Source: Methanomassiliicoccales archaeon (GTDB lineage Archaea > Thermoplasmatota > Thermoplasmata > Methanomassiliicoccales > JACIVX01). Taken from it: a stretch of DNA of 64,000 nucleotides. The DNA is taken from the NCBI GenBank assembly GCA_014361295.1, contig JACIVX010000001.1:319924-383923 (forward strand), given 5' to 3'. Under the pieces are notes generated by a model. That model had not been told where the DNA came from, searched no databases, and saw only the letters and a list, made by a program, of their open reading frames with translations. Positions 1 through 64,000 of the stretch are shown piece by piece. A program made the translations under genes and the position numbers. Position 1 is the stretch's first letter, and the number at the start of each line of letters is the position of its first letter.

Positions 1-840
1 GGAGTTGAAATCAGTTGTACTTGTACGCCGTACTTAACAACGAATGTGCCACAGCCGGGTGATACTGTAGCATGGGCTGAATCATCAGCACTTTCTTATG
101 TTAATTCTGTCATCGGGGCGAGAACAAACAGAGAAGGCGGACCTGGCGCTCTTGCGGCAGCAATCATCGGAAAGACGCCACATTATGGACTTCATCTCGA
201 TGAAAATAGAAAGCCCACGGTAATTATCAAGGCAGATATTAGAGAGGGGGTCTTCGATCACTCTTTGCTTGGCCACGCCGTTGGAAAAATTGTATCAAAT
301 GGTGTTCCCTACTTTAGAGGAATACGACCATCTCAAGACGAAATCAAGACACTCGCGGCTGCTATGGCGGCGTCTGGTTCCATCGGTATTTTCCATATCG
401 AAGGGATCACACCTGGTGCAGATCGCTATGATCTAAATAAACTCGAAAAGATTGAAATCGGCAAGAGAGAGATTCAAGATGTATGTGAATCATTGAACAC
501 TGGCGAGGAACCAGAGCTCATTGCGCTGGGGTGTCCCCATCTGTCCATTAAAGAAGTGAAGGTTCTTGCAAAATTCCTGCGTTCGAAGAGAAAGAAGAAA
601 GATATCGATGTGTGGTTTTGTACATCGCGGTATGTTAAGGAAAGGTGCGAGAAGGAAGTCGAGATTCTCGAGAAATTCGGAAGGGTTATTTGTGACACAT
701 GCATGGTAGTTGCTCCAATCGAAGCTATGTATTCGTGCACCGCGACTAACTCAGCAAAGGCGTGCAATTATCTGCCGACGTTATGTTCGCAAAAAGTAGT
801 TTGCGCTGATTCAATTGAACTCCTGAGGATGATAACTTGA
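1..840 (+). CDS. Aconitase X (AcnX, DUF521) catalytic/large subunit, 5'-partial. Likely mevalonate-5-phosphate dehydratase large subunit.
   Basis: The reading frame is open from base 1 with no upstream stop. The ORF track starts it at GTG 46. The stop TGA is at 838-840. The sequence resembles the AcnX large subunit and is immediately followed, with a 4-nt overlap, by a DUF126 small-subunit gene. Confidence 0.65.
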   Translation, partial: GVEISCTCTPYLTTNVPQPGDTVAWAESSALSYVNSVIGARTNREGGPGALAAAIIGKTPHYGLHLDENRKPTVIIKADIREGVFDHSLLGHAVGKIVSNGVPYFRGIRPSQDEIKTLAAAMAASGSIGIFHIEGITPGADRYDLNKLEKIEIGKREIQDVCESLNTGEEPELIALGCPHLSIKEVKVLAKFLRSKRKKKDIDVWFCTSRYVKERCEKEVEILEKFGRVICDTCMVVAPIEAMYSCTATNSAKACNYLPTLCSQKVVCADSIELLRMIT

Positions 841-1655
841 TTCTGAAGGGTAGAGGTGTCTCAAGGGGCAGAGCAGAGGGAAATCTCATCCTCATTCATT
901 CCCCATTCAGTTTTCTCGGTGGGGTTGACACCAAGACGGGTTCTTTACTGGCTCCTGAAGAATTGAAAGGAAGGCAAATCGCTGGTAGGGTATTGGTTTT
1001 TCCGGTAGGAAAGGGCAGCACTGTTGGCTCTTACACAATTCTGGAATTAAAAAGGGCAGGTAATTCTCCAGTTGCCATTGTTAATGAAAAAGCAGAACCG
1101 ATCGTGGCAACCGGTGCTGTCATGGCAGGTCTCCCCCTTGTGGATAAGATCGATTTATCTCTGTTGAGAGACGGGGATTACGCACTTGTCGACGGGAATG
1201 AGGGTACCGTAGAGATTCCTGGGGTTGCTGAGAAACACGTCGTTTCCTGTGTTTTGAAAAAAGGAAATCGTATCTTGATATTAAAACGCAGTGAGAAGGT
1301 GGGAACTTTTAGAGGACACTGGGCAGGTGTTAGCGGTTTCGTCGAGAAAGGCGAGATGCCTTTGGAAACAGCATTCAAAGAAATATTGGAAGAACTGGGT
1401 ATCAACAACGCTAAACTCGTAAAGACTGGCACGCCTCTAATGATCAGATCTGGGGATATCCTGTGGACGATCCATCCCTATTTGTTTGATGTCGATGAAT
1501 CGAGGGTAACCACTGATTGGGAGCATACTGAATATCGGTGGATCCTTCCAAGCGAGCTAGCTTCATACGAGATAGTCCCTGGTCTCGACAAAGTCATATC
1601 ATCACTTCTTGCGAGCGACGGAAATGTGAAAAGTCAGAACGCCTCCAAGCGTTAG
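837..1655 (+). CDS. AcnX small subunit (DUF126 swivel domain) fused to a C-terminal Nudix hydrolase domain
   Basis: TTG start overlaps the upstream stop (TTGA). The N-terminal ~128 aa (MILKGRGVSRGRAEGNLILI...) is typical of the AcnX small subunit. The C-terminal ~140 aa carries a Nudix box, GVSGFVEKGEMPLETAFKEILEELGI (GX5EX7[RK]EUXEEXGU). Confidence 0.7.
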   Translation: MILKGRGVSRGRAEGNLILIHSPFSFLGGVDTKTGSLLAPEELKGRQIAGRVLVFPVGKGSTVGSYTILELKRAGNSPVAIVNEKAEPIVATGAVMAGLPLVDKIDLSLLRDGDYALVDGNEGTVEIPGVAEKHVVSCVLKKGNRILILKRSEKVGTFRGHWAGVSGFVEKGEMPLETAFKEILEELGINNAKLVKTGTPLMIRSGDILWTIHPYLFDVDESRVTTDWEHTEYRWILPSELASYEIVPGLDKVISSLLASDGNVKSQNASKR

Positions 1656-4600
1656 ATCGTCACATCGACTTCTTTCTCTAATAGATTCAATTCATGCTGT
1701 TCAAGTGTTGAGGGATTAAGCGCAATTAAGAGTATTGCTTCCTTAATCGCGACCTGATCTCTGAGAGATTGAACGAATCTCAGCACGGTTAGGAAATTGT
1801 TGTTTGTGATTAAGTATTCAAGCCCGTCGAGAAGTATGATGCTATTACTTGTTGATGAAAGGAATTGTTCCAGTGAGACACTTAACTTTTCCAGATCCTT
1901 CGGCCTTAGACTGTTCTCCTTCCCTACATTAGAAAGCCAGATAATCGGCGTATCACCGAGGTCATACTTCGTTTTGATCTTCAATGGATAATTTCTCGTC
2001 ACACAGAATCCTTTAAAACCTTTCGAAAGTGCCTTCATGAATAGTTCATACGACCGCTCCGACTTTTCTTCTTTGATAAGATACGTGAAAGTCTTCTCAA
2101 GTGCAAGCTCCTCGATTTCCTGGGCCTCAGCTTTTTCAACTTCTTCGATTTCTTCTCCCTCGATCGGAACACTCGTTCCGCACGAGGGGCATGCAAGCGC
2201 GTCAGGCATGATCTCCGATCCACATGTACTGCATGTGATGATCTTTTCAAATCCGCCTGACTGTGCATATTGGTAAATCGTATCCGCCGTTTTCGTACCG
2301 ATGCCCTTCAATGATCTGAGGTCTTCCCTCCTCGCTTTCTTGATCTTCTCAATGCTGTTGAATCCTGCATCATACAGCATTTCAGCCTTCAGTGAATTCA
2401 TCCTCGGAATCCTAAGCAAATAGGCGATAAACCGCTCTTTTGGCATCACTTCTTCTTTCGCGCTGATCGATCGGCCGCATGAGGGACAAACCGTTACTCC
2501 GGGTTTAATCGGTGCGCCGCAGCTTGGGCAAGATTCACCTTCGGCAGTTTCCTTTTTCGCGAAGAAATGGAGGATCTTCCTCATATCGTTCTTGTTCAAC
2601 CCTTTGACGCTTGAAAGACGCTCCTCGCCCGCTTTTTTCAGGTCCTCCAAATTCCTAAAACCACTTTCCGCGAGTGCAATTGCCGTTTCCCTCGTGAGTC
2701 CAGGGATCTTCATGAATTCCTTCATCGCGTCCCTTATATGCATCGACGTGATGCTAATGACAACATTCTCCCCTTCGATATCCCATTCTCTGACGAGCTC
2801 TCCCTTCGGCTCATCGACAAATTCGAGTTCTTGGGCTCTCGTTTCGCCCATAATATATTTCATGTGAATCTTGAAAAACTCAATAAGTTTCGTCGGCGCT
2901 CTTACTTGGACCTTAATGTACTCTTCGATATCGAGTTTGGCATCCTTTCTCATTTGCTGAATTCTTCTAATCAGTTCACGCGAAAATCCCTCTGCCTCGA
3001 TATCCTGCGTGATCTTGAAATCGATATACAATTCTCCTTCAGAGAATTTAGCGCTCGTCACATCGGGCGGAAGTGACACAGTAAATGAGACCATATTCGG
3101 CTCGATTTTGATGAGTTGCCCTTCGATGCCTAAGCAATACTCCCCCTTCTCAATGCTCTCTTTCACTTGTTTTGCAGGTCTGCTCTTCAAAAGCACGGCG
3201 ATCTTACTTGACCATTGTCGATAGACCTTTCCAATTGCGTGAGGATTCGGAACCACGTTGAGGATTAGCTCGTTCCATTCCTGATCTGGATTGACGTATT
3301 CTACTGTCTTAACATTCGCTTGCGAAAGGAGCACGCCCTCGAGGGATTTGATTGAATCCATTACTTCTTTATTCACTGGTTTGATAATCAACCGTCTTAA
3401 AGGCCAGCGTAGTTTAACGCCTTTGCTTTGTCTTTCTCTTGTCACAATCTCGACGATTTCCTGAACTGTTCTCATTGCCGTTTCCAATCGATCGTTTGTC
3501 TTTGTCATATCCGGAACTGGCCACTCCAGCATGTGAACCGATTCCAATGAACCGTCGAGGTGCTGGTAAATTTCCTCTGCAATATGTGGACAGAATGGTG
3601 CAATCAGTTTAACAATAGTCATCAACGCATCGTAGAGTGTTTTATATGCTGCGAGTTTGTCGAGATCGCCTTCCTCTTTCCACATTCTATCTCGAACAAG
3701 TCGTACGTACCACCTGCTGACATCCTCTAAAATGAAATCTTCGAGTGCCCTGCATGCCTTATGCAATTCGTATGAATTGAGATAGCGGGTCACGTCGTTT
3801 TTCAGTTTTTCGCATTTCGAGATAAGCCAGAGGTCTTCCATTCTCAGAGAATTCTTCAACATTTCATTACTTACCGACGAGGGATCGAATTTATCGATGA
3901 CCATATAGGATATGGCGAAATTGCAGACATTCCACAGGATGTTGAGTGTTCTTCTCGCATTCTTGACTCCTTCAAACTGAAACGCAATATCTTCCCATGG
4001 CGCGTTTGTCCTCATCATATAGAATCTCAAAGCATCTGCGCCGTATTCCTTGATGACAGCCGAGGGTTCTATGACATTTCCCCTGCTCTTCGACATTGGT
4101 TGTCCAGTTGGGTCAAGGACCCACCCGTGCATAAGGACGGACTCATATGGCGCCCTCTGAAAACAGATGCAGCTCGCAGCGAGCTGCGAATAAAACCAAC
4201 CCCTCGTCTGATCGTGCGCCTCGGTGATCCATTTTGCTGGCCACCATCTATCGAAGTCTTTTCGATTCCCGGGAAAACCGAGTTGTGCCCATGTCGATAC
4301 ACCTGAATCGAACCAGACATCGAGAACGTCAGGAACACGCCTCATTTCTCCGCCGCATTTCTCACATGTTAAAATTACGGCATCGATCCATGGACGATGA
4401 AGCTCCATCCCCTCTCTGTAACCCTTCGCACCCTTGAGATCGGAGATCATTCCGATGATTTTCATCTCCCCACACGTGCATTTCCATACAGGTAGTGGAA
4501 TACCCCAATATCTTTGTCTCGAGATGCACCAATCTCTTGCATTCAGGGTCCAATCGTACTCCCTTGATGACCCAGCCCAGTCCGGTGTCCATCTTATCTT

Positions 4601-5971
4601 CTCGATCTCTTCGAGCATCAGCTCCTTGATTTGAGTCACTCGAAGGAACCATTGACTCGTCGTTCTATATATAATTGGAGAATCACACCTCCAGCAATGG
4701 CCGTAACGGTGGTCGATCGTACCTTCATAGTAAATCAGACCTTTTTCCTTAAGACGTTCAATGATCAACGCGTTTGACTTTTTAACATTCATTCCAGCGA
4801 GCCAGTCCCCTGCATCCTTCGTGAATCTGCCAGTTTCATCAACGGGGCAGAATGCTTCAAGACCAAATTCCTGTCCAATCTCAAAGTCTTCAGGACCATG
4901 ACCTGGAGCGATATGAACGAGACCAGTATTCTCGGCCGCCACAGTCTTCGAAGGCACTACTCTGTGGACCCATTTACCCGTTGCGTTCTTCTGATATGGG
5001 ACTTCTTCATAAAACGGAGGAATGTATTCCTTTCCGATAAGATCGTCACCTTCAATAGTCCCCAATACTTCGAATTCTTCACAATCAGAGAGGGTGACGA
5101 CTTCTTCAATTAAACTCTCAAGAACGATAATCGTTTGACTTTTACCATCAGGCCCGAAACACTTGACCTTAGCATATGTAAAATCCGGATGTATCGCGAC
5201 TGCCATGTTTGCAGGCAAAGTCCAGGGGGTCGTGGTCCACACGAGTAGTGCGACATCCTCTTCGTCACGCAGGGGAAATTTGACATAAATTGATGGATCC
5301 TTTTCATCCCAATACTCAATTTCTGCTTCGGCGAGCGCTGTTTCACATCGCGGACACCAGGACAAGACTCTGTTTGCGGTCATTAAAAGACCCTGATCAT
5401 ATGCCCTCTTGAGTGTCCACCAAGCTGCTTCTATATACTCTGGTTTGATCGTCATGTAAGGATTTTCCCAATCAAGCCACACTCCGAGCTCCTTGAATTG
5501 CTCGGTCATCCTCTTCTGAAAATCAAGGGCAAATTCTTTGCAGGTGCTGACGAATTTATCGATTCCATATTCCTCAATTTCTTTCTTGCTTTTAATCCCG
5601 ATCGACTGCTCGACCTTCACCTCAATGGGAAGTCCGTGCATATCGTATCCAGGCTGATCCCTCACGTTGTATTTTTGCATCCTTCTGAACCTGATCAACG
5701 TGTCTTTGATGATTTTATTCCATGCGGTTCCGAGATGGATCGATCCAGTTGTATATGGGGGACCATCAACAAAATAAAAATCCGTACCGCTTGATCGAAG
5801 CTCCTTCGTTTTCTTATACGCGTTTGTGTGCTCCCAGTGCTCCTTCACTCTCTTTTCAATTTCTGCTGGATTGTAATTCTGTTGAACTTGCTTGATCATC
5901 GCCGTCCCTTCAGTCACCAAATATCCTTTGTCCTTTTTAAAATTAAGTAAACTGGAAATATGATATCCCAA
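1652..5971 (-). CDS. ileS: Isoleucyl-tRNA synthetase (class I) with an in-frame C-terminal extension of about 350 aa (HhH / zinc ribbon / HhH / zinc ribbon / DUF835-like)
   Basis: HIGH-type motif PPYTTGSIHLGTAW and KMSKS motif are present. The archaeal IleRS body is about 1080 aa. The tail has two CPSCG...CPSCG zinc ribbons, helix-hairpin-helix-like segments (LKGIGTKTADTI) and a terminal DUF835-like block (ILLDGLEYL...). Confidence 0.9.
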   Translation of the reverse strand: MGYHISSLLNFKKDKGYLVTEGTAMIKQVQQNYNPAEIEKRVKEHWEHTNAYKKTKELRSSGTDFYFVDGPPYTTGSIHLGTAWNKIIKDTLIRFRRMQKYNVRDQPGYDMHGLPIEVKVEQSIGIKSKKEIEEYGIDKFVSTCKEFALDFQKRMTEQFKELGVWLDWENPYMTIKPEYIEAAWWTLKRAYDQGLLMTANRVLSWCPRCETALAEAEIEYWDEKDPSIYVKFPLRDEEDVALLVWTTTPWTLPANMAVAIHPDFTYAKVKCFGPDGKSQTIIVLESLIEEVVTLSDCEEFEVLGTIEGDDLIGKEYIPPFYEEVPYQKNATGKWVHRVVPSKTVAAENTGLVHIAPGHGPEDFEIGQEFGLEAFCPVDETGRFTKDAGDWLAGMNVKKSNALIIERLKEKGLIYYEGTIDHRYGHCWRCDSPIIYRTTSQWFLRVTQIKELMLEEIEKIRWTPDWAGSSREYDWTLNARDWCISRQRYWGIPLPVWKCTCGEMKIIGMISDLKGAKGYREGMELHRPWIDAVILTCEKCGGEMRRVPDVLDVWFDSGVSTWAQLGFPGNRKDFDRWWPAKWITEAHDQTRGWFYSQLAASCICFQRAPYESVLMHGWVLDPTGQPMSKSRGNVIEPSAVIKEYGADALRFYMMRTNAPWEDIAFQFEGVKNARRTLNILWNVCNFAISYMVIDKFDPSSVSNEMLKNSLRMEDLWLISKCEKLKNDVTRYLNSYELHKACRALEDFILEDVSRWYVRLVRDRMWKEEGDLDKLAAYKTLYDALMTIVKLIAPFCPHIAEEIYQHLDGSLESVHMLEWPVPDMTKTNDRLETAMRTVQEIVEIVTRERQSKGVKLRWPLRRLIIKPVNKEVMDSIKSLEGVLLSQANVKTVEYVNPDQEWNELILNVVPNPHAIGKVYRQWSSKIAVLLKSRPAKQVKESIEKGEYCLGIEGQLIKIEPNMVSFTVSLPPDVTSAKFSEGELYIDFKITQDIEAEGFSRELIRRIQQMRKDAKLDIEEYIKVQVRAPTKLIEFFKIHMKYIMGETRAQELEFVDEPKGELVREWDIEGENVVISITSMHIRDAMKEFMKIPGLTRETAIALAESGFRNLEDLKKAGEERLSSVKGLNKNDMRKILHFFAKKETAEGESCPSCGAPIKPGVTVCPSCGRSISAKEEVMPKERFIAYLLRIPRMNSLKAEMLYDAGFNSIEKIKKARREDLRSLKGIGTKTADTIYQYAQSGGFEKIITCSTCGSEIMPDALACPSCGTSVPIEGEEIEEVEKAEAQEIEELALEKTFTYLIKEEKSERSYELFMKALSKGFKGFCVTRNYPLKIKTKYDLGDTPIIWLSNVGKENSLRPKDLEKLSVSLEQFLSSTSNSIILLDGLEYLITNNNFLTVLRFVQSLRDQVAIKEAILLIALNPSTLEQHELNLLEKEVDVTI

Positions 5972-6022
5972 TTAATTCTTTCCCATGTGAAAGGTGGCGT
6001 GTATGCATATTTAAAAACGTAT

Positions 6023-7057
6023 TCAACTCCATAGATCAAGGCTCTGCTGTCGGTGTTGTTGACCTTTGATTCTTGTCCAAGCTGCTTCAATCTTTGAGAG
6101 AGCATTTTCAACTCGAGTCCTCGAAAAATCATGCTCCTCGCATAAGAATTCGATCACCTTTACTTTCTCTGCCTCCTTACCTTCGATAGAATATTGATCG
6201 GTTTTTTCAAAATCTTTAAATATCCTTCTTATGGCCTCGTACTTAGGAATGTCTGCATCAATTGTTTTCAACACGGTCTCTAAATTTCCGTAATCTTTGA
6301 TCAACTTCAACGCTTTCTTAGGGCCGATACCGAACAAGCCTTCATTATAATCTGTACCCATCAAGATGCACAAATCGATGAGTTGATCTCTAGAAATGCC
6401 GAGGTGTCCGAGCGTTTTTTGTAATTCAATGAGTTCGATATTGACCTCCTTGAAATCTTCCCTACCGGGCAATTTTCTTTTAGAGGTAAGCGTCAAATTT
6501 CGCACAAGCCGGGGTGCACCAAATAGCAGCGAGTCGAAATCCTGAGACGACGCAGCCCATACATCTCCCTTCGAGGCCATATAAGCCGCTTGCGCTTCTC
6601 CTTCTTCCGGTGCCTGAACGATTGGAATTCCAAGATACGTGAGCAAAACTCGAGATGATGCAACAATTTCATTTGTGATCCTCGTGGACTGAGTAGCTTT
6701 TGAGAAAGCCGTTGCATAATCGCCACTTCGCAATGCATCCTCCCATTCTTTTCTTGCCCTATTCCTCCTCTCACTTCTTTCCAAGATCGTCTGGCTTTTC
6801 ATTTCGGGCGGAACGCCATCAAATACATATATCGGAAGAATACCTACCTCGAGAAGGTTCGCATTTCGATAGAGTAAGCCAGCAAGATGAGAAGTGATCC
6901 TTCCTTTTGAATCCATCAGTGGTGTGCCATCAGGCTGTCGTATGACCGAGAGGAACTGATAAATCGCATTATATGCATCAATCGCTATTCGTTTCCCAGA
7001 TAGAGATTCGAGAGCCAATACATCAGTTGGAACGATCTCTGAAAGATTGACACCCAT
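6023..7057 (-). CDS. fen: Flap endonuclease FEN-1
   Basis: MGVNLSEIVP...IAIDAYNAIYQFL and XPG N/I domains are present. The length of 344 aa is typical of archaeal FEN-1. Confidence 0.9.
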   Translation of the reverse strand: MGVNLSEIVPTDVLALESLSGKRIAIDAYNAIYQFLSVIRQPDGTPLMDSKGRITSHLAGLLYRNANLLEVGILPIYVFDGVPPEMKSQTILERSERRNRARKEWEDALRSGDYATAFSKATQSTRITNEIVASSRVLLTYLGIPIVQAPEEGEAQAAYMASKGDVWAASSQDFDSLLFGAPRLVRNLTLTSKRKLPGREDFKEVNIELIELQKTLGHLGISRDQLIDLCILMGTDYNEGLFGIGPKKALKLIKDYGNLETVLKTIDADIPKYEAIRRIFKDFEKTDQYSIEGKEAEKVKVIEFLCEEHDFSRTRVENALSKIEAAWTRIKGQQHRQQSLDLWS

Positions 7058-7376
7058 ATTACCCGACTCTTCTGAATATCGGTTTATAATATAGGTTCAT
7101 TTGAACATATATCTTTTGAATTACGCTTTATAACCAATGGAACGAGCGCATCCATACGTGTTTCAACTTCTCGATAGCTTCTTTTGAGAAAAAATGCTCA
7201 CTTTGCTTGTGTTTTATGATGTGCTGTGCCGATTTAAGAAATCCCTATCCTAGAAAATATTTCCTTTGGTCAGGAATCTTTTCCCGATTATTAATGCAGG
7301 TTTTCAAAACATGTAAGTTTTTCTAAATTTTCTTTTAGTGCTCACAAAGGAATAGTAAGAGGGTTAATGTTCACTC

Positions 7377-7556
7377 CTAATCTCTTGAGTGCGGTAAGTA
7401 GAGGATCGTCAATCCAATCCCAATCCATGTTATGATTGCGATTGTCACGCAAATGTTTGAGCCTAAATAAACTGCCGCTGCAAGAAGGAGTAATGGAAAA
7501 ACAACAATGAGCAATATGAGAAAGCCCTTGCTCGTAAAGCCATTCGATTCAGACAT
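7377..7556 (-). CDS. Possible small membrane protein of 59 aa, absent from the ORF track
   Basis: ATG...TAG ORF that I translated by hand: MSESNGFTSKGFLILLIVVFPLLLLAAAVYLGSNICVTIAIITWIGIGLTILYLPHSRD. It has two hydrophobic helices and sits in an otherwise empty 580-bp intergenic region. Confidence 0.25.
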   Translation of the reverse strand: MSESNGFTSKGFLILLIVVFPLLLLAAAVYLGSNICVTIAIITWIGIGLTILYLPHSRD

Positions 7557-7639
7557 CCGTGGGAGGATAGAAAGGCCTCTTTATCTATCTTTCTGAAAAC
7601 TTTCCAAGTGAATTCAATTAAAAATAATTACATGAAGGC

Positions 7640-8296
7640 TTATTGTGTTACAAGTTTTCTCCAAATCCTGATCTCTTCTTTCATATCTGCTGCACCGAAA
7701 AGTGCGCTCCCTGCCGCAAGGACAGTCGCACCGGCGTCGACCGCGATGTTACATGTTTCTCTGTTAATCCCCCCATCTACTTCCACTTCGATATCAAGGC
7801 GCGAGCGATCGATAAACTGACGGATCTCTTTAAGTTTTGGAACGACCTCATACATAAATTTCTGACCTGCGAAACCGGGTTGAACTGTCATGACAAGGAT
7901 CAGGTCGATGAAATCCATGTAAGGTTTGACCGCCTCAAACGGCGTTGCTGGATTTAACGATAATCCAGCCTTCTTACCCAACGACTTGATTTTTTCCAGA
8001 GTTTTTTCGATAGATTTGGTCGACTCAATATGAATGGTGATGAGATCGGCTCCAGCTCTTGCAAATTCGTCAATGAATCTTTCTGGAGAGGCGACCATGA
8101 GGTGGACATCGAATGGAAGAGAACACCAGGGACGAGCGGATCTAATGACAACAGGGCCTATCGTGATGTTGGGAACAAAATGACCATCCATTACATCTAT
8201 GTGGATCCAATCAGCACCGGCATCTTCCGCTCTTTTCAACTCTTTCCCCAACCTGGAAAAATCCGCTGACAGGATTGAAGGAGCGATCTTTATCAT
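7640..8296 (-). CDS. rpe: Ribulose-phosphate 3-epimerase
   Basis: MIKIAPSILSADFSRLG...HIDVMDGHFVPN is canonical for Rpe. Confidence 0.9.
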   Translation of the reverse strand: MIKIAPSILSADFSRLGKELKRAEDAGADWIHIDVMDGHFVPNITIGPVVIRSARPWCSLPFDVHLMVASPERFIDEFARAGADLITIHIESTKSIEKTLEKIKSLGKKAGLSLNPATPFEAVKPYMDFIDLILVMTVQPGFAGQKFMYEVVPKLKEIRQFIDRSRLDIEVEVDGGINRETCNIAVDAGATVLAAGSALFGAADMKEEIRIWRKLVTQ

Positions 8297-8384
8297 CCAG
8301 TTTTGTATTAACGACCCTGATAATAATATTTGTCACCTCCTTTCTTTCAAAAAGTCTTTTTACGGCCCTGCAGATGCCGCATCG

Positions 8385-8600
8385 ATGACAGTACGAGAAA
8401 AGGCAGCTAACGAGCCCAAGATATGTGGTGTGGAGGGCTGCACAAAATCAGGAGAGCGTTCCGTCTCCTCAAAACTCGCAGAAAAGGCTGGGCTCAATCT
8501 CAAGGCGGAGAGCAGAAGGGTGCATCTCTGCAAAGATCACTATAAGCAATTCAAAAGGGCGACGAAACGTGATCGGGAACTTGAACTGCTGGGCCGTTGA
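8385..8600 (+). CDS. Small basic zinc-finger-like protein of 71 aa (C-x4-C ... H-L-C-x2-H)
   Basis: The internal ATG at 8385 avoids the antisense overlap with rpe that the 8199 start would create. The sequence is MTVREKAANEPKICGVEGC...RRVHLCKDHYKQFKRATKRDRELELLGR. An AT-rich TATA-like tract lies upstream at about 8320-8332. Confidence 0.35.
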   Translation: MTVREKAANEPKICGVEGCTKSGERSVSSKLAEKAGLNLKAESRRVHLCKDHYKQFKRATKRDRELELLGR

Positions 8601-8660
8601 AATTAAAGATCGATAATAACCAGCGAAAGAGTTAATTATAAAAAGGAATTCACACCGATA

Positions 8661-9743
8661 ATGAAGCCCTCAACAATCCAAATGCTATCCAGCGCAGGGC
8701 TCTCCGCCGCATCCCTATTCATTCCAAATCTGGCAAGGAATGAATTTGGGTCAACAAATGCTGAGATAGGCATAATCGTGGCATCATATAACGCATCAGT
8801 CTTTTTGTCTTCATATTTCTTTGGAAGGGCTTCTGATGTCTACGGTAGGCGTTTTATCCTCATTTCTGGTCTTTTGCTTTCTTCGATAGCATGCGCGATC
8901 CAAATCTTTGCAACGAATACCTTATCTCTGATTATGGTCAGGATCTTTGTTGGCATTTGTGCTGGGATGTTTCCTTCTGCACTTATTGCCTATGTCTATG
9001 AATCGGGGAAGAAAATCGGGAAATTCAGTGCATATGGCAGCCTGGGTTTTGGACTTGGGGTTTTTGTTGCGGGAGTCATCGGCGTATATTATGAAATTTT
9101 CCTCGCAAGTGCGGCTCTTTTAGCCGCGTCATTCGCATTATCATTATATTTACCGTTTGGGAAACAGTCATTGCATAAGGTACCGCTTTTTCCATTGGCG
9201 GTCATCAAGCGGAATCTTCCCGTATGCTTTTCGGTCATGCTCAGGCATATAGGTGCGAACATGATATGGGTAACCTATCCCATTTTTCTGGAGGATTTGG
9301 GGGCAGATCCACTCTTCATCGGGGCGATTTACGCGGTGAATTCAATCGGACAATTCGTCTTCATGCAATTCCTAGACCGTTACGGTTCGACGAAATTGGT
9401 CATCGCCGGTTTCGTTCTCTCCGCAGTAACTTTCCCATCATATACGCTTGCCACGGTCTATTGGCAAATAATCCCGGCGCAAATCTTACTCGCATCAGCT
9501 TGGTCGTGTCTATATGTTGGATCGCTGAAATACGTTATGGAAAGGAATGAGGAAAAAGGAACAAGCGCTGGTATGCTACAATCATTCCTCTCAATTTCGG
9601 CAATTATTGGGGCGGCACTCGGAGGTGTCGTTTCATTCAAATTCGGCTACCACGGTTCGATGTATCTTGCGACAATGCTCGCCATCAGCGGACTTGTAAT
9701 GTTTGTAGCTACCAATCGAATGAAACCTCCTGCAAAGGATTAA
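8661..9743 (+). CDS. MFS transporter
   Basis: 12-TM pattern with the MFS signature G-R-x-SD-x-YGRR after TM2 (GRASDVYGRRF). Confidence 0.85.
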   Translation: MKPSTIQMLSSAGLSAASLFIPNLARNEFGSTNAEIGIIVASYNASVFLSSYFFGRASDVYGRRFILISGLLLSSIACAIQIFATNTLSLIMVRIFVGICAGMFPSALIAYVYESGKKIGKFSAYGSLGFGLGVFVAGVIGVYYEIFLASAALLAASFALSLYLPFGKQSLHKVPLFPLAVIKRNLPVCFSVMLRHIGANMIWVTYPIFLEDLGADPLFIGAIYAVNSIGQFVFMQFLDRYGSTKLVIAGFVLSAVTFPSYTLATVYWQIIPAQILLASAWSCLYVGSLKYVMERNEEKGTSAGMLQSFLSISAIIGAALGGVVSFKFGYHGSMYLATMLAISGLVMFVATNRMKPPAKD

Positions 9744-9768
9744 TTTCGCCCTGACTAATAGGGCATTC

Positions 9769-10680
9769 GTGCGAATCATATTCCTTGGTACTGGCGGTGG
9801 CTTGCCAACACCGAAGAGAAATCTACCGGCAACGGCATTGCAGATCGGATCTGAAATTATTCTGTTCGATTGCGGAGAGGGAACACAGAGACAGTTTATG
9901 TCATCAAACGCGTCGTTCATGAAGATTCAGAAGATTTTTATCACTCATTTTCACGGCGATCATTTCCTCGGTCTTCCTGGTCTCATTCAATCGATGAATT
10001 TCGTTGGTCGTAAAAAGAAACTCGAGATTTACGGTCCGCCGGGCATCGTTGAGATCGTTCACAAAATAGTGAACTTGGGGTACTTCTCACCAGGATTTGA
10101 AATATCAACGATGGAATTGAAACCCGGTGAGTCCTTACATTTTGACGGATATGACGTACTTGCGATCGAAGTTGATCATCTTGTGCCCGCTTTTGGTTAT
10201 ATTCTGAAAGAAGTGGCGAGACCTGGACGTTTTCTCCCTGAAAAAGCCAAGATATTAGGCTTGGAAGAAGGACCTCTTTTCCGAGCGTTACAAAAAGGTC
10301 ATAACGTAGAGGTCAACGGGAAGTTGATAACACCAGAAATGGTCACCGGTCCTCCACGACCAGGCATCAAGATTGCGATATCAGGCGACACGAGACCTTG
10401 CGACAGATTTGCTGAGGCGGCGGAAAATTCGGATCTGATCATACACGAAGCGACTCTGGATTCGTCGCTTCGTGAGCAGGCAACCGAATACGGTCACTCC
10501 ACCGCAAAGGAGGCGGCAATGATTGCACTGAGAGCGCATGCTGGCGCTCTTTATTTGAACCACATTAGCAACAGATATGAAGATGCATCGATCCTTGAGA
10601 ACGAAGCCCGAATGATTTTTCCAAATAGTTTCATTACCGAGGATCTGATGGAAGTTACACTCAGGCACCGAAAGGAATAA
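9769..10680 (+). CDS. rnz: Ribonuclease Z (tRNA 3' endonuclease, metallo-beta-lactamase fold)
   Basis: MRIIFLGTGGGLP...HFHGDHFLGLPGL, i.e. the HxHxDH motif. Confidence 0.9.
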   Translation: MRIIFLGTGGGLPTPKRNLPATALQIGSEIILFDCGEGTQRQFMSSNASFMKIQKIFITHFHGDHFLGLPGLIQSMNFVGRKKKLEIYGPPGIVEIVHKIVNLGYFSPGFEISTMELKPGESLHFDGYDVLAIEVDHLVPAFGYILKEVARPGRFLPEKAKILGLEEGPLFRALQKGHNVEVNGKLITPEMVTGPPRPGIKIAISGDTRPCDRFAEAAENSDLIIHEATLDSSLREQATEYGHSTAKEAAMIALRAHAGALYLNHISNRYEDASILENEARMIFPNSFITEDLMEVTLRHRKE

Positions 10681-10870
10681 ATTCTACGTGAAAAAAAAGA
10701 TTCTGGCGCGATAATATGGTGTATCACTTTTTTTGATCGACATAAGCGTACCTCTCATTGTTAAAAAACGTGGAATATTTTTGTATGGTGTTGATATAAT
10801 GGCATTGGTTCTTCAGAAAATTGGATGTAATCAAACAACATTCAGATTGTATAAGGGCAGGTTGATATCG

Positions 10871-12019
10871 ATGGTTCAGATGACACCAAGAGAGAGGGTT
10901 TTGGCCGCTATCAATTTGAAGGAACCAGATCGGGTACCATTGGATTTTGGCGGTGTCGTGTCTGGAATCGTTATGGGTTCGCCGTACGGGTACGAAGCGC
11001 TTTGTCGTGCGATAGGAGTCACCGATCCAATCGAACCACAAATCAATACAAGATTAAGTTGCGTGCAGAACATTGACGAGAGGATTTTGAAACGAATGGA
11101 TATCGATATCCGTCACATCAACATCGGGGGCAAACCACTGCAGGAGCTTCCTAACGGTCTTTACAGGGATGCATGGGGATTGATTTTAAAACCATCTGGG
11201 GTCTATAAGAGTATTCCAGATGAACTGGCACCATTGAGAAATGCCAAGACCATTGAGGATATTGAGAATTATTCATTTTGGCCAGACCCAGATGATCCAG
11301 TTTTTATCAAAGGAAAGAGAAAGGAAGCGAAGGAATTATACGACAGAACGGATTACGCGATATTTGCGCATCCAGGATATGCGGGTCGAATTTTTCATAT
11401 GTATGCAGGACTTCGAGGATTTGACAAATGGTTGCTCGATATGAGAATTAACCCTGAGTTTTACGACGCCTTCGCGACGAAAATCACCGATGTGGCAATT
11501 GATGTATGTAAATCGTTCTATAATGAAGTGGGAGATTACATAGATGTGGCGGTTTATTATGACGATATGGGTATGCAAACTGGCGGTTTTGTCTCGCTGG
11601 AAGACTATCGCAAATTCATCAAACCTTATACAGCCCGTTATGTCAAAGAAATAAAGAAGATAACAAAGGCAAAAGTATTCTACCACACCTGTGGCTCTGT
11701 TTATTCCTATGTGAATGATTTTATTGAAATAGGAATCGACATTCTAAATCCGATACAGCCTCTTGCAAAGAATATGGCGCCCGAATTACTCAAAAGAGAA
11801 TTTGGATCTCGAATCTGTTTCCATGGAGGGATCGATGTTCAAAGACTTCTGCCATTTGGGTCTGTGGATGAGGTGAGGGAAAGCGTTCGCAAAACGATGA
11901 AAATTCTTTCACCAGGTGGTGGTTGGATATTTGCTCCGGCTCATAATATTCAGCCTGACACCCCGCCTGAGAATATCATTGCCATGTATACGGTTGCTCG
12001 TGACTTTCAATTGAGCTAA
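10871..12019 (+). CDS. URO-D family protein, MtaA/CmuA-like methylcobamide methyltransferase-like
   Basis: The N-terminus PRERVLAAINLKEPDRVPLDFGG matches the MtaA-type rather than the HemE-type (no RQAGR motif). The gene is about 380 aa. An upstream GTG/ATG extension back to 10733 is possible but less likely. Confidence 0.65.
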   Translation: MVQMTPRERVLAAINLKEPDRVPLDFGGVVSGIVMGSPYGYEALCRAIGVTDPIEPQINTRLSCVQNIDERILKRMDIDIRHINIGGKPLQELPNGLYRDAWGLILKPSGVYKSIPDELAPLRNAKTIEDIENYSFWPDPDDPVFIKGKRKEAKELYDRTDYAIFAHPGYAGRIFHMYAGLRGFDKWLLDMRINPEFYDAFATKITDVAIDVCKSFYNEVGDYIDVAVYYDDMGMQTGGFVSLEDYRKFIKPYTARYVKEIKKITKAKVFYHTCGSVYSYVNDFIEIGIDILNPIQPLAKNMAPELLKREFGSRICFHGGIDVQRLLPFGSVDEVRESVRKTMKILSPGGGWIFAPAHNIQPDTPPENIIAMYTVARDFQLS

Positions 12020-12027
12020 CTCTCTAA

Positions 12028-12591
12028 TTAAATGAGTTTCAGTACATCTGAGCTCGTGATAATACCAGTGACTTTTCCCCTTCTTGCAACTAACACTGCT
12101 TTTGAAAATGATAAAAGCGATGTTACGATTTCGAGAGGTGTTTCCTCACTCACGATGGGAAAACTTTCATCCATGATGGACTCAACGGATCTCTCCGCAA
12201 GATCTTTCATGCTCGCACCTTCTTTAAGAAGACGAAGGATTCCGAATTCGCTTATACTCCCAATCGGTCTGTCCCCATCAAATACAGGAAGTTGTGAAAA
12301 TCCTTTTTCCCTCATGATCTCCGATGCTTTCCTAACTTTTTCTCCGAGATTTATTCCTACGACATTTTTTGACGCCACGTCCTTGGCGACCTTACCTTGT
12401 CTGCGTTTATTCATCTCCTCATAAAGAGCATTGAATATCCTGACCATTATTTCGTAACTACCAGATATTATTCCTTTCTCAATCTTGGCTATTGTTGATT
12501 GGCTGACATTTGAAAGGAGTGCGAGCTCCGATTGTGTGAGATCGAGCGATTTTCGCAACTGTTTGATCTCAGATGCATCGGGAAATTTCAT
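12028..12591 (-). CDS. Transcriptional regulator, HTH (XRE-type) plus a CBS domain pair
   Basis: HTH LTQSELALLSNVSQSTIAKIEKG is followed by two CBS-like segments. The start was moved to ATG 12591 (MKFPDASEIKQLRK). Confidence 0.7.
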   Translation of the reverse strand: MKFPDASEIKQLRKSLDLTQSELALLSNVSQSTIAKIEKGIISGSYEIMVRIFNALYEEMNKRRQGKVAKDVASKNVVGINLGEKVRKASEIMREKGFSQLPVFDGDRPIGSISEFGILRLLKEGASMKDLAERSVESIMDESFPIVSEETPLEIVTSLLSFSKAVLVARRGKVTGIITSSDVLKLI

Positions 12592-12710
12592 ATGGGATGA
12601 AAATGAGATTATTCCTATTTGAATAATTGCATCAAACATGTATTTAAATACGAAATCATTTTGCCGCGTTAACTTCGCGATTGACATGAAATGTTGATGG
12701 CAAATCGCGT

Positions 12711-13937
12711 ATGCAAACAATCAATGAAAGGTGGTGGTTAATGGCAGCAAACATCGTTGTTGAGCAAATTGACTATACGCCTGTATCAAGACAAAGAGTT
12801 GAACTCGTCGAGAGAAAGGGAATTGGCCACCCAGATAGTGTGGCGGATGGTCTCGCCGAATCGGTGAGTAGAGCGTTGTGCAAAATGTACATCGAGCGCT
12901 ACGGAAGAATTCTTCACCACAACACTGATGAAACACAAATTGTCGGTGGGCAATCAGCCCCGAAATTTGGTGGCGGAGTGATTCTTGAGCCAATATACAT
13001 CCTGCTTGTTGGTAGAGCCACAACAGAAGTCAATGGCGATCGGTTGCCGATCAGGCACACTGCGATTAAGGCTGCTTCAGATTATTTGAAAGAACATTTC
13101 CCGAATCTGGATATAACAACCGATGTCATGCTCGATTGCAGAATTGGAAAGGGGAGCATCGACCTAACAAGCGTTTACGAAACAAGGAAACTCCTTGCAA
13201 ATGATACATCTTTCGGCGTCGGATATGCACCGCTGAGTGAGACGGAGCGTGTGGTTCTTGAAACGGAGAAATTTATCAACGGTTCTGTCAAGAAAAAATT
13301 GAAGGAAACGGGCGAGGACGTGAAGGTCATGGCGTCACGAATCAATAGCAAGATTTCGCTGACGATTGCCTGCGCGATGGTTGATAAATATATTGATGAC
13401 TCTAGTCATTATCAAAACGTGATTGAAGAATTGACTGAGATGGTAGCGGACCATGCTGTTAAATTCACCAAGAATGAGGTCGAGGTCACGATCAACGCAG
13501 CGGACAACTACAAGGAAGGAATATATTATCTCACGGTTACTGGTCTTTCGATGGAGAATGGTGATGATGGCTCAGTAGGACGTGGCAATAGAGTCAACGG
13601 ACTTATAACTCCCTATCGGCCGATGAGTATGGAAGCATCTGCAGGTAAGAATCCTGTAACGCACGTGGGAAAGCTGTATAACATTCTTGCAAAACAAATC
13701 GCAGAAGAAATTGCGCAGATGGGAGGCGGAGACATTCTCGAGGCGAGAGTTCGCCTTCTCTCTCAGATAGGGCGGCCGATTTTTGACCCTCATACCGCAA
13801 GTGTGCAGCTTATACTTGACAATAATGCGAATTTCGAGAAATTGAAGAAAGAGGCTGAGAGTATCACTTCATATTGGCTAGAGAACATCGGAAAGATCAC
13901 AGAAAAAATAGTAAATGGTCAAATCTCTGTATTCTAG
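12711..13937 (+). CDS. mat: S-adenosylmethionine synthetase, archaeal type
   Basis: [27 protein letters not shown] is typical of archaeal MAT. The start may be the internal Met at 12741 (MAANIVVEQ). Confidence 0.9.
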
Positions 13938-13940
13938 TCG

Positions 13941-14525
13941 ATGAAGATCATTGCCGCTCCGAAATACGGACCTATTCATCGTTTCTCCGACTTTCACGTC
14001 TTTAAAACACTGCAGGTGCTATCCGATGGGGAACGACGAGGGAGAAGGCAGCTGGCGCAAATAGTTGGCGTAGGTGAGGGGAGCATGCGAACAATCATCG
14101 AATATCTCAGAGAGAAGAAGTTTGTAGATGTTAGACATGCGGGCGTCAAGATCACATCGAAGGGACTTCAGTTTTTGACGAAAATACCGATTGAGATTAG
14201 GCATCTAGAACCAACAGACATTACTATGGGACAGCATGGCGTCGCTGTAAAAGTCAGCGGAAAGAGTCAAGAAGTGAAATCTGGCATTGAACAGCGTGAT
14301 TCAGCTGTGAAGGCAGGAGCGGACGGGGCTACAACAATCGTGATCAGGGAGGGACGCCTCATCATACCAAATGATTACGATCTCGATGCGAAACGACCAG
14401 ATATCGCGAGATTATTGCGGAGCACCTTTGATCTTAGCGACGGAGATGTTATCATCGTCGGAAGATCGGCAGATCCTCTACTAGCGGAGAAGGGCGCATT
14501 GGCAGCGGCATTTGATCTTTTATGA
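13941..14525 (+). CDS. Conserved archaeal protein, N-terminal winged-helix, DUF4443-like
   Basis: 194 aa with an N-terminal wHTH-like segment (LAQIVGVGEGSMRTIIEYLREKKFV). It lies 4 nt downstream of mat. The family assignment is from memory only. Confidence 0.45.
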   Translation: MKIIAAPKYGPIHRFSDFHVFKTLQVLSDGERRGRRQLAQIVGVGEGSMRTIIEYLREKKFVDVRHAGVKITSKGLQFLTKIPIEIRHLEPTDITMGQHGVAVKVSGKSQEVKSGIEQRDSAVKAGADGATTIVIREGRLIIPNDYDLDAKRPDIARLLRSTFDLSDGDVIIVGRSADPLLAEKGALAAAFDLL

Positions 14526-14666
14526 TTTTTATCTGGGTTTTACTTTTTATTTCCTTTTCAATTGTTACGGTTTAAATTAGAAACGACTAAATATGAGAAT
14601 AGAATTGAGGTAGTTAGTGGGATGATACATCCAATTAAGATCATCCAGAATTAAAAAGGTGACTGT

Positions 14667-16307
14667 ATGAAGTGGGAACTGGCTATCGTCGCATTGCTTG
14701 TTTTGTCTGGAGTGGGCATTTCTATTGCACAGGCAACAGATGGGACGGATGAATGTCCTGTTCTGATTGATTTTGGAAATGGGCGTATTCTTTGGGCAGA
14801 TGTGCCTGTGTCTGAAGGGATGACTGTTTTCAATTTGACGAAGGAGGCTGCTGATAGACTGCAAATCGAAATGGATTACACAGAATCCTCATATGGAGTT
14901 TTTGTCACTGGTTTTGATGGGGTACTTATGAATTGGCCTTATGAATGGTGGCATTTATGGATTTGGAATTCAACCACAAATAGTTGGCAGATGCCGACGC
15001 TTGGAGCAAGTGATTTGCTTGCCTCGCAGGTTGAAGCTGTTGCATGGAGCTACGTAATGGATCGAGCTGACTATTCCTGTATATCGCCTATTGCAACACC
15101 TGATAATCGTTATCCCTGGACGAGCTTCAGGCATGATTTGCTGAATACAGGATACTCAGACGGAATTTCTCTCGACAAAAGCGAAATTGTATGGGATCTA
15201 AATTTGTCGAATGGTGGAATTTCGAGTTCAATTGTCACCTGCGAGGATCGAATATTCGTTGTAACAGGAGGCATTTTTGATTGGACAAATTTCGAATACA
15301 CATCTCCACCGAAAGTCACTTGTATTGATTTCTCTGGGAATATCCTCTGGGAAACCGATATCAATGCAGCGGGTTATCAGATATCAACGCCAGTAGTCGC
15401 GGGCAATTTGATTGTGGTTCCATCAACAGATGGCAAGATATACGCTCTGAATCGTTTCAACGGGTCGCTCCAGTGGAGCGCGGAGATTGCAAATCCCTCT
15501 GCGGGTATAACCTCATCACCGATCTTCTATCGCAATCAAATCATAGTGGGCGGTGGTGATGGCAAAGTCTACGCCTTTGCCGAAAACGGCTCCCTCCTGT
15601 GGGACGTTAAAATCGCGTCCTCGATTTACTTTTCATCACCGTCCGCCCACAACGGTACAATCTATATTGGATCAGATGATGGCAAGTTGCATGCAGTCGC
15701 ATCTGACGGATCTGGTGAATTGTGGAATGTCACAATCGGGGGAAAGGTAAGATCCGCGCCACTGTTGACGGATCAGATGATTATTGTGACCTACGCGATT
15801 TATGAGACGTATGTGCCAGTAGATGGAGGAGTTGCCGCAATCCTGTACAATGGTACAATACAGTGGCGTGTTGATATCAACGCTACATCGAGCTCGCCAG
15901 CACTTAGTTCTAATGGAATCGTAGTTACATCGAGTGACGGTGTCACAATGATATCAAAAGATGGGGAGATCCTCTGGAATAAAGATCTTGGTGTTCTGCT
16001 GAAGGGCTCTCCCTCAGTTGGCCGTAACACAATTTATGTCGTATCTTATAACAACAGTGAAGTCTACGCACTCAACGAGCAGGGGAGTGTCATGTGGCAT
16101 GAATCTCTTCGACCTTCTCAGTATTCGATGTGTTCGCCCACAGTAACAGACAACATGGTATTCATCGCTTCTGATAATGGCCATGTCTACGCATTTTCAA
16201 TTCCAACAGAAAAGGGTAGCGGCCAGAACCTCATTTTGCCGATTGCGATTGTGCTAATTGCAATAGTGGTAATTGCCATTGTTGTGGCGATGAAAAGGAG
16301 GAAATGA
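14667..16307 (+). CDS. Secreted, membrane-anchored protein: signal peptide, DUF4430-like N-domain, PQQ-type beta-propeller repeats, C-terminal TM anchor
   Basis: N-terminal signal (MKWELAIVALLVLSGVGISIAQA). Residues about 30-140 carry W-x-LW-x-WN...SW...AVAWSY, like the DUF4430 gene that follows. Repeated DGK[IVL]YA PQQ-propeller motifs. C-terminal LILPIAIVLIAIVVIAIVVAMKRRK. Confidence 0.75.
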   Translation: MKWELAIVALLVLSGVGISIAQATDGTDECPVLIDFGNGRILWADVPVSEGMTVFNLTKEAADRLQIEMDYTESSYGVFVTGFDGVLMNWPYEWWHLWIWNSTTNSWQMPTLGASDLLASQVEAVAWSYVMDRADYSCISPIATPDNRYPWTSFRHDLLNTGYSDGISLDKSEIVWDLNLSNGGISSSIVTCEDRIFVVTGGIFDWTNFEYTSPPKVTCIDFSGNILWETDINAAGYQISTPVVAGNLIVVPSTDGKIYALNRFNGSLQWSAEIANPSAGITSSPIFYRNQIIVGGGDGKVYAFAENGSLLWDVKIASSIYFSSPSAHNGTIYIGSDDGKLHAVASDGSGELWNVTIGGKVRSAPLLTDQMIIVTYAIYETYVPVDGGVAAILYNGTIQWRVDINATSSSPALSSNGIVVTSSDGVTMISKDGEILWNKDLGVLLKGSPSVGRNTIYVVSYNNSEVYALNEQGSVMWHESLRPSQYSMCSPTVTDNMVFIASDNGHVYAFSIPTEKGSGQNLILPIAIVLIAIVVIAIVVAMKRRK

Positions 16308-16816
16308 GGCTAGGAGTCGTCATGGAAAACCGGCTTATTTGCAAGGTCATTATAATCGCCGCTATCGCGGCGATTTTTCTATTTTCTGGTTGTCTTGGAG
16401 GTGAAAGAGCTGCAGAAAAGGTTACGGCAACGTTGATCATCGATTTTAACGGACCCGAGGGAACGATTAAACCAGGAAATATGACGGTATGGCAGGAAAT
16501 TAATGGACAATGGAAGATTGTCGAATCAAATGAAAATGCAGGAAAAACGGTTTGGATTTTCAGAAATGTTTCCAATGTTTCAAATGTCTTCGAATTGACA
16601 CAGAGGGCCGCACAAATAGGTAACTTCACGCTCGATGTTCATCATTATTTGGGAATGGGCTATTTCATTGAGGCGATTGCTGGCGTCGAGAATGAGAAGC
16701 CAGGTCGTGGCTGGCAATATTGGGTGAATGATGAATATGCTATGAAAGCCTGCGACCAGTGGTACCTCAAAAATGGCGATGTTGTACGATGGAAATTTGC
16801 TGAAGCTTCGTGGTAG
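16304..16816 (+). CDS. DUF4430 (transcobalamin/intrinsic-factor beta-domain-like) lipoprotein
   Basis: Lipobox-like FSGCLGG after a hydrophobic signal. The C-terminus GWQYWVNDEYAMKACDQWYLKNGDVVRWKF matches the DUF4430 consensus W-Y-VN...L-x-GD-x-[VI]-x-W-x-[FY]. Confidence 0.6.
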   Translation: MRLGVVMENRLICKVIIIAAIAAIFLFSGCLGGERAAEKVTATLIIDFNGPEGTIKPGNMTVWQEINGQWKIVESNENAGKTVWIFRNVSNVSNVFELTQRAAQIGNFTLDVHHYLGMGYFIEAIAGVENEKPGRGWQYWVNDEYAMKACDQWYLKNGDVVRWKFAEASW

Positions 16817-17688
16817 ATAACATGATTTTTCCCTACAAGTCCGTTGACTCGAGGATTCACCGTCTTGACGCAAGGCCGAAACTGTTATTTGTCGCAGTAA
16901 TATTCATCTTTTCAATCCTCATCTCAGATATCGTCTATCTTGTTCTGTTTCTCGCTTTTGTTATTCTTGTTACATATATGGCAAGAATATTGAAATCGAC
17001 GCTTAGCATTCTTAAGTACGCTGGTTATGTTGCTTTTTTTGTTCTTCTTTTCAACATATTGATCTCAAGCGGTTCCAATAAAATCCTCGTTATCGGGCCG
17101 ATTGTTGTAACAACTGAATCGATGTTGTTTGCGATTAGCATGTGCCTGAGATTGTTTCTCGCTGTTTTTGCATTTTCAATTCTCACATATGCCATTCATC
17201 CTGATGAAGTTCTTCGAGCGATATCAAAATTCGGTTATAAGACCACATCTAGTCTTTCTCTCTCACTGCGAATGTACCCAACGATCGCGGCAGATGCGAA
17301 TAATATAATTGATTCAATGAAAGCCCGTGGTATGGAGTTCGAAAAGGGAAAATTCGTCGATAAAGTCAAGTCTCGTGCTGCGGTCGTGATGCCCTTATTG
17401 CTGAATTCTTTAGAACGATCGATCTCAGTTGCTGAGGCGATGGAGACGAGAGGATTTGGAGTAACAAAGAGAACAAATTTTGGCGAGCGAAAAATGATGA
17501 GACACGAATTATTTATGGCCTCTTCGTTTTGCGTTTCAATGATCCTTGGAATTTTTTTATTTGTTCTCGGTTACGGGAACGCGGATTATCTCAATGGTGC
17601 CGCACTCGGCTATTCTTTTGACGATATCGTTGCTCTTGCCCTTCTAATCGGAACCTTATCACCGATTATGTTCGGAGGTCGCCAATGA
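16810..17688 (+). CDS. ecfT: ECF transporter transmembrane T component (EcfT/CbiQ family)
   Basis: HRLDARPKLL N-terminal signature, multi-TM, about 290 aa. It overlaps both neighbours by 4 to 7 nt. Confidence 0.8.
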   Translation: MVDNMIFPYKSVDSRIHRLDARPKLLFVAVIFIFSILISDIVYLVLFLAFVILVTYMARILKSTLSILKYAGYVAFFVLLFNILISSGSNKILVIGPIVVTTESMLFAISMCLRLFLAVFAFSILTYAIHPDEVLRAISKFGYKTTSSLSLSLRMYPTIAADANNIIDSMKARGMEFEKGKFVDKVKSRAAVVMPLLLNSLERSISVAEAMETRGFGVTKRTNFGERKMMRHELFMASSFCVSMILGIFLFVLGYGNADYLNGAALGYSFDDIVALALLIGTLSPIMFGGRQ

Positions 17689-19154
17689 TACGGATTGAAA
17701 ACGTCACTTTTTCATATCCAGATTCTGCTGAACCAGCGCTCAAAGATATTTCTATTGAGATCCGCGAAGGCGAATTCATACTCATCGTAGGAAAATCGGG
17801 ATGCGGAAAATCCACACTGTGCAGGGCACTTAATGGCCTGGTACCGCACTTTTACGGTGGTACTTTTTCTGGCAGGGTTACAATTGATGGAATCGATACA
17901 AGAAGGGCTTCACCATCAAAACTCGCTGGGACAATCGGCATGATATTCCAGGATCCGGAAAATCAGCTCGTCATGACAAATGTTGAAAATGAACTTGCCT
18001 TCGGACTGGAAAATATCGCTTTGCCGATTGAGAAAATAAGGGAAAGGATCGAGCGATATAGCTCCTATTTTGGATTGAAAAACTTGATTCATCGTTTTAT
18101 CCCTGAGCTATCCGGCGGGGAGAAACAAAAAGTTGCACTAGCATCGATTCTCGCGATGCAACCGAAATATCTCGTTCTTGATGAACCGACATCTCAACTC
18201 GATGGAGAAAATACCCGGACTTTTTTGGAATCGATTAGAAATCTCAACGTTTCGATGGGTATTACAATCATCCTCGTTGAGCACAGGCTGGAACGCTGCC
18301 TTCAATATGCCGATCGGCTCATATTCATGAAAAATGGCAAGGTCGAATTCGATGGAAGAAGGGAAGAAGCCATACCGTACCTGAAAAGCGAGAATCTGAT
18401 TCAAACGTTTTCAAGAAAAGCGAATCAAGTTAACCATCATCAAGAAATAATCCTAGAAGCGAATAATATTTGGTTTTCCTATGGAAACTCTCATATTCTT
18501 AAAGGCCTGAATCTTTCCGTTAAGAAAGGCGAAATATTGGCGATCACTGGCGCGAACGGAAGTGGAAAGTCAACGCTTTTGAAAAATCTCAATGGTCTTC
18601 TAAAGCCAGAGGAAGGCACTGTTACCATTTTCGGAAAGGATATTTCAGGGCGTTCAACTGCGGAATTGGCTGCTGAAATTGGATACCTAAGCCAAAATCC
18701 AAATGACTATTTATTCGAGAGGAATTTGCAGAAGGAACTCGAATTTACGCTTACAAATCTTAAGATCGCAAAAGCTGAATGGGAAGAAAGGATTTCGTGG
18801 GCTCTCTCCATTCTCGATCTGTCGAAGTATCGCAGAACATTTCCGAGGGATCTGAGCTGTGGAGAAAGGGAACGGGCAGCTTTGGCTTCAATACTCGTCG
18901 CAAAACCGAGGATACTGGTGCTTGATGAGCCTACGCGGGGCTTGGATCAATGGAATAAGGCAAAGCTTGGGCAAATCCTACAATCACTGCAAAAAGAGGG
19001 TTTCACGACGATCATCGTAACGCACGACTATAGGTTCATTGCGGAATACGCAAATAGAGTTCTGAGATTGCATGAAGGACGCTTGTACGAAATTCCTTTT
19101 GATCGTATCTATCCAGCGATTGCAGGGAATGATGGAGGGATAGCCGTATCATGA
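17685..19154 (+). CDS. ecfA: ECF transporter ATPase, duplicated (fused EcfA1-EcfA2)
   Basis: Two ABC cassettes: Walker A GKSGCGKST and GANGSGKST, signatures LSGGEKQK and LSCGERER, Walker B LVLDEP x2. Confidence 0.9.
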   Translation: MIRIENVTFSYPDSAEPALKDISIEIREGEFILIVGKSGCGKSTLCRALNGLVPHFYGGTFSGRVTIDGIDTRRASPSKLAGTIGMIFQDPENQLVMTNVENELAFGLENIALPIEKIRERIERYSSYFGLKNLIHRFIPELSGGEKQKVALASILAMQPKYLVLDEPTSQLDGENTRTFLESIRNLNVSMGITIILVEHRLERCLQYADRLIFMKNGKVEFDGRREEAIPYLKSENLIQTFSRKANQVNHHQEIILEANNIWFSYGNSHILKGLNLSVKKGEILAITGANGSGKSTLLKNLNGLLKPEEGTVTIFGKDISGRSTAELAAEIGYLSQNPNDYLFERNLQKELEFTLTNLKIAKAEWEERISWALSILDLSKYRRTFPRDLSCGERERAALASILVAKPRILVLDEPTRGLDQWNKAKLGQILQSLQKEGFTTIIVTHDYRFIAEYANRVLRLHEGRLYEIPFDRIYPAIAGNDGGIAVS

Positions 19155-19921
19155 GACGAGTTGTAAAGTCATTTGTTATCACCGGGGCAATAGCAAGTCT
19201 TGCTTCGTTGATTCTTTTAACAGTCTATGATCCCACGGATCTCCGGCTGTATGCAACTTTTCTAACCACACTATTTATTTTCTTTATGATTCTTCTCGTT
19301 TTCATTAAATTTGAAGAATCATCGGTCTCCTCGAAAGAGATCGCGTTAATAGGTATTCTATCGGCAATTACCGCGGCGTCGAGAATTCCTTTTGCAGCGT
19401 TGCCAAGTGTTCAACCTTGTACTTTTTTGATCGCTGCAACTGGCATCGTCTTCGGCCCACTCGCAGGCGTCATGGTTGGCAGCATGACTGCCGTTGTTTC
19501 AAATATGTTCCTTGGGCAGGGGCCATGGACGGTTTGGCAGATGGTCGGGTGGGGGATAGTGGGATTGATCGCTGGTCTGATCGGAGAACGTTTTCCAAAT
19601 GTCGGTGTGGGGGGTCTTGCAGGTCTCGGAGTTGTTTTCGGAATTCTTTATAATACACTGCTCGACTTCAGTAGCTGGATATGGCTTTATAGTCTGGATA
19701 CGACGAAATTCCTTCTTGTCTTCTCACTAGGGTTACCATTTGGGATCTTGCATTCAATTGGCAATGTGATTTTTGCCATTGTCCTTGGGCCTCCCGTTCT
19801 TTTCTCCTTCAGGAGATTCAAGAAGAGATTCCGGGTGATTTTCGCTGGCAATACAAGTGCAAATGAAAATATCACGGAAATCGATATAAACGAGCGCACA
19901 GAAGCCGTTTATGCGAGATGA
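19151..19921 (+). CDS. Integral membrane protein, candidate ECF substrate-specific (S) component
   Basis: 6-7 predicted TM helices, glycine-rich. Its start overlaps the ecfA stop by 4 nt. S-component families are poorly conserved, so assignment to one rests on the gene's position next to ecfA and ecfT. Confidence 0.45.
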   Translation: MRRVVKSFVITGAIASLASLILLTVYDPTDLRLYATFLTTLFIFFMILLVFIKFEESSVSSKEIALIGILSAITAASRIPFAALPSVQPCTFLIAATGIVFGPLAGVMVGSMTAVVSNMFLGQGPWTVWQMVGWGIVGLIAGLIGERFPNVGVGGLAGLGVVFGILYNTLLDFSSWIWLYSLDTTKFLLVFSLGLPFGILHSIGNVIFAIVLGPPVLFSFRRFKKRFRVIFAGNTSANENITEIDINERTEAVYAR

Positions 19922-20081
19922 TCGTTTCTGGCTATTTGGATTGCCTTTTTAATCGATCAAAAACGTCGATCCGTGAATTATAATTCATGAACAGATCAAA
20001 TCGTCATTATGAGGCCAATATATTTCTAGCTTAAATGATCTATCAAATAAAAAGAAGTGGTTCTTGAAATCCATATCGGCA

Positions 20082-22214
20082 TCATTTCTCGATGCCAGTA
20101 ACATCTTTTCTTTTCCCAACAAGATCTAAAACTGCAATTAGATCCGTTGTTGGAGCAAAGCAAGACTTTTCTGAACAGACATGAACTGTTGTTTTGTTTC
20201 CAAGCAAGATAGCATCTCTCACTGCCGGGATCATTTCTGCCAATTCATCGCGCAATGGTGTACGTGAATAGCAGTAAAGAATATCGACATTCGGCAGGAA
20301 TTCTTTCTTGAGCATTGTAATGATTCTTTCAGACTGAGATGCATCTTTTTCAGATTCGATGATCATAACTCTGAACCGCGGCCCTAAAAGCAATTCCAAG
20401 GCAGAAAGCATCATGGAAAAGCCATCAGGTGCAGTCATAATCTGCGATGAAAACGCTGAGATGGTGCGCCTCGCAAGCTCTGCATATTCATCATTATCCA
20501 ACAATTGTGCGAGCTTCAGAAGAACGAATGATGCAACAGAATTTCCAGATGGAATTGATCCATCGTATCCTTCCTTCTGTCTTACAATGATATTCGGCGC
20601 ATGAGCTATAGTCGTAAAAAATCCGCCATTTTCTTCGTCCCAGAAGAGATTTTTCATTTCCCTTGCGAGGTTATTTGCCAATCTCAAAAATCGTGGTTCG
20701 AAAGTGAGTTCATACAATTCGACGAGCGCCCATGTGAAGAATGCATAATCATCGAGGAAGCACACGTCTGACAGCAAGCCTTTGACATATGAGTGATGTA
20801 ACCTACCATCGCCATCGATCATTCTTTTGATGATAAATTCAGCCGCTTCCTTGGCTACGGATCCCATTGTTTCATCGCCGAAGATTGATGCGGCCCTAGC
20901 CAGTGCGACGATCATTAGAGCGTTCCAATCGGCGAGGATTTTTTCATCTTTCTTCGGTCTTACTCTCTTGCTTCTCTCTTCAAGAAGTCTTTGACGGGCA
21001 CTTTCGAAAATTCTATTGAATTCCTCAGGTGTGATATTCAAAGAGATGGCCGCTCTATCAAAAGGCTCAATCATGTAAAGAATATTCGCACCAGCAATCA
21101 TTTCGCTATCATGCAAAGTAAAGTTACCTTCGTTCGAAATGTCGAAAATTCGCTTGAGGATGGTGAGTTCCTCTTCGCCAAGTATCCGCTCTATCTCTTC
21201 CAGTCTCCATAGATAAAAACCACCTTCGATGCCGTTACTATCTGCGTCCTCCGATGAAAAAAATGCACCATCCGGCGAACGTAATTCTCTAACCACGTAA
21301 TCTAAAATTTCTTTAGCGGTTCTTTCGAATTCCTTTTCCCCTGTAATCTGAAACGCTTCTAGATAGGTAAGCGCAAGTAATGCCTGATCATACAACATCT
21401 TTTCAAAATGAGGAATTCGCCATTTTCTATCTGTTGAATACCTATGAAATCCAAAGCCGAGATGATCGTACAATCCGCCGTATCTCATATTCTTGAGCGT
21501 CTTACGAACCATTTCTAACGCTTCTTTTTCTCCGGTCCTTACGTAATAACGCATGAGGAACATCAATTTGTGAGGGGTAGGAAATTTTGGGGCTGTTCCA
21601 AATCCTCCATACTCATCGTCGAATGAGATCTGAAACGATTCGTATGCCTCGTGAAGCACGTTTTCGGAGAGATCCAATGGCGGCACCCCTCTCGAAACGG
21701 TCTTCAGCATATCCACAAGCATATCGCCGACTTCTTCGGCCCTATTTCTTTCCGTTTCCCAGACTCGGTTAAGCGCAGGGATCAAGTCTTTTAAACCGAT
21801 TCGCCCGTACGCACTTTCCTTTGGAATGTATGTTGCGGCAAAAAAAGGCTTGAGGTCTGGAGTCATAACGATGGTGAGAGGCCAACCACCACCTCCTCCC
21901 ATCAATTGACATGCACTCATGTAGATGTTATCGATATCTGGTCGCTCCTCCCTGTCAACCTTAACGCAAACGAATGAATCATTCATCAATTGAGCGATCT
22001 CGATGTCTTCGAATGACTCCTTTTCCATTACGTGACACCAGTGACAAGCGCTGTATCCTATAGAGAGAAAAATCGGTTTGTTTTCCATCCGCGCTCTCTC
22101 AAAAGCCTCATCACCCCATGGATACCAATCAACGGGATTGGTCGCATGGCGTCTTAGATATGGACTGCTCGATCCTGCTAAGCGATTAAGTTTTTGTTGA
22201 TTCTTCTCCATCAT
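20082..22214 (-). CDS. Thioredoxin-domain protein of the YyaL/DUF255 family (thioredoxin plus six-hairpin glycosidase-like)
   Basis: [54 protein letters not shown]. The start was set at the MMEKNQQ Met (about 22214) instead of 22364 to limit overlap with iscU. Confidence 0.8.
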
Positions 22215-22623
22215 GTAAGCCTTCTTCTCTGCGTTCATCATCCCCTTCGAGCGCTTTGCCCTGTCTCTTGTAGTAATCTTTAATTGCAGCGTGTAATGCA
22301 TCTGCTGCCAAATTCGAACAGTGCATTTTGATCGGCGGAAGCCCCTCAAGTGCGTCTGCGACATCCCCTCTCGTGATCTTGAGTGCTTCTTCGAGTGTTT
22401 TCCCTTTGGCCAGTTCTGTGATCATACTACTCGTTGCAATTGCAGCTCCGCAGCCGAAGGTTCTGAATTTTACGTCGGTGAGAATACCATTTTCGACCTT
22501 TATCTGAATTTCCATTAGATCTCCGCACACCGGATTTCCAACGCGCCCAACTCCATCCGGATTCTCAATCGTCCCAACGTTTCTTGGGTTTCTAAAATGT
22601 TCCATACATTTTTGACTATACAT
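22186..22623 (-). CDS. iscU: Fe-S cluster assembly scaffold IscU/NifU-like
   Basis: HFRNPRNVG...[15 protein letters not shown]...[11 protein letters not shown]...[11 protein letters not shown], i.e. the three conserved Cys. Confidence 0.85.
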
Positions 22624-22625
22624 CT

Positions 22626-23798
22626 TTATACCTCCTCTTGGGGAACCAATGGAGACAGTTTTCTCAGGAAATCGACTGCCGGTGGTACCTTTTCAATAAC
22701 ATATTCGACATCTTCATCTCGCGTCCATCGACCCATCGTCAACAACAAGCTTCCTTGGGCATCTGCCGCTGGAATGCCCATCGCCAGCAGCACATGCGAG
22801 GGTTCGAGGGTCTTCGAGGTGCAGGCGGAGCTCGTAGCGGTAGCGATTCCAAAGTCGCTGAGACGCAGCACAAGAGACTCACCTTCAATATATTTGAATC
22901 TGAAATTCGCATTATTGGGTATTCTTCTTGATGGATGTCCGTTAAGCCATGCTTTCTCGGTTTTTTCAAGAATTCCCTTAATCAGTTTATCTCTGAGCTG
23001 TGTCAATCGACTCGCTTCTACCTCCATTTCCTTCACTGCAATCTCCGCCGCTTTCCCAAATCCGACGATGCCAGAGAGGTTCTCAGATCCCGATCTCAAC
23101 CCTCGTTCCTGACCGCCCCCATGAATAATCGGTTCAATCTTTGTCCCTTTTCTAATATAGAGGGCGCCAACTCCTTTCGGACCATAAAGATCATTGGAGG
23201 AAAGTGATAAGAGATCGATATGATCCTTGCGCACATCGATGTTCAGTTTCCCAACGGCCGCTACTGCGTCAACATGAAAACTGATGCCTTGGTCTCTTGC
23301 AATTTTACCGATTTCACCAACATTCTGAATAGTTCCGACTTCGCCATTAGCATAACTAATCGAAATGAGTATTGTTTCTTTTGTGATTGCGTCGTTAACA
23401 GCAACAGGATCGACAAATCCAAATTCATCAACCGGTAGATATGTAATCTTGAATCCTCTAGTAGAGAGAAATTTCACAGTATTCATTGTCGATATGTGTT
23501 CTATCGTGCTTGTTATAATATGTTTTCCTTTATCGGATTGGCGAAACGCGATTCCTTTAATTGCGAGATTGATTGATTCGGTTGCACCAGATGTAAAGAT
23601 GATTTCCTCAGCACGTTCCGCATTAATCAAACTCGCGATTTTTCTCCTAGCATCTTCGATTGCCTCGAATGACTCTCTACCGATTTGGTGAACTGATGAA
23701 GGGTTGCCGTGTTTTTCAGAAAAATATGGCATCATAGCTTCAATGACACGGGGATCTACTGGTGATGAACTCGCATAATCCATGTAGACTACATTCAA
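22626..23798 (-). CDS. iscS: Cysteine desulfurase (IscS/NifS, class V aminotransferase fold)
   Basis: MDYASSSPVDPRV...HKxxGPKG PLP-lysine region and SSACTS active-site Cys region are present. Confidence 0.9.
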   Translation of the reverse strand: MNVVYMDYASSSPVDPRVIEAMMPYFSEKHGNPSSVHQIGRESFEAIEDARRKIASLINAERAEEIIFTSGATESINLAIKGIAFRQSDKGKHIITSTIEHISTMNTVKFLSTRGFKITYLPVDEFGFVDPVAVNDAITKETILISISYANGEVGTIQNVGEIGKIARDQGISFHVDAVAAVGKLNIDVRKDHIDLLSLSSNDLYGPKGVGALYIRKGTKIEPIIHGGGQERGLRSGSENLSGIVGFGKAAEIAVKEMEVEASRLTQLRDKLIKGILEKTEKAWLNGHPSRRIPNNANFRFKYIEGESLVLRLSDFGIATATSSACTSKTLEPSHVLLAMGIPAADAQGSLLLTMGRWTRDEDVEYVIEKVPPAVDFLRKLSPLVPQEEV

Positions 23799-23809
23799 GG
23801 CAAAACCTC

Positions 23810-24190
23810 TCAGAATGTGATAACAGCATCCGCTTCCAACAGAAGATCGTTGAGTGTAGCCGCACCTACGACCTTCGCGTACTCAACGAAATCTCCTCTT
23901 GATAGACCGAGAAGCTGCGTACTCTGATCACAGACGAACATTTTTACGCCACTTTTATGGGCTTGATCCATGACTTCTTTCAATGATGGAAAATCTCCAA
24001 TCTTAATTTTCTCAGCTTCTCCTTTCTTCACACTCTCAACACCCTTGATCAAGAAATAGATCGTTGTGTCGATGTCCATTGCGGCAGCTGTTGTGGCTAG
24101 TATGAAGGGTGCATAAAGCCTTTCCGGTCTATCTATTCCCGATGTCTGCACATATAATATCTTTTTGTTAGTAACCATCTTAGTAACCAT
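23810..24190 (-). CDS. DsrE/DsrF-like sulfur relay protein
   Basis: About 120 aa DsrE/F fold (ILYVQTSG...MFVCDQS) with the conserved Cys of the DsrE family. Confidence 0.65.
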   Translation of the reverse strand: MVTKMVTNKKILYVQTSGIDRPERLYAPFILATTAAAMDIDTTIYFLIKGVESVKKGEAEKIKIGDFPSLKEVMDQAHKSGVKMFVCDQSTQLLGLSRGDFVEYAKVVGAATLNDLLLEADAVITF

Positions 24191-24205
24191 CCACGCACGC
24201 TCCTT

Positions 24206-24466
24206 CTATTTTTTTCTAACGAGAATCCTCAAAACACTGTCTCTCCTTTCGAGGCACACAATTTCGTTTCCTGTTCTCTTGCTCCACCTTGAAATGTCTT
24301 CTTCTACAGCAGGATCGTCTGCCAAGATTTCCAAAATCTGTCCGCTCGTCAATTCTTCGATTTCCTCTCTTGTCTTCAGGATAGGGACTGGACAATAGAG
24401 GCCTATACAGTCAACCGTCTTATCGACCTTAAACTTACCTGCGTCTTTACCAGAAGTAGTTGTCAT
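24206..24466 (-). CDS. tusA: TusA-like sulfurtransferase
   Basis: CPVP motif (VDCIGLYCPVPILKT) in an 86-aa protein. Confidence 0.8.
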   Translation of the reverse strand: MTTTSGKDAGKFKVDKTVDCIGLYCPVPILKTREEIEELTSGQILEILADDPAVEEDISRWSKRTGNEIVCLERRDSVLRILVRKK

Positions 24467-24606
24467 TTCTCCTCAATTAACTATCGTTTAAATTAAGCAT
24501 GGCATTTATTATTAATTTCCCGAACATTTTCGGTCCACAGCAATTTGAGAATTGCTCTTTGAAATTTCTCAAAGCTGACTATAAGGATTTCTGACAGCAA
24601 ATCTAA

Positions 24607-25122
24607 TCAGTATTTGTTATATGATACAAGTTCGTCCAGATTTTTCCTTTCAGTTTTTTCACCTTCTTCTGCAGGATATCCCAGCGGGGTTAACGCGACC
24701 ACTCTAGCCTCTGGAGGTGCACCAATCGCTTCTGCCACCTTTTCTTCCTTAAATGACCCGATCCAACAAGTCCCGAGACCTTCCGCAGTTGCAGCTAGGG
24801 TGAGATGGGTCATTGCGATCGCGACATCAACGGGGTAGCTATTCATGTATCCACCGAGCATTGGATAAGCTTCGTCTGGGAGACCGCATGCAACGAGAAC
24901 GAGCGGAGCTTCTGCAATAAATTTTTGATTATTACAAGCCGATACCAGTTTTCTTTTTATATCCTCATCTGTTACAACGACGATCCTCCATGGCTGAAAA
25001 TTCTCGGTAGTTGGTGCCAACCTCGCTGCATTGAGGACTCTTTTGAGGACATCCTCTGGAACAATATCACCTCTGTATTTCCTTATACTTCGTCTCATTT
25101 TGATCGCTTCATACACATCCAC
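24607..25122 (-). CDS. Nitroreductase family protein
   Basis: RRSIRKY...LAPTTENFQPWR...VVV, 171 aa. Confidence 0.8.
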   Translation of the reverse strand: MDVYEAIKMRRSIRKYRGDIVPEDVLKRVLNAARLAPTTENFQPWRIVVVTDEDIKRKLVSACNNQKFIAEAPLVLVACGLPDEAYPMLGGYMNSYPVDVAIAMTHLTLAATAEGLGTCWIGSFKEEKVAEAIGAPPEARVVALTPLGYPAEEGEKTERKNLDELVSYNKY

Positions 25123-25460
25123 GGAAAATCACTCCCTATCATGCGCAGATTACCTCACAAAACCTCTCCGCACCAATAATGCTTGGATCAAAAATAGTGA
25201 TAAAAACCAATTTATCTAGAAATTTCTCGGAAAACTTTGTTGATACGCCTTTCTGCTGTTTAGGGAAGACTAACACTGTAGTTCGGAATCAGAATTTGGA
25301 ATAATAATTTTTTCGATTAACCAATTGTTCCTGCATTTGATGATAGGAGAATTGCGGGTCGTCTGGGATTAATGAAAACCCTTTGAAAATCTATCACTTA
25401 AAAGTATAAGAAGAGATGATAAAAAAGGATAAAAAAAACAGCCTTTGCCTTCTGATATGA

Positions 25461-27146
25461 TTAGTGTCGCATCGCTTGGGCGCTAATTCTGATCATATCT
25501 TTGGTGCTTACATCCTCCCAGTTCTCAAGTATCATCGGGATGACTCTTTCGGCCATTCCTTCGAGTGTTTCGATACCAGTGACTTTCGTGGCCTTCTCCG
25601 TCAACGAGACGATGTCGTCTCTGCTCAGATACTGAAGTTTGAATTTCCTTGAGCCCGCCATCAGCTGTTTCAGTCCTTCACCCAATCTGTCTACGAAATA
25701 CGTATATAGTCCGACGGCACCCCATGGGATATCTTTGCCTAGCTTGAGATCAGGGAACTTCCTTTCAATATCTCGAGCGGCAATGAAAAAGTTTTCTGGG
25801 TTATCACCGTATTCTTCAGCGAAATTCTTCGGCAACTTCTTCAATTCCGCAAGGCGCGTGAAATAATTCGACTTCATGACGGCAAGCAGTGGAGCTCGTG
25901 CCATTGCGATCGCCTTTACAACAGGTCCGTCGCCAAGATTGCTCATCGCAATTGACTTGAAAATCTGGGTCTCGTTGACAAATCCGCCCGCGATGGCGAT
26001 GTCAGGAACAAATCTGCCCTGCTCCTTGAGAATCTGAACGCACTTGAGAACCTGAGCTTCCAGGTGAATTGTAGGAGTGCTTGACTCATTCATCATCGGA
26101 ACAGGACTCATCCCTGTACCCCCACCAGCACCGTCGAATGTGATCAGATCGATCTTTGCCTCAGATGCGGCTTTCATCGTGAATGCGACAACCTCTGGTC
26201 TGTAAGCTCCGGTCTTCAAAAACACATACTTTGCGCCCTTCTCTCTCAGCTTTTCAACGTCCTCAACGAACGCCCTTGCATCGGGAAATCCCACTCTGCT
26301 GTGTCTTTCAAACGTCTTGAAAGCACCGGATTTGAAAGCTTCCTGCACGGCCTTATCCTCTGGGTCAGGAACAACAATGTAGCCTCTTTTCTTGAGTTCG
26401 ATTGCTCGCTCGATCGACGAGAGCCTCACCTCACCACCGATAGACTTTGCGCCCTGACCCCATTTTCTCTCAATGACATTAACTTCAAGCTTTGAGAGCG
26501 CGTAGTCATCGACGCCCCCCCTCTGGTCTTCCACATTCGTCTGCACCGCGATTTCTCCATGTTTGCCGTCCCAAAGCTCCCTATATGCTTTCACTCTGTT
26601 ACTAAGATCGGGCGATTCAACAACCTTCCCATTGGCGTAGGTCGCTTCGGGATCCATGCCACACACGTTTTCCCCTATAACAAGTATGGTACCAGAGAGT
26701 GCAGCGCCCTTTGCAAGGCCGTCCCAGTTTCTCTTTGCGACAGCTGTTGACCCGAGTCCTGCGATTGTAACTGGTATCTTCAACTTGATCGGTTTCTTGG
26801 AATGCGTGGCAACAGCGGTCGAAACATCCGCGTTCTCAAAGAATGCCTTGTCCGGTATGGGATCAATTCCCCAGGCACCAATGAGCTCTGATAATATTTG
26901 AAAATGCGACCAGTCGAGCATAAAATCCTTGTTCGAAGCCGCCGTACTGACGCCGAAGTACTCAGGACTCGGATAGAGCACTTCTCTGCCTCTAAAGGCC
27001 GATTTTCCAACCTCGCAAAGAGTCTGGCATTCTTCGATGCATAATGGACACATTCCACTTAACGGGCTCACATCGGAAACACGTGTTCGTGTTCCAGTCG
27101 TCGATCTAGCATTTTCGATCACGCTCAAGCTTTCACCTCTGATCAA
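25461..27146 (-). CDS. Glutamate synthase (GltB) FMN-binding-domain family protein, archaeal stand-alone form
   Basis: N-terminal Cys cluster CPLCIEECQTLC, then a Glu_synthase central domain (GAGGGTGMSPV...IAGGF). The true start could be the internal MCPLC Met. Confidence 0.8.
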   Translation of the reverse strand: MIRGESLSVIENARSTTGTRTRVSDVSPLSGMCPLCIEECQTLCEVGKSAFRGREVLYPSPEYFGVSTAASNKDFMLDWSHFQILSELIGAWGIDPIPDKAFFENADVSTAVATHSKKPIKLKIPVTIAGLGSTAVAKRNWDGLAKGAALSGTILVIGENVCGMDPEATYANGKVVESPDLSNRVKAYRELWDGKHGEIAVQTNVEDQRGGVDDYALSKLEVNVIERKWGQGAKSIGGEVRLSSIERAIELKKRGYIVVPDPEDKAVQEAFKSGAFKTFERHSRVGFPDARAFVEDVEKLREKGAKYVFLKTGAYRPEVVAFTMKAASEAKIDLITFDGAGGGTGMSPVPMMNESSTPTIHLEAQVLKCVQILKEQGRFVPDIAIAGGFVNETQIFKSIAMSNLGDGPVVKAIAMARAPLLAVMKSNYFTRLAELKKLPKNFAEEYGDNPENFFIAARDIERKFPDLKLGKDIPWGAVGLYTYFVDRLGEGLKQLMAGSRKFKLQYLSRDDIVSLTEKATKVTGIETLEGMAERVIPMILENWEDVSTKDMIRISAQAMRH

Positions 27147-27449
27147 TCACCGTGTCATGTTTTATCATATCAATGATATGGGAACGGAAAATATCGTAAT
27201 CATATTTGTAGATTTTGAAGGGGGATAGTTAAGGAAGGGTGAAAGAATTCGATTTCTTGCGGTTTTTTTGAATTTTTTCGAATTCGAAGGTTAAAGAGAA
27301 GTTTCATTGAAAAGTAATAGAAGGAAATTCAAACAACTATACCCCTTATGATTATTTTTTTTATTCCTATCAAATTGAAATTCGATCTCCGTAGGCGTAA
27401 CCGAAAAAGACAAATTCGCCATCTCAATCATCAATTTGATCAGATTATG

Positions 27450-28253
27450 ACGATTCTTACAGATCAGAATTACAGCTGGCTCCCAACAGAGCGAACATGT
27501 TCTTGCAAGCCGACGCGATTGAACTGTCTCAGTCGTAAAGAAATAAGTCAGCTTGGCTCAACTGTTCTTAATGTGAACAAGAGACATGTCTGGAAGGATT
27601 CTCATCCGGCACGATTCATCCCTGAACTCCCAGAAAAATACATCAAATTGTTTTCCCATGCCGGGGAAACGGTTCTTGATCCTTTCTGCGGATCTGGAAC
27701 CACGAATGTCGTCGCACTCCAATTGGGGCGAAACAGCATCGGTATTGATATCAACCCGTTTTCTGTAATGACTACAATTGAACGTCTAAGGGAAGCCCAA
27801 AAGAATTCATCGATTGATACCATCCATATGGTTCTTGAAGGCGATTGCAGAAAGACTATGGAAGAAATGCCTGAGGAATCGATCGATCTTATTGTAACAT
27901 CTCCTCCTTATTTTGATGTCGTGAATTATAATCATGAGCATCCTAATCAGCTAGGGAATATTCACGACTATGCAAAATTCCTCAGTGAGATGGAGAAGGC
28001 ATTTGAAGGAATGATGCGCGTCTTAAAACCCGGAAAATACGCGATCGTGAACACACAAGACCTTTTTAAAAAGGATGCTAAATGTCCGATCCATTCAGAT
28101 TATATACAGATTGCAAGAAAAATTGGTTTTGAACTCATTAACATAAACATTTACATTCTCAACTACAGCACTGGTGGTCGCCTTGTGTATGGTTACCCCG
28201 TTGCGTATTTTCCGAAAAACGATCATGAATACATACTAATCTTTAAAAAATAA
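27450..28253 (+). CDS. SAM-dependent methyltransferase with DPFxGSGTT (motif I) and SPPY (motif IV). Orphan N6-adenine/N4-cytosine DNA methyltransferase-like.
   Basis: HPARFIPELPEKYIKLFSHAGETVLDPFCGSGTT...GID, then IHMVLEGDCRKTMEEMPEESIDLIVTSPPYFDV. Motif I precedes motif IV, which is permuted relative to beta-class MTases. No restriction-endonuclease gene is adjacent. An upstream extension to 27348 is possible. Confidence 0.7.
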   Translation, partial: TILTDQNYSWLPTERTCSCKPTRLNCLSRKEISQLGSTVLNVNKRHVWKDSHPARFIPELPEKYIKLFSHAGETVLDPFCGSGTTNVVALQLGRNSIGIDINPFSVMTTIERLREAQKNSSIDTIHMVLEGDCRKTMEEMPEESIDLIVTSPPYFDVVNYNHEHPNQLGNIHDYAKFLSEMEKAFEGMMRVLKPGKYAIVNTQDLFKKDAKCPIHSDYIQIARKIGFELININIYILNYSTGGRLVYGYPVAYFPKNDHEYILIFKK

Positions 28254-28440
28254 ATCATGACCTATGCACAGCGCTAAGTCCGCTCACAAAATGATGAAAA
28301 GACGAAATGGACCCAACTCTGGTTTATGGAAGCCTGTACTTCCTTTATCCGATTTCCATTCTTGCATAATGAGTTTTTATGATGTGCTTAAAGAATCACA
28401 AACGATCTCGTGCAGTTGCTAAATGTTTATAACCCACACA

Positions 28441-28569
28441 AGATTCAAAATTGCAAAAGGATTGCTCGGCCATACGCCGAAATATGATCCGAAAGCTGGC
28501 TTGAGAGAAACAGTGGCTTGGTATCATGAGAACGGGTTTTACAATGAATTGATGACCAATTTCCCATAG
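28441..28569 (+). pseudogene. 3'-terminal remnant of an NAD-dependent epimerase/dehydratase gene
   Basis: In-frame translation RFKIAKGLLGHTPKYDPKAGLRETVAWYHENGFYNELMTNFP* matches the characteristic C-terminus of UDP-glucose 4-epimerase / dTDP-glucose dehydratase family proteins. Upstream frames are interrupted by stops, and no intact N-terminal part exists. Confidence 0.5.
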
Positions 28570-28726
28570 TCGATTTATATACCTTGGTATTCTTCCAAAA
28601 AATCAAAGTGTTCTAATGGAAAAAGATAATTTTGATTGTGTTTCACAGTTGTTTGAGCTATTGTTTATTACCACGAAATGCCTTTCAAACTTCATCGAAA
28701 CCCAATGAGAAAATCTGACAACATCA

Positions 28727-29713
28727 ATGCGCAAAAACTGGGGAATGAATATGGAAGGGACATCTTCGATCACAAAATGGGAATGGATTAAAAACGTCTT
28801 CCGATTCACGTATACTTTGCCATTTGTTCTTGCCTCGCTTACAGGTGTCTTTACTGCTTTAGTTCATACCTCTCAAATAATAATCGGCGCTTTCATCGTA
28901 CTCGATGTTTTTGTACTCGCCTTATTTGTTAATCTTTCAAATGATTACTTTGATCATAAAAGTGGCGCCGATTCCACAAGATTTTTTTCGAGAGACAAGG
29001 AATTTGAAAGGGGAGCAAGGGAGATACTGAGTAGCAAGTTATACTGGTCAGGAAATGCGTTCGACCTCGGTTATATCACAGAATCCCAGGGGAAAATGCT
29101 GATGGCTGTTCTGGTGGGATTAGCGATCCTCCTCTCAATTCCGATCATCATCTATGGAGGTCTCGTTGTCATTCTTCTCGGTCTCATCGCATTTTTTCTG
29201 AGTTATTTTTATACCGCTCCGCCTCTGAATCTTGGAGCGCGTGGTCTTGGTGAGTTCGACGTTTTTCTTTCATTCTGTATGATTTCTTTCTTTTCCTTTT
29301 TTGTTATCACTGGTTTTTTTAGTCATGATGCCTTCCTCATCGCATTATCGGTCGGTCTCCTTGTAATGAATATGCGAATAGTTGATGAGATGTCGGGGTA
29401 CGAAGCGCATATTGAAGCAGGGGAAAAGGATCTCTGTGTTCGTCTTGGCCTGAAAAACGCGTCAAAGTTGGTAGTTGTCATCATGGTCCTCGTTTATTTC
29501 ATCTCAGCGATTATCGTTGCGCTCTCAAGCATTTTCTACTTATTAGTATTCCTCTCAATTCCTTTTTCATACAAAATCACAAAAACGCTCTTTAATGAGA
29601 GTGATCGTTTCAGATATGTGCGATCCGCCCCTTTAGCATTCAAGTTATCATTTTCATTTCAATTGTTGATAATCATTGCGTCGATAGCGCGAATCTTCGT
29701 GACATCTGGGTAA
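28727..29713 (+). CDS. UbiA-family prenyltransferase
   Basis: NDYFDHKSGAD (the NDxxDxxxD Asp-rich motif) with 8-9 TM helices. Confidence 0.8.
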   Translation: MRKNWGMNMEGTSSITKWEWIKNVFRFTYTLPFVLASLTGVFTALVHTSQIIIGAFIVLDVFVLALFVNLSNDYFDHKSGADSTRFFSRDKEFERGAREILSSKLYWSGNAFDLGYITESQGKMLMAVLVGLAILLSIPIIIYGGLVVILLGLIAFFLSYFYTAPPLNLGARGLGEFDVFLSFCMISFFSFFVITGFFSHDAFLIALSVGLLVMNMRIVDEMSGYEAHIEAGEKDLCVRLGLKNASKLVVVIMVLVYFISAIIVALSSIFYLLVFLSIPFSYKITKTLFNESDRFRYVRSAPLAFKLSFSFQLLIIIASIARIFVTSG

Positions 29714-30602
29714 TAGTTTGCAGATTACCCACGGTGATCAGACGATACTCTCTCACGGCGTTAAAGCCACACTGCTTACACGAAATTGTATTTTGGAGTG
29801 GACATCCAAAATACTTGGAACCATCCGGCAAAACAAACGCCGATACCCAATAAGGGCACTTCTGCGAATAATCCTCCTCGAGCAATTCCTTCAGGGCTCT
29901 GTCAGTATTGAGGATCGGATACCCCTGTCTTTTCATCGTCAAAACGAGATCGACCACCTTTCTCTTCTCTTGAATGTCAAGGGCAATTGAGTTAGGTGGC
30001 GGAGTGAGAAAATTGATCATAATACCACGAATTTTGTGATTTTCGGAAACGAGTTCAATTGTTTCTTTAACAGAATTCACATTCATCTTCGTAATGACCA
30101 TATTGGCGAAAATGTTTGGATGATTTGTTCTTTCCAGGTTCTTCATAAGAGAATCAAATGTTCCGTGTCCGCGGACCTCTTCATGGACCTCTTTGGGCCC
30201 ATCAAGGCTGACTGAAATCACATCGCTTGTCTCAACGATTTCGCGCGTTCCGTTAGTTGTGTAACCAACGACAAAATAGCCAATTTCTTTCCCTGCAGCG
30301 ATAAGGTCTTTCAATTCTTTTGAACCATTCCGCCATAATGTCGGTTCTCCGCCCTCAAAAAACAAAATTCTGGCACCATTTTCATAGTGCTCTTTCATCT
30401 CTCTAACCGCGAGTTCGTAGCTCATCGATTTTGGACCGGGCAGTTCTTCAGCGTGAGCCACTATACTGCAATGTTTGCATCGAAGATTGCATTCATAATT
30501 GATGATCATTGTATTGACGAGTGGCTTTTTTAATCCCAACCTTGACTTTAAAAGCCAGAATCCATAGTAGGCCACTTGGCGGAGCTTCCCGACGCGATTC
30601 AT
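29673..30602 (-). CDS. Radical SAM protein with a C-terminal Cys-rich (SPASM/twitch-like) region
   Basis: CNLRCKHC (CxxxCxxC), the GGEPTL SAM-binding motif, and a C-terminal CPYW...GCPL...CKQCG. Confidence 0.8.
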   Translation of the reverse strand: MNRVGKLRQVAYYGFWLLKSRLGLKKPLVNTMIINYECNLRCKHCSIVAHAEELPGPKSMSYELAVREMKEHYENGARILFFEGGEPTLWRNGSKELKDLIAAGKEIGYFVVGYTTNGTREIVETSDVISVSLDGPKEVHEEVRGHGTFDSLMKNLERTNHPNIFANMVITKMNVNSVKETIELVSENHKIRGIMINFLTPPPNSIALDIQEKRKVVDLVLTMKRQGYPILNTDRALKELLEEDYSQKCPYWVSAFVLPDGSKYFGCPLQNTISCKQCGFNAVREYRLITVGNLQTITQMSRRFALSTQ

Positions 30603-30762
30603 TGTGCTTACTTAACCTCGAAACTCTATTTAATTTCTCTATTTAAATTCTCGGCATTTTCCGAAATCATGTAAAGTCTCCCGAATTTGCAATTAAGCAC
30701 GGATCGACCCTCTTGGAACTATCTTGATTATTCTCTTTATCGATCATTTGGATTTTTTTGTG

Positions 30763-30827
30763 TTATCTACATCTTTTCCTGGGCTGATATGCAAGTGTTT
30801 AATCTTCAGAGCATTAGATGTAGATAA
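30763..30827. promoter_or_regulatory. Perfect 12-bp inverted repeat (TTATCTACATCT ... AGATGTAGATAA) with a 41-bp spacer, upstream of the 30911 operon
   Basis: Arms are at 30763-30774 and 30816-30827, read directly from the sequence. The repeat lies in the divergent promoter region between the radical SAM gene and the cluster. Confidence 0.3.
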
Positions 30828-30910
30828 TCGATTGGCTGTTCTTCAATGCACCTAATAACATATTTAAGCTAAAACTTCGATAATTTGCTTATTATACAGG
30901 AGAAAAAAAG

Positions 30911-31441
30911 ATGACTGACATCCGGAGGAAGGTTGAAGAAGATCGCGGCCTCCTCAAAAGAATTCAAAGCTATATTCCGGGCTTTAGAGGCTACAGATTT
31001 CGGGAAGATCTCAGAGACGCGGACAGGATGTTGAGGGCACAGCTGGCCGACAAGTTCGCCAAGCAGCGAAAACAGCTCGAAGAATGCAGATCGATTCTCG
31101 CGCAACACCAATCTTTTGAGATACTTGATGGAATTGGAGGGCTTATTAACCACTTCAAGAAGCTCGAAGGATTGATTTCTCATGCGGAAACAGGATATTC
31201 AGGTCTTGTCTCGGACGTCACAATACACGAAGAGGAACTCAACATGCTTTACGAATACGATTTGAGGATGCTAGAATTGCAATCATCGATATCTGCTGAT
31301 ATTGATGATTTGAGAGAGGGAGCGGCGAATGGAGACACGCAGAAGGTTGGAAAAATGATCGCGGATATTAAGTTCAAGGCTGGCGATTTTGAAGATCAAT
31401 TTCGCAGGCGCCTTAGAATCGTTGAGGGTACTGAGGTGTAA
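30911..31441 (+). CDS. Cytoplasmic coiled-coil protein of 176 aa, first gene of the cluster. Possibly a PspA/ESCRT-III-like adaptor (unverified).
   Basis: Highly charged heptad-rich sequence (LRAQLADKFAKQRKQLEECRSILAQHQ), no TM. Its stop is 4 nt before the next gene start. Confidence 0.5.
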   Translation: MTDIRRKVEEDRGLLKRIQSYIPGFRGYRFREDLRDADRMLRAQLADKFAKQRKQLEECRSILAQHQSFEILDGIGGLINHFKKLEGLISHAETGYSGLVSDVTIHEEELNMLYEYDLRMLELQSSISADIDDLREGAANGDTQKVGKMIADIKFKAGDFEDQFRRRLRIVEGTEV

Positions 31442-31444
31442 TCA

Positions 31445-32557
31445 ATGAGTATCATCGGTGCTGAAACATTCAAGTGGGAAGACGCCGACAAGAGAAATAA
31501 TATCATGTTCAGGATGCCCAGAAACATCCGATTTAACGACAACATCGTTGTGAGGGAAGATGAAATAGCAGTTTTCTTCCGAGACGGAAAAGTACTCGCG
31601 TATATTGATCGCCCCGATCGGTACGCGCTCACATCGATCAACGCGCCCGTCGTAGGGCCGATCGTGAAACTTCTTTCAGGTGTACAGCAGCAAGCTGAGG
31701 TCATTTATCTTCAGAAGAGAGTTTTCGATGGTAAATTCGGAAGCAAACAGCCGTACCCATTCAGAGATAAAGAATTCGGTCTTGTCAATCTCAGGGTTTT
31801 TGGGGAGTTTCGGTACAAAATATCATCACCCGCGAATTTCGTGAATCAGTTTGTAGGTACGCTCAACTTTGCAACGAGTGCCGAGGTTGAAGAGAGAATT
31901 AAGGAACAAGTTGTCATCCTCGTATACGATGTTCTGGGCGATATGAAAAACCAGGGTTTGGGCGTCGCCGATATTGCAAGCAACCTGACGACAATTGAAC
32001 AAGTCATCCTTTCCAGATCGAAGGATCATTTCGATCTCTATGGCATTCTCATCGATAAAATATCGGGACTTTATATTTCGCTACCAGAAGAAGTGCAGAA
32101 AGCCGTCGATACGAGATCCTCTATGCAAGTGCTCGGTGCTAATTATATTCAATATCAGACCGGACAGGCGATGCGCGAGGCTGCGCAGAATCCCTCTGGC
32201 GGCGCGGCTGGAGCGGGAGTAGGCGTGGGAGCGGGGATTGGGATGGGATGGACGATGCTTGACTCGATGCGCCAGGCACAACAGGTTCCACCTGCTGCAC
32301 CTCCGCAAGCTACCATCCAATGTCCGAGATGTGGCGCTCAAAACCTTGCCACTAACAAATTTTGCGCCGAATGTGGATCGCCGTTAACGGGAGCTCGGAC
32401 TTCAAAGTGTCCTAATTGCAGAGCTGATGTACCTCCTGGTTCCAAGTTCTGCCCCTCATGCGGCGCTAACATTTCATCGACGAAGAAATGCGGGAACTGT
32501 GGCGCTGACGTTCCTGTTACCTCGAAGTTCTGCCCAGAATGTGGCAAGCCGTTATGA
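31445..32557 (+). CDS. SPFH/Band-7-like (YdjI-type, Band_7_1) domain protein with a Gly-rich linker and three C-terminal zinc-ribbon repeats
   Basis: The N-terminal ~250 aa resembles the YdjI/Band_7_1 family (IVVREDEIAVFFRDGKVLAYIDRPDRYALTS). A GGAAGAGVGVGAGIGMG linker follows. Then three C-x2-C-x8-10-C-x2-C units: CPRCGAQNLATNKFCAECG, CPNCRADVPPGSKFCPSCG, CGNCGADVPVTSKFCPECG. Confidence 0.65.
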   Translation: MSIIGAETFKWEDADKRNNIMFRMPRNIRFNDNIVVREDEIAVFFRDGKVLAYIDRPDRYALTSINAPVVGPIVKLLSGVQQQAEVIYLQKRVFDGKFGSKQPYPFRDKEFGLVNLRVFGEFRYKISSPANFVNQFVGTLNFATSAEVEERIKEQVVILVYDVLGDMKNQGLGVADIASNLTTIEQVILSRSKDHFDLYGILIDKISGLYISLPEEVQKAVDTRSSMQVLGANYIQYQTGQAMREAAQNPSGGAAGAGVGVGAGIGMGWTMLDSMRQAQQVPPAAPPQATIQCPRCGAQNLATNKFCAECGSPLTGARTSKCPNCRADVPPGSKFCPSCGANISSTKKCGNCGADVPVTSKFCPECGKPL

Positions 32558-32589
32558 ACAGTTAAAATCAAATTATAAGGGCGACATCA

Positions 32590-33333
32590 ATGGCATCAGT
32601 CAAGTGTCCGAAGTGTGGCGCTGCGGTTGCGATCGACGCTGGAACAAAATTCACGAAATGCGCTTTTTGCAGATCGGAAATATATATTGACAGGTCTGGC
32701 GCAGGATTTTATTATATCATTCCCTTCGCAGTCAGGGAAAATGATGCGATCGGCATTTTCAGACGGTGGGCTGCAGGGCCTTCGAGAGCCAAGGATCTCG
32801 ACAGAAAAGCGGAGATCGCGTCGGTTAAAAACGCATATTTCCCCGTTTACATGTTTAAAAGAAAAATTAATGGCAGGGAGCAGGTGTTTGTTGAGCCAGC
32901 TGCATCCACAACATTGCCAGGATTACATCGGTTAAAAATCCCTGCAGGGGATCTGAAAATTTTCGATTCGTCGTTCGACAAGGGAGGCGCAGAATTGATC
33001 AATCCAGATATTGAAATGTTGTCGTATCTCAATAACCTTCCCGGAGAGCGTGTGGAACAAGCGCTTGTTTTCTTTCCAATATGGAAAATCGATTACATCT
33101 TTGATGGAAAGAAATATGATGTAGTAATAGACGGGTCATCTGGTGAGGTCTTTTCGTCGATTTTCCCGGCTCGAAGTTCGATGGGTTACATGCTTGTTGC
33201 AATAGCAGGGTTTGTCGCATTTGTCGGTGAGGGGCTTCTCGCGGCATTCAATCTTCCGATCGCACTCATGTTGATGGGAGCCACTCTTATCGGTGTATTT
33301 CTTGCTGCATTGGTAGTGGCAAGGAGAATGTGA
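32590..33333 (+). CDS. Zinc-ribbon membrane protein, paralog 1 (N-terminal CPKCG...CAFC, novel repeated domain, C-terminal TM)
   Basis: MASVKCPKCGAAVAIDAGTKFTKCAFCRSEIY. Shared motifs YFPVYMF and FFPIWKIDYIFDGKKYDVVIDGSSGEV. C-terminal hydrophobic helices. Confidence 0.6.
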   Translation: MASVKCPKCGAAVAIDAGTKFTKCAFCRSEIYIDRSGAGFYYIIPFAVRENDAIGIFRRWAAGPSRAKDLDRKAEIASVKNAYFPVYMFKRKINGREQVFVEPAASTTLPGLHRLKIPAGDLKIFDSSFDKGGAELINPDIEMLSYLNNLPGERVEQALVFFPIWKIDYIFDGKKYDVVIDGSSGEVFSSIFPARSSMGYMLVAIAGFVAFVGEGLLAAFNLPIALMLMGATLIGVFLAALVVARRM

Positions 33334-34337
33334 TTATGGACATCACGATTAGCCTTAATTGTCCGGCCTGCGGCGGGGCAATCAGCATCGGCGAAGGCGG
33401 AAATGTTGTGATTTGTGAGTACTGTGGTTCGACGCTCTTTGTCGAAGGCGATAGCGGCGTTTATACTATCGCTTTTAAAAATAAAATCACAAAAGACGGT
33501 GCCCTAGTAGAATCGAAACGCTGGTGGTCTGAAGGATTCAAAGCAAGAGATCTGAAAAAATTGGGCAAGATCGTTGAATGCTACGCAATTTATCTTCCTT
33601 TCTGGAATATTGATCTGAAGATCGCAGGATGGATTTGTGGATATGAGGAGCATATTCACACTGATTCAAAGGGAAATGTGCATAGAGAGCGAATTCCAAG
33701 GGAAATCATGATCCTGAAAGAATACGCTTTCACCGAGATCGCCTGCGATCCGGGAGATTTGGGCATACGAAATATGAAGAATTTGTCTGGTGAGACGAGT
33801 TTTGAGGATTTCGAAATGATACCAACTTTTGAATCAACAACGAGCAAAGATGATGCATTGCAGCACGCAAAGGAAGATGCCTTCTCTAGGGCGCGTGATA
33901 GCACTCGATTGACAGAAATCACCTTTGAACGGCTTCATGTTCTCCCGAAGAGAATTTTTCTTGTTTATTATCCAATTTGGGTTGTTCGTTACGAATATCG
34001 AGATCGCATGTATGTTTGCACGATTGACGGTGTGACTGGTAGAATCATTTCTGGCAGGGCACCAGGTGATCCGATATTTCAAAGTCTCGCCGCGACTGCC
34101 GGGGCATCCATTGGGGGTTTGATCGCGGCAGCGGGAATCTTGATTTCACAGGCGGACCCCGGCATCGCGCTCGCTGCGATTGGAGCAGGTCTCGCCATTC
34201 TTTATGCATTCTATCGTTTCTTCAGGCGAGGTTCTGAGATCATTGTCGGCGATTTTAGCGAGAGGTCGTATTCACCAGGCGAAGTGATGAAGGAGATTTC
34301 CGAAGTCACGAGGAAATTTCAGAGGGTGTACAGATGA
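33330..34337 (+). CDS. Zinc-ribbon membrane protein, paralog 2
   Basis: LNCPACGGAISIGEGGNVVICEYCGSTLFV. Shared motifs YLPFWNID and YYPIWVVRYEYRDRMYVCTIDGVTGRI. C-terminal Gly/Ala-rich TM. Overlaps its neighbours by 4 nt. Confidence 0.6.
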   Translation: MIMDITISLNCPACGGAISIGEGGNVVICEYCGSTLFVEGDSGVYTIAFKNKITKDGALVESKRWWSEGFKARDLKKLGKIVECYAIYLPFWNIDLKIAGWICGYEEHIHTDSKGNVHRERIPREIMILKEYAFTEIACDPGDLGIRNMKNLSGETSFEDFEMIPTFESTTSKDDALQHAKEDAFSRARDSTRLTEITFERLHVLPKRIFLVYYPIWVVRYEYRDRMYVCTIDGVTGRIISGRAPGDPIFQSLAATAGASIGGLIAAAGILISQADPGIALAAIGAGLAILYAFYRFFRRGSEIIVGDFSERSYSPGEVMKEISEVTRKFQRVYR

Positions 34338-34921
34338 AAATCGTGCAGGTCAAATGCCCCTCGTGCGGGACGCCAATCCGCATGAAAAACAAAGAAAGTG
34401 TTTTTCTCTGCGATAACTGTGGAATGATGCATACGAGGAATCATGGTATCGAGAGAATCGATTACGAGATTGCTGAGTTCGCTTCGGGCGGCGCAGGCGA
34501 GAGAATGTATATGCCCTTTTGGCGGCTTTACTGCGATTTCTCTATCAGATCAAAGAATGTTGAAGGAGGGTCTTTCTTCCGTCTTGCCCAATGGATTAAG
34601 GGCGATAGAGATTCAGGAGCGCTCTTCGTGTTTATTCCTGCCTTCGATATTAGTCTAGAAGATTTTAAAATACTCTCCACACGCCTCACGCTAAATCCAC
34701 CTCATTATCGAACAACAATGAATTTTGGCGGTGTTGCGCGAATTCCTGTACTTTTGACGAAAGAAGAGGCGCGCGAACTTGCAGATTTTGTCGTCGTGAC
34801 GATTGAAGCCGAAAAACCAGGGGTTCTTCAGTATCTCGATTATTCTCTTTCTGTGAAAGACGAAAGGATCATTTATCTTCCATTCGTTAAAACTTCTTCT
34901 GGTCCTGTCCTCGCTATCTGA
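34334..34921 (+). CDS. Zinc-ribbon protein, paralog 3 (soluble, shorter)
   Basis: VKCPSCGTPIRMKNKESVFLCDNCGMMH. Shared motifs YMPFWRLYCDF and IIYLPFVK. No TM. Confidence 0.55.
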   Translation: MKIVQVKCPSCGTPIRMKNKESVFLCDNCGMMHTRNHGIERIDYEIAEFASGGAGERMYMPFWRLYCDFSIRSKNVEGGSFFRLAQWIKGDRDSGALFVFIPAFDISLEDFKILSTRLTLNPPHYRTTMNFGGVARIPVLLTKEEARELADFVVVTIEAEKPGVLQYLDYSLSVKDERIIYLPFVKTSSGPVLAI

Positions 34922-35034
34922 AGTGAGTGAGACATAAATCCATGAAAAGAAATTTGGAATTCGATGTAATTCATTCCAATTAAATTCCAAATTACTGATC
35001 AGACATAAGTCCAAATACATCAACCGCAATTATA

Positions 35035-35532
35035 ATGTTGATGTCTCTAGGCACCATACTGGCACTTGCATTTATTATTATCGGCATCATTATGCTAATT
35101 GCCGAAGCTGCTTCTCCAGGGTCTTTCATCCTCGTTCCAGCCACTGTCCTGATCGTTCTCGGCGGGATCGGTTTGGTGTCTCCGGAATGGTTGCTGAGCT
35201 GGTGGGCACCTGTTGCAGCAGTCATCGTTCTCATTCCCACAACGCTTGTCACAATCAAACTCTATCAGAAATTGGCTCCCCCAGCACCTCCCGAAACGAC
35301 GGTTGCGACTTCGCTAATTGGTGCGACTGGTATCGTCGTGAGAGAGGTTACACCAGATAATCTACGAGGAAAGGTACGAATCCAAAATGATATTTGGAGT
35401 GCGACCGCATCAAAAACTATACCTGTCGGGACGCGCGTCATTGTTAAGAACAGCGAAGGAGTTCATGTATTTGTTGAGGAATTGGTCGATGAAAAGGCAT
35501 CAATCAATGAGACAGGAAAGAAGGTGACCTGA
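35035..35532 (+). CDS. NfeD-like membrane protein, short form (TM plus OB-fold, no protease domain)
   Basis: N-terminal TM helices, a C-terminal beta-rich OB-like domain (VVREVTPDNLRGKVRIQNDIWSA), and its position immediately upstream of the stomatin gene. Confidence 0.75.
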   Translation: MLMSLGTILALAFIIIGIIMLIAEAASPGSFILVPATVLIVLGGIGLVSPEWLLSWWAPVAAVIVLIPTTLVTIKLYQKLAPPAPPETTVATSLIGATGIVVREVTPDNLRGKVRIQNDIWSATASKTIPVGTRVIVKNSEGVHVFVEELVDEKASINETGKKVT

Positions 35533-35557
35533 TGGAGATTTTTGAGAAATTCAAGAA

Positions 35558-36685
35558 TTGGGGGCAAGCAAAATGGATGTAATGAGCGCGGTGATACTGT
35601 CGCTTTTGTTGCTCGCGATTTTTACGGCGATAGGAATTCTTGCAAGTGGCATCAAAATTGTGAGACCTTATGAACAGGCCATTTACATGAGGCTCGGTCG
35701 GTTCGTGAGGGTGCTCAACCAGGGTTTTAATTATGTGACTCCACTGATTAATGAAGTTGTCAAGATCGATCTGAGAACACAGGTATTGGATGTTCCCAGG
35801 CAAGAGGTTATTACGAAAGACAACTCCCCTACAAACGTCGATGCTATCATTTACATCAAGGTCATTGATCCTACCAAAGCGTTCTTCCAGGTGACTAACT
35901 ACCGAATGGCAACGATCTATCTCGCACAGACGACATTGAGATCGATCATCGGAGACATGGAACTTGATGAGATCCTTTCGAACAGAGAGAAGATCAATCT
36001 CCACCTGAGAGACGTTCTCGATGAGGCAACGGACAAATGGGGCGTAAAGGTCGAAGCAGTCGAGATTAGGGAAGTCGATCCGGCTGGTAAAGTCAAAGAG
36101 GCAATGGAAGAGCAAACGTCGGCCGAGAGACTGAGACGGGCTGCCATTTTGAAAGCAGATGGTCAAAAAAAGGCAGCCATCCTCAACGCTGAAGGAGAAA
36201 AGCGAGCGAGGATTCTGCAGGCAGAAGGTCTCAGGCAGGCGAAAATTCTTGAGGCGGAAGGGGAGAGGCTCGCAACGATTCTACGAAGCCAGGGAGAAGC
36301 CCAAAAGCTTCGAATTCTGTCTCTAGGAGCGACACCACTTGATTCAAAAGCGTTGACTGTTCTTTCTCTCGATACACTGAAGGCGTTAGGGAGCGGACCT
36401 GCGACAAAATTCATCCTGCCGTTTGAGCTGACAAGACTCGTCGAAGGCGCGTCTGAATATCTGGGTATGGCAAGACAAACGCCGCCAAGAGATGCGAGCA
36501 AAATTGAGGATATAGAAAAGGCAGTCGGGAAGGTGGACGATATCCTCGGTCCGATACCGACACCAGAGGAACTCAAAAAGGAATTGAGATCACTTGAAGA
36601 GGCGATGGAAAAGGAGAAAAAAGAAGTCGAATCAATTGCAGAGGCCACTAAAAAGGACAAAGGTCGAAGCATTCAGATCGATTAA
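35558..36685 (+). CDS. Stomatin/prohibitin-family SPFH (Band 7) protein
   Basis: TM anchor, then the SPFH core IVRPYEQAIYMRLGRF...IDLRTQVLDVPRQEVITKDNSPTNVDAIIYIKV, with a long coiled-coil tail. Confidence 0.9.
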   Translation: MGASKMDVMSAVILSLLLLAIFTAIGILASGIKIVRPYEQAIYMRLGRFVRVLNQGFNYVTPLINEVVKIDLRTQVLDVPRQEVITKDNSPTNVDAIIYIKVIDPTKAFFQVTNYRMATIYLAQTTLRSIIGDMELDEILSNREKINLHLRDVLDEATDKWGVKVEAVEIREVDPAGKVKEAMEEQTSAERLRRAAILKADGQKKAAILNAEGEKRARILQAEGLRQAKILEAEGERLATILRSQGEAQKLRILSLGATPLDSKALTVLSLDTLKALGSGPATKFILPFELTRLVEGASEYLGMARQTPPRDASKIEDIEKAVGKVDDILGPIPTPEELKKELRSLEEAMEKEKKEVESIAEATKKDKGRSIQID

Positions 36686-36710
36686 AATCTGATAGGGAAT
36701 GAAGGGGAAA

Positions 36711-36730
36711 TTCCCCTCATTTGAGTTGAT
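36711..36730 (+). terminator. GC stem-loop (AGGGG-AAATT-CCCCT) followed by a T-rich tract, downstream of the stomatin stop
   Basis: Read directly from the sequence, 26 nt after the TAA at 36683-36685. Archaeal termination usually uses oligo-T, so the assignment is weak. Confidence 0.25.
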
Positions 36731-36812
36731 TAGTTCTCGATTAATCATTGGAAATTCTCCTTTTAGATATGGCGACTTCGACATCTTCATTTCCGAAAGT
36801 CCGCAGATATGA

Positions 36813-37049
36813 TCAGTCTTCCTTTAATGTGCCCACAATAGGAAAACGTTCAAGAACATCCTCATCGTGGGGTGCATCGCCAATCTCGTTCGTGAGATCT
36901 TTGCCAGCATAATGTTCAAATTGATGTTCTCCGTCTTCCCACAATGTGCTCTTCGTAACGTCATAAACCTTACCTTTAACGGCGACGTATGCCGGCTTTC
37001 CATTTTTGCCATTGAATTCCTTTAACTCATCTTGCGTGAAAACTTTCAT
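36813..37049 (-). CDS. Cytochrome b5-like heme/steroid-binding domain protein (MAPR-like, no HPGG motif)
   Basis: 78 aa, FTQDELKEFNGKNGKPAYVAVKGKVYDVTKSTLWEDGEHQFEHYAGKDLT. Confidence 0.65.
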   Translation of the reverse strand: MKVFTQDELKEFNGKNGKPAYVAVKGKVYDVTKSTLWEDGEHQFEHYAGKDLTNEIGDAPHDEDVLERFPIVGTLKED

Positions 37050-37082
37050 GATACAAGTATATTGAGGGAGAGAATCTTAAAT

Positions 37083-38288
37083 TTATTGTCCCAGAACCCC
37101 GAGCGACTGATAAATGGATCGTACAGAAGGTACAAACAATCGCCAATCATATTTTTCCTTGACGAGACGTCTTCCCTCCCTGCCAAGGCCGCGAGCAAGC
37201 TGACGATTTTCGAGCAATTCTCTAATTGAGTCAACAAACGTATTGATGTCGTCCGCAATCATAATATTACGACGGTTTTCCACCATTAAGCCTTCGCACC
37301 CAATCGAAGTTGAAACAACAGGCTTGCCCATTGCGAAGTATTCCAGGATCTTTATACGAGTTCCGCTCCCGAAACGAAGAGGTGCGATACAAACATCCGC
37401 ATTTCTCAAAACTTGTTTGATATCCGGAACGATTCCCAAGAAATCAACATTTTCTTGATTATGCTCTGTTTTTGGAACCGGACCTCCGACAATCTGGAAT
37501 CGAATGGTCCGATCAAATCGCGGTGCTATTTCATTTAGAATTGTCGAAATGGCATCAAGGTTTGGAGAATAATCCAATCTGCCGATGAAAACGACATTCT
37601 TGGTTTCTTCACCCGTTTCCTCAGAATCACAAAAGGGGTATTCGGAAACATCGATACAATTGGGTATCACTGTTATCTTTCCTTCCAACTCAGGATTTGC
37701 AGAAATCATGTACCCTTTATCGACCTCGGACGTCACAAAAACGGCGTCTGCCGCATTTAGACATCGAAGTTCAAATCCCTTTGCTCTGTCTAGTAGCCAG
37801 GACGCCATTACTTTTCGGACCGATCGACTTCTGCCAATCATCCCTCTGAAAAATGGCGAATCGAACATTCCGTACCTTAGGAGATTCCAATATACATTGT
37901 GTTCGTCCAATATTACTGGTTTTTTACGCTTATTTAATGAGTTCGCAAGAAAAAACAGATCCAAGCTCTCGACTTGAAAGGTTCCAACCGCTTCTATTTT
38001 CTTTAACACTCTCGGGGAAATCTTTACACAATCATTTCTATAATAATTAAATAACCTCGAGATCTTGGTCCTTACACCTTCGAGTGCCTCAATGTGCGTC
38101 GAACGAACATTCTCGATACCATCAAGAATCGACGGCAGTTTTTTATTTCCCATTGTTTCAATTGTATCATCTTCAATATGAAAAATTTCCACCGGTGAAA
38201 AGGATGAAATCATCTGGATGAGAGAGCGAACTCTCACCCCCCAGCCACGGTCTGCTCGTGTTCCAAATGATAACAACCCAATCGTCAT
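37083..38288 (-). CDS. Glycosyltransferase family 4 (GT-B fold)
   Basis: The C-terminal half has the GT4 E-x7-E region (FGSGTRIKILEYFAMGKPVVST). Confidence 0.8.
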   Translation of the reverse strand: MTIGLLSFGTRADRGWGVRVRSLIQMISSFSPVEIFHIEDDTIETMGNKKLPSILDGIENVRSTHIEALEGVRTKISRLFNYYRNDCVKISPRVLKKIEAVGTFQVESLDLFFLANSLNKRKKPVILDEHNVYWNLLRYGMFDSPFFRGMIGRSRSVRKVMASWLLDRAKGFELRCLNAADAVFVTSEVDKGYMISANPELEGKITVIPNCIDVSEYPFCDSEETGEETKNVVFIGRLDYSPNLDAISTILNEIAPRFDRTIRFQIVGGPVPKTEHNQENVDFLGIVPDIKQVLRNADVCIAPLRFGSGTRIKILEYFAMGKPVVSTSIGCEGLMVENRRNIMIADDINTFVDSIRELLENRQLARGLGREGRRLVKEKYDWRLFVPSVRSIYQSLGVLGQ

Positions 38289-38364
38289 CCTTTTCCTTCA
38301 GAATGATGGGACTGGAGGTATTTTAATGAATAGATTGAAAAAAGGTATAAAAAAAGTCGCTCTA

Positions 38365-39267
38365 GTTACAGATTGATGTTAAATAATTCTCTCACAACGA
38401 AGCCGATAGCAAATGTGAGTGCAGCGATTCCTAGACTTAATTCAGCCACCTCAACAAATCGTTTCTTGAAGGGAAGATCTTTTGCGATTGAGATATAGAT
38501 GTAAGAAATAATATGTAAGAACGAAAGTAAAAACGAAAATCACAATGACCGCATTAAGAATTGTGACGGAAAGTGCCATGAGGATATCGTCAACAAATAG
38601 AAATGGAATAATGAGAAAGGAAACCATCATCATGTAGGTGACCGTTGTATAACCTTATACTTTCATTGGACTTTTACCATCACTCTCAGCCTTCGTCGAA
38701 AGATATTCAGAAATTCCCATCAAAAAGGAAGCGACAATTCCTGCGATCAGTCCGCCATTTCAATGATCCTTGCATTCTCGGACACAAGCGTGAATCAAGC
38801 AAGCGTTCCCATGAGTTCAACTAGAGCGTCGTTCCAACCCAAAACAATGGAATCTGTATATTTCAATCGCTCTTCGTCGAGGAGTGAAATCAAAGGGCTT
38901 TCGTGGCGATCTTCATCTTCGATGATATTTTTGACCTCAGGTAGCGAACTTCACAGTTCCTTATAAATTTCCTCAGCGCTACGCTCATTCCTCTCCATCA
39001 GTTTTAAGGCGAATGTTAAACCGAATAGTCTGGCTGGAAACCAATACTTTGCGATAAGGAGTTTAGTTGGATTAGCGTCTTTACTAAGTATTTTTCTCAA
39101 AAAATTGTAATGAGTCAATTCATCGTTTGCGATTCTCTCAAAATACTTCGATTATTCTCATTCTTGCAAGTTCTAGCGAGCGTTATATAAACACAGTGCT
39201 CGGTGATTTCGCTTCTCTGTGGTCGATTTAAAACAGCTGACATCTCGGTTTTTGATTCATTTTTCAT
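38365..39267 (-). pseudogene. Disrupted membrane-bound ferritin-like / VIT1 (CCC1) iron transporter gene (erythrin-VIT1, MbfA-like)
   Basis: Hand translation of the minus strand gives recognisable pieces in three different frames separated by stops. MKNESKTEMSAVLNRPQRSEITEHCVYITLARTCKNENNRSILRE and YFERIANDELTHYNFL are the rubrerythrin-like E-x-x-H helices. [28 protein letters not shown] is the start of the VIT1 domain. IAKDLPFKKRFVEVAELSLGIAALTFAIGFVVRELFNINL* is the VIT1 C-terminus. Confidence 0.6.
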
Positions 39268-39382
39268 AAACCATAAAACCCTAGAAGTGATTTTTCTTAA
39301 AATACCCTACCAACGAACTAGCGACGATGCCGTAGTAAGCCACTAGCATCATGCTATATCGCTCGGCTCTTCTTTCGCCGCA

Positions 39383-40630
39383 TCAACGGAGTCTTATCCT
39401 GATCGAATCGGCATGCGCATAGAGACCTTCTGCTTTCGCAAGTTCTTCAACAACACCTCCAATCAAGCTTAGGCCCTCTTTAGAAAGGGCCTGTATGAAT
39501 GATGCTTTGCAAAAATGACGAACATCAAGACCGGAGTATAAACTTGCGTAACCAGCTGTTGGAAGGACGTGATTCGGTCCAGCCGCATAGTCACCACAAG
39601 CAACTGGAGAATAAGAGCCGATAAAAATAGAGCCAGCATTATGGATCAGTCCGACTAACGCCATCGGGTCCTTCGTCTGAATTGAAAGGTGCTCGGGAGC
39701 GATTCGATCAATAATAATTGCTGCTTCTTCCATATTCCCAACAACGACCAAACCCATATTCCTAAGGGAACTCTCAATGATATTCCTTCTCTTCGCACTT
39801 CGGATCATTTCAATCATCGCGTGTTCTACATTCGAAGGCAATTCGCTATCGAGCGAAATGAGCATGCACATTGCATTTGGATCGTGTTCCGCCTGAGCCA
39901 TAAGGTCAGTGGCGACAAATTGTGGAACTGCGGTCTCATCTGCAACCACGACTATGTCGCTCGGACCTGCTGGGAAATCGATTCCAACTCGATCCATGAC
40001 GAGGAGCTTAGCAGCCGTTACAAAAATGTTCCCTGGACCTACAATCTTTTGAACCGGCCTTATGCTCTCGGTTCCAAATGCCATCGCGGCGATAGCCTGA
40101 GCCCCACCAATTCTATACACCTCGTCGACGCCAGCGATTTCAAACGCAGCGAGCGTTGCGTCGCTTCCAGGCGGAGGTGTACAGCAACAAATTTCATTCA
40201 CACCAGCAACTTTTGCAGGAACGACGCACATCAAAGCTGTTGAAGGATAAGACGCTTTTCCACCTGGGATATATGCACCGATACGTTTCAATGGAGTGAG
40301 TCTCACTCCAAGAGAGATCCCCTTATCCACTTCTTTGAACCAGGATTGACATTCCAACTGCATTTGATGAAATCGTTCAATGCGTAATTTTGCAATCTCT
40401 AGTGCTCGCCTCAGTGATGGTGAAATATTTTCGAGGGCTCTTTTCCGCTCTTGCCTACTGACCTCAATCGAATCAATCTTAATTCTATCAAATTTCTCAG
40501 TGAATTCGATGAGAGCTCTATCGCCCCTGTTCTTCACAGCCTCGAGGATTTCCATCACGGATGTCTTTACTGCTTCAAATTTTTCAGATCTCCTTTCAAG
40601 CCAAGTGTCTAAATCAAGGGGCTGCCACAT
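39383..40630 (-). CDS. hisD: Histidinol dehydrogenase
   Basis: 415 aa. HisD zinc-binding and NAD-binding regions are present ([14 protein letters not shown]). Confidence 0.9.
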
Positions 40631-40885
40631 AGATCACAGAACAACTAACGTGTACTTCTGATTTTTCTCAGAAGCATGTTAACCATATTAAAAGAGAACA
40701 AAAAATGGTCTCCGGTCATCGCACGAGTGAGAGTTGTAATGGTCCTAAAGAGGATTTATTCTTTTCTTTATGAATAAAAGTTAGTCCTCCCTGATCTATC
40801 ACTATACGTCAACTCGTAGTCATGACATGACCAGACGAAAAGGAATTTATACTACTTTTCGAGTACAGGGCGCAGAGGTATCACT

Positions 40886-41062
40886 ATGGTTGCAAAAGTG
40901 AACACGGATGAATGTGTTGGATGTGGAGCCTGCGCTGATGTTTGCCCACAGGAATGCATCGAAGTCGAGGATGTAGCGATCGTTGACGAGTCAAAGTGCC
41001 TTGATTGTGGCTCTTGCGCCGATGAATGCCCCAACAATTGTATCACAATTGAAAAGAAATAA
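40886..41062 (+). CDS. 2x[4Fe-4S] ferredoxin of 58 aa, absent from the ORF track
   Basis: MVAKVNTDECVGCGACADVCPQECIEVEDVAIVDESKCLDCGSCADECPNNCITIEKK, with two CxxCxxCxxxCP motifs. Confidence 0.8.
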   Translation: MVAKVNTDECVGCGACADVCPQECIEVEDVAIVDESKCLDCGSCADECPNNCITIEKK

Positions 41063-41239
41063 GGAGATCATCCATCACGCCGCCGTAAAATCAATTTTCC
41101 TCTGAAAATCAAAGCGACCCTTACAGGCCTCCATTTCTTTATTTATTCCATAAACTCTCGATGCTAAAATTCTCAATCATTCTCCAAGATCATTTCCCAT
41201 ATTTTTTAATGATTAACATATAAATATCTGATCGTAATT

Positions 41240-41989
41240 TTGCTAGTAGTGTCATTAACAGGCATTCTTCAATTGATCATACTGGCACTCGCAGCCGTCG
41301 TCCCCTCCCTGATTTTCCTTTCATGGTTTAGATCTGCAGGCACTGGTAGAAAGGAATCTTGGCTCCAACTTTTGATTCTATTTTTCTATGGCGCAATTGT
41401 AGCCGTTGTTATCGCCATTTTCATTGAATTCCTCGCCATTACTTTACTTCTCAGCCCAGTCTTCAGAGAATACGAATTTTTTTCCAGAAATCCATCACTC
41501 TGGTCACTCGTCATAGTGGTGATCATTGCTCCATTCGCTGAGGAATTTGCAAAAATGCTCGGCGTACTGAAATCGTCGATGAAATTGCGGCGAATGAGGA
41601 GTGGATTCGTTTTTGGCGCAGCAACAGGATTGGGATTTGCCGCGACAGAAAATCTCCTTTACGAGAGCGTTGCGATGGCTGAGGGAGGAGTTTTAATGTT
41701 CCTGATCGTTGCTCTATTGCGCAGCTACTCTTCAGCACTCCTGCATGGCTCTGCAACATCAATTGTTGGTTATGGCGTCGCAAAAAAGAGATTCGAAGGC
41801 AAATTGGTAATTCCATATTACCTATTTGCTGTGATGATGCATGGGACCTTTAACCTGCTCGCTTCCCTAGGAGGACTCTTCGACGGCGATAGCTCAATTA
41901 TTGCAAGTGGTTTTGGTCTGCTTCTTTCTTTTATTCTCGTTCTCTTTGCGATTAAATTCATTAACTCAAAATTAAATAAAAAACTCTGA
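41240..41989 (+). CDS. PrsW-family intramembrane metalloprotease
   Basis: Motifs APFAEEFAK (EExxK), ATENLLY (FxxxE-like), HGSATSIVG and HGTFN. Confidence 0.75.
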   Translation: MLVVSLTGILQLIILALAAVVPSLIFLSWFRSAGTGRKESWLQLLILFFYGAIVAVVIAIFIEFLAITLLLSPVFREYEFFSRNPSLWSLVIVVIIAPFAEEFAKMLGVLKSSMKLRRMRSGFVFGAATGLGFAATENLLYESVAMAEGGVLMFLIVALLRSYSSALLHGSATSIVGYGVAKKRFEGKLVIPYYLFAVMMHGTFNLLASLGGLFDGDSSIIASGFGLLLSFILVLFAIKFINSKLNKKL

Positions 41990-41997
41990 AGAACGAG

Positions 41998-42933
41998 TTA
42001 TGACCAATAGGGCTTCATGATATACTTATATGCGCTGTTTGCGGCCGTTGCCGCTTCCCCGCAAGCCGTGATGATCTGCTTGTATTTTCCGCTGTAGGTA
42101 ACGACATCCCCGCATGCGAATACTCCTGGCCGCGAGGTACGCATGGCTGTGTCCACCTTGATTAGATTATCTTCCAGTTCCACATTCCATCTCTGAATAT
42201 CTTTAAGATCGGGAGTATAGCCAATATTGATGACAACTACGTCGACATCAAGGTTCATCTTTTGGTCGCCCCCGACCTTAATAGTGACGCTGTTCACCGT
42301 TTGATCCCCTTTAATTTCTTCGAGTTCGGCGTTGAGTATTGTCTTTATCCTTGAACGCTTCACTTTTTCTACTACGCCTTCATCAGCTCTGAACTCATTT
42401 CGTCGGTGCACAATATATGTCTCGGCCACCTCAGATGCGATGAGAGCCATTTCTAGGGCACTATTACCACCGCCGACAAAAAGAACACGCTTATCGACGA
42501 GGCTTTCCTTATGAGGAATTTTGTAAAAAACCCCTTTATTCTCGAATTGATCCTCTCCCGGAATACCGAGTTTTTTTGGCTTGAAAAGCCCGATACCAAC
42601 GGCGATAATGACCGCCTTGGTTTCGTACTTCCGTTTGTCCGTGACAACGAGAAGTCGTGAGTCTTTCTCAAGAATATCAAGAGCCATCTCATTCTCATGA
42701 AGCTCACAGCCCATACTCAAGGCATGGGTTATCATTCTCTTTGCGAGCTTTTCAGCTTGTGTTAGGACGCAACCTGGATAATTCTCGATCCCTTTATCCG
42801 GATAAAGAGAAACTAGCTGTCCGCCGGCGTTGCCCGCTTCAAGAATCAGTGTCTTTAACTTGCGAGAGCGCGCGTAAATTCCAGCCGTCAACCCAGCAGG
42901 TCCTGCTCCAATGACAATCAGGTCGTAGGTCAT
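41998..42933 (-). CDS. Thioredoxin-reductase-like flavoprotein lacking the CxxC redox motif. Probably a TrxR-like ferredoxin-NADP+ oxidoreductase (YumC type).
   Basis: FAD motif GAGPAGLTAG and NADPH motif VGGGNSA are present. Where TrxB has CATC, this protein reads GVFYKIPHKESLVDKR with no cysteines. Confidence 0.65.
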   Translation of the reverse strand: MTYDLIVIGAGPAGLTAGIYARSRKLKTLILEAGNAGGQLVSLYPDKGIENYPGCVLTQAEKLAKRMITHALSMGCELHENEMALDILEKDSRLLVVTDKRKYETKAVIIAVGIGLFKPKKLGIPGEDQFENKGVFYKIPHKESLVDKRVLFVGGGNSALEMALIASEVAETYIVHRRNEFRADEGVVEKVKRSRIKTILNAELEEIKGDQTVNSVTIKVGGDQKMNLDVDVVVINIGYTPDLKDIQRWNVELEDNLIKVDTAMRTSRPGVFACGDVVTYSGKYKQIITACGEAATAANSAYKYIMKPYWS

Positions 42934-43054
42934 CTCTGATTGTGATTGACTTTCTCAACATAAGCATTTCTTTTCTTTCAAGAGGAAGTTATTAAAATCC
43001 TCTAGTCTTTTGCGAAAGATACACTTACATATTTCGGTGAAAATAGAGGTTTTC

Positions 43055-43582
43055 ATGCAAAAGACGATCAATGGGATTACTGTAAGGGTACTGAGAGGTG
43101 ATATCACCGAGATGGAGACGGAGGCGATCGTCAATGCTGCAAACAACATGCTATGGATGGGTGCTGGAGTAGCTGGTGCGATCAAGAAAAAAGGCGGAAA
43201 AGAAATTGAGGAGGAAGCATTGTCAAAAGGACCAATTCCAGTTGGCGAGGCAATTGTTACTGGGGCAGGCCGGCTAAAGGCCAAGTATGTGATTCATGCT
43301 GCCAGTATGGGTCAGGATTTGAAAACAGATGCCAAAAAGATTGCCTCCTGTACGTTGGCAAGTCTCAAGAGAGCGGACGAACTTGGAATCAAGAGCATAT
43401 CATTTCCTGCCATAGGAACTGGCGTAGGTGGTTTTTCAATTGATGAGGCTGCCGAGGTGATGATAAACACGATAATTGATTACATCAAAAGAGGTACGGG
43501 TCTGCAGTTGATTCAATTCACGTTATTTGATGAGGATACAAAGAAAGCTTTCGAAAATGTTCTCGAGCGCGTAGGGGATTGA
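43055..43582 (+). CDS. Macro domain protein (ADP-ribose / Appr-1''-p binding or processing, AF1521-like)
   Basis: IVNAANNMLWMGAGVAGAIKKKGG...AIVTGAGRLKAKYVIHAASMG...SISFPAIGTGVGG. Confidence 0.85.
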   Translation: MQKTINGITVRVLRGDITEMETEAIVNAANNMLWMGAGVAGAIKKKGGKEIEEEALSKGPIPVGEAIVTGAGRLKAKYVIHAASMGQDLKTDAKKIASCTLASLKRADELGIKSISFPAIGTGVGGFSIDEAAEVMINTIIDYIKRGTGLQLIQFTLFDEDTKKAFENVLERVGD

Positions 43583-43583
43583 T

Positions 43584-44141
43584 GTGGCGAGATTCAGGGC
43601 CTTCATTGCGGTCGATCTGAAGGCTAACGAAAAAATAGCGAAAGTTCTTGAAGAACTGAAGAACGCACTACCATCGCTCAAACTCGTTGATCAAGCAAAT
43701 GTGCATATTACTTTGAAATTCCTTGGAGATACTGATGAATCGCTGATTCCAGACATCAAAAAAATTATTGAAAGAGCAACAGTTGGATTAAGCCCATTCA
43801 CAATTTCGCTGATCGGGACTGGTGCTTTCCCATCAAAAACGAAAATTCGTGTGATCTGGATTGGAATCAGAAATGCTGAGCAACTCTCGATTATCGCGAA
43901 AAAACTCGATGAAGAATTGCACTCACTTGGATTTGAAAGGGAAAAGAGGGAATTCAGTCCACATTTGACTCTTGCAAGGGCGCGAGAGATCATTTCATCA
44001 ACGAAAATCGAGAAGCTCATCGATCAATACAGTGAAGAAGAATTTGGGAAGGAAGTGGTACAGTCAATCAGATTGAAGAAATCGGTGTTGACACCAAAGG
44101 GATCGATATACAGCACAGTGGATGAAGTGATATTGGGTTGA
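43584..44141 (+). CDS. RNA 2',3'-cyclic phosphodiesterase of the 2H family (LigT/ThpR)
   Basis: Two H-x-[TS]-x motifs, HITLKF and HLTLAR, in a 185-aa protein. It starts 2 nt after the macro gene stop. Confidence 0.8.
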   Translation: MARFRAFIAVDLKANEKIAKVLEELKNALPSLKLVDQANVHITLKFLGDTDESLIPDIKKIIERATVGLSPFTISLIGTGAFPSKTKIRVIWIGIRNAEQLSIIAKKLDEELHSLGFEREKREFSPHLTLARAREIISSTKIEKLIDQYSEEEFGKEVVQSIRLKKSVLTPKGSIYSTVDEVILG

Positions 44142-44267
44142 ATCAATCCGGCATGATGTATTGGCAGGATTTTCGACAGCAGCGATTTGCGAACTTTGAT
44201 GGAGTTATATTAAAAGTATTGATGCGATTATTATTCTCTCTGCCCCTCCAACTTTCTGTGAAACAAT

Positions 44268-44747
44268 ATGAAACTCAGGGGCAGAAATATCAGAAATGAT
44301 GCAGAAGGAGGTATTGAGGGTCTCCCGTTACAGCTGATCCTGATGGTGGTCATTGCTGGTATCGGGATGACAGTGATCCTTGGTTGGATGACAGGACTCG
44401 AAGCACCTAAAAGCATCGGCGCTGTTTATGCAACACCCAGTGAAATTATTCTGACAGACGAGAATTCCGACGGATTGTACGAAAAGAGCGACTTGACGCT
44501 CACAATCACCGTCGTCGATCAAAATGGAGATCCAGTTTCAGGCGCATCGGTAGTCCTGCAAGGTACGAATATTGCCTTTGAAGATGGAAGAACAGCCCAC
44601 GGTATGACGGATGCTTCGGGAAAGGTCAAATTCAGTGATCTCTCGCTTTCGCAGAGAGGTACGACAATCGGATTTGTAACTGTGACGGTGACGAAAAGCG
44701 GATATGGGACAGATTCGAGCCTAACGATACCTGTCATATCTGAGTGA
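44268..44747 (+). CDS. Small membrane-anchored extracytoplasmic protein with a Big/CarbopepD-like beta domain. Possibly pilin-like.
   Basis: N-terminus NDAEGGIEGLPLQLILMVVIAGIGMTVILGW (charged, then a hydrophobic helix). C-terminal beta-rich region TITVVDQNGDPVSGASVVLQG...TDASGKVKF. Confidence 0.4.
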   Translation: MKLRGRNIRNDAEGGIEGLPLQLILMVVIAGIGMTVILGWMTGLEAPKSIGAVYATPSEIILTDENSDGLYEKSDLTLTITVVDQNGDPVSGASVVLQGTNIAFEDGRTAHGMTDASGKVKFSDLSLSQRGTTIGFVTVTVTKSGYGTDSSLTIPVISE

Positions 44748-44753
44748 AGGGAT

Positions 44754-45233
44754 ATGAGACACTTCGATAAGAAGGGACTGGAGGGACTACCTCTTAAACT
44801 CATGATTATTTTTCTTATTCTCTCCCTCACTATGCCTATTCTTATCGAAAACGCGGAATACTACGATACCCTTGTCATTAAGAAAAATCTGATTATTGAA
44901 GCGGAAAAGATTCGCAAGGGAGCATATTCAGTGTATCTTTCTGGGCCAGAAAACCTGAGAACAATCAATGTTGAAATCCCGAAGGGAACTTTTGGCCAAG
45001 TTTGCAGGTTGGAATTTGGTGGCGGCATAAACGATAGTGCTTCATTGATGATCAAATGTTTCATCAATGACGATCTCTGCGGCACAATAATTCTCGACAA
45101 TCCGAGGATTTCCATTGTTTCAAATTCTGGTCAACCAATCGTGATCGAGAACGACAGTATTAAGTTGTCACTTTCTTGCGTCGAGATCGATCGGTCGAGG
45201 TTTGTTCAAGCTGAGGTGATATCACTTGATTGA
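44754..45233 (+). CDS. Small membrane-anchored protein sharing its N-terminal motif with the preceding gene
   Basis: KKGLEGLPLKLMIIFLILSLTMPILI. Both proteins share G-[IL]-E-G-L-P-L-x-L followed by a TM helix. Confidence 0.4.
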   Translation: MRHFDKKGLEGLPLKLMIIFLILSLTMPILIENAEYYDTLVIKKNLIIEAEKIRKGAYSVYLSGPENLRTINVEIPKGTFGQVCRLEFGGGINDSASLMIKCFINDDLCGTIILDNPRISIVSNSGQPIVIENDSIKLSLSCVEIDRSRFVQAEVISLD

Positions 45234-45663
45234 ATTCATGCTTTCGCGTTTTGCGGTTGGCTTGTGCAGTTTTTTAATCATCTGTTCTTTTCTCTCGATG
45301 TTCAATTCAATGAACTCCGAAGTGGAAAAGATGAGCATCAAAGACTCTTTGGCTGAAATATGCGATGTGTTTTATAATATCAGGAATTATCCATATGCAG
45401 AGCAGAAAATCTACATGAAAAATATATTGCCATCTGCGGATTGCGTTCTCATCGTCAAGAAAGGGTACATTAAGCTAATTGCTGGTGAGATGGAGTTTGC
45501 TTCGGCCATACCAGACAATATTATTTTAAAAGGCGATCAAGATGAAAACTCAGATGATTATTTTGTTGACATGCTTCGATTCGGTTACGGAGATATTCTC
45601 ATTCTAAAAACTATGGCAGGGGAAAATGGAAATACATTGGTCGTTCAGTTGGAAAAGATTTGA
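45226..45663 (+). CDS. Small hypothetical protein with an N-terminal hydrophobic helix
   Basis: MIEFMLSRFAVGLCSFLIICSFLSMF. Overlaps the upstream gene by 8 nt. Confidence 0.35.
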   Translation: MIEFMLSRFAVGLCSFLIICSFLSMFNSMNSEVEKMSIKDSLAEICDVFYNIRNYPYAEQKIYMKNILPSADCVLIVKKGYIKLIAGEMEFASAIPDNIILKGDQDENSDDYFVDMLRFGYGDILILKTMAGENGNTLVVQLEKI

Positions 45664-46856
45664 GCAATTTCTTGAACGGTCTCCACAAAGATCTGGCATT
45701 CTTCTAGCGTATTGTATATGTAAAAAGAGGCACGAGCACAACCGCTGCTCCCCCGTTTTAAGAAGAATGGATGCGCACAATGCATGCCGGATCTAATCAT
45801 GATTCCCTTCATTTGATCAAGCATCATTGCGACATCATGTGAACTCAGCCCTTTAATGTTGAAAGAAAAGATGTTACCTCTCAGCTTGCAATCAAGAGGC
45901 CCGAGAATTTCAATTGCTTGATCATTGCGCAGCCCCTCGGTTACTTTGCAGTTAAGTCTGCAAACGTGCTCTGAAATCGATTCAAGGCCAATTTGACTGA
46001 TATAATCGATTGCCACAGACGATCCTATTATGCCAGAGTAATTCAAGAGGCCTGATTCAAGTTTGTCTGGCAAAGGCAAAAACTCAACCTCATTCAGAGA
46101 AGCTGTGCTAACAGCTCCACCTCCCGTGATCAATGGATCGAGCTTTTCAAGAAGATCTTCCTTACCATAAAGTACACCGACGCCCGCTGGGCCAAGCATT
46201 TTGTGCATCGAGAATGCGTAAAAGTCCACATCCAATTCCTTAACATTGACTCGCATGTGGGGCGCTGCTTGTGCTCCATCTAGCATGACGATTGCCCCAT
46301 AATCATGCGCTATCTCGGTCACATCTTTCGCTGGAATACTCGTTCCAACGACATTATTTGCATGAGCAAAGCTAACAACCTTGACATCTCTTGACATCAT
46401 TGCCTTAAATGTTTCGAGATCAAAAATCCCATCCTTTGAAGTCTCAACAAATTTACGCCTGATGCCTTTGGATCTAGCAACCTGCATCCAGGGAATGTGA
46501 TTACTGTTGTGCTCGATGTCCGTCGTTAGTACTATATCGCCTTTTTTCAGGTCAAGACCCTTTGCAACGAGGTTGAGCGCTTCTGTGCAATTCTTTGTAA
46601 AGATAATTTCCTTTGGAGAAGAGGAATTGATGAACCCTGCAATTTTTTCGCGAGATTCGTCGATTTTGATTGAGACCTCCGTCGCGAAGCGATGTACACT
46701 GCGACCAGCGCAAGCAGGGTACTTCAAATAATACTCGTTTGAGGCTTCAATCACCTGTCTCGGACGAAGAGTTTGACATGCGTTATCGAAATAAATTGGG
46801 TCGTTGTCCCTGCCTGTGTAAACGGGAAAGTCCCTGCGTATCTTGTAAACATCCAT
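45645..46856 (-). CDS. Cysteine desulfurase, SufS/CsdA-like (class V aminotransferase)
   Basis: 403 aa, YFDNACQTLRPRQV...SMHKMLGPAGVGVLY, i.e. the PLP Lys region. Confidence 0.8.
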   Translation of the reverse strand: MDVYKIRRDFPVYTGRDNDPIYFDNACQTLRPRQVIEASNEYYLKYPACAGRSVHRFATEVSIKIDESREKIAGFINSSSPKEIIFTKNCTEALNLVAKGLDLKKGDIVLTTDIEHNSNHIPWMQVARSKGIRRKFVETSKDGIFDLETFKAMMSRDVKVVSFAHANNVVGTSIPAKDVTEIAHDYGAIVMLDGAQAAPHMRVNVKELDVDFYAFSMHKMLGPAGVGVLYGKEDLLEKLDPLITGGGAVSTASLNEVEFLPLPDKLESGLLNYSGIIGSSVAIDYISQIGLESISEHVCRLNCKVTEGLRNDQAIEILGPLDCKLRGNIFSFNIKGLSSHDVAMMLDQMKGIMIRSGMHCAHPFFLKRGSSGCARASFYIYNTLEECQIFVETVQEIAQIFSN

Positions 46857-46971
46857 ATTTCTGCCTTCAATCGCCTTTGCCCTATATTTTGATTGTTAAA
46901 AAGACAACAATCGAATTGTATTCGATTCATTGATGAATTTTAATATCTCAAGATCAACATAACCCAATTGA

Positions 46972-47886
46972 ATGATTTCGTTGCAGACGAAATTAAAAAG
47001 TCTTGTTCTTTCGAATCCCACAATGCTCGCATCTGGTATTCTCAGTGAGACTTCTGGTTGCATCATTGCTGCGGCAAAATCTGGTGCTGGCGCTGTCGTG
47101 ACGAAGTCGATTGGAAGTGTGCCAAGAGAGGGGTATCCTAATCCAACTGTGGTCGAGCTGGAGTTTGGCTACATCAACGCAATGGGCCTACCAAATCCAG
47201 GCATCGACGAATTTGGAAAGGAGGTGAAGGATTCACTTGGGTGCGGCGTTCCGATCATCGGAAGCATTTTTGCATCGGATGAAAAAGAATTCGCATATCT
47301 GAGCAAGAAAATGGAGGAATACGGCGTTGCAGCGCTTGAGCTCAATCTCAGTTGCCCTCATGCAAAGGGTTACGGGATGGAGATTGGGGTCGATCCAGAA
47401 ATTGTAAGAAAAATTGTCTCGATGATCAAAGATGAAATTCGGATTCCTGTTTTCGCAAAATTGACACCTAATACACATCGATTGATTGAAGTCGCAAAGG
47501 CTGTGGAGGAAGCTGGTGGTGACGGTGTTGTCGCGATCAACACAGTTAAAGCAATGTCGATCTCAATCGATTTCAAACGACCAGTTCTGGCAAATCGATA
47601 TGGAGGGTTATCTGGACCGGCTATCAAGCCAATCGGTATTAGATGTGTCTACGAGCTTTACGATGCCCTTGATATTCCTATTATCGGGGTCGGAGGGATA
47701 GAAACGTGGAAAGATGCGGTTGAATATCTTATGGCAGGGGCGACCGCATTGCAGATTGGTAGTGCCGTTCGAAAAAGAGGTTTGGGTGTTTTTAGGAACA
47801 TAAACAATGGTCTAAGAAGATTCTTAGAAAAGGAGGGATACAGCGCAATTAGCGAAATCGTGGGGGTCGCGCATGAGTTTTCATAA
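46972..47886 (+). CDS. pyrD: Dihydroorotate dehydrogenase, catalytic subunit (class 1B)
   Basis: NPTMLASGIL...YINAMGLPNPG...NLSCPH. Confidence 0.9.
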   Translation: MISLQTKLKSLVLSNPTMLASGILSETSGCIIAAAKSGAGAVVTKSIGSVPREGYPNPTVVELEFGYINAMGLPNPGIDEFGKEVKDSLGCGVPIIGSIFASDEKEFAYLSKKMEEYGVAALELNLSCPHAKGYGMEIGVDPEIVRKIVSMIKDEIRIPVFAKLTPNTHRLIEVAKAVEEAGGDGVVAINTVKAMSISIDFKRPVLANRYGGLSGPAIKPIGIRCVYELYDALDIPIIGVGGIETWKDAVEYLMAGATALQIGSAVRKRGLGVFRNINNGLRRFLEKEGYSAISEIVGVAHEFS

Positions 47887-48646
47887 AGCGGTCACTATTA
47901 AGGAAGTCGTGGCGGAAGCCAATGGCGTTAAGACATTGAGATTCTTTCTGAGAAGAAAATGTCTTCCCGGTCAGTTTCTCATGATTTGGATCCCAGGTAT
48001 TGACGAGATCCCAATGTCCCTTTCTTATATAGGAAGTCTCAAGGGCATTACGGTTAAGGAGGTTGGTGAGGCGACGAGGGCGCTATGCTCGCTTCGTCCT
48101 GGCGACCAGCTAGGTGTACGAGGCCCTTACGGCAGGGGTTTTTCACTCGGCAGGGGGAGTGTTTTATGTGTCGGCGGAGGAAACGGGATCGCGTCGCTAA
48201 TGCCTGCCGCAGAAGCGTTGAAACGAGATTTAGTCGATTTCGCAATCGGCGCCAAAACTGAGACGGAACTGGTTTTCGTAGAAAGAGCAAAGAAATGCTC
48301 GAATTATGTCGCAATTTCAACGGATGATGGAACGAAGGGATTCAAAGGAACTGTCGTCGAGCTGGCTGCAAGGATGATGGATAAGAAGAAGTATGATTCA
48401 GTGTTGGCATGTGGTCCCGAACCGATGCTTTTTCAATTATTCGATCTCTGCAAGAAATATGATGTTGATTGCCAGTTTTCATTGGAAAGATTCATGAAGT
48501 GTGGTATCGGGATATGCGGATCGTGCGCGATCAACGGTATAAGGGTATGTAGAGAAGGGCCTGTTTTTTCCAGAAGAGAACTTGAATCACTCATGGAATT
48601 TGGCAGATTCAGAAGGGATGCATCAGGCGTGCGAATTACATTTTGA
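47873..48646 (+). CDS. pyrK: Dihydroorotate dehydrogenase electron-transfer subunit
   Basis: FAD/NAD-binding fold plus a C-terminal CGIGICGSC 2Fe-2S motif. Overlaps pyrD by 14 nt. Confidence 0.85.
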   Translation: MSFHKAVTIKEVVAEANGVKTLRFFLRRKCLPGQFLMIWIPGIDEIPMSLSYIGSLKGITVKEVGEATRALCSLRPGDQLGVRGPYGRGFSLGRGSVLCVGGGNGIASLMPAAEALKRDLVDFAIGAKTETELVFVERAKKCSNYVAISTDDGTKGFKGTVVELAARMMDKKKYDSVLACGPEPMLFQLFDLCKKYDVDCQFSLERFMKCGIGICGSCAINGIRVCREGPVFSRRELESLMEFGRFRRDASGVRITF

Positions 48647-49841
48647 CCTCATTGATGACCTTCTCGACTAATTGAGCAAACTCCGCATCGGTCACGCGAC
48701 CTTTCTGCTCCCCTATCATTTTAACGAGTTGAAGAATTCTTTGAATTTGCTCATTGGTAGCATTGATCTTCAATTCTTCGAGGCGCTTTTTCACATATGT
48801 CATCCCTGTATGTTTGCCCATGAGAAGGCGTCTCCGATTCCCGACAGTCTCCGGAGGAATACATTCATAAGTCATAGGGCAGTTGAGGATTGCGGCGACA
48901 TGAATCCCAGATTCATGCGCAAAGGCATTTTCACCGACAAGGGGATGATGCGGTGACAGCTGACATCTCGAAAACCTTGCAACAGTGTCCGATAGTTCCT
49001 TGAGCCGTGTACAATCGATGCCGAGATCGTAGCCATAAATGAATTTCATGACTGCAACGAACTGTTCCAGCGGAACATTACCCGATCTCTCACCGATTCC
49101 ATTCACGGTTGTTGTTACGGCCGACGCTCCAGCTTTAACGGCAGCAATCGCATTGGCGAGCGCGAGACCGAAATCGTTGTGGAGATGTATTGAGATAGGT
49201 TTTTTCACGTTTGAAGCGATTGAAGATACGACGAAAGAAACAGCCTCCGGCGAAGCGCAGCCAACGGTATCTGTAATACCTAATCTTACAGCACCAGCTT
49301 CTTCGGCAGTCCTCATGAATTCGATCAAGAAATTGAGGTCTGTTCTCATGCTGTCCTCGGAGCTAACGCTAGCTGGAACGCCCCGTTCTCTGCAATAATC
49401 AAGTGCATCGACAACTTTGCTGAGTACTTGTTCCTTATTCATTTTCAATTTATACTTGAGATGGATATCTGAAGTTGCAATAAAAAGTAATACGAGATCG
49501 ACACCTGCATCGATTGCTGCGTCGATATCGCTTTTCAGAATCCGGGAAAGTGCGAGAATTTTTGCTTTCAGACCAAGTGATGTGATCTCCTTGATGATTT
49601 GACGCTCGGATTCGGATACTGCTGGAAAACCTGCCTCAATCTGCGGAACGTGTGCATCATCGAGCAGCTTTGCGATTGTAATCTTCTGTTCAGCGTTGAA
49701 TGCAACGCCAGGCATCTGTTCTCCGTCCCGCAACGTCGAATCGTAAACGGTAATGTTGTTGAAATTGTATTTAATATTGTATGGACTGAGTGCGATGAAT
49801 TCTGTGTTCGAGACCATGCCCGATACATTCTCGGATGACAA
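48636..49841 (-). CDS. HMGL-like homocitrate / 2-isopropylmalate synthase family protein, short form without the LeuA regulatory domain
   Basis: YDSTLRDGEQMPGVAF...HLHNDFGLALANAIAAVKAGA. The protein is 401 aa. Confidence 0.75.
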   Translation of the reverse strand: MSSENVSGMVSNTEFIALSPYNIKYNFNNITVYDSTLRDGEQMPGVAFNAEQKITIAKLLDDAHVPQIEAGFPAVSESERQIIKEITSLGLKAKILALSRILKSDIDAAIDAGVDLVLLFIATSDIHLKYKLKMNKEQVLSKVVDALDYCRERGVPASVSSEDSMRTDLNFLIEFMRTAEEAGAVRLGITDTVGCASPEAVSFVVSSIASNVKKPISIHLHNDFGLALANAIAAVKAGASAVTTTVNGIGERSGNVPLEQFVAVMKFIYGYDLGIDCTRLKELSDTVARFSRCQLSPHHPLVGENAFAHESGIHVAAILNCPMTYECIPPETVGNRRRLLMGKHTGMTYVKKRLEELKINATNEQIQRILQLVKMIGEQKGRVTDAEFAQLVEKVINEVKM

Positions 49842-49952
49842 TATGTAATTTTTGAAGAAACAGAGAGCGCACTGCGGTTTCTTTCAAATGAATCACGGTC
49901 TGGTGTCGTATTCGTTTACACTCAATAACCGTTTTAAAAGATTGTTCTGCTA

Positions 49953-50819
49953 TCAAGAACCATTACTATTACCAGAAGCCTTGAGAAGCGCTAGTAGTGC
50001 ATCCTTCACTTCTTCAATTGTCGTGCCCCACGGGACAGCAGCTACTTGATTCTTCAGCTCATATCCAGATTTTACCTTACAACACTTTACAAGTGTCGGC
50101 GATCCATCAAGGCGGACGTGATTGCGAGGGCAGATATCAATAAAATCTACTTCTTTTTTGTATAAAGATTTGAAAATTCTTCTCGAAAGGTCGCAACCAA
50201 CGAGTGTTGATTCAACACTTATTTCCGGCGTTTCGTCGAGGAAATACACAACTTTGTCGCAAGAGATCCCCGATGCCCTGCATGGAAAAATAACGCCTTT
50301 TGTTTTCAATGTAGACGCAATAGATTCCAGATCAATCTCAATATGGTTAGCTATAATCGGCGCGTTGATCAAACCCATTGATATGATCTTCTCGACTATC
50401 ACTGACAGTTTCGATGGTCTTGGTGGCACTGTATCGATAACATTGATCCTGATCAGATCCTCATCTTTTACGAATGAAACATGATTAAACATTCCCCGAA
50501 CAACGACAAGTTTTCCCTTGTATTTTTGAGAGAGTTTTGCCATTTGGGTACGATTGATGACATCGATTGTGCGATCTTCGACAAAAACTGTTTCATCGGG
50601 CAACGATAGAATTTCGAATGATTTTATGTTGCGAAAAAGTTCATTTCCATCTTCCTTTTCTACAGAAATGACGGCGGAATCATTCCTATTTCTTAAAACG
50701 TAGTATCTCGTTCTCGTATATGCCTTCTTACCCTTAACGACCTCTGCAATGTTGGTAGGCGTTAGTGGGAAATTGACAGTACGTACGGATACCTCTTTGC
50801 AATGCTCAGGCATCATCAT
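49953..50819 (-). CDS. Hypothetical protein with a Cys-rich C-terminal region
   Basis: 288 aa. C-terminal cysteines lie in PCRASGISCD...VGCDLS...ICPRNH...CCKV. I could not assign a family. Confidence 0.4.
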   Translation of the reverse strand: MMMPEHCKEVSVRTVNFPLTPTNIAEVVKGKKAYTRTRYYVLRNRNDSAVISVEKEDGNELFRNIKSFEILSLPDETVFVEDRTIDVINRTQMAKLSQKYKGKLVVVRGMFNHVSFVKDEDLIRINVIDTVPPRPSKLSVIVEKIISMGLINAPIIANHIEIDLESIASTLKTKGVIFPCRASGISCDKVVYFLDETPEISVESTLVGCDLSRRIFKSLYKKEVDFIDICPRNHVRLDGSPTLVKCCKVKSGYELKNQVAAVPWGTTIEEVKDALLALLKASGNSNGS

Positions 50820-51111
50820 GCTTACGGAATATGTTCAAAGTTCAGATATTTTTCTGATTTATGGGATGCAAACAGACGGGCTCCGATAATGGATATCATA
50901 ATAAATGATCTCCAACCACAATTCTTTCTACAAACCTTTCGCTACTAACAGATCCAATTAAAATGCGGATGCGTTATCAATAATAAATCTCCGATTGCCA
51001 TGCAACCGAATAAATTGATCTATTTGATGCGGCAAGTATTTCGGATTGGTATTCTTGTCCGTATACTGGGACATAAAATAGAAATATAGATTAACTGAAT
51101 TACTTTGAAGC

Positions 51112-51200
51112 GCCGGGATGACAGAGCGGCCATGTGGCGGACTGCAGTCAATCGCCGCAGAGATCCGCAGACTCGAGTTCAAATCTCGATCCCGGCTCCA
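51112..51200 (+). tRNA. tRNA-Cys (anticodon GCA) with a 15-nt intron in the anticodon loop and an encoded CCA
   Basis: Acceptor GCCGGGA pairs with TCCCGGC. U8 is present. Anticodon stem GCGGA/TCCGC. Loop C-U-GCA-G-[TCAATCGCCGCAGAG]-A. T-arm TCGAG-TTCAAAT-CTCGA. Discriminator T plus CCA ends at 51200. The D-stem has one non-Watson-Crick pair. Confidence 0.8.
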
Positions 51201-51347
51201 GTATGTTAATTCTTGTGGAATATCGCTGGTGGCGTCGACATCTTTGCTAATTCAAGAGATAATGAATTCTTATTTGGTGAGAAACCGTAATATTCATCTG
51301 TAGGACAATGATATCTGTTGATCTAGTATTAACAATGGTGAAATCCG

Positions 51348-52262
51348 ATGATATATAACAGTATTCTCGAAACAATTGGTAAAACACCGATCGTCAAATT
51401 GCACAATCTCATCGCAGAAGATTCTGCGGAAATCTACTGCAAACTCGAATCATTCAATCCAATGTCTTCTGTCAAAGACAGGATTGCCTTGGCAATGATC
51501 GAGGATGCGGAAAAGTCAGGGCGTCTAAAAAAAGGGATGATCGTTGTTGAGCCAACATCCGGAAATACTGGTATTGGTCTTGCGATGGTCTGCGCTGTAA
51601 AGGGATACAGGCTCATCCTCACGATGCCAGAGTCGATGAGCATTGAAAGGAGAAGGTTACTGAAAGCATTTGGGGCGGAATTAATTCTCACACCAGCAGC
51701 GGAAGGAATGAAAGGAGCTGTCGCTCGCGCTCTGGAAATTTCCAAACAAAACAGTAATTGCTTCATGCCCCAACAATTCGAAAACCCATCAAATCCAGAG
51801 GTTCATATGAAAACCACAGCCAGGGAAATACTAAATGATGTCCCAGATCTTGACGCATTTGTTGCCGGAGTCGGAACTGGCGGAACTATCACTGGTGTTG
51901 GGAAAGTGCTCAAAACAGTGAACCCAAATGTGAAGATCGTCGCGGTGGAGCCTTCCAGATCCCCAGTATTATCTGGGGGTAAACCGGGACCACATCAAAT
52001 ACAGGGAATAGGCGCTGGCTTCATACCGAAGGTGTTAGATTTGTCTGTCGTCGATCGCATCATCACCGTGACAGACGAAGAAGCAAAATCAATGGCAAGA
52101 GAGCTTGTTCGAAGGGAGGGAATTCTAGCAGGTATTTCATCGGGTGCTGCTCTGCACGGTGCAGTAAAGATAGGCAAAGAATTAGGCCCAGGAAAAAAAG
52201 TTGTGGTGATTCTCCCAGATACAGGAGAAAGATATTTGAGTACTGACATGTTTTCCGAGTGA
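51348..52262 (+). CDS. cysK: Cysteine synthase (O-acetylserine sulfhydrylase)
   Basis: [11 protein letters not shown] (PLP Lys), [10 protein letters not shown]. Confidence 0.9.
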
Positions 52263-52272
52263 GCGCGTATAC

Positions 52273-52917
52273 ATGAGCTGGAAAGACGATGTTTATACAG
52301 TCCTCGAACGCGATCCTGCGCCGAAATCGTTCAAGGAAGCCCTTTTATTCAGCCCGGGGCTTCATGCAATCCTTCTTCATCGAATTTCGCACAGACTATA
52401 TCTCAAAGGTCAGTATCTTTTGGCTAGAGCTATCAACTATTTTGCGCGGATTTTAACAGGTGCGGATATCCATCCGGGCGCGAAGATCGGTAAGGGTTTT
52501 TTCATCGATCATGCAACTGGGGTGGTGATCGGCGAGACTGCCGAAATCGGCGACAATGTTTGCATCTTTCAGGGCGTAACCCTTGGCGGCGTTAGCACTG
52601 AAAAGGGAAAGAGACATCCTACTATTGGCAACAATGTCGTGATTGGTGCGAACGCAACGATTCTCGGCAATATCAAGATCGGTGACAATGTTAAGATAGG
52701 CGCTGGATCTGTCGTCGTAAAGGATGTGCCACCGAATTCAACGGTTGTTGGCGTGCCTGGCAAAGTCGTCAAGAAAGACGGCATGACGAAACTTGATTTG
52801 AGACACGATCTGTTGCCAGATCCGGTTGTGGATGCATTCATGAATATTTCGAACAGCATCGCAGAGTTGGAACACAGAGTTGCCGAATTGGAAAAGTTGG
52901 TGAAAAAGGAAAAATAA
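52273..52917 (+). CDS. cysE: Serine O-acetyltransferase
   Basis: The SATase N-terminal helical region is followed by hexapeptide repeats ([14 protein letters not shown]...[13 protein letters not shown]...[13 protein letters not shown]). Confidence 0.85.
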
Positions 52918-52951
52918 TGGTGACTTCCATCGCGATTCGAGGCAGAAGACC

Positions 52952-54349
52952 ATGGCTTTAAAGGTTTTTAATACATTGACAAAGAAAAAAGAGGTGTTCG
53001 TTCCGATTGAAAACAACAAGGTCAAAATGTATGTGTGTGGTGTGACTGTATATGATGATCTTCATATGGGCCACGCAAGACATATCATTGTGTTCGATAT
53101 GATCGTAAGGTATCTGAGGTACCGTGGCTACCAGGTTATCCATGTGACTAATTTTACCGACGTCGATGATAAAATCATCAATCGAGCGAAGGAACTCGGA
53201 ATCCCGCCGCTTCAGTTATCTAATATGTATATCGAGCGATATTTCAAGGAGATCGAGGCGCTCGGTGTGAAAAGGGCCGATTTCTATCCCCGTGCGAGCG
53301 AATTCATACCACAAATCATTGACATGATACAAAAGATCGAGGATGCCGGTTATGCGTATAGGACAGACGATGGTAGCGTTTATTTCAGCATGGACAAGGT
53401 AAAGGAGTACGGAATTCTTTCGGGTGCGAAAACGGAGGAACTTGTGGCCGGTGCACGAATTAATATTGATGAGATGAAGCGCAACCCTGCCGATTTCGCT
53501 TTATGGAAGGGGGCAAAACCAGGCGAGATCTCATGGCCAAGTCCGTGGGGCCACGGTAGGCCTGGTTGGCACATAGAGTGTTCGGCCATGTGTCTGAATC
53601 TGCTTGGAGAGATTATCGATATTCACGGTGGCGGTAACGATTTGATCTTTCCTCACCATGAAAATGAGATTCTGCAGTCAAGGGTGGTGACGGGGAGAAT
53701 TCCAGCAAAATACTGGTTACATAATGGGATGCTCCAGGTTCAAGAGGAAAAGATGTCAAAATCTCTCAAGAATTTTTTCACTGTGAGACAAGTTCTTGAA
53801 AATCATACGAAAGAGGAGATCCGCTTTTTCATTCTGAATACGCATTACAGAGGTCCCCTTTCTTATAGCGATTCAGCCTTGAAGGAGGCTGCCACGAGTT
53901 TGAAAAGGTTGCACAATGCCTATATTGAACTGAAATCGGTAGCTGGGAACTTGAAGGGGAATAATGATGCGCGGGAATTGATTTCGAGCGCGAGGGAGAA
54001 TTTTATCAGGCAAATGGATGACGATTTCAATACTCGTGGCGCAATTGCGGTCCTCTTTGATTTCATCAGGGAGATCAACAAATTGCTTTCGGACGGTTTG
54101 CTAAGCAACGAAGGGGCGCATGGCGCGATTTCTTTCCTAGAAGAAGTGGATGAGGTTCTTGGAATCTTGCCAAAAATTTCAATGACAATGGAATCAACTG
54201 ATGATCTGATTCAGATCCTTATTGATGTTCGCCAGGAGCTCAGAAAGAGAAAGATCTTCGATTTGGCGGATAGGATTAGAGAAAGGTTGGCAGAAAAAGG
54301 AATTAAACTAGAGGATACGAGCGAGGGAGTTAAGTGGAAGCGCGTTTGA
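52952..54349 (+). CDS. cysS: Cysteinyl-tRNA synthetase
   Basis: HMGH (HIGH variant), KMSKS, and zinc-binding Cys in YVCGVTVYD. Confidence 0.9.
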   Translation: MALKVFNTLTKKKEVFVPIENNKVKMYVCGVTVYDDLHMGHARHIIVFDMIVRYLRYRGYQVIHVTNFTDVDDKIINRAKELGIPPLQLSNMYIERYFKEIEALGVKRADFYPRASEFIPQIIDMIQKIEDAGYAYRTDDGSVYFSMDKVKEYGILSGAKTEELVAGARINIDEMKRNPADFALWKGAKPGEISWPSPWGHGRPGWHIECSAMCLNLLGEIIDIHGGGNDLIFPHHENEILQSRVVTGRIPAKYWLHNGMLQVQEEKMSKSLKNFFTVRQVLENHTKEEIRFFILNTHYRGPLSYSDSALKEAATSLKRLHNAYIELKSVAGNLKGNNDARELISSARENFIRQMDDDFNTRGAIAVLFDFIREINKLLSDGLLSNEGAHGAISFLEEVDEVLGILPKISMTMESTDDLIQILIDVRQELRKRKIFDLADRIRERLAEKGIKLEDTSEGVKWKRV

Positions 54350-55377
54350 ATGAGCTTGCGAAGAAAAAAGCGATACTGATCACTGGCGGTGCGGTAAAGA
54401 TTCCGCACGATCTCAAGCTTCCGTTTCGCCTAAGCAGGTCAACGGCCGGACCGGGCGCAGGCGCGCCTGCAGTAGTTTTGTCCTTTCAAGGGTTAAGAGT
54501 CAAAAAGGCGATATCAAGGGACCAGGGCGAATTCGAGCTTATTCAAAAGGATGGCAAGTTTGTACTCACAAGAAATGGGGAGCCTTTTCTCGACTCGGTT
54601 GAGATCCAGCCGACGCTGTATCATTCACCTGAGCAGGCATTTTTTAACATCGAAACCTCATGCATTTACGACTGCAAGTTCTGCGTATCGAAGAAACTTG
54701 ATCCTCGTATTACGAAAGGCCTCAACCCAGAAAAAATCATAGAAATGATTCTCGATGCCTCAAAGTGCAACGATTTCAAGGCTGTTGCATTAACGAGTGC
54801 CGTCGTTGGGTCTCCGAGCGAAACTGTACAAAAAATGACCTATATTGTTTCAAGAGTGAGGGAACAACTCGATCCAAAAATTCCAATCGGTGTAGAGCCA
54901 TACGTAGATAATTATGAGCATATCGAAATGCTCAAAGCTGCTGGTGCGGATGAGATTAAGATCAACATCGAAACTTTTGATAGGGATATCTTCAAAAAAG
55001 TCTGCAATAAGCTTGAGTTCGATACGATAATTCGTATGATACAATATGCGGTAAGGGTTTTCGGGGTCGGAAAAGTCTGCTCGAATATTATTGTTGGATT
55101 AGGTGAAACTGATGAAAACGTACTCGAGGGTGTGGAGTATCTGGCGAGGCTGGGATGTGTTGCAACGATAAGACCCTTAAAGATCAACGATTTGAATAGG
55201 AAAGGATTGGAGGAGGCCCTTGGCTATCCCTTGAAACCCGTATCGCCAGATAGACTTCTCCGACTTGCAACGGAACAGAAAATGATCCTCGAATTATACC
55301 AGCTTTCGACGTTGAGCTTCAAAACAATGTGCCATGCATGCACGTGCTGTGACATCGTGCCATTTCGAGACATTTGA
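54334..55377 (+). CDS. Radical SAM protein with an N-terminal extension of about 100 aa and a C-terminal CxxCxCC motif
   Basis: CIYDCKFC (CxxxCxxC), a C-terminal CHACTCCD. Its start overlaps the cysS stop by 16 nt. Confidence 0.7.
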   Translation: MEARLNELAKKKAILITGGAVKIPHDLKLPFRLSRSTAGPGAGAPAVVLSFQGLRVKKAISRDQGEFELIQKDGKFVLTRNGEPFLDSVEIQPTLYHSPEQAFFNIETSCIYDCKFCVSKKLDPRITKGLNPEKIIEMILDASKCNDFKAVALTSAVVGSPSETVQKMTYIVSRVREQLDPKIPIGVEPYVDNYEHIEMLKAAGADEIKINIETFDRDIFKKVCNKLEFDTIIRMIQYAVRVFGVGKVCSNIIVGLGETDENVLEGVEYLARLGCVATIRPLKINDLNRKGLEEALGYPLKPVSPDRLLRLATEQKMILELYQLSTLSFKTMCHACTCCDIVPFRDI

Positions 55378-55476
55378 AATATGATGATCTGTAACGATAT
55401 TGATTTATCGAACACTTTGGTTAAAATTTTTAGGGAATCCGAAACCTTCAATATAGTTAAAACGATTCCTATTTCG

Positions 55477-56145
55477 ATGGTGAGCAAGAAAATCGAGGAG
55501 TATCTCGAATGTATTTATGAGATTACGAGGAACGGGAAACCCGCAAAGACAAATCACATTGCACGATGCATGAAGGTCTCGCCAGCATCTGTTACAGAGA
55601 TGCTCCGCAGACTTTCTGATGAAGGGTACATTGAGTATGAAAAATATCGGGGGGCTTCTCTTACTAACAAGGGCATGAACATTGCTTTAAAACTCAAGAG
55701 AAAACACCGCCTTCTTGAATCATTCCTCGTTAGAATTCTCGGCATGAAAAGGGATGAGAGCCATACAGAGGCTTGCAAGCTTGAGCACATGCTGTCTGAC
55801 GAATCAGAAAAAAGGATATGCCAGATGATGAACAATCCTCAATTCTGCCCTGATGGAGAGCCCATTCCCCAGTGCGAGGAGGAATGCAAGCTCTGCACAA
55901 GTGAGCCTTCGATACCGCTCACGAAGCTCGACATCGGCGATACGGGTATCATTACGCATCTCAAGTGCGACGAGAATCCATCGAAAATCAGGCGACTCAT
56001 CTCCATGGGATTCGTTCCAGGAAGAAACGTAATCTTAGAAGAGGGTGTTCCCGCCGGAGGCCCTCTAATTGTCAGACTCGATGAATGCCGCATCGCCATC
56101 GGACGGGAATATGCATCACTTGTGCATGTTAAAAGGTGCGCCTGA
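55477..56145 (+). CDS. DtxR/MntR-family metal-dependent regulator fused to a C-terminal FeoA (SH3-like) domain
   Basis: HTH region KTNHIARCMKVSPASVTEMLRRLSDEGYIEY. C-terminal FeoA-like region GDTGIITHLKCDENPSKIRRLISMGFVPGRNVILEEG. The start was taken at Met 55477 (MVSKKIEEYLECIYEI). Confidence 0.75.
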   Translation: MVSKKIEEYLECIYEITRNGKPAKTNHIARCMKVSPASVTEMLRRLSDEGYIEYEKYRGASLTNKGMNIALKLKRKHRLLESFLVRILGMKRDESHTEACKLEHMLSDESEKRICQMMNNPQFCPDGEPIPQCEEECKLCTSEPSIPLTKLDIGDTGIITHLKCDENPSKIRRLISMGFVPGRNVILEEGVPAGGPLIVRLDECRIAIGREYASLVHVKRCA

Positions 56146-58052
56146 TGCGTGTTGCGTTGATGGGCAACCCGAATGTCGGAAAGTCCGTTCTTTTTAGTCG
56201 GATTACCGGGATCGGTGTCATCTCTTCAAATTATCCGGGGACAACAGTGGAATTTGAAGAAGGCCGTATCATTTATCGCGGCGAAACTATTGTTTTTTAT
56301 GATCTTCCTGGGACGTATTCTCTATCGGGAATATCTGAAGATGAATTGGTTGCCACCAAACTCCTCGCGGAAAAAAAGTTAGATGTTGTCGTGGCCGTGG
56401 CGGATGCAACGAGACTAATACAGAGTCTTGTTTTAATCCTCCAACTAATTGAGCTGGGATATCGTGTTGTTGTCGCATTAAATTTTATGGACGTAGCACG
56501 CAAGCGTTATCGTCTAGACGTTGAACAACTCGCCAAAATTCTCGAGGTTCCAGTCATACCCACCGTTGCGATCACAGGTGAGGGCGTCGATGAACTGATC
56601 GAAGTCATCGCCAAACGCGAGTTCTCCAGATCCGGTTTCGTGATAAGATACGACGCTCATATTGAAAACATCGTTGAAAAACTCAGCAGCCAAATTGCAG
56701 AATGGCGACATCCTTTTCTGTTAAGAGGAGCGCTATTGAAATTACTGGAAGGAAATGAACACTTTATACAACTGTTCACACATCAAATCAAGGAAAGCGC
56801 TGAGGAATTTAGAAAAAAGTTCAGTGAGGAACATCATGAGAGTATCGACGTCCATATCGCTCGTGATCGATACGGCGAAGCCGGGAGAATTGTATCAGAA
56901 GTTATCGGAAAGCTTGAAACACATGAATCGCTCGGTGATAAAATTTCACAATTAACGCTGAGGCCTTTGCCAGGAATTGCTATTATGCTCTTTATTCTTG
57001 CACTCGTTTTTTTCACAATTGTCTATATAGGCGGTGCGATTGAATCAAGCCTTGGAGATGCATATCAATACGTGGTAGGTGATTCTTTTGAGAGACTCGC
57101 AGAATTTATCGGCGGCCGTGCAGGCATTGCCATATCGAGAGGCATTGATCTCAGTCTCCAAGCGATCCTCTCGATCGTGATACCGTACATCCTTGTTTTT
57201 TATCTTATACTGGGCATACTAGAAGACTCAGGATATCTGCCAAGAGCTGTCGCTCTTCTCGATGGCGTCATGCATAAAATCGGACTTCACGGGCGAGCAA
57301 TTATTCCCATGATTGTAGGTGTCGGTTGCAATGTTCCAGCGATACTTGCTACAAGGGTATTGGAATCAAGACGAGAAAGATTCATTCTCGCAACTCTTAC
57401 GATTATGGCTATCCCATGCTCAGCACAATTGGCGATCATTTTTGGCGTTGTAGGGCATTTCGGAGGACTTATTTATGCGGTAATGATATTTGTTATTCTT
57501 TTCTCCATTCTACTTTTGCTCGGACGCTTGCTTCACGTTCTCCTTAAATTTGAACCATCCACAATCGCGATTGAGATACCTGACCTTGCTATTCCAAGTC
57601 CTAGGAATATTTTATTTAAGACCTACATACGTGTCAAGGATTTTTTCATCATTGCATTTCCGATCCTGTTTGTTGGAAGCCTCCTGTTGGAAGTATTGAT
57701 AGAATTCGGTATTCTCAACAATCTTGTCGAACCTCTTTCGTTTTTCACAGTAGGTTTTCTAGGCTTGCCAGCAATAACAATTATTGCATTGATTTTCGGT
57801 GTATTACGAAAAGAAATGGCTTTTCAGCTTTTGGTCGTGTTATTTGGGACAACGAACCTCGCCATGGTTTTTACACCTGCTCAACTTTTCGTCTTTGGGC
57901 TCGTGATGGCAACATATATGCCCTGCTTATCTGCATTCGCCGTTCTCCTGAAGGAGTTTGGCTTGAAGGACACAGTCGCTATCACCATCAGCTCACTCAT
58001 GCTTTCATTAACGCTTGGCAGTATTGCAAATCTCATTTTCAGCCTTATTTAA
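56136..58052 (+). CDS. feoB: Ferrous iron transporter FeoB
   Basis: G-domain GNPNVGKS...DLPG, then a multi-TM permease domain. 638 aa. Overlaps the regulator gene by 10 nt. Confidence 0.9.
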   Translation: MRLMRVALMGNPNVGKSVLFSRITGIGVISSNYPGTTVEFEEGRIIYRGETIVFYDLPGTYSLSGISEDELVATKLLAEKKLDVVVAVADATRLIQSLVLILQLIELGYRVVVALNFMDVARKRYRLDVEQLAKILEVPVIPTVAITGEGVDELIEVIAKREFSRSGFVIRYDAHIENIVEKLSSQIAEWRHPFLLRGALLKLLEGNEHFIQLFTHQIKESAEEFRKKFSEEHHESIDVHIARDRYGEAGRIVSEVIGKLETHESLGDKISQLTLRPLPGIAIMLFILALVFFTIVYIGGAIESSLGDAYQYVVGDSFERLAEFIGGRAGIAISRGIDLSLQAILSIVIPYILVFYLILGILEDSGYLPRAVALLDGVMHKIGLHGRAIIPMIVGVGCNVPAILATRVLESRRERFILATLTIMAIPCSAQLAIIFGVVGHFGGLIYAVMIFVILFSILLLLGRLLHVLLKFEPSTIAIEIPDLAIPSPRNILFKTYIRVKDFFIIAFPILFVGSLLLEVLIEFGILNNLVEPLSFFTVGFLGLPAITIIALIFGVLRKEMAFQLLVVLFGTTNLAMVFTPAQLFVFGLVMATYMPCLSAFAVLLKEFGLKDTVAITISSLMLSLTLGSIANLIFSLI

Positions 58053-58066
58053 TGGTATCATCTCGA

Positions 58067-59773
58067 CTAGGCATGTGTGAAGACGGCCCTAACCACCGGA
58101 GTGACTGTTTCGATTCTCACAAACGCAAATCGCTCAAATTGAATCACATTCCCGATTTCACTGGGAGGAATTGGCTCCGAAAAACCCTCCTTCCTTGAAC
58201 CATCTGGCATCTCCACAACTGTTTTAATGCCATACTCAGGAACCCAATGAACAATTCTGATTCCCTCTCTCACTACTGAAAGATCGTTACCAGCATATGT
58301 TGCGAGATTTCCTTCAACTTCAATATTACACAGATCTTTGAGTCGGAGTTTTCCTCTTAATCCGATGGACTCGAGGTCATTTCTATTCAGATAAACCTTA
58401 ATAGGCCTACCTTGCAGTCTTAATCGTCTCATGCCTCGTTCTGGATGATTGGGATGAAGTGGAGCATGTGATTCGAGCGCTTCAACGCCCTCGATGCTGA
58501 TGAGCACAGGATCCCAAACGAAGAAATACCTGTTCGCCAAGTGATCAACCCGTTGTTTATTGAATGCATAGAGCGTTTCCCACGAAAACTGGATATCAAC
58601 ATCCTTGATTCCGCAATCAATCCAGTAATCGCGAATCGCCTCGGGGGTGATTCCCCGCCTCTTCAACGCCCTCACCGTGCCAAGACGTACATCATCCCAC
58701 CCCGAATACTCGCCAGCCTTAATCCCCTGCGCCACAATCGATGTCTTGAGGATTGATTCTGGAACTGACACCAGACCATAGTGATGATACCACGGAATTT
58801 TCCATCCGAAATATCTAAAAATGTACTCTTGGCGCTGTGTGTTGTTTAGATGGTCCTTTCCTCGGAGGACATGGGTCATGCCTAGAAAATGATCGTCAAT
58901 TGCAACACTAAAATTCATCATCGGATAGACCCTGTATCGGGCACCAGTACGCGGATGAGGAACTGAGTCGACAATGCGTAGGCCAACGAAATCTCTAATA
59001 GCAGGATTTGGATGTTTTAGATCCGTTTTCACAACCAGAACGGCACTTTCTTCTGGGTAATAACCAGAAAGCATTCGATCGAACTCTTCATGCTGGGTCT
59101 CTTTCGGAAGTTCTCTGTGAGGGCAGGCCTTACCATGTTCTTTCAGTTTTCGCCATTCCTCCACCGGACATGTGCAAACATAGGCCTTTCCCATATCGAT
59201 GAGTTTTCTCGCGATGTCGTAATACAATTCCATACGAGAGCTTTGTATCACGGTTTGGTGAACTTTTACGCCGAGCCATTCGAGATCTTCTGGGATCGTA
59301 TCGTATGCCTCAGGATCAATTTTCTCGGGATTTGTGTCCTCAATCCTGTTTATAAATATCCCATCGTAACGTTTCACATATTCATCATTAAGAATTGCAA
59401 CTCTTGTATGACCGATATGCAAAGGGCCTGAGGGGCCGGGCGCGAAACGCATGACGACTTTTCCTTTTTCCGCCCCTGGCAATTCCGGGAGAGGATGTTC
59501 TCTTTCGATTTTCACTTTTTTCTGCAGAAGCGAGGAATCAATCAACTCAAGCTCCTTCCGCTGGATCTCGATCGACATCTCATTGATCTTTCGAACTTGA
59601 TCCGCTACGATAGCCGAGATCTCTTTTGCTCTCGACCTCAACTCTGGTTGTTCCGCGAGAACTTTCCCCATCACCGCTTTAACATCGGCCTTTCCACCAT
59701 ACAGAACCGCATTCTGCAGCGCGTATTTCCGGATGAGCTCGCCGATTCGATCGAGATCCATGAGGCCTGGCAT
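58067..59773 (-). CDS. gltX: Glutamyl-tRNA synthetase, archaeal type
   Basis: RFAPGPSGPLHIGH (HIGH), 568 aa, which is the size of archaeal GluRS. Confidence 0.85.
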   Translation of the reverse strand: MPGLMDLDRIGELIRKYALQNAVLYGGKADVKAVMGKVLAEQPELRSRAKEISAIVADQVRKINEMSIEIQRKELELIDSSLLQKKVKIEREHPLPELPGAEKGKVVMRFAPGPSGPLHIGHTRVAILNDEYVKRYDGIFINRIEDTNPEKIDPEAYDTIPEDLEWLGVKVHQTVIQSSRMELYYDIARKLIDMGKAYVCTCPVEEWRKLKEHGKACPHRELPKETQHEEFDRMLSGYYPEESAVLVVKTDLKHPNPAIRDFVGLRIVDSVPHPRTGARYRVYPMMNFSVAIDDHFLGMTHVLRGKDHLNNTQRQEYIFRYFGWKIPWYHHYGLVSVPESILKTSIVAQGIKAGEYSGWDDVRLGTVRALKRRGITPEAIRDYWIDCGIKDVDIQFSWETLYAFNKQRVDHLANRYFFVWDPVLISIEGVEALESHAPLHPNHPERGMRRLRLQGRPIKVYLNRNDLESIGLRGKLRLKDLCNIEVEGNLATYAGNDLSVVREGIRIVHWVPEYGIKTVVEMPDGSRKEGFSEPIPPSEIGNVIQFERFAFVRIETVTPVVRAVFTHA

Positions 59774-59940
59774 GCACAGACGATCTATTTTATCTTTCGT
59801 ATTTTAACTGTATTTCAAATTTGCAGAATGATTTTTAATTCGATTCCGATGCAAGAGGAAGCCATCTTCCAAAGGATCTCGTGCATCCTTGCCAAAACGA
59901 TCGGATGAGTATTATATCGGTCCAGAGCAATTACACGTTT

Positions 59941-62597
<2,657 letters not shown>

Positions 62598-62602
62598 CTA
62601 TG

Positions 62603-63709
62603 TCATTTCGCAATTTCCTCAACTCTTTCTAAAACCTCCTTTAACGTTAGATCCGTCTTGAAGCCTCTTGGAGAAAAATGCGTTCTTGATGCTTTTCCAG
62701 ATTTCCTCAATTCTTCTAGGATATCATTCAAAGGAGGCGGTGAAATCTTCAAGATCGACGAGATCTCATCTACGTCGTAGAAATACGGGAGCTCATCGAG
62801 CTCTTCTTTCCAGATCTTAAGATACTTAGCACAACGATTCTTGCAATGAAGAAAATCATAAGGAATCATTCGAACGAGGAGCTCCTTGTCGAAAAGTCTA
62901 CCAAGCCAGAGCGGACCGATCTGCTCGAGATCGTCAGTTGCTGGAAACTTTCGCTCCTTTGAATTTTCATCATAACCGATTGACCCTAATGTGCGCAACG
63001 ATTGGTCAGCGTATTGAGCGCCTTCAAGTAATTGAATATGAACCCTGAAATAATGATCCGCGTAAAAGCAGAGCACTGGCTTGATTCCTCTCTCAAATTT
63101 CGCGGCTTCTCTGGCAAGATAACCTATCAAAATTCGCAAGCCTATTTCATGACCGAACGCACAACGGAACGGTTTCGCTCCATATCTTCTCAAGCATTTA
63201 TCTGGATACGTACCAGCAAGCGGCGCCGTATCTGTCGCGGTTATGCCAAGAATGCCTCGTCGTTTGCATCCTTCGATCCCTAACTGAACAAAAGGTACTG
63301 GTGAGCCAAACGGGTCGATGTCGATATAGTCAAAAGTCTGTTCACACAATAGGATTCTCACATCGGAGTGGCACGGAATACAATTTTCCAGGCCGTTGAG
63401 ATCGATATTTCTCTTGATGTATTCGAAAGCTTCCTTGCTTCTATCATTGATAATAAATTCAAAATCCCCTGGTGATTCATTAGCTATTCTGACCGCTCTA
63501 ACTCCCGTCCCTGCCAGTCCATCAAGCGCCTTTCCCTCGAATTTCAAAGCGCCGAAGAACATGACGCTTACGTCCCTGCTGAAAGCTGTTTGCTGATTAT
63601 AGAACACCCCGCCGAGGCGCTTACCAGGGCCTTTCAGCGTATGTTGTTTCGGAACGAGAACCCTTGTGCTCCCTTCCACGATTTCGACTGCAGATGGAAT
63701 CTCACTCAC
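62603..63709 (-). CDS. trm1: tRNA (guanine26-N2)-dimethyltransferase
   Basis: TRM1 family sequence, IDIDPFGSPVPF. Confidence 0.85.
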   Translation of the reverse strand: MSEIPSAVEIVEGSTRVLVPKQHTLKGPGKRLGGVFYNQQTAFSRDVSVMFFGALKFEGKALDGLAGTGVRAVRIANESPGDFEFIINDRSKEAFEYIKRNIDLNGLENCIPCHSDVRILLCEQTFDYIDIDPFGSPVPFVQLGIEGCKRRGILGITATDTAPLAGTYPDKCLRRYGAKPFRCAFGHEIGLRILIGYLAREAAKFERGIKPVLCFYADHYFRVHIQLLEGAQYADQSLRTLGSIGYDENSKERKFPATDDLEQIGPLWLGRLFDKELLVRMIPYDFLHCKNRCAKYLKIWKEELDELPYFYDVDEISSILKISPPPLNDILEELRKSGKASRTHFSPRGFKTDLTLKEVLERVEEIAK

Positions 63710-64000
63710 AGGAGTTCTCCTTTCATCAATTTCATGATCTTATAAGGCAATAGATTCCGATTGATCGGCGTTACTTCAAGAATCCTTACATCATCCCTTC
63801 TCCGTATATCTTGGAGAAGCGGATTTCTAGATTTTTTGTGTAAGGTCAGCAATAGAGGTTTTTCGATTTCTAGTGCCGCTTTGACAGCACTCACGAATTT
63901 TTCGCTTTCGACCTCCATTTTTCCGACCTCATCAATTACAACGACATCAGCTGTCTCGCATGCTTTCAGGATCGCTTCAACACCGACCTCCTCCAGCGCG
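63706..64000 (-). CDS. Nucleoside-triphosphatase THEP1-like (MJ1559 family), 3' part only. The gene continues past the window end.
   Basis: The reading frame is open to base 64000. It translates as ...VVVIDEVGKMEVESEKF..., i.e. Walker B DE-x-GKME. The C-terminus is LLPYKIMKLMKGELL*. Confidence 0.6.
   Translation of the reverse strand, partial: ALEEVGVEAILKACETADVVVIDEVGKMEVESEKFVSAVKAALEIEKPLLLTLHKKSRNPLLQDIRRRDDVRILEVTPINRNLLPYKIMKLMKGELL

Follow-up and report, generated by a model that had tools for sequence, protein, structure and literature searches.

An AcnX gene pair at the left edge of the window

The window, by which we mean the whole 64,000-nucleotide stretch of Methanomassiliicoccales DNA that was analysed, opens inside a gene for the large subunit of an AcnX (DUF521) protein, a predicted component of phosphomevalonate dehydratase. 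Frame 1 of the forward strand runs without a stop from base 1 up to the TGA codon at 838-840; the window edge cuts this ORF, leaving the C-terminal 279 aa of the subunit inside the window (1..840, + strand) and the N-terminal 110 aa to its left. A Pfam search assigned the part within the window to PF04412 (E-value 5.5e-103, profile positions 112-396 of 400). The missing N-terminus is given by contig L007, near-identical to the window DNA (21 mismatches in 11,655 nt), and the full length of the subunit is 389 aa. A scan of the window with ARAGORN detected no tRNA genes.

The following gene (837..1655, + strand) starts with TTG and encodes a 272-aa protein, 100% identical to protein P0001, in which an AcnX small (swivel) subunit is fused to a Nudix hydrolase domain. 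Pfam searches placed PF01989 (AcnX swivel) at aa 24-102 (E-value 2e-28) and PF00293 (NUDIX) at aa 136-254 (E-value 7e-14); the small-subunit domain spans aa 1-128 (837..1220, + strand) and the Nudix domain aa 129-262 (1221..1622, + strand), joined essentially without a linker. The tandem pair of large and small subunits named in the preliminary description is present (PF04412, PF01989), and so is the translational coupling through a TTGA overlap that it noted. The gene junction reads ...GAGGATGATAACTTGATT, and the coupling signal (825..840, + strand) consists of GAGG at 825-828, lying 9-12 nt upstream of the start, and the TTG at 837-839, the earliest possible start in the fusion frame, which overlaps the large-subunit stop TGA at 838-840, the stop and start sharing 4 nt. 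Homologues also start at this residue (MILKGRG); the relatives L002 (TTGA) and L001 (GTGA) share the 4-nt overlap, and so, as counted with a start-choice heuristic, do 35 of 55 fused loci.

The archaeal mevalonate pathway has phosphomevalonate dehydratase as its signature enzyme, which forms trans-anhydromevalonate 5-phosphate from mevalonate 5-phosphate; work is under way to engineer it into bacteria that are to produce isoprenoids. The large-subunit part in the window matches the TkAcnX large subunit (7cnr_A) with an E-value of 1.1e-72, and the full-length protein matches it with an E-value of 7.9e-110. With residue roles in TkAcnX taken from PMC8184944, all three cysteine ligands of the Fe-S cluster (C110, C283 and C342 in TkAcnX numbering) are Cys in the window protein, and E129-S130-S131, K361 and Y365 are conserved, as are N79 and G48-V49-S50, N-terminal contacts read from L007; all large-subunit contacts to mevalonate 5-phosphate are kept except N53, which is Thr. 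The small-subunit domain aligns with 7cnr_B over aa 3-127 (E-value 1.2e-32), and in a Foldseek comparison the swivel domain of the model superimposes with a TM-score of 0.92 normalised to the target and an rmsd of 1.3 A. The catalytic loop GKGSTVGSY (aa 58-66, nt 1008-1034, + strand) and the segment FSFLGG match 7cnr_B residue for residue; the Ser-Thr-Val of the window protein corresponds to S62-T63-V64 of TkAcnX, and Leu27 is also conserved. Since catalytic and ligand residues match those of TkAcnX, the pair can be assigned to phosphomevalonate dehydratase, in agreement with the preliminary description, and the two genes would encode a heterodimeric [4Fe-4S] enzyme of AcnX type IIb; taken jointly with the autonomous Nudix domain argued for below, this assignment is one that we favour with moderate confidence.

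Proline-dehydratase AcnX was considered as another identity and rejected. The Thr and Trp of that enzyme are replaced by Val64 and Leu27 in the TkAcnX small subunit, and the proline-binding Asp203, Thr72, Trp35 and Ile206 of AtAcnX are Ser, Val, Leu and Ser here (PMC8184944); the corresponding NCBIfam model gives 188 bits where its cut-off is 700.

The Nudix domain of the fusion

The Nudix box of the fused domain (G167-I189, 1335..1403, + strand) reads GFVEKGEMPLETAFKEILEELGI; in register it is G167-FVEKG-E173-MPLETAF-K181-E182-I-L-E185-E186-L-G188-I189, which fits the pattern GX5EX7REUXEEXGU with K181 in the Arg position. The box was thus rightly described as intact with Lys for Arg, although the string first quoted for it began three residues early. 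At the Arg position, 95 of 154 aligned proteins that retain the first Gly and Glu of the box have K, 53 have R and six have another residue. In a set of 48 fusions with 52-85% identity, G167, E185, W228, E229 and H230 do not vary, and conservation is at least 90% at E173, E182 and E186. The AlphaFold 2 model of the fusion has a pLDDT of 92.2 and a pTM of 0.80, and a Foldseek search with it gave probability 1.0 to many Nudix structures, bearing out the predicted Nudix fold; the matches include BdRppH (3ees, TM-score 0.82 to the target), NudI, ORF135 and Ap4A hydrolases. The domain carries the hallmarks RS-x-KVG-x3-G-x-WAGVSGY-x-E, HPFLF and DWEHTEYRW and is a member of a distinct, mostly archaeal Nudix subfamily.

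The fused domain is probably catalytically competent. It might instead lack catalysis of its own and serve as a structural or regulatory appendage of the small subunit, e.g., in dimerisation, stability or ligand sensing. The linkerless joint between swivel and Nudix domains, whose fixed mutual orientation is predicted by the model (pTM 0.80), agrees with such a role, as does the variable Arg position of the box (K, R, L, I, Q or T); decayed N-terminal domains also stay in front of the Nudix domain in lineages without AcnX, suggesting mutual structural dependence. However, across the 48 diverged fusions the box glycine and the metal-binding glutamates either do not vary or are conserved to at least 90%, and the domain also occurs as a stand-alone protein of 130-140 aa with the same motifs, and we regard an appendage as quite improbable.

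As for the substrate, NCBIfam matches all fall far below the curated cut-offs, and the Foldseek neighbours are generalist Nudix enzymes with differing substrates. Type 1 isopentenyl-diphosphate isomerase, which has a Nudix fold, was rejected, as the curated model gives no hit to the window protein at E <= 0.01; a stand-alone relative (P0163) scores 24.8 bits with this model, whose cut-off is 127.

Distribution of the fusion and separate decay of its halves

Database searches returned 1045 relatives, the best 120 of which all carry both domains. In the species-genome set, a scan with a seven-sequence alignment of the Nudix domain gave 323 relatives; among the best 80 species loci of these 323, 55 show AcnX-small and Nudix similarity in one uninterrupted frame, 54 of them with AcnX large immediately upstream. 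All 55 belong to Methanomassiliicoccales and related Thermoplasmata. The fusion is not confined to this genome, one fused genome being CP058896.1; it is ancient and standard across these groups, where the gene normally takes this form. Nothing speaks for an artefact of assembly or annotation, such as a frameshift or an overlooked stop codon: hundreds of protein clusters and 55 independent species-level loci have the uninterrupted frame, and a second, strain-level assembly (L007) has the same frame; for the window fusion this explanation, which we gave next to no probability, is already refuted.

A literature search found no description of an AcnX-small-Nudix fusion, in line with the earlier statement that it was not known as described, and both the AcnX structure paper (PMC8184944) and a survey of archaeal mevalonate pathways leave it unmentioned. 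Public pipelines already annotate the fusion automatically. In an entire order of methanogen-related archaea the dehydratase carries a Nudix domain fixed to its small subunit, which is relevant to expression and crystallisation of the enzyme.

In each of the relatives examined, the AcnX genes are surrounded by genes for transcription and translation, and the conserved block reads S24e-S27ae-[AcnX]-Nudix-IleRS; the preliminary description had taken clustering with unrelated metabolism in relatives as an argument against its proposal, and these neighbours go part of the way towards it. The gene for P0297, a GC-rich two-domain relative, stands outside the conserved slot. In Thermoplasmatota of the Sysuiplasma type, the syntenic slot (RpoE'-Spt4-DUF359-S24e ... 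IleRS-FEN1) has no AcnX large gene and holds a 242-256-aa protein with intact Nudix motifs and without the catalytic loop; Pfam recognised no N-terminal domain in this protein. Genomes with such a decayed swivel domain include Ca. Sysuiplasma superficiale (JAGVSJ01) and GCA_037025365.1. Another lineage, that of L088, has a 139-aa Nudix protein alone in the same slot. The absence of AcnX in these sister lineages refers to the locus.

An alignment-based count of 203 related two-domain-sized proteins found both motifs intact in 125, the Nudix box without the S-T-V loop in 25, and the loop without a full Nudix box in 18, with P0135, P0141, P0151 and P0164 grossly degenerate among the last group. 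The window Nudix domain resembles forms without AcnX (45-50%) as closely as it does deep AcnX-fused forms (44-49%), and the subfamily motifs are unchanged between the two. In a neighbour-joining tree (about 130 residues, without support values) the AcnX-less forms are nested among the fused ones. The locus offers a clean natural experiment, with an intact fusion, a decayed dehydratase half and a decayed Nudix half, and with a stand-alone Nudix gene in a separate lineage.

Possible function of the Nudix domain and comparison with known systems

The preliminary description proposed that the Nudix domain could act on isoprenoid pyrophosphates. In a fuller form, it would work on C5 isoprenoid diphosphates beside the dehydratase, either turning DMAPP into DMAP for a UbiX-type prenyl-FMN synthase or converting IPP to IP and balancing the pool against isopentenyl phosphate kinase. 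The next enzyme of the pathway, anhydromevalonate phosphate decarboxylase, needs the prenyl-FMN cofactor made by the UbiX-type synthase. Were this so, cofactor supply or pool control would be physically coupled to the archaeal mevalonate pathway, and archaea would have their first enzyme of this kind, which might account for the origin of archaeal DMAP. Several observations agree with the proposal: an order as a whole conserves the fusion and its translational coupling, the catalytic glutamates are under selection, and the solved Nudix structures closest to the domain include NudI and NudB. E. coli NudB, NudF, NudI and NudJ turn DMAPP into DMAP, the UbiX substrate (PMC12359138), and plant and human Nudix enzymes are reported to hydrolyse isoprenoid diphosphates. 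In addition, a gene for a second phosphohydrolase (ARMT1/DUF89) directly follows AcnX small in a UbiD-AcnXL-AcnXS operon.

That operon, at locus L091, is the only case of UbiD near an AcnX gene, and the partner domain there is ARMT1, not Nudix. The L091 protein P0266 (AcnX small plus ARMT1) was rejected as an independent pathway-linked phosphohydrolase fusion: several neighbouring genes on the contig are split, and the fusion may well be a frameshift artefact, so that only the UbiD-AcnXL-AcnXS-ARMT1 adjacency stands. Within the annotated portion of the window (about 8-50 kb), no mevalonate-pathway gene was seen, nor any UbiD-type decarboxylase, UbiX-type prenyl-FMN synthase or isopentenyl phosphate kinase. 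Further arguments against the proposal come from the locus series, where the Nudix domain is kept with AcnX large gone and the swivel decayed or absent, and where the Nudix box is dead in some lineages although their dehydratase loop is intact. As to DMAP, UbiX enzymes differ in their need for it, and DMAPP-specific ones are known (PMC6541611), which leaves a need for DMAP in these archaea hypothetical.

Other members of the subfamily, whose motifs are unchanged, are fused to IF-2B-type isomerases or CinA, or adjoin nucleoside and purine genes. Nudix-IF-2B fusions, for which ribose-1,5-bisphosphate isomerase is the best match, occur in Nitrososphaerales and Bathyarchaeia; a Chloroflexota genome has Nudix and IF-2B as adjacent genes, and one context is a CinA-Nudix fusion. 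Elsewhere the neighbours belong to the PfkB kinase, PNP_UDP_1 phosphorylase, PurP and PurQ-like families, and a gene for a PIN-ATPase-KH protein overlaps a stand-alone Nudix gene. At the loci examined, a Nudix gene of this subfamily was never found beside MVK, IPK or UbiX, and apart from the fusion itself, the stand-alone and otherwise fused members showed no link to isoprenoid genes. The operons of the pentose bisphosphate pathway are made up of the families IF-2B, PfkB and "uridine phosphorylase" (PMC9700705), and conversion of archaeal PRPP to R15P by a Nudix hydrolase was proposed earlier (bioRxiv 10.1101/2019.12.22.886556). As the non-AcnX contexts are heterogeneous, with one to five loci for each, the nucleotide or ribose reading is a lead, not a demonstration.

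The assignment to isoprenoid pyrophosphates is without comparative support: the Nudix domain persists without AcnX at the locus, the modules decay independently, and the contexts of the subfamily elsewhere are not those of mevalonate metabolism. We consider action on C5 isoprenoid diphosphates unlikely, and the domain is probably not a dedicated isoprenoid-diphosphate hydrolase. The locus series and the contexts suggest that its function is autonomous from the dehydratase; its most likely activity would be nucleotide-type or ribose-diphosphate hydrolysis, e.g., PRPP to ribose 1,5-bisphosphate, or NDP-X or NTP to NMP. The interpretation that we prefer, somewhat more readily than its negation, is a dehydratase pair with an ancient fusion, formed by gene capture, to such an autonomous Nudix domain. 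The fusion is most readily explained if, in the S24e-S27ae-[AcnX]-Nudix-IleRS block, AcnX small and the Nudix gene next to it lost the stop codon that separated them; the fused gene would then have been retained because splitting it is hard.

Several points weigh against autonomy. The whole order conserves a fusion with both halves intact and in tight coupling with the large subunit, and a functional link would give the same picture. All variants of the archaeal mevalonate pathway contain, to our knowledge, IP, IPP and DMAPP; persistence of the Nudix domain after the loss of AcnX is therefore compatible with an isoprenoid substrate. The sequence and structure neighbours include NudI and NudB of the E. 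coli type, which are among the Nudix enzymes reported to dephosphorylate DMAPP (PMC12359138).

Compared with the phosphomevalonate dehydratases of Aeropyrum pernix (ApAcnX) and Thermococcus kodakarensis (TkAcnX, PDB 7cnr/7cns), the window genes have the same tandem arrangement of large and small subunits and share all Fe-S cysteines and nearly all mevalonate-5-phosphate contacts. The small subunit is longer than that of TkAcnX by the 135-aa Nudix domain, A47 of the TkAcnX large subunit is Ser in the window protein in addition to the change of N53 to Thr, and the genes lie among transcription and translation genes, not among other genes of the pathway.

The Nudix-IF-2B fusions P0215, P0250, P0206 and P0257, uncharacterised proteins, share the subfamily motifs, and their Nudix domains are 41-45% identical to that of the window; their partner is an IF-2B-family sugar-phosphate isomerase, whereas here it is the AcnX small subunit. 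The subfamily, itself uncharacterised, is widespread in archaea. With the small generalist Nudix hydrolases, i.e., 3ees, NudI (3oga/3n77/6dt3), ORF135/NudG (2rrk), Ap4A hydrolases (5cfi, 3i7u, 4ijx) and NudB (2o5w), the domain shares the fold (TM-score up to 0.82 normalised to the target) and the Nudix box, and an E-H-x-x-Y/F-R/K-W motif near the C-terminus aligns with that of the malaria-parasite Ap4A hydrolase 5cfi; the identity is only 19-30%, and the window domain differs in its own subfamily motifs and in its fusion to AcnX small. With the isoprenoid-diphosphate Nudix hydrolases (plant NUDX1, E. coli NudB/F/I/J acting on DMAPP, human NUDT15/18) it shares the superfamily, and they are a precedent for Nudix enzymes that act on DMAPP, IPP and GPP (PMC12359138); these enzymes are a functional class, not a sequence family, and the kinship consists of a weak similarity to NudI, with E-values of about 1e-5 to 1e-6.

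Gene structure and distribution of the AcnX small subunit–Nudix fusion

The first frame of the window is open from base 1 to the TGA stop at 838–840 (+ strand) and encodes the AcnX large subunit, as indicated by a Pfam search (PF04412, E = 5.5e-103); the match covers positions 112–396 of the 400 profile positions, so the window starts within the large-subunit gene. The complete protein comprises 389 aa, its N-terminus being supplied by a JGI contig (L007) with 21 mismatches to the window in 11,655 nt. The adjacent ORF (837–1655, +; 272 aa) encodes the AcnX swivel domain (PF01989, aa 24–102, E = 2e-28) and, C-terminal to it, a NUDIX domain (PF00293, aa 136–254, E = 7e-14). Its earliest possible start is the TTG at 837–839, which overlaps the large-subunit stop (cTTGA) and is preceded by GAGG 9–12 nt upstream; homologues also begin with MILKGRG, at the same start residue. 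The Nudix box is in register (G167-FVEKG-E-MPLETAF-KE-I-L-EE-L-G-I189), with Lys181 in the consensus Arg position. The preliminary description had reported a tandem AcnX pair, a C-terminal Nudix domain on the small subunit, a box intact save for Lys in place of Arg, and a TTGA overlap with a TTG start, and this observation is confirmed in all details.

The fusion is not special to the window genome. A protein search revealed 1045 relatives, and all of the 120 best contain both Pfam domains (53–100% identity, 243–315 aa); the named ones among these 120 come from Methanomassiliicoccales or Methanomassiliicoccus genomes, and many carry the JGI pipeline label 'predicted aconitase with swiveling domain/8-oxo-dGTP pyrophosphatase MutT (NUDIX family)'. 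When one genome per species was scanned with a Nudix-domain alignment as the query, 323 relatives were found. Among the best 80 of these loci, AcnX large, AcnX small and Nudix are consecutive in 54, in one AcnX small and Nudix lack a large-subunit gene within 4.3 kb upstream, and 25 have Nudix without any AcnX. In all 55 loci where similarity to both AcnX small and Nudix was detected, a single reading frame runs through both without interruption; none showed the two as unfused neighbours, and the start overlaps the large-subunit stop by 4 nt in 35 (by a start-choice heuristic). Of the named genomes, that of 'Methanomassiliicoccales archaeon LCB019-061' is closest, its Nudix domain being 95% identical. 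An artefactual origin of the fusion is excluded by its presence in many independent assemblies.

Conserved locus and separability of the two halves

The conserved gene order is H+-PPase, RpoE', Spt4, DUF359, S24e, (S27ae), AcnX large and AcnX small–Nudix, followed on the far side by convergent IleRS and then FEN1; this neighbourhood is unrelated to isoprenoids. The stops of the fusion gene and of the IleRS gene of the window (1652–5971, −; 1439 aa) overlap by 4 nt; the C-terminal extension of this IleRS, about 400 aa long, contains DUF835, two helix-hairpin-helix motifs and two zinc-ribbon-like CxxC...CxxC pairs, and the DUF835 extension is also found on IleRS of relatives, including lineages without AcnX. 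No mevalonate-pathway enzymes were found in the annotated 8–50 kb of the window, where the sole prenyl-metabolism gene encodes a UbiA-family prenyltransferase (28727–29713). Elsewhere the window encodes a URO-D family protein (10733–12019, +), then further along a PQQ beta-propeller protein, DUF4430 and an ECF-type transporter (CbiQ, double ABC ATPase and S component; 14667–19921, +), and a Macro-domain protein directly followed by a LigT/2H phosphoesterase (43010–44141, +; mapped from L090), families that handle ADP-ribose or 2',3'-cyclic phosphates. The URO-D family includes methylcobamide:CoM methyltransferases, and its representative here is consistent with a Methanomassiliicoccales origin.

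Relatives of Candidatus Sysuiplasma within Thermoplasmatota have no AcnX large gene in the block from RpoE', Spt4, DUF359 and S24e to IleRS and FEN1 (L003–L005, L044, L046, L048, L056, L059, L065 and L066), and the slot of the fusion is occupied by a 242–256-aa protein. The C-terminal half of this protein retains every motif of the Nudix subfamily, and its N-terminal half has an AcnX-small-like beginning (MLRLQGRG...), has lost the GKGSTVGSY catalytic loop and is not recognised by Pfam. In locus L088, from another, similarly distant lineage (its IleRS shares 52.5% identity with that of the window), a lone 139-aa Nudix protein lies between S27ae and IleRS; the spacer between S27ae and this gene (776–1026) contains a tRNA-like sequence that, by eye, is apparently interrupted by an intron.

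Strict scoring of the Nudix box and the S-T-V loop in 203 aligned related proteins of two-domain size found both motifs intact in 125. The box is kept and the loop absent in 25; the loop is kept without a complete box in 18, mostly through one conservative change, although four of them (P0135, P0141, P0151 and P0164) are grossly degenerate. The remaining 35 satisfy neither strict criterion, and most of them still have the REUXEE glutamates and the DWEH motif. The locus series and the losses in two directions indicate that the fusion halves are evolutionarily separable both ways, and of the two the Nudix domain persists at the locus more consistently. Loss of AcnX is observed at the locus level only, and loss of the dehydratase is plausible because, within Thermoplasmatota, haloarchaeal-type or Thermoplasma-type variants are documented to have replaced the archaeal pathway (PMC11052028). 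In a weak neighbour-joining tree of the Nudix domain, without support values, the AcnX-less Thermoplasmata forms nest among the fused ones, which fits repeated loss after an old fusion. One locus thus offers a graded series of domain decay.

The Nudix domain and its candidate substrates

AlphaFold2 modelling from 48 fusion sequences predicted the structure of the fusion with a pLDDT of 92.2 and a pTM of 0.80; the end of the swivel domain, near aa 127, is followed almost directly by the Nudix sheet, which begins near aa 131, so that hardly any linker remains. Foldseek superimposed the N-terminal half on the small subunit of Thermococcus kodakarensis AcnX (TkAcnX; TM-score 0.92 to the target, rmsd 1.3 Å) and the C-terminal half on Bdellovibrio RppH (TM-score 0.82), as well as on NudI, ORF135/NudG, Ap4A hydrolases, Methanosarcina MutT and NudB, neighbours with diverse substrates. 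No curated family model came near its cut-off for the window domain. In the 48 fusions (52–85% identity), G167 and E185 never vary, and conservation of E173, E182 and E186 is at least 90%; the Arg position of the box is occupied by K in 95 of 154 aligned relatives, by R in 53 and by other residues in 6. Since the fold is confidently predicted and the box residues are conserved, the domain very probably acts as a hydrolase; the conserved catalytic residues make a purely structural role unlikely.

Members of the same subfamily outside the AcnX fusion, revealed by an exhaustive representative search and the genome scan, share its motifs and 41–50% identity with the window domain, each context being represented by few loci. 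Stand-alone members (122–143 aa) occur in Thermoplasmata, Aenigmatarchaeota and Bathyarchaeia. In Nitrososphaerales (P0207), Bathyarchaeia (P0257) and a 'Thaumarchaeota' genome (L083), the Nudix domain is N-terminal to an IF-2B-family domain, which scores best, below the cut-off, as ribose-1,5-bisphosphate isomerase; in a Chloroflexota genome a subfamily gene adjoins one for an IF-2B protein, and a Dehalococcoidia genome encodes a CinA–Nudix fusion (IF-2B or CinA loci: L083, 5992–7356; L006, 8001–9353; L087, 6001–7304; L076, 5446–6399). In five Thermoplasmata loci (L055, 3135–5320; L057, L070, L085 and L080), the stop of a gene for a protein of about 595 aa with PIN, PilT-like ATPase and KH domains overlaps the start of the stand-alone Nudix gene, an arrangement suggestive of co-translation with a putative RNA-processing factor. 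Other neighbours are PurP (downstream in L055), PfkB kinase (two loci), a PNP_UDP_1 phosphorylase and a PurQ-like amidotransferase. Operons of the pentose bisphosphate pathway comprise three families, namely IF-2B isomerase, PfkB kinase and 'uridine phosphorylase' (PMC9700705), and for archaea a Nudix enzyme has been proposed that would turn PRPP into ribose 1,5-bisphosphate (bioRxiv 10.1101/2019.12.22.886556). Beyond the AcnX fusion, the subfamily members examined had no mevalonate-pathway genes beside them.

Action on isoprenoid diphosphates, suggested in the preliminary description, appears improbable. In its favour, the intact coupled fusion is conserved order-wide, as a functional link would also produce; IP, IPP and DMAPP are present in all archaeal pathway variants, and E. 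coli NudB, NudF, NudI and NudJ turn DMAPP into DMAP for UbiX (PMC12359138). Against the DMAP idea in particular, UbiX enzymes vary in using DMAP or DMAPP (PMC6541611), so a need for DMAP in these archaea is not established. The best-supported account, which we consider somewhat more likely than not, takes the AcnX pair as the phosphomevalonate dehydratase of this organism and the Nudix module as an autonomous pyrophosphatase from a widespread archaeal subfamily, with a nucleotide or ribose diphosphate a likelier substrate than an isoprenoid diphosphate. An ancestor of Methanomassiliicoccales and their relatives would have acquired the module when it fused to the neighbouring small-subunit gene, and its descendants would have carried it along ever since. 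The domain represents an uncharacterised archaeal Nudix subfamily.

Comparison with characterised AcnX enzymes

On a probable bacterial contig (L091, 3433–7588), a UbiD-type decarboxylase, AcnX large, AcnX small fused to an ARMT1/DUF89 fragment and a second ARMT1 fragment are encoded in this order in an operon; this fusion to a 'damage-control phosphatase' may be a frameshift artefact, because several neighbouring genes are split, and the adjacency of the phosphatase to lower archaeal-type mevalonate genes is real. No paper describing or discussing the Nudix fusion was found, in agreement with the preliminary description, which knew of none; the architecture is visible in public databases and is relevant to anyone expressing a Methanomassiliicoccales dehydratase.

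The hydroxyproline-binding residues of bacterial AcnX, Asp203, Thr72, Trp35 and Ile206 (PMC8184944), correspond here to Ser, Val, Leu and Ser, and the proline-dehydratase alternative is therefore rejected. The nearest solved structure for both subunits is TkAcnX (large subunit to 7cnr_A, E = 7.9e-110; small subunit to 7cnr_B, E = 1.2e-32), in which C110, C283 and C342 are cluster ligands, the carboxyl and 3-OH groups are held by E129, S130, S131, K361 and Y365, the 5-phosphate is contacted by G48-V49-S50, N53 and N79, and S62, T63, V64 and L27 are functional residues of the small subunit (PMC8184944). The window pair keeps these functional residues except for N53, replaced by Thr, and A47, replaced by Ser. 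Conservation of the ligand and substrate residues, N53 excepted, supports the earlier assignment of the pair as a phosphomevalonate dehydratase, which would probably be that of this organism. Both domains of the fusion protein are of well-known kinds, and their combination is a variant of these.

Follow-up and report, generated by a model that had tools for sequence, protein, structure and literature searches.

Domains appended to aminoacyl-tRNA synthetases (aaRSs) for complex formation or signalling are regarded as largely eukaryotic, and dead synthetases serve as sensors in the HisRS-like domain of GCN2 and in HisZ. DUF835 has, to our knowledge, no known activity and is otherwise met as an orphan "output" domain in two-component and 7TM-receptor proteins of archaea, and the iKaiC concept reportedly originated with Makarova et al. 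in 2017. In archaeal response regulators, DUF835 ("iKaiC") is the output domain of REC-DUF835 proteins (Galperin et al. 2018, PMC5847659). The domains appended to eukaryotic aaRSs are protein-interaction parts that bring the synthetase into a larger assembly (PMC4394549, PMC9643514), and PMC9643514 describes the C-terminal domains of vertebrate IleRS as tandem UBX domains. LARS1 is associated with leucine sensing (PMC13439101). The searchable literature, including PMC5847659, contained no description of an IleRS-DUF835 fusion.

In the 64-kb window (the whole stretch of DNA analysed, 64,000 nucleotides), an isoleucyl-tRNA synthetase (IleRS) and a C-terminal tail of 364 aa (nt 1655-2746, from residue 1076) share a single minus-strand ORF of 1415 aa with its stop codon at 1652-1654. 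The ORF-finder version of this gene starts from a TTG at 5971 (1652..5971, minus strand, 1439 aa), and its numbering is used here for Pfam and residue positions. The ATG at 5899 is the likely start, as suggested by the GGTGA upstream of it and by the alignment of orthologs, which begins at residues 16-25 of the TTG ORF. Behind the IleRS body, the tail contains in frame an (HhH)2 domain, a Zn ribbon, a second (HhH)2 domain, a second Zn ribbon, an acidic helix and DUF835 (Table 1). The first-pass annotation had proposed an IleRS followed by HhH, zinc ribbons, an acidic linker and a DUF835-like C terminus, and this architecture was confirmed. The Pfam matches include tRNA-synt_1 (43-656, 4.9e-128), Anticodon_1 (713-859), DUF5915, the IleRS C-terminal domain (884-1075), HHH_5 (twice, 2e-19), zinc-ribbon/DZR (twice) and DUF835 (PF05763, 1302-1434, model positions 3-135 of 136, 118.3 bits against a gathering threshold of 33.1, 2.7e-34), with the acidic linker at residues 1266-1294. 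The proposed in-frame extension of about 350 aa was also found, its start lying at nt 2746 and not at nt 2700. From the two CPSCG-x-CPSCG ribbons, the first reads as described and the second is CSTCG...CPSCG, while the two HhH-like segments are indeed two units, each modelled by AlphaFold as a full (HhH)2 domain with five helices.

Table 1. Positions in the window of the ileS gene and the domains that it encodes.
Feature	Positions	Strand	Evidence
Complete CDS, IleRS and tail	1652..5899	-	Start-codon candidates, ortholog alignment
IleRS body: catalytic Rossmann fold with CP1 editing, anticodon-binding, C-terminal DUF5915	2747..5899	-	Pfam, TIGR00392, 8C9D
(HhH)2 domain 1, five helices	2543..2743	-	HHH_5 and DNA_pol_lambd_f matches; AlphaFold helices
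Zn ribbon 1, CPSCG-x9-CPSCG	2474..2530	-	DZR and Zn_Ribbon_1 matches
(HhH)2 domain 2, with canonical GIGxKTA hairpin	2261..2440	-	HHH_5, HHH_2 and HHH matches; NCBIfam
Zn ribbon 2, CSTCG-x9-CPSCG	2177..2233	-	Zinc-ribbon/DZR profile match
Acidic helix and linker, 38% Asp/Glu, low model confidence	2090..2176	-	Composition, AlphaFold model
DUF835, minimal RecA/KaiC-like fold without P-loop ("iKaiC")	1655..2089	-	Pfam, AlphaFold

The body shares its catalytic, editing, anticodon and DUF5915 parts with the archaeal/eukaryote-type (type 2) IleRSs over a full-length match (T. thermophilus 1ILE; IleRS2 8C9D, E 7e-198 in the PDB comparison; the curated NCBIfam equivalog ileS TIGR00392, which the whole protein matched with 977 bits against a cut-off of 621). 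The signatures HIGH and KMSKS of known IleRSs are replaced by HLGT and PMSKS, whose variant residues we regard as compatible with the class I signature, and both editing motifs, TTTPWT and GHGPED, occur. Among 60 aligned sequences, H[LIVM]GT and xMSKS are kept save for one HMGQ and one QMHKS, TTTPWT and WCISRQRYWG are each found in 60/60, and the second CP1 editing motif, GHGP[ED]D, in 58/60. Judged by these motifs, the gene is predicted to encode a catalytically competent housekeeping-type IleRS. It differs from known IleRSs in having 364 additional C-terminal residues, and the solved IleRS chains that it matched have 821-1080 aa in bacteria and up to 1263 aa in the eukaryotic cytoplasmic enzymes. 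The view that this is not a standard aaRS architecture was upheld.

Its odd length and a split public annotation are all that would speak for an artefact (an assembly error, a frameshift or a missed stop) that joins two genes, as the first-pass annotation had allowed. The comparison set consisted of 80 species-level genomes of Methanomassiliicoccales and other Thermoplasmata, with full-length ortholog sequences taken from the genome scan and a representative library. The comparison of IleRS length in relatives, which had been proposed earlier, revealed the long form as one continuous ORF of 1370-1490 aa in 59/80 genomes. These 59 genomes derive from many studies and sequencing technologies and include closed chromosomes (CP070748.1, OY970070.1, OY760646.1, OW818644.1). 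Nine more loci are cut by contig ends with the reading frame unbroken across the junction, and 12/80 are fragmented at scattered positions, with sister MAGs carrying different 1-nt indels (L031 and L052 have different 1-nt insertions). A stop codon at the junction between IleRS and tail was found in none of the 80 loci, and in L002, a 91%-identical relative, an independent 3.4-kb contig spans the junction. The dN/dS values against L002, the closest relative, are far below 1 (0.007 for DUF835 and 0.068 for the whole tail, the same value as in the IleRS segment next to it), and the tail is under strong purifying selection. The 59 single ORFs, the stop-free junction and the purifying selection refute an artefact, to which we assign practically no probability. 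Orthologs that end at the canonical C terminus and are followed by a separate DUF835 gene, the other outcome envisaged earlier, were not seen; where the flank suffices, a convergent AcnX/NUDIX gene adjoins the tail. A large clade of Methanomassiliicoccales and other Thermoplasmata inherited the fusion from a common ancestor.

The break in L085, considered as a natural gene split, was rejected because it is a run of N in the scaffold. Very long contigs also carry three proteins of only 430-655 aa (P0003, P0014 and P0019), but these are pieces of genes in frameshifted MAGs ("MFD" isolates), and the sequence of P0014 is garbled in one internal part. The exact 1415-aa product is absent from the contig index.

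GenBank lists only the last 242 aa of the window protein, as a "DUF835 domain-containing protein" (MBC7107483.1), and a 212-aa piece (P0089) is annotated inside the intact 1447-codon ORF of L081. At least two GenBank records show the tail alone under this name, and the architecture is easily missed there. These entries and the existence of stand-alone paralogs (P0110) would suit a tail that is also or only made separately, from an internal start such as Met1198 of the TTG ORF or by proteolysis, with the fusion merely a genetic arrangement. Such a separate product is highly improbable in our estimate. Neither the window nor the 59 orthologs have a stop or frameshift, deeper-branching orthologs do not conserve Met1198, and purifying selection acts in one and the same frame on the HhH domains on both sides of it. 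The first codon of P0089 encodes Ile, in which we see a quirk of the annotation; because this parallel entry sits in an intact ORF, the 242-aa protein (P0001, 100% identical) is read in the same way. P0001 was rejected as proof of a separate gene; one of its copies is an incomplete gene that lies at a Logan contig end.

Conservation within the protein peaks in DUF835, where the constraint is above that of the catalytic core (mean pairwise identity among orthologs 72.5% for DUF835, 66.5% for the core, ~36% for HhH and 13-25% for the Zn ribbons). Its AlphaFold model shows a RecA/KaiC-like α/β core (pLDDT 95). A Walker A motif (GxxxxGK[ST]) is absent after strand 1 of DUF835, which reads TYLIK-EEKS-helix; the loop at the P-loop position has four residues, none of them Gly, and orthologs do not conserve its Lys. 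A Walker B-type acidic residue is present in IILLDGLEYL, where the Glu is invariant and the Asp almost so. Since the P-loop is missing, a canonical ATPase is ruled out, whereas the single-domain archaeal KaiC-like proteins (PH0284, FlaH/ArlH, SSO2452) bind ATP via theirs. The DUF835 core has ~145 aa, and the best-matching chains have 232 aa (PH0284) and 226-229 aa (FlaH). The domain is nearly neutral in net charge and has an invariant polar surface formed by WLSNVGKEN-RPKDLEKL, LLDGLEYLITNNNF and QSLRDQVA. Its very strong conservation and many invariant polar residues would also agree with an activity not yet recognised, enzymatic or ligand-binding, instead of docking. Other contexts of DUF835 include HisKA_7TM followed by two DUF835 domains and TPR followed by one. 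In response regulators it takes the C-terminal "output" slot behind a sensing or recognition module, as it does in the IleRS fusion, except that the upstream module is an aaRS and not the REC, PAS or 7TM sensor of known DUF835 proteins. The "moonlighting or regulated activity" suggested in the first-pass annotation appears compatible with this output position after REC and 7TM sensors and with the dead IleRS-like paralogs considered below.

The IleRS C-terminal domain adjoins the anticodon arm in IleRS-tRNA structures, and (HhH)2 domain 1 (AlphaFold model mb88c944ca42a, pLDDT ~95) starts 1-2 residues beyond it. The two HhH-ribbon units represent an internal duplication (BLASTP E 5e-10), and both (HhH)2 domains have five helices. 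The start of the tail right after the C-terminal domain, the basic HhH domains of the window protein (+4 and +6) and the classical association of all tail domain types with nucleic acids would favour a tail that acts purely in cis as a tRNA-binding appendage, comparable to Arc1p, EMAPII or Trbp111. In such an appendage the (HhH)2 domains, and perhaps the RecA-like domain, would raise the affinity for tRNA-Ile or channel tRNA, with no part in signalling. However, the median net charge of the HhH domains among orthologs is -1, and nucleic-acid binding by HhH is therefore left without support from charge. The HhH domains and ribbons are the least conserved parts and often acidic in orthologs, and the ribbons are frequently missing: ribbon 1 occurs in 18/60 orthologs and ribbon 2 in 40/60 (both in 16, the second only in 24, the first only in 2, neither in 18). 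The most conserved part, the neutral DUF835, is found elsewhere on REC, 7TM-sensor and TPR proteins unrelated to tRNA. An OB-fold of the Trbp111/EMAPII/Arc1p type gave no Pfam or NCBIfam match, and the model consists of HhH, ribbon and RecA-like domains only. The tRNA-binding ring of Elongator, Elp456, has a RecA-like fold in common with the tail and no further sequence relationship, and it is a hetero-hexamer of separate subunits, unlike the single-polypeptide IleRS tail. We consider a purely tRNA-binding appendage unlikely.

In Foldseek searches with the whole tail, RAD51, RadA and DMC1 led the matches, with alignments of ~280 columns across both domain types. The tail has the domain order of RadA/Rad51, an (HhH)2 domain and then a RecA-fold core, and the NCBIfam matches of its HhH part were to Hel308 (C-terminus), RadA (N-terminal domain), LigA and UvrC, with domain 2 matching the Hel308 and RadA models. 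Furthermore, fen1 lies directly upstream of ileS on the same strand in 64/80 loci, and the order rpe-fen1-ileS with a convergent downstream gene is found in 59-64/80. These observations would agree with DNA-directed moonlighting, in which a RadA-like tail binds DNA and ties IleRS to replication, repair or transcription. This appears very unlikely. The cores of RadA, Rad51 and DMC1 have ~230 aa and a Walker A motif, whereas the tail core is a minimal domain of ~145 aa without a Walker A P-loop, which excludes an ATP-dependent filament of the RecA type. The tail also differs from these recombinases by the inserted Zn ribbon and acidic linker, the duplication of the HhH end and the fusion to an aaRS. 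In distant lineages the tailed gene has different neighbours (S24e, DUF359, TsaD), and the fen1 adjacency may therefore be mere inherited synteny.

Thirteen cluster representatives are IleRS-like proteins without HIGH, the KMSKS loop and the editing motifs, in which HhH and DUF835 are retained. They share 49% identity with the window protein in the tail and 27% in the body. From this retention, the tail appears to matter independently of catalysis. The WGS prefixes of the dead-paralog contigs inspected (CAYVTG, CAZAMQ, JAFDTY, JAFDTZ, DAHVST, DAIFAN, PUNK) match none of the 80 loci. Among the genes near the dead paralogs and near a DUF835 paralog that stands alone are those for a Ras/Roc-like small GTPase, an ApbA/PanE-like reductase and a stand-alone AsnC/RAM amino-acid-binding protein. 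The GTPase neighbourhood was found for three of the seven dead-paralog genes with contigs inspected, in one subgroup only, and we treat it as a lead and not as a finding. In the 64-kb window, no second IleRS-like gene, small GTPase, tRNA gene or Rfam match was detected, and neither a KaiC-like gene nor a second DUF835 gene was found in the window or within 6 kb of 80 orthologs.

The tailed dead IleRS-like proteins have the same architecture as sensors of the GCN2, HisZ and LARS1 type, in which a sensor derived from an aaRS is linked to an effector domain. The window protein departs from these systems in that it is catalytically intact by its motifs and its effector is not a kinase. The IleRS body and DUF835 might form an archaeal sensor of amino acid or uncharged tRNA like GCN2, HisZ or LARS1-Rag, in which the synthetase or a dead paralog would read the isoleucine or tRNA-Ile status and the ATPase-dead KaiC-like domain would relay it to a partner. 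We regard such a sensor as unlikely; if it existed, the window enzyme would be synthetase and sensor at once, and the GTPase, ApbA/PanE-like and AsnC/RAM neighbours would be candidate partners.

Our preferred interpretation, to which we assign a probability of about 0.5, is that an active IleRS is joined to a module for docking or signalling and that the HhH domains may touch tRNA. We infer that DUF835 would act as a docking/signalling adaptor whose invariant polar surface binds a conserved partner or ligand, and that IleRS, together with its occupancy by tRNA-Ile or isoleucine, would thereby be coupled to a partner in regulation or assembly. The two (HhH)2 domains, placed directly after the anticodon-proximal C-terminal domain, probably contact the tRNA backbone independently of sequence, and the Zn ribbons and acidic linker would be dispensable spacers. 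The archaeal tail, as a candidate assembly domain, can be likened to UNE-I of vertebrate IleRS and other assembly domains of eukaryotic aaRSs, which are also C-terminal, non-catalytic appendages, with unrelated folds and an independent origin.

A whole archaeal clade, including the Methanomassiliicoccales methanogens, keeps on an essential synthetase an appendage whose conservation exceeds that of the active-site domain. The IleRS fusion and the dead-synthetase paralogs provide a concrete, testable entry point to the role of DUF835, and they allow asking if KaiC-like signalling in archaea has a connection to translation or to the sensing of amino acids. The IleRS-DUF835 fusion suggests a previously undescribed link between tRNA charging and signalling.

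By its sequence, the minus-strand ileS product of the window is identified as an active-type isoleucyl-tRNA synthetase (IleRS). It scores 977 bits against the NCBIfam ileS equivalog (cut-off 621), and the solved IleRS2 8C9D aligns along the length of its body (E 7e-198). The catalytic and editing motifs are unbroken throughout the intact-IleRS clade (60 full-length sequences). The class I signatures of this clade are H[LIVM]GT and [PA]MSKS, replacing HIGH and KMSKS, and 8C9D has HVGH and KMSKS. The product is most likely a 1415-aa protein starting at ATG 5899, since this codon is preceded by GGTGA and orthologs align only from residues 16-25.

The first-pass annotation described a complete IleRS extended in frame by helix-hairpin-helix (HhH) segments, zinc ribbons and a DUF835 domain, and this architecture is correct, because it agrees with the Pfam domains, the ileS equivalog and the 8C9D alignment. 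The tail starts at nucleotide 2746 rather than 2700 and comprises 364 rather than about 350 residues; both predicted ribbons are present, but the second reads CSTCG...CPSCG, not CPSCG-x-CPSCG.

Features of the window gene, its neighbours and related loci (residues in the numbering of the TTG-initiated ORF)
Feature	Location	Strand	Remark
AcnX large subunit	window 46-840		just upstream of the AcnX/NUDIX gene
AcnX/NUDIX gene	window 837-1655	plus	DUF126/AcnX 'swivel' small-subunit domain fused to NUDIX hydrolase domain
ileS with tail, longest ORF at site	window 5971 (TTG) to 1652	minus	1439 aa
HLGT signature	window ~5737-5748	minus	
PMSKS signature	window ~4099-4113	minus	
flap endonuclease-1 (fen1)	window 6023-7057	minus	upstream of ileS
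ribulose-phosphate 3-epimerase (rpe)	window 7640-8296	minus	upstream of ileS
tRNA-synt_1	residues 43-656		Pfam, E 4.9e-128
Anticodon_1	residues 713-859		Pfam, E 1.5e-36
DUF5915 (IleRS C-terminal domain)	residues 884-1075		Pfam, E 8.7e-24
DNA_pol_lambd_f	residues 1084-1121		Pfam, E 5.3e-08, best stretch
DZR, Zn_Ribbon_1	residues 1146-1168		Pfam, E 3.3e-07, 1.3e-06, best of two stretches each
HHH_5	residues 1184-1236		Pfam, E 2e-19, best of two stretches
DUF835	residues 1302-1434		Pfam, E 2.7e-34
ORF upstream of tailed ileS	L060, L067, L073 1-2646		at least 882 aa
GlyRS, AsnB-like, TPR protein, DUF835 (P0110), unknown 143-aa protein, small GTPase	L082 3198-8016		gene cluster
Ras/Roc-like GTPase	L088 2111-2917; L090 2111-2935; L091 1086-1898		upstream of dead-IleRS genes
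GTPase homolog	L082 7186-8016		
P0128 gene	L087 8001-14990		IleRS-type, long tail

An assembly or frameshift error joining two genes, which had been raised as an alternative, is refuted by comparison with related genomes. Scanning one genome per species (GTDB) yielded 142 stretches encoding relatives of the tail, and the best 80 loci all come from Methanomassiliicoccales or other Thermoplasmata MAGs, closed chromosomes among them. A single continuous ORF of 1370-1490 aa covers the window protein end to end in 59 of these 80; in nine more the contig end cuts the gene, with the body/tail junction still continuous. The gene is in pieces in the other 12, mostly 'MFD' MAGs, where the breaks are scattered (the 1-nt insertions differ between two sister MAGs) and none falls at residue 1075/1076. 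L085 was considered as a natural split and rejected, its break being a scaffold gap. None of the best 80 loci has a separate downstream DUF835 gene that an error might have joined to ileS; the next gene is the convergent AcnX/NUDIX gene, and the order rpe-fen1-ileS followed by this gene is kept in 59-64 of them.

Separate expression of the tail is a rival reading, and GenBank does list the last 242 aa (residues 1198-1439) as a 'DUF835 domain-containing protein' (MBC7107483.1). The ORF is uninterrupted there, and at L081 the tail is likewise annotated alone (P0089) inside an intact ORF, with a CDS beginning at an Ile codon. We read both records as an annotation quirk.

The AcnX/NUDIX gene has a homolog in 78 of the best 80 loci, and in the window its stop overlaps that of ileS by 4 nt. 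In three Thermoplasmata MAGs (L060, L067, L073), the ORF directly upstream of the tailed ileS combines a CARDB domain with a C-terminal region ~30% identical to the IleRS DUF5915, with no synthetase core.

The tail was modelled with AlphaFold2 from an alignment of 42 homologs (mean pLDDT 90). After the last β-hairpin of IleRS, the model alternates five-helix (HhH)2 domains with Zn ribbons, two of each with (HhH)2 first, and ends in an acidic helix of low confidence and an α/β domain. The two HhH-ribbon units are mutual duplicates (BLASTP E 5e-10). The α/β domain is RecA-like, matching PH0284 (15.2), FlaH/ArlH (14.6, 14.4), RAD51C (14.0), Twinkle (13.8), KaiC and DMC1 (both 13.6), as well as the Elongator subunits Elp4 (12.9), Elp6 (12.1) and Elp5 (11.2). 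With the whole tail as query, the top Foldseek matches in the PDB were RAD51, RadA and DMC1, and because these ~280-column alignments take in the HhH as well as the RecA-like parts, the tail has the RadA domain order, although it is ATPase-dead. In place of the Walker A loop, DUF835 has a four-residue connection (TYLIK-EEKS-helix) with no glycine and no conserved lysine; a Walker-B-like LLDGLEYL is kept. This loss agrees with Galperin et al. (2018, PMC5847659), who list DUF835 under the name 'iKaiC' among the output domains of archaeal response regulators, as an inactivated KaiC-like domain. A rival, DNA-directed role of the tail is suggested by its RadA-like architecture and the neighbouring fen1.

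Mean pairwise identity over the 60 full-length sequences is highest in DUF835 (72.5%), followed by the catalytic and editing core (66.5%), DUF5915 (61.4%), the anticodon domain (58.5%), the (HhH)2 domains (about 36%) and the ribbons and linkers (13-25%). Sixteen sequences have both ribbons, 24 lack just the first, two lack just the second and 18 have none; thus, the conserved minimum, as read from these sequences, is IleRS, (HhH)2, linker, (HhH)2, linker, DUF835. Compared with the closest relative, L002 (dS about 0.5), DUF835 has a dN/dS of 0.007 and the tail as a whole 0.068, a figure equal to that of the adjoining IleRS segment. The tail is an ancient, strongly selected appendage of RadA-like architecture in which no canonical ATPase is possible.

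Within the protein, constraint is strongest in DUF835, which persists where the synthetase body decays. A phmmer search of 1.84 billion cluster representatives with this domain matched 3025 clusters at E ≤ 1e-3, of which 127 reached E ≤ 1e-30, and the same tail is common to three grades of IleRS body, the first being intact as in the window. Second-grade bodies are 41-47% identical to that of the window; they have lost the KMSKS loop, usually have a degenerate HIGH (P0132 keeps an intact HVGH) and carry tails of up to about 1290 aa. P0128 has a total length of 2329 aa. Third-grade, 'dead' proteins (13 cluster representatives, bodies 25-30% identical to the window's) have no HIGH, a deleted KMSKS loop and no editing motifs, and score only 200-355 bits against TIGR00392. 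They keep HhH and a DUF835 with 49% identity to that of the window, compared with 27% in the body, and look like synthetase-derived pseudoenzymes. Elsewhere DUF835 accompanies a histidine-kinase 7TM region (followed by two DUF835 copies), TPR repeats or ~650-aa uncharacterised N-terminal regions.

Six IleRS-type proteins of 1644-2329 aa (P0124, P0125, P0128-P0131) end in DUF835 on far longer tails, some with TPR insertions; the KMSKS loop is lost in P0124, P0125, P0128 and P0130 and kept in P0129 (PMSKS) and P0131 (PMSKT). Some second-grade genes lie in an S24e-DUF359 neighbourhood (L087, L085, the latter also with Spt4), and S24e, DUF359 and Spt4 also occur near the window's gene (L001). The dead family (P0141, P0146, P0147, P0153, P0162, P0188, P0189, P0258-P0263; 1289-1502 aa) was found at L086, L088, L090-L092, L094 and L097, with P0141 on 15 contigs.

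An ApbA/PanE-like reductase gene lies directly downstream, on the same strand, of six of the seven dead-IleRS genes examined, repeat loci counted once (L086, L088, L090, L091, L092, L097). At L094 the downstream gene instead encodes a stand-alone protein with an AsnC/RAM amino-acid-binding domain, and the upstream side has archaeosine TGT. Three dead-IleRS-DUF835 genes directly follow a Ras/Roc-like small GTPase gene (268-276 aa), of which the 64-kb window has none. At L082 a homolog sharing 45% identity over the G domain is encoded two genes downstream of P0110, a 218-aa stand-alone DUF835 paralog that is 59% identical to the tail and itself lies downstream of GlyRS; Elp3 is on the opposite strand.

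DUF835 most likely binds a conserved partner or ligand, as suggested by analogy, since it holds the effector position in sensor proteins. It would thereby couple IleRS to regulation or higher-order assembly, and the dead paralogs would be IleRS-shaped sensors of isoleucine or tRNA-Ile coupled via DUF835. The HhH domains may add tRNA backbone contacts, and a rival reading makes the tail a purely cis-acting tRNA-binding appendage; the HhH net charge is not conserved among orthologs and so lends such contacts no support. Among the closest precedents are the dead-synthetase sensors HisZ and the HisRS-like domain of GCN2, the REC-DUF835 response regulators and vertebrate IleRS with its C-terminal assembly domains (PMC4394549; PMC9643514). 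Searches of the literature on DUF835, on fusions of IleRS, on archaeal fusion proteins and on domains appended to aminoacyl-tRNA synthetases yielded no description of the IleRS-tail architecture. Synthetases with an appended module are already known, and what is new here is the module itself and its clade-wide conservation.

Follow-up and report, generated by a model that had tools for sequence, protein, structure and literature searches.

The envelope-stress operon pspA-ydjGHI (renamed pspA-samGHI) of Bacillus subtilis is the closest described system, in which YdjG and YdjH anchor YdjI, and YdjI recruits PspA (PMC8581546; bioRxiv 10.64898/2026.02.06.704340). YdjI is soluble, with a low-complexity linker followed by C-terminal zinc ribbon(s) (PMC8581546, PMC11237479), and YdjG has two N-terminal zinc ribbons, a YpeB-related domain and a TM region (PMC11237479). 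Loss of SamI is reported to cause constitutive SamG–SamH signalling and global transcriptional change, PspA being dispensable for this phenotype (bioRxiv 10.64898/2026.02.06.704340). The proteobacterial DUF350–SPFH–DUF4178–polyamine operon is a described PspA-replacing variant, and, according to a published proposal, Toastrack would serve as a platform for signalling beneath the membrane (PMC11237479). The archaeal “Meth_adaptin” ESCRT loci encode SPFH–coiled-coil–zinc-ribbon proteins with ESCRT-III, Vps4, and adaptin-like proteins (Makarova et al., 2024, PMC11188069).

Here we analyze a locus of seven genes, G1–G7, from a Methanomassiliicoccales archaeon, located in a window (the whole stretch of DNA analyzed) of 64,000 nucleotides. 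By architecture, G2 is the counterpart of YdjI, and G3/G4 are the counterparts of YdjG. As in pspA-ydjGHI, an all-helical protein of ~175–220 aa is encoded first, and the genes are co-directional and tightly spaced. Unlike in Bacillus, the first gene belongs to an unrelated family and is not pspA, the SPFH gene occupies the second and not the last place, and the YdjG-like gene is triplicated, giving two anchored proteins and one soluble truncated copy, each with one zinc ribbon versus the two described for YdjG. YdjH, a TPM-domain protein proposed as a direct anchor in Bacillus, lacks a counterpart here (no TPM_phosphatase match in G1–G7 at E ≤ 1 in Pfam). The host also differs, being an archaeon with ether-lipid membranes and no peptidoglycan. 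Hence the label of an expanded archaeal ydj-type variant, given to the locus in the preliminary description, fits the YdjI architecture of G2 and the conserved G1–G5 set, but not the missing PspA and YdjH TPM domain. The “Meth_adaptin” loci similarly link an archaeal zinc-ribbon SPFH protein to a helical partner of the membrane-remodelling type; however, no ESCRT-III, Vps4, or adaptin-like proteins are encoded here, and G1 is not ESCRT-III.

Organization of the locus

Seven co-directional ORFs on the plus strand, spanning positions 30911–36685, were verified, and their coordinates bear out the arrangement proposed initially, with small gaps or overlaps and a wide gap before the NfeD gene. The features are as follows.

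30858–30869, plus strand: candidate TATA-like element ACATATTTAAGC, ~45 nt 5′ of the G1 start, from sequence inspection only
30911–31441, plus strand: G1, soluble helical protein, 176 aa (no hydrophobic segment; AF2 model)
31445–32557, plus strand: G2, 370 aa, Band_7_1 and three C-terminal zinc ribbons (Pfam)
32590–33333, plus strand: G3, 247 aa, YdjG-like putative membrane anchor; zinc ribbon, two α+β modules, TM hairpin
33330–34337, plus strand: G4, 333–335 aa, second YdjG-like putative anchor, architecture as in G3
34334–34921, plus strand: G5, 195 aa, soluble truncated relative of G3; zinc ribbon and first Y-PFW module
34922–35034, no strand assigned: AT-rich spacer of 113 nt between G5 and G6
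35035–35532, plus strand: G6, short NfeD protein, 165 aa; TM windows in residues 1–78, C-terminal OB-fold
35558–36685, plus strand: G7, stomatin-type SPFH protein, 375 aa; N-terminal TM/hairpin anchor, Band_7, coiled-coil-rich tail

The distances are 3 nt between G1 and G2, 32 nt between G2 and G3, 113 nt between G5 and G6, and 25 nt between G6 and G7, while G3/G4 and G4/G5 overlap by 4 nt each (the former becomes a 2-nt gap with the alternative G4 start). By inspection, a GGAG Shine–Dalgarno-like motif lies ~8 nt upstream of the G1 ATG. The G+C content of the region is not unusual.

Conservation of gene order in Thermoplasmatota relatives

Among species-level Thermoplasmatota loci, counted as GTDB species (n = 60), 58 have G1–G5 in identical order, and the protein sizes are almost invariant even in distant Thermoplasmatota. 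In distant relatives, the module lies amid housekeeping genes, e.g., those for NOG1 GTPase, PolD DP2, and urocanase. Such constancy of order, together with the housekeeping surroundings, is typical of a core function under vertical inheritance. The NfeD–stomatin pair follows the module in 13 out of 52 loci, every one labelled Methanomassiliicoccales, and is absent from this place in the other 39. Thus, although all seven ORFs of the cluster as originally drawn are present, it is the order of the first five that recurs, and only one relative in four has the pair next to them; the cluster consists of a five-gene unit (G1–G5) plus two genes (G6–G7), not of one unit of seven. We infer that G1–G5 form one operon, as part of an explanation that we hold, as a whole, with moderate confidence.

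The NfeD–stomatin pair

NfeD–stomatin operons are known from Pyrococcus (PH1510–PH1511), B. subtilis (YuaF–FloT, YqeZ–FloA), and E. coli (YbbJ–QmcA). As in these operons, G6, a membrane NfeD protein with an OB-fold, is encoded directly 5′ of an anchored Band_7 stomatin with a coiled-coil tail; here, in contrast, NfeD is of the short form, and the pair stands beside a second SPFH module, of the YdjI type, an adjacency confined to a Methanomassiliicoccales sub-lineage. The NfeD match of G6 covers residues 92–148 (5.5e-13, 49.3 bits versus the cut-off of 29.1), and no ClpP-like protease domain was detected in this protein. In G7, Band_7 occupies residues 33–203 (9.7e-40, 136.9 bits versus 23.6), preceded by a TM window at residues 1–36; the NCBIfam matches to HflK and FloT are below threshold. 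With Pfam scores above the cut-offs, the short intergenic gap, and TM windows in both proteins, the assignment of G6 and G7 as a classic NfeD–stomatin pair holds.

The G5–G6 spacer, containing a 19-nt imperfect inverted repeat (34943–34961/34983–35001), is probably the boundary of two transcription units. In the equivalent spacer of seven relatives, a conserved GGCATAnCTTTTTAAA-like TATA-like element lies ~25–30 nt before the NfeD ATG, so that, judging from the sequence, the pair in these genomes apparently has a promoter of its own. The copy in the window is weaker, and since its spacer has no clear TATA box, read-through into the NfeD–stomatin genes is possible. The pair is an ordinary neighbour and probably a separate unit, found here in one Methanomassiliicoccales sub-lineage only. 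The module had been described as physically joined to a stomatin operon, which proves to be a lineage-specific adjacency. Given this and the apparent promoter of the pair in relatives, the suggestion that two SPFH scaffolds belong to a single machine finds no comparative support. In one locus (L054), G1–G2 are directly followed by NfeD–stomatin, which could hint at some functional tie.

The SPFH protein and the zinc-ribbon proteins

The Band_7_1 domain (PF13421) of G2 spans residues 24–229 (8.8e-33, 114.1 bits versus the cut-off of 24) and covers profile positions 7–211 of 211. A Gly/Ala-rich low-complexity linker leads to three CxxC…CxxC zinc ribbons at residues ~290–370 (Zn_Ribbon_1 in three stretches; DZR 5.6e-23), and no hydrophobic window, and hence no transmembrane segment, was found. 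G2 therefore is, as predicted initially, a YdjI-type SPFH protein with three zinc ribbons; its architecture is that of YdjI, the likeness resting on the published description of the latter.

G3, G4, and G5 each carry one N-terminal CxxC-x(13–17)-CxxC ribbon. The prediction of three zinc-ribbon paralogs is clearly correct for G3 and G4 (BLASTP 2e-16; hhalign 99.2%, E = 1.2e-19), but not in full for G5, whose similarity to the G3 family is limited to the zinc ribbon and first module (hhalign 93%, E = 2.7e-7, 109 columns), and of which the zinc ribbon alone aligns with the G4 family. The C-terminal half of G5 is distinct and conserved, with a ADFVVVTMEAEKPGVLQ motif in the alignment, and no hydrophobic window indicative of a transmembrane segment was found in this protein. 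Transmembrane hairpins are predicted at the C-termini of G3 (residues ~198–247) and G4 (~251–296) from hydrophobic windows and from helices in the model. Compared with G3, G4 has a disordered insert (residues ~137–171) and a C-terminal cytoplasmic helix; it is 335 aa long from the GTG at 33330 and 333 aa long from the ATG at 33336 used in public gene calls. The two modules of G3 and G4 tentatively resemble YpeB/YpmB/PepSY domains, with a weak PepSY match at residues 163–188 of G3 (E = 0.071), and the overall architecture is consistent with the published description of YdjG (PMC11237479).

The G1 family

The preliminary description took G1 for a cytoplasmic coiled-coil protein. It is helical and lacks hydrophobic segments; however, the AF2 model (pLDDT 84, pTM 0.83) has four long helices (35, 20, 34, and 31 residues) forming two helical hairpins in a compact bundle rather than a long coiled coil. 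Two motifs, PG[FY]xGY near residue 22 and GY[SAT]G near residue 94, are hallmarks of the family, together with a GTEV conserved at the C-terminus. The family, with proteins of ~175 aa, is large: bacteria and archaea together account for at least 1,276 representative clusters when grouped at 50% identity. The archaeal G1 is homologous to the bacterial members (hhalign 100%, E = 3.8e-46). At E ≤ 1, no Pfam family matched G1 or any of ten family members; NCBIfam gave a weak match to LIMLP_15305 (6e-11), PDB profile searches gave none, and similarity to any characterized protein was not detectable.

We considered G1 as a candidate PspA or ESCRT-III protein and rejected this assignment. The hhalign probabilities against E. 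coli PspA were 0.6% and 1.3%; PspA_IM30 and Snf7 gave no Pfam match at E ≤ 1; the predicted helices fall far short of the PspA hairpin in length; the long α1–α2 hairpin and α3–α5 packing of the ESCRT-III fold are not seen; and the best Foldseek match of the model had E = 0.19, with neither PspA nor ESCRT-III among the matches. The PspA/ESCRT-III-like fold envisaged for gene 1 was thus found in none of the Pfam, hhalign, PDB profile, and Foldseek comparisons.

Linkage to Band_7_1 genes in bacteria

In bacterial metagenomes, the G1-family gene lies immediately 5′ of a Band_7_1 gene in 47 out of 61 loci and one gene away in ten more; the immediate arrangement was also seen in all four bacterial contigs examined. 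Where tested, the product of the intervening gene was of the ZnR–TM–Toastrack type in three loci and a DUF4178 protein in one. Several other intervening genes looked similar to the tested ones by eye. Fusions of G1 with DUF4178 and of a zinc ribbon with G1 occur, and in one protein a G1 segment at the N-terminus precedes an incomplete Band_7_1 domain. A G3/G4-family gene is located directly 5′ of G1 in 20 out of 54 metagenome loci. In Vibrio and Paracoccus, the gene directly 3′ of Band_7_1 is also matched by the G3 profile (5e-19 and 4e-18, respectively), and its product has two zinc ribbons. No G1 homolog was found at the three proteobacterial Band_7_1 loci examined. The linkages of G1 and of YdjG-like genes with SPFH genes span archaea and bacteria.

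These neighbourhoods resemble the archaeal locus in having Band_7_1 as a hub, in the zinc-ribbon gene that follows the SPFH gene (Vibrio, Paracoccus), and in the association with DUF4178, which adjoins the Band_7_1 gene in Ralstonia and is fused to G1 elsewhere. Unlike the DUF350–SPFH–DUF4178–polyamine operon, the archaeal module lacks polyamine genes.

Proposed system and alternative explanations

We consider it somewhat probable that G1–G5 encode an SPFH complex that lies beneath the membrane and is of the YdjGI/SamGI type, with the G1 family in place of PspA. The soluble G2 would be its organizing centre. G3 and G4, with most of the protein (the zinc ribbon and two PepSY/YpeB-like modules) in the cytoplasm and the C-terminal hairpin in the membrane, would serve as anchors and probably sensors, recruiting G2 to the membrane just as YdjI (SamI) is recruited by YdjG/YdjH (SamG/SamH). 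The anchor-less G5 may be an adaptor or a competitor for the interaction of G2 with the anchors. G1 would be a dedicated client or co-factor of G2, occupying the gene position and, by our reading, the functional slot of PspA; by helix topology, its most conserved elements, the PGFRGY and GYSG loops and the C-terminal GTEV, would meet at one end of the bundle and may form a docking surface. The likely role of the complex would be to sense, stabilize, or repair the cytoplasmic membrane under stress.

A different view, in which G1 is a divergent PspA/ESCRT-III remodeller and the seven genes form one machine with two SPFH scaffolds, appears improbable. In its favour, G1 stands where pspA would be with respect to the ydjG/ydjI-like genes, and it is all-helical and of about the right size; Bacillus (PMC8581546) and ESCRT loci of Methanobacteriales (PMC11188069) provide known links of SPFH with ESCRT-III/PspA; and 13 loci have G6–G7 downstream in the same orientation. 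These points are countered by the negative profile and structure comparisons of G1, whose helices are too short for the PspA hairpin, and by the 39 out of 52 relatives with no NfeD–stomatin pair downstream, the pair seemingly having its own promoter. Somewhat less doubtful, but still unlikely, is signalling rather than repair, with G3/G4/G5 as a membrane-stress sensor, its output restrained by G2, and G1 as a regulatory adaptor. This is modelled on the SamG–SamH/SamI proposal for B. subtilis and draws on the SamI-loss phenotype (bioRxiv 10.64898/2026.02.06.704340), on the ZnR–TM–Toastrack proteins that join the dyad in some bacteria, and on the resemblance of G5 to a soluble decoy of the G3/G4 anchors. 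However, Pfam and NCBIfam reveal no output domain in G1–G5, be it DNA-binding, kinase, or other; no conserved regulator adjoins the module in the loci examined; and the zinc ribbons belong to the generic kind that mediates protein interactions.

Two further explanations have very low probability. An anti-virus defence or mobile-element module is hinted at by a homolog pair on a Vibrio plasmid, ~0.9 kb from a divergent three-gene cluster ending in a TIR-domain gene, and by a weak PADLOC match of G5 to HEC-08 (2e-5); but the latter covers only the zinc ribbon (residues 2–46), G1–G4, G6, and G7 have no PADLOC match, and the near-invariant order, housekeeping neighbours, and ordinary G+C content speak against this reading. 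Equally hard to credit are nucleic-acid-binding or transcription factors, as implied by the automatic JGI name of G4 homologs, “DNA-directed RNA polymerase subunit RPC12/RpoP,” and by weak NCBIfam matches to RpoP and TFS4 (E = 0.06–0.26, first ~30 residues). These matches span only the CxxC…CxxC ribbon and are far below the family cut-offs, whereas the proteins are 195–335 aa long, G3 and G4 have transmembrane hairpins, and the zinc-ribbon genes are strictly linked to the SPFH gene.

Returning to the complex of the YdjGI/SamGI type, the best reading of G1 is that its family would hold the place of PspA as SPFH partner without being a PspA homolog; that it is a client, as opposed to a regulator or an assembly factor, is guessed from where its gene lies. 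Tentatively, the G1 family may represent a new class of sub-membrane effectors recruited by YdjI-type SPFH scaffolds, a non-homologous functional replacement for PspA/ESCRT-III in membrane maintenance; the five-gene operon of Thermoplasmatota would be its most elaborate version and also the one conserved most strictly.

Organization of the locus and its surroundings

The seven + strand open reading frames (30911-36685) and the spacing ascribed to them in the preliminary description were confirmed in the sequence. The gaps are, in order, 3 nt, 32 nt, two actual or near 4-nt overlaps, 113 nt, and 25 nt, and the G+C content across the region is unremarkable. A protein identical to G1 is on record from a Methanomassiliicoccales MAG, which places the window in Thermoplasmatota.

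Genes of the locus
G1, + strand, 176 aa, helical protein
G2, 31445-32557, + strand, 370 aa, Band_7_1 SPFH protein with zinc ribbons
G3, + strand, 247 aa, zinc-ribbon protein
G4, + strand, 335 aa (333 aa from the ATG two codons later, used in public gene calls), zinc-ribbon protein
G5, + strand, 195 aa, zinc-ribbon protein
G6, + strand, 165 aa, NfeD protein
G7, + strand, 375 aa, stomatin

According to Pfam, G2 comprises a Band_7_1 domain (8.8e-33) and three C-terminal zinc ribbons, while G6 and G7 match NfeD (5.5e-13) and Band_7 (9.7e-40), respectively. The hydropathy scan gave zero hydrophobic segments in G1, G2, and G5, a C-terminal pair of transmembrane helices in each of G3 and G4, and membrane segments at the N-terminus of G6 and G7. 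Neither a PspA homolog nor extra copies of the module were found elsewhere in the 64-kb window. The three ribbons of G2 are matched by one N-terminal ribbon each in G3, G4, and G5, which may be a coincidence, as the two ribbon numbers do not vary together in the bacterial loci examined.

The intergenic region preceding G1 (308 nt) contains a perfect 12-nt inverted repeat (30763-30827; TTATCTACATCT / AGATGTAGATAA, 41 nt apart), a possible operator or structured element. Further upstream, the ORFs of a UbiA-family prenyltransferase (+ strand, 28727-29713) and a radical SAM protein (- strand, 29673-30602) are convergent and overlap by 41 nt, both being present in the gene calls of public assemblies, and an N6/N4 DNA methyltransferase gene (27348-28253; Pfam N6_N4_Mtase, public gene call) precedes the module by about 2.6 kb.

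Conservation of the module

When one genome per GTDB species was scanned, 211 species were found to have a G1 relative. Each of the 80 best loci is archaeal, and the labels are Thermoplasmatota-type in nearly all cases, with one Methanoperedens label. The order G1-G2-G3-G4-G5 is kept in 58 of the 60 loci having enough sequence, and the protein lengths are almost constant down to 45-60% identity. The NfeD-stomatin pair follows G5 in 13 out of 52 loci only, each of which bears the label of Methanomassiliicoccales or of a relative; elsewhere among Thermoplasmata, G5 is followed by a NUDIX gene on the opposite strand. Hence the conserved unit is formed by five genes, G1-G5.

In seven relatives having the pair, a conserved GGCATAnCTTTTTAAA-like element is present in the G5-NfeD spacer, approximately 25-30 nt ahead of the start codon of NfeD; it is a putative archaeal BRE/TATA promoter that would give a leaderless transcript. 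Given this element and the limited occurrence of the pair, the earlier suggestion that a stomatin operon belongs to the module is not retained: the pair is a lineage-specific neighbour outside it.

The spacer of the window itself aligns poorly with those of the relatives, where the TATA-like box is clearer, and contains a 19-nt imperfect inverted repeat (34943-35001; 84% complementary, 21-nt loop). One Methanomassiliicoccaceae MAG (L054:8001-11630) has G1-G2, then, after about 370 nt, NfeD-stomatin, with no G3-G5; the arrangement may have arisen by deletion or misassembly, or may point to a functional connection of the two SPFH units. In two loci of Thermoplasmata, a further G1 paralog stands alone some 1.3 kb past G5 (L047:13280-13828 and L052:~5873-6370; 36% and 34% identity to G1, respectively); the former lacks the GYSG motif, and its neighbour is a predicted multi-transmembrane membrane protein instead of an SPFH protein. 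The MAG labelled Candidatus Methanoperedens (L084:2436-6555) has a five-gene version in the same order, far more divergent (identity 41% for G2, 35% for G3, 32% for G4, and 25% for G5); the module may not be confined to Thermoplasmatota, or the contig may have been binned wrongly.

The G1 family

The archaeal G1 alignment has a mean column identity of 77%, with invariant PGFxGYR, EDxRDxD, MLR, GYSG, and terminal E-V. The confident AF2 model (pLDDT 84, pTM 0.83) has helices at residues 4-21, 31-65, 72-91, 107-140, and 143-173, arranged as two hairpins that form a bundle. Judging from helix order and topology rather than from coordinates, one end of this bundle should hold the PGFRGY and GYSG loops together with the C-terminus.

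G1 had been described as a cytoplasmic coiled-coil protein, with a PspA/ESCRT-III-like fold as a point to check. Comparison with E. coli PspA by hhalign gave probabilities of 0.6% and 1.3%, the Foldseek search of the G1 fold gave no match below E 0.19, and profile searches of PDB were empty; therefore, G1 is not demonstrably PspA or ESCRT-III. It has zero Pfam matches, and its sole family-model match is a sub-threshold one, to NCBIfam LIMLP_15305 (6e-11, 42 bits vs the cut-off of 210).

An exhaustive profile search yielded 1,276 representative clusters, 684 of them at E <= 1e-10. The members are mostly 165-185 aa long and have both motifs, and homology between the archaeal branch and the bacterial one extends over the full length (hhalign 100%, E 3.8e-46); no Pfam model covering them was found. 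Some members are fused to DUF4178 and others to a zinc ribbon, and in one protein (P0290) an N-terminal G1 segment is followed by a partial Band_7_1 domain. We found no description of this family or of its pairing with Band_7_1 in open-access text, and nothing on Band_7_1/PF13421 relevant to a G1-SPFH partnership; the one mention of LIMLP_15305 is incidental, in a table from a peroxide transcriptome of Leptospira, where the gene flanks an sRNA.

Zinc-ribbon proteins

Apart from a weak PepSY match of G3 (E 0.071), G3, G4, and G5 match only generic zinc-ribbon models of Pfam. The three had been described as paralogs. Sequence comparison identifies G3 and G4 as clear paralogs (BLASTP 2e-16; hhalign 99.2%, E 1.2e-19, 201 columns), whereas the alignment of G5 with G3 is limited to the ribbon and first module, where a Y-PFW motif is common to both (hhalign 93%, E 2.7e-7, 109 columns), and that with G4, according to profile comparison, to the ribbon. 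In the AF2 model of G4, of moderate confidence (pLDDT 65), the ribbon is followed by a helix and long beta-hairpin module, a disordered insert, a second module of helix and sheet, two transmembrane helices, and a C-terminal helix. The name "RNA polymerase subunit" attached to G4 homologs is a zinc-ribbon artefact.

Partners of the SPFH gene outside Thermoplasmatota

On all four long contigs, the Band_7_1 gene is immediately downstream of the G1 homolog; its product has zinc ribbons in three cases and an HTH domain in one. The named sources are Chloroflexi for one of these G1 proteins, and Chloroflexi and Anaerolineae MAGs for other family members. The metagenome set, scanned with an alignment narrower than the broad bacterial G1 one, consists of 80 G1-family loci carrying no taxonomy, 61 of them with at least 900 bp downstream. 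Among these 61, Band_7_1 is adjacent to G1 in 47, separated by one gene in ten, and absent in four. The intervening gene is ZnR-TM-Toastrack (DUF4097) in three Pfam-scanned loci and DUF4178 in one, and several further ones resemble these by eye. PMC11237479 recognises Toastrack among the partners of PSP systems and names DUF4178 once. A G3/G4-family gene is directly upstream of G1 in 20 out of 54 metagenome loci.

The Band_7_1 replicon set was obtained from plasmids by tblastn with the SPFH domain of G2 and comprises only copies from proteobacteria and a few from actinobacterial chromids; the Bacillus-type pspA-ydjGHI operon was not recovered by this plasmid search. In Vibrio and Paracoccus replicons, the Band_7_1 gene is followed by a G3/G4-family gene with two ribbons (hmmsearch 5e-19, 4e-18), and in Ralstonia it is found in a DUF350-SPFH-DUF4178-polyamine context. 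From the linkages of both G1 and YdjG-like genes to Band_7_1, it follows that the YdjI-type SPFH protein is the hub, with the G1 and YdjG-like families as two recurrent partners.

Two of the loci have additional neighbours. On a 2.46-Mb metagenome contig (L112:5139-7856), a G4-like gene (250 aa, no transmembrane segment), G1, and Band_7_1 with zinc ribbons come in this order and are followed by the gene of a 115-aa multi-transmembrane protein with zero Pfam matches, which may provide the membrane anchor absent from the G4-like protein. Paracoccus ferrooxidans pFER4 (L174:1683-6401) encodes, in this order, a TelA-like "toxic anion resistance protein," DUF2927, Band_7_1 SPFH, and a G3/G4-family zinc-ribbon protein; TelA, unrelated to G1 (hhalign 0.9%), is yet another helical protein upstream of the SPFH hub.

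Proposed function of the module

To our knowledge, YdjI-type SPFH proteins, although widespread, have been studied in Bacillus only, with PspA as the one known client. In B. subtilis, soluble YdjI needs YdjG and YdjH to reach the membrane, and PspA foci depend on YdjI (PMC8581546). By analogy, G2 would be anchored beneath the membrane by G3 and G4; G5, having no anchor, would modulate the G2-G3/G4 interaction; and G2 would recruit or control G1, the partner invariably encoded upstream of the SPFH gene. The linkage of the genes is observed; that the G1-G5 proteins physically interact and have a role in membrane stress is what we infer by this analogy. According to a 2026 preprint, SamG-SamH (YdjG-YdjH) also signal and are restrained by SamI (YdjI) (bioRxiv 10.64898/2026.02.06.704340); the reading in which signalling comes first is a serious variant. 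A role in defence is unlikely, as the PADLOC match is confined to the zinc ribbon of G5, and the module has the stability of a core feature and lies among housekeeping genes.

Judged by domain architecture and gene linkage, the locus is a YdjG/YdjI-type SPFH module, and its first gene represents a new family. The observations of the preliminary description largely stand, and so does half of its interpretation, the YdjI-like module being kept and PspA given up. Two annotations need correction: G4 is not an RNA polymerase subunit, and the NfeD-stomatin neighbour should not be counted within the module.

Methanomassiliicoccales are gut and wetland methanogens, and the hosts of the module have ether-lipid membranes and no cell wall. 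A five-gene module so strongly conserved is a concrete starting point for archaeal membrane biology, and G1 can be singled out as a candidate effector or regulator of a new kind, associated with the membrane. The SPFH hub of Thermoplasmatota and of many bacteria is tied to this uncharacterised helical family and not to PspA; if the G1 family is the client, SPFH membrane surveillance would have a greater age and a more modular build than a view centred on PspA implies.

Follow-up and report, generated by a model that had tools for sequence, protein, structure and literature searches.

Gene layout of the locus

The window (the whole 64-kb stretch of Methanomassiliicoccales DNA that was analysed) carries a module of five genes on the + strand. 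The first encodes a 176-aa protein (p176; 30911..31441, +) and the second a YdjI/SamI-like soluble SPFH protein (31445..32557, +) in which a Gly/Ala-rich low-complexity linker joins a Band_7_1 domain to three zinc ribbons at the C-terminus. They are followed by three paralogs that were assigned by sequence to the YdjG/SamG family: paralog 1 (par1; 32590..33333, +; 247 aa), a compact member, paralog 2 (par2; 33336..34337, +; 333 aa from the ATG), a full-size member, and paralog 3 (par3; 34334..34921, +; 195 aa), a soluble and divergent one. The three co-directional open reading frames had been proposed in an original prediction made from the nucleotide sequence and were verified at the same coordinates. 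Neighbouring genes are tightly packed or overlap: the stop codon of par1 lies 2 nt before the ATG of par2, or overlaps an alternative GTG start of par2 (33330; 335 aa), and par2 and par3 are joined by an ATGA overlap; database orthologs of par2 start at the ATG (333 aa). An NfeD-stomatin (NfeD-Band_7) pair lies downstream of the paralogs (window positions 35035-36685, NfeD gene 35035-35532). A promoter and terminator scan of the operon with bacterial models gave nothing above chance and is not meaningful for an archaeal host; a tblastn search of par2 against plasmids gave no match.

Domain anatomy and membrane topology

Each paralog begins with a C4 zinc ribbon of the form CxxC-x14-CxxC. The ribbon of par1 (32599..32679, +; Cys 6, 9, 24 and 27) forms four short strands in the AF2 model; those of par2 (33351..33437, +; CxxC at aa 9 and 27) and par3 (34349..34429, +; Cys 8, 11, 26 and 29) follow the same pattern. 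The four cysteines are invariant in both family alignments, that of par1 plus par2 (A1) and that of par3 (A2), and the predicted set of three tandem paralogs with an N-terminal zinc ribbon was confirmed.

Behind the ribbon, every copy of the duplicated motif quoted in the original prediction was found: YFPVYMF (aa 83-89) and FFPIWKIDY (aa 161-169) in par1, YLPFWNID (aa 86-93) and YYPIWVVRY (aa 211-219) in par2, and YMPFWRLY (aa 59-66) and IIYLPFVK (aa 179-186) in par3. When units 1 and 2 were compared by hhalign on the diverse family alignment, they aligned over 53 columns (probability 96.2, E 2e-9), and at the level of sequence the two Y-x-P-[FIV]-W copies belong to a helix-plus-strand unit that is truly duplicated within the protein. 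Unit 1 of par1 (32710..32898, +) consists of a helix and a long beta-hairpin with YFPVYMF (AF2 H50-61, E75-93/E96-103), and unit 2 (33007..33159, +) contains the PepSY-like hairpin FFPIWKIDY...VIDGSSGEV (AF2 strands E153-171/E174-181). In par2, unit 1 (33456..33680, +) runs from the KDGALVESKRWW helix to the YLPFWNID strand and unit 2 (33816..34070, +) from the TSKDDALQHAKEDAF helix to YYPIWVVRYEYRDRMYVCTIDGVTGRI, both supported by the hhalign comparison of the units; unit 2 aligns to FYVLLPVWMVSYDYERAEHIFAMNGQTGKV of YdjG. The first motif copy of par3 (34508..34531, +) has an invariant P-F-W-R in A2 and matches the unit-1 profile (E 8e-6); the second (34868..34891, +) has invariant Y181 and P183 in A2 and aligns to the second motif of the family.

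The AF2 models of par1 (mean pLDDT 77) and par3 (pLDDT 81, pTM 0.78; compact and confident) are built of alpha+beta units with long beta-hairpins, and not of the bPH-like or beta-sandwich fold that had been considered beforehand. The body domain had been called unrecognised, and it does lie outside Pfam and NCBIfam models in searches with the paralogs, YdjG and family members, and has no solved structure. Pfam, NCBIfam and PADLOC searches of the three paralogs gave zinc-ribbon matches and one sub-threshold PepSY match only, the PADLOC HEC-08 match on par3 covering just the ribbon. A Foldseek search of the par1 model against the PDB gave nothing at E ≤ 1e-3, and PDB profile searches with par1 plus par2, par3 and p176 gave zinc ribbons or coiled-coil noise only. 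The PepSY match of par1 (aa 163-188; 13.9 bits, E 0.071) stays below the Pfam gathering score of 24 bits; sub-threshold matches were also obtained for 9 of 26 close family members (best E 0.0042) and for 6 of 130 diverse members (best E 0.015). The units differ from PepSY (PF03413) and the YpeB C-terminal domain (PDB 5boi) in their distinctive Y-x-P-[FIV]-W strand, and classical PepSY domains are extracytoplasmic, whereas the paralog domain is predicted to be cytoplasmic, with a zinc ribbon ahead of it.

Hydropathy, together with the AF2 models of par1 and par3, bore out the prediction that par1 and par2 end in Gly/Ala-rich membrane helices and that par3 is soluble. The two-helix membrane hairpin of par1 (33181..33327, +; AF2 helices 198-218 and 222-246, both supported by hydropathy) ends in VARRM. 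By hydropathy and sequence, par2 has a membrane hairpin of two Gly/Ala-rich hydrophobic segments (34074..34214, +; ~aa 247-293), also present in family representatives, and behind it a charged C-terminal tail of 40 aa (34215-34334, +). The Gly/Ala-rich hairpins leave almost no external loop. A single 19-residue window in par3 (start at aa 96, in predicted strand E94-102) reached 1.43 against a cut-off of 1.4; hydropathy gave no segment of par3 comparable to those of par1 and par2, and its AF2 model has no TM-like helix. Compared with the family, par3 is without the first helix, the last hairpin and the membrane anchor. The zinc ribbons, the two TM segments and the Arg-rich C-termini (VARRM, RFFRRG) fit a predicted hairpin with N-in/C-in orientation.

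The PepSY-like score could also be read in another way, with the units as PepSY domains that face outward and regulate a protease or cell-envelope enzyme, as do YpeB or peptidase propeptides. We consider this very improbable: the score is below the Pfam cut-off, the paralogs have no signal peptide or N-terminal TM segment, a Cys4 ribbon at the N-terminus should lie in the cytoplasm, and anchoring is by a C-terminal hairpin whose ends are rich in Arg; par3 has neither a membrane segment nor an export signal, and the conserved module contains no protease gene. The paralogs are likely to form a complex that faces the cytoplasm, is anchored by the hairpins and docks or regulates the soluble SPFH protein.

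Relationship to YdjG/SamG

par1 and par2 matched each other over their full length by BLASTP (E 2e-16) and by profile-profile comparison (probability 99.6, E 7e-23). par3 shared with them the zinc ribbon alone by BLASTP, and its body minus the ribbon matched par2 with no better than E 2e-4. When the par3 family profile was compared with a 130-member family profile that includes YdjG, a colinear alignment over 164 columns was obtained (probability 97.8, E 8.5e-13), and the shared motifs thus go beyond chance similarity, as the prediction had supposed, for par3 as well as for the par1-par2 pair. Bacillus YdjG, in which the corresponding body with both repeat units comprises residues ~85-310, was matched by par2 (BLASTP E 4e-11, par2 8-243 to YdjG 55-309) and by par1 (BLASTP E 1e-7, ribbon and unit 1). 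The par3 profile aligned to the single YdjG sequence in the ribbon alone, and the family membership of par3 therefore rests on profile evidence. On these comparisons, par1 and par2 are sequence homologs of YdjG/SamG and par3 is a divergent soluble member of the family. A tentative mention of Bacillus YdjG as a functional equivalent turned out to fall short of the actual relationship, since par1 and par2 are homologous to YdjG in sequence and the SPFH protein is homologous to YdjI. The module had further been suspected to be undescribed, which is only partly so. One sentence of a published paper (PMC11237479) gives the architecture of YdjG as zinc ribbons, a domain called 'YpeB-related' and a TM segment, and the family is a large one that comprises at least 5,465 representative clusters at 50% identity.

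Many orthologs carry the automatic JGI name 'DNA-directed RNA polymerase subunit RPC12/RpoP'. Such names would fit membrane-tethered regulators whose zinc ribbons bind DNA or RNA and control transcription or translation, and further pointers in this direction are the annotations RpoP/RPC12, DUF1610 RNA-binding Zn-ribbon and 'TF_Zn_Ribbon known to bind DNA', the match of the first YdjG ribbon to Pfam Zn_Ribbon_TF (E 1.8e-12), a mention of possible DNA binding (PMC9239133), and RNA polymerase subunit P as the best PDB sequence match of the A1 profile (E 0.0018). The matches, however, span only the ribbon of ~30 residues, the other 160-300 residues being unrelated to RpoP, no HTH or other nucleic-acid-binding domain was found in the paralogs, and in their operon they are strictly linked to a membrane scaffold protein and not to informational genes; a nucleic-acid-binding role is therefore improbable. 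RpoP/RPC12 identity as such (~45-50 aa, ribbon only) was rejected, as the paralogs have 195-333 aa, a large extra domain and TM helices, and the matches cover ~residues 3-33.

Conservation, selection and gene fusions

Each paralog forms a separate, strongly conserved ortholog group of fixed length (247 aa, about 333 aa with a range of 331-339 aa, and 195 aa). For par1, 524 close homologs were found with a length nearly fixed at 247 aa; par3 orthologs have 195-196 aa and 49-63% identity across Thermoplasmata including Methanomassiliicoccus luminyensis. All three paralogs are under purifying selection (dN/dS 0.055 for par1, 0.092 for par2 and 0.106 for par3; 0.15 for p176). Invariant columns number 36 in the par3 alignment A2 against 13 in the joint alignment A1. 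In Methanocorpusculum, par1-like and par2-like genes are already separate. Single-chain fusions of par2 and par3 occur in P0377 and P0435 (Anaerolineae bacterium); P0377 has two predicted TM segments between its par2-like and par3-like halves, so that both soluble domains would lie on the same side of the membrane, which argues for physical association.

These data bear on the earlier view of the locus as a recent tandem triplication in graded decay, with par3 as a degenerating, truncated copy. par3 is indeed shorter than its neighbours, lacks TM helices and the last hairpin, and matches par1 and par2 by BLASTP in the zinc ribbon only. Its orthologs nevertheless keep length and identity across Thermoplasmata, the invariant columns and dN/dS speak for constraint, its AF2 model is compact and confident, and a par2-par3 fusion occurs in a bacterium; the distinct par1-like and par2-like genes of Methanocorpusculum speak against a recent origin. 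On the strength of the conserved fixed-length orthologs, low dN/dS and invariant par3 columns, decay or pseudogenisation was rejected, and the triplication-with-decay account has hardly any probability left.

The five-gene operon and its SPFH partner

In all 36 informative metagenome loci (those with enough flank) the gene order was p176, YdjI-like SPFH protein, par1, par2, par3, and the same order was found in the cultured Methanomassiliicoccus luminyensis. The NfeD-stomatin pair adjoined the module in only 6 of 43 loci. The proposed link to an SPFH gene was therefore retained for the upstream Band_7_1 protein, and the downstream stomatin was rejected as the relevant partner, as it lies outside the conserved unit. 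NfeD-stomatin pairs are alike in having a small membrane-anchored partner beside an SPFH gene, thought to dock to or regulate the SPFH scaffold; NfeD partners have an OB-fold C-terminal domain (PF01957), whereas the three paralogs gave no NfeD match.

The SPFH protein matched Pfam Band_7_1 (E 8.8e-33), DZR and Zn_Ribbon_1, has no TM segment and aligned to Bacillus YdjI over its full length (E 5e-14). Exactly three CxxC-x6-14-CxxC modules were present in each of 49 orthologs examined; their number equals that of the zinc-ribbon paralogs, which is suggestive only.

p176 gave no Pfam match and a weak match to NCBIfam LIMLP_15305 (E 6e-11) below the cut-off; in the literature, LIMLP_15305 was found only in a table that lists neighbours of sRNAs, which tells nothing further. 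No module protein matched PF04012 (PspA/IM30) or TPM, and phmmer searches with Bacillus PspA and YdjH against all open reading frames of at least 80 aa in the window gave nothing at E ≤ 10. p176 was also considered as a hidden PspA/ESCRT-III protein and rejected: neither BLASTP nor hhalign nor a PDB profile search showed such a similarity, and its profile compared with PspA gave E 0.44.

Since relatives of YdjG/SamG share a fixed five-gene operon with a matching SPFH protein, the operon represents a known type of membrane-stress module in an archaeal form, neither decaying nor wholly new.

Comparison with Bacillus and proposed role

B. subtilis YdjG (SamG) and the archaeal paralogs have in common N-terminal C4 zinc ribbons, a C-terminal membrane anchor (predicted in par1 and par2) and a body that is homologous over ~235-255 residues, the two Y-x-P-[FV]-W motifs and the DG-x-TG hairpin at its end included; both are encoded in one operon with an SPFH protein that combines Band_7_1 and zinc ribbon. 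They differ in that the one YdjG of B. subtilis carries two zinc ribbons and is anchored by one C-terminal TM segment, whereas its archaeal counterparts are three diverged paralogs, each with one ribbon, of which par1 and par2 have two-helix hairpins, par2 with the additional tail, and par3 is soluble. YdjI (SamI), the soluble SPFH protein that links PspA to the membrane, is likewise composed of an SPFH domain, a Gly/Ala/Met-rich linker and C-terminal zinc ribbon, although it has one ribbon where the archaeal protein has three, and the partner sets differ: the archaeal operon lacks the PspA and the TPM-domain YdjH of B. subtilis pspA-ydjGHI and starts with the unrelated 176-aa protein. In B. 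subtilis, deletion of ydjG or ydjH abolishes the membrane foci of YdjI and PspA, and by two-hybrid analysis YdjH contacts YdjI and PspA, and YdjG contacts YdjH (PMC8581546); for SamG, a role in anchoring SamI to the membrane has been described, and for SamI one in regulating SamGH (bioRxiv 10.64898/2026.02.06.704340). Because YdjH is absent and no PspA or TPM homolog was found in the window, this wiring cannot be transferred directly.

By analogy, the YdjG/SamG paralogs par1-3 probably serve, in their fixed operon, as a membrane-stress or membrane-maintenance platform docking or regulating the SPFH protein. These anciently diverged paralogs, in each of which a C4 zinc ribbon predicted to be cytoplasmic precedes two homologous alpha+beta units in tandem with a distant PepSY/YpeB likeness, are encoded with p176 and the YdjI/SamI-like protein as one fixed unit in Methanomassiliicoccales/Thermoplasmata. 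The C-terminal hairpins would hold par1 and par2 at the inner face of the membrane, par3 would be a soluble subunit, and together they may form a hetero-oligomeric platform under the membrane. The platform would dock the otherwise soluble SPFH oligomer to the membrane, regulate it, or both, in parallel to B. subtilis, where membrane localisation and foci of YdjI/SamI need YdjG/SamG and YdjH/SamH. The module may serve membrane-stress sensing or membrane maintenance, and the extra paralogs and p176 may stand in for the missing YdjH (TPM) and PspA.

The direction of control could also be the reverse, with the anchored paralogs as primary membrane-stress sensors or signal emitters, the SPFH protein as their brake and not their cargo, and signalling as the output in place of scaffold recruitment. 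Baur et al. infer that SamI restrains SamGH signalling in B. subtilis (bioRxiv 10.64898/2026.02.06.704340), hairpins with almost no external loop could report the state of the bilayer, and in P0533 a YdjG-like module seems to be preceded by a complete Ser/Thr kinase domain, as inferred from its shorter cluster mate P0502, which matched the family profile. The kinase fusion, however, is confined to one cluster, library searches gave no recognisable output domain (kinase, HTH, nucleotide cyclase) in the archaeal operon, and the proposal overlaps with a docking platform, from which it differs mainly in the direction of control. We consider it unlikely.

A platform that docks or regulates the SPFH protein remains the preferred interpretation. 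It can be extended, speculatively and at rather long odds, to a self-contained, PspA-independent archaeal membrane-maintenance machine in which each paralog would dock one SPFH zinc ribbon in a defined stoichiometry (1:1:1:1), helical p176 would be a new membrane-remodelling effector replacing PspA/ESCRT-III, and the ribbon together with the tandem PepSY-like domain would constitute a cytoplasmic adaptor fold that had not been defined before. If this were true, the adaptor fold would occur in at least 5,000 bacterial and archaeal protein clusters.

Implications

Within the Bacillus PspA-SPFH envelope-stress module, YdjG/SamG is one of the components understood least, and its body domain is, on sequence comparison, an internally duplicated unit in a very large family. 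Mis-annotations of this family as 'RNA polymerase subunit RpoP' or 'ribosomal protein S27AE/L37E' are widespread and need correcting. The family reaches Archaea, where it has diverged into three paralogs that are obligately encoded together and are coupled to a YdjI-type SPFH protein while both PspA and YdjH are missing; from the par2-par3 fusions, specific interaction partners can be predicted. For the PspA-independent role of YdjG-type proteins in SPFH scaffolds, the archaeal operon may offer a naturally minimal system, and as the cultured Methanomassiliicoccus luminyensis carries it, this role may be tested there in a simpler system.

Gene arrangement and conservation

The three paralogs are encoded in the same direction on the + strand: paralog 1 at 32590–33333 (247 aa), paralog 2 at 33336–34337 from the ATG used by database orthologs (333 aa) or at 33330–34337 from a GTG, and paralog 3 at 34334–34921 (195 aa). 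The paralog 1 stop is separated from the paralog 2 ATG by 2 nt, and the paralog 2/paralog 3 junction is an ATGA overlap. All motifs quoted in the original prediction were found at the expected residue positions, and the zinc ribbon proposed for each N-terminus was present as CxxC-x14-CxxC, its four cysteines being invariant in the family alignments. The C-terminal membrane helices were also recovered, as two terminal hydrophobic helices in paralog 1 and as two Gly/Ala-rich hydrophobic segments in paralog 2, the latter followed by a charged tail of 40 residues. Paralog 3 had been described as soluble and truncated; it is indeed free of any comparable hydrophobic segment (a single 19-residue hydropathy window, lying within a predicted strand, barely exceeds the cut-off), but its length is nearly fixed in orthologs and does not fit truncation by degeneration. 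PADLOC weakly matched residues 2–46 of paralog 3 (window 34334–34470) to the candidate defence protein HEC-08 (E 2e-5), a match confined to the zinc-ribbon region; its defence models matched nothing else in the module.

The window derives from a Methanomassiliicoccales archaeon; two proteins encoded in a MAG of this order, P0001 and P0241, match at 100% identity. Each paralog forms its own ortholog group of almost fixed length across Thermoplasmata. Among the matches listed, paralog 1 orthologs are typically 247 aa long (101/120; 62–94% identity to the window protein), paralog 2 orthologs are all 331–339 aa (56–100% identity) and 106 of the 120 for paralog 3 are 195–196 aa (49–100% identity), with 36 invariant columns in the paralog 3 alignment. 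Relative to L008, a relative with 89–94% identity, dN/dS was 0.055, 0.092 and 0.106 for paralogs 1, 2 and 3, respectively, at a dS of ~0.5. Paralog 1-like and paralog 2-like proteins are already distinct in Methanocorpusculum. Given the separate fixed-length groups, the low dN/dS and this early split, the triplication is ancient and each of its copies has been retained. The graded decay originally read into the tandem array is contradicted by the low dN/dS, the near-fixed lengths and the invariant paralog 3 columns, and that the paralogs are decaying duplicates is scarcely credible.

Homology among the paralogs and internal duplication

Paralogs 1 and 2 matched from end to end (BLASTP E 2e-16; profile–profile probability 99.6, E 7e-23). 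Using an alignment of 130 diverse family members, slices covering paralog 2 aa 41–115 (copy 1) and aa 161–245 (copy 2) were compared with hhalign, which paired the helix i-s-x-e-e-A and the following strand l-v-Y-x-P-f-W of both copies over 53 columns (probability 96.2, E 2e-9). By this comparison the motif copies arose through genuine internal duplication, as first supposed, and together with the BLASTP result it excludes chance matching. BLASTP of paralog 3 against paralogs 1 and 2 found only the zinc ribbon in common; the paralog 3 body devoid of its ribbon matched paralog 2 weakly (E 2e-4), and at motif level with E 8e-6. The paralog 3 family profile aligned colinearly with the 130-member profile over 164 columns (probability 97.8, E 8.5e-13), from ribbon through motif 1 and the T-K-E-E-A helix to motif 2. 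Paralog 3 very probably belongs to this family as a divergent member; it has no first helix, final DG-x-TG hairpin or membrane anchor.

Relationship to YdjG and YdjI

The Bacillus pspA-ydjGHI locus was located through a published ydjG primer sequence (PMC8581546). Paralog 2 (residues 8–243) aligned with YdjG (SamG) residues 55–309 at E 4e-11, taking in IYLPFWNIDL versus MYIPFWMFDL and YYPIWVVRYEYRDRMYVCTIDGVTGRI versus LLPVWMVSYDYERAEHIFAMNGQTGKV, and paralog 1 matched YdjG at E 1e-7; the link to YdjG that had been guessed at is correct and reflects true homology. The SPFH protein encoded just upstream (31445–32557, +) is homologous to YdjI/SamI over its full length (E 5e-14), with the same layout of Band_7_1 domain, low-complexity linker and zinc ribbon. 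It differs in ribbon number: Bacillus YdjI has one zinc-ribbon module, whereas exactly three of the form CxxC-x(6-14)-CxxC were counted in each of 49/49 orthologs examined, located here at the C-terminus (32300–32557, +). Three is also the number of downstream ribbon-bearing partner genes, and the equal counts may reflect one-to-one docking of SPFH ribbons with partner proteins.

Pfam recognises only the ribbons of YdjG and has no model for its body; across the 130 diverse members all recurrent Pfam matches were zinc ribbons, apart from a sub-threshold PepSY signal, and an NCBIfam scan of the three paralogs returned no model covering any of them. The only description found in the literature is one sentence on YdjG architecture that includes a YpeB-related domain (PMC11237479), so that the domain, put forward as undescribed, is so in the domain databases but only partly in the literature. 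Ortholog auto-annotations for all three paralogs ('DNA-directed RNA polymerase subunit RPC12/RpoP', 'ribosomal protein S27AE/L37E', 'YacG gyrase inhibitor', 'DUF1610 RNA-binding protein', 'DUF983') are misleading because they are based on the ~30-residue zinc ribbon alone. When 1.84 billion representative proteins were searched with a profile, 5,465 clusters passed E <= 1e-3, and 1,715 of them also passed E <= 1e-10; judged by these matches the family is large, and it is represented in Bacillus, Methanocorpusculum, Thermoplasmata and an Anaerolineae bacterium.

Predicted fold

The AF2 model of paralog 1 (pLDDT 77) comprised a four-strand ribbon, a short strand, a helix (50–61), a first long hairpin (strands 75–93 and 96–103), a poorly ordered loop, a second long hairpin (153–171 and 174–181) and two long C-terminal helices (198–218 and 222–246). 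In the paralog 3 model (pLDDT 81, pTM 0.78) the ribbon was followed by a long strand (56–75) bearing PFWR, helices and a last long hairpin (167–187/190–193) bearing YLPF. As modelled, the repeat regions of both proteins are alpha+beta units, not the bPH-like or beta-sandwich fold first suggested. Foldseek against the PDB gave no significant match and PDB sequence searches matched ribbons only; with fold searches largely uninformative and the PepSY signal sub-threshold, the PepSY/YpeB link stays a distant, sub-threshold resemblance.

The conserved five-gene module

The first gene of the module (30911–31441, +) encodes a 176-aa protein of unassigned function with 53 invariant positions, including I-P-G-F-x-G-Y-R...D-x-R-D-A-D; it had no Pfam match, no detectable similarity to PspA and only a weak NCBIfam match, to LIMLP_15305, a Leptospira family of equal length. 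The gene order of the window is repeated in M. luminyensis across seven genes, encoding the 176-aa protein (176 aa), a Band_7_1 protein with zinc ribbons (378 aa), paralog 1-like (247 aa), paralog 2-like (331 aa) and paralog 3-like (196 aa) proteins, NfeD (160 aa) and a Band_7 protein (363 aa). The last two correspond to a classical NfeD and stomatin-type Band_7 pair directly downstream of the module here (35035–35532 and 35558–36685, +). Among 80 metagenomic loci retrieved with the paralog 3 profile, the order 176-aa protein, YdjI-like protein, paralog 1, paralog 2 preceded paralog 3 in all 36 loci with >= 4.3 kb upstream, whereas NfeD and stomatin followed in only 6/43 loci with downstream sequence. 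Conservation thus extends over five genes, with the NfeD–stomatin pair as a separate, occasional neighbour; the proposed SPFH linkage holds for the upstream Band_7_1 gene and fails for the downstream stomatin. The 113-nt AT-rich spacer between paralog 3 and NfeD contains an imperfect inverted repeat (34943–35001; 19-nt arms TGAAAAGAAATTTGGAATT / AATTCCAAATTACTGATCA, 84% complementary, 21 nt between), which could be a terminator or operator dividing the two groups. No PspA or TPM (YdjH) homolog was found in the 64-kb window.

Paralog 2-type and paralog 3-type sequences occur in a single chain in P0377 (565 aa, ENA metagenome) and P0435 (604 aa, Anaerolineae bacterium MBN1139975.1). The fused paralog 2-type part includes its TM segments, two of which are predicted to separate the halves of P0377. 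These fusions suggest that paralogs 2 and 3 interact, and by sequence they show the pairing in Bacteria too. P0533 (721 aa, ENA metagenome) contains a complete Ser/Thr protein kinase domain and an AAA_16 fragment. These seem to precede a YdjG-like module made up of zinc ribbon, body and TM segments, as judged from its shorter cluster mate P0502 (558 aa, ENA metagenome), the one of the two picked up by the family profile. Such an architecture hints that the family takes part in signalling in at least one lineage.

Proposed mechanism

The mechanism proposed here builds on direct observations, namely YdjG/YdjI homology, domain anatomy, internal duplication, purifying selection, five-gene order and paralog 2–paralog 3 fusions. 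The N-terminal zinc-ribbon domains would face the cytoplasm, given that the ribbons are of Cys4 type, that no signal peptide is present, that the two-helix hairpins have Arg-rich ends and that paralog 3 is soluble; outward-facing PepSY modules are very improbable. That these ribbon proteins, two of them membrane-anchored, are nucleic-acid-binding regulators is also improbable. The three paralogs would join into a complex beneath the membrane, whose role would be to dock or regulate the soluble SPFH protein, or to do both. B. subtilis offers a precedent by analogy: loss of ydjG or ydjH abolishes YdjI and PspA membrane foci (PMC8581546), and SamI is reported to restrain SamGH (bioRxiv 10.64898/2026.02.06.704340). 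A rival reading treats the paralogs as the primary sensors and the SPFH protein as their brake; it accords with the latter report and is considered rather unlikely next to docking or regulation by the paralog complex. In Bacillus two-hybrid assays contact to YdjI and PspA was made through YdjH, not YdjG (PMC8581546); with YdjH and PspA missing here, the archaeal wiring must differ. The module is an archaeal form of a known system, with three paralogs and a new 176-aa partner and devoid of PspA and YdjH. It provides a clean, testable way into a very widespread, uncharacterised domain, for which M. luminyensis is a cultured host.
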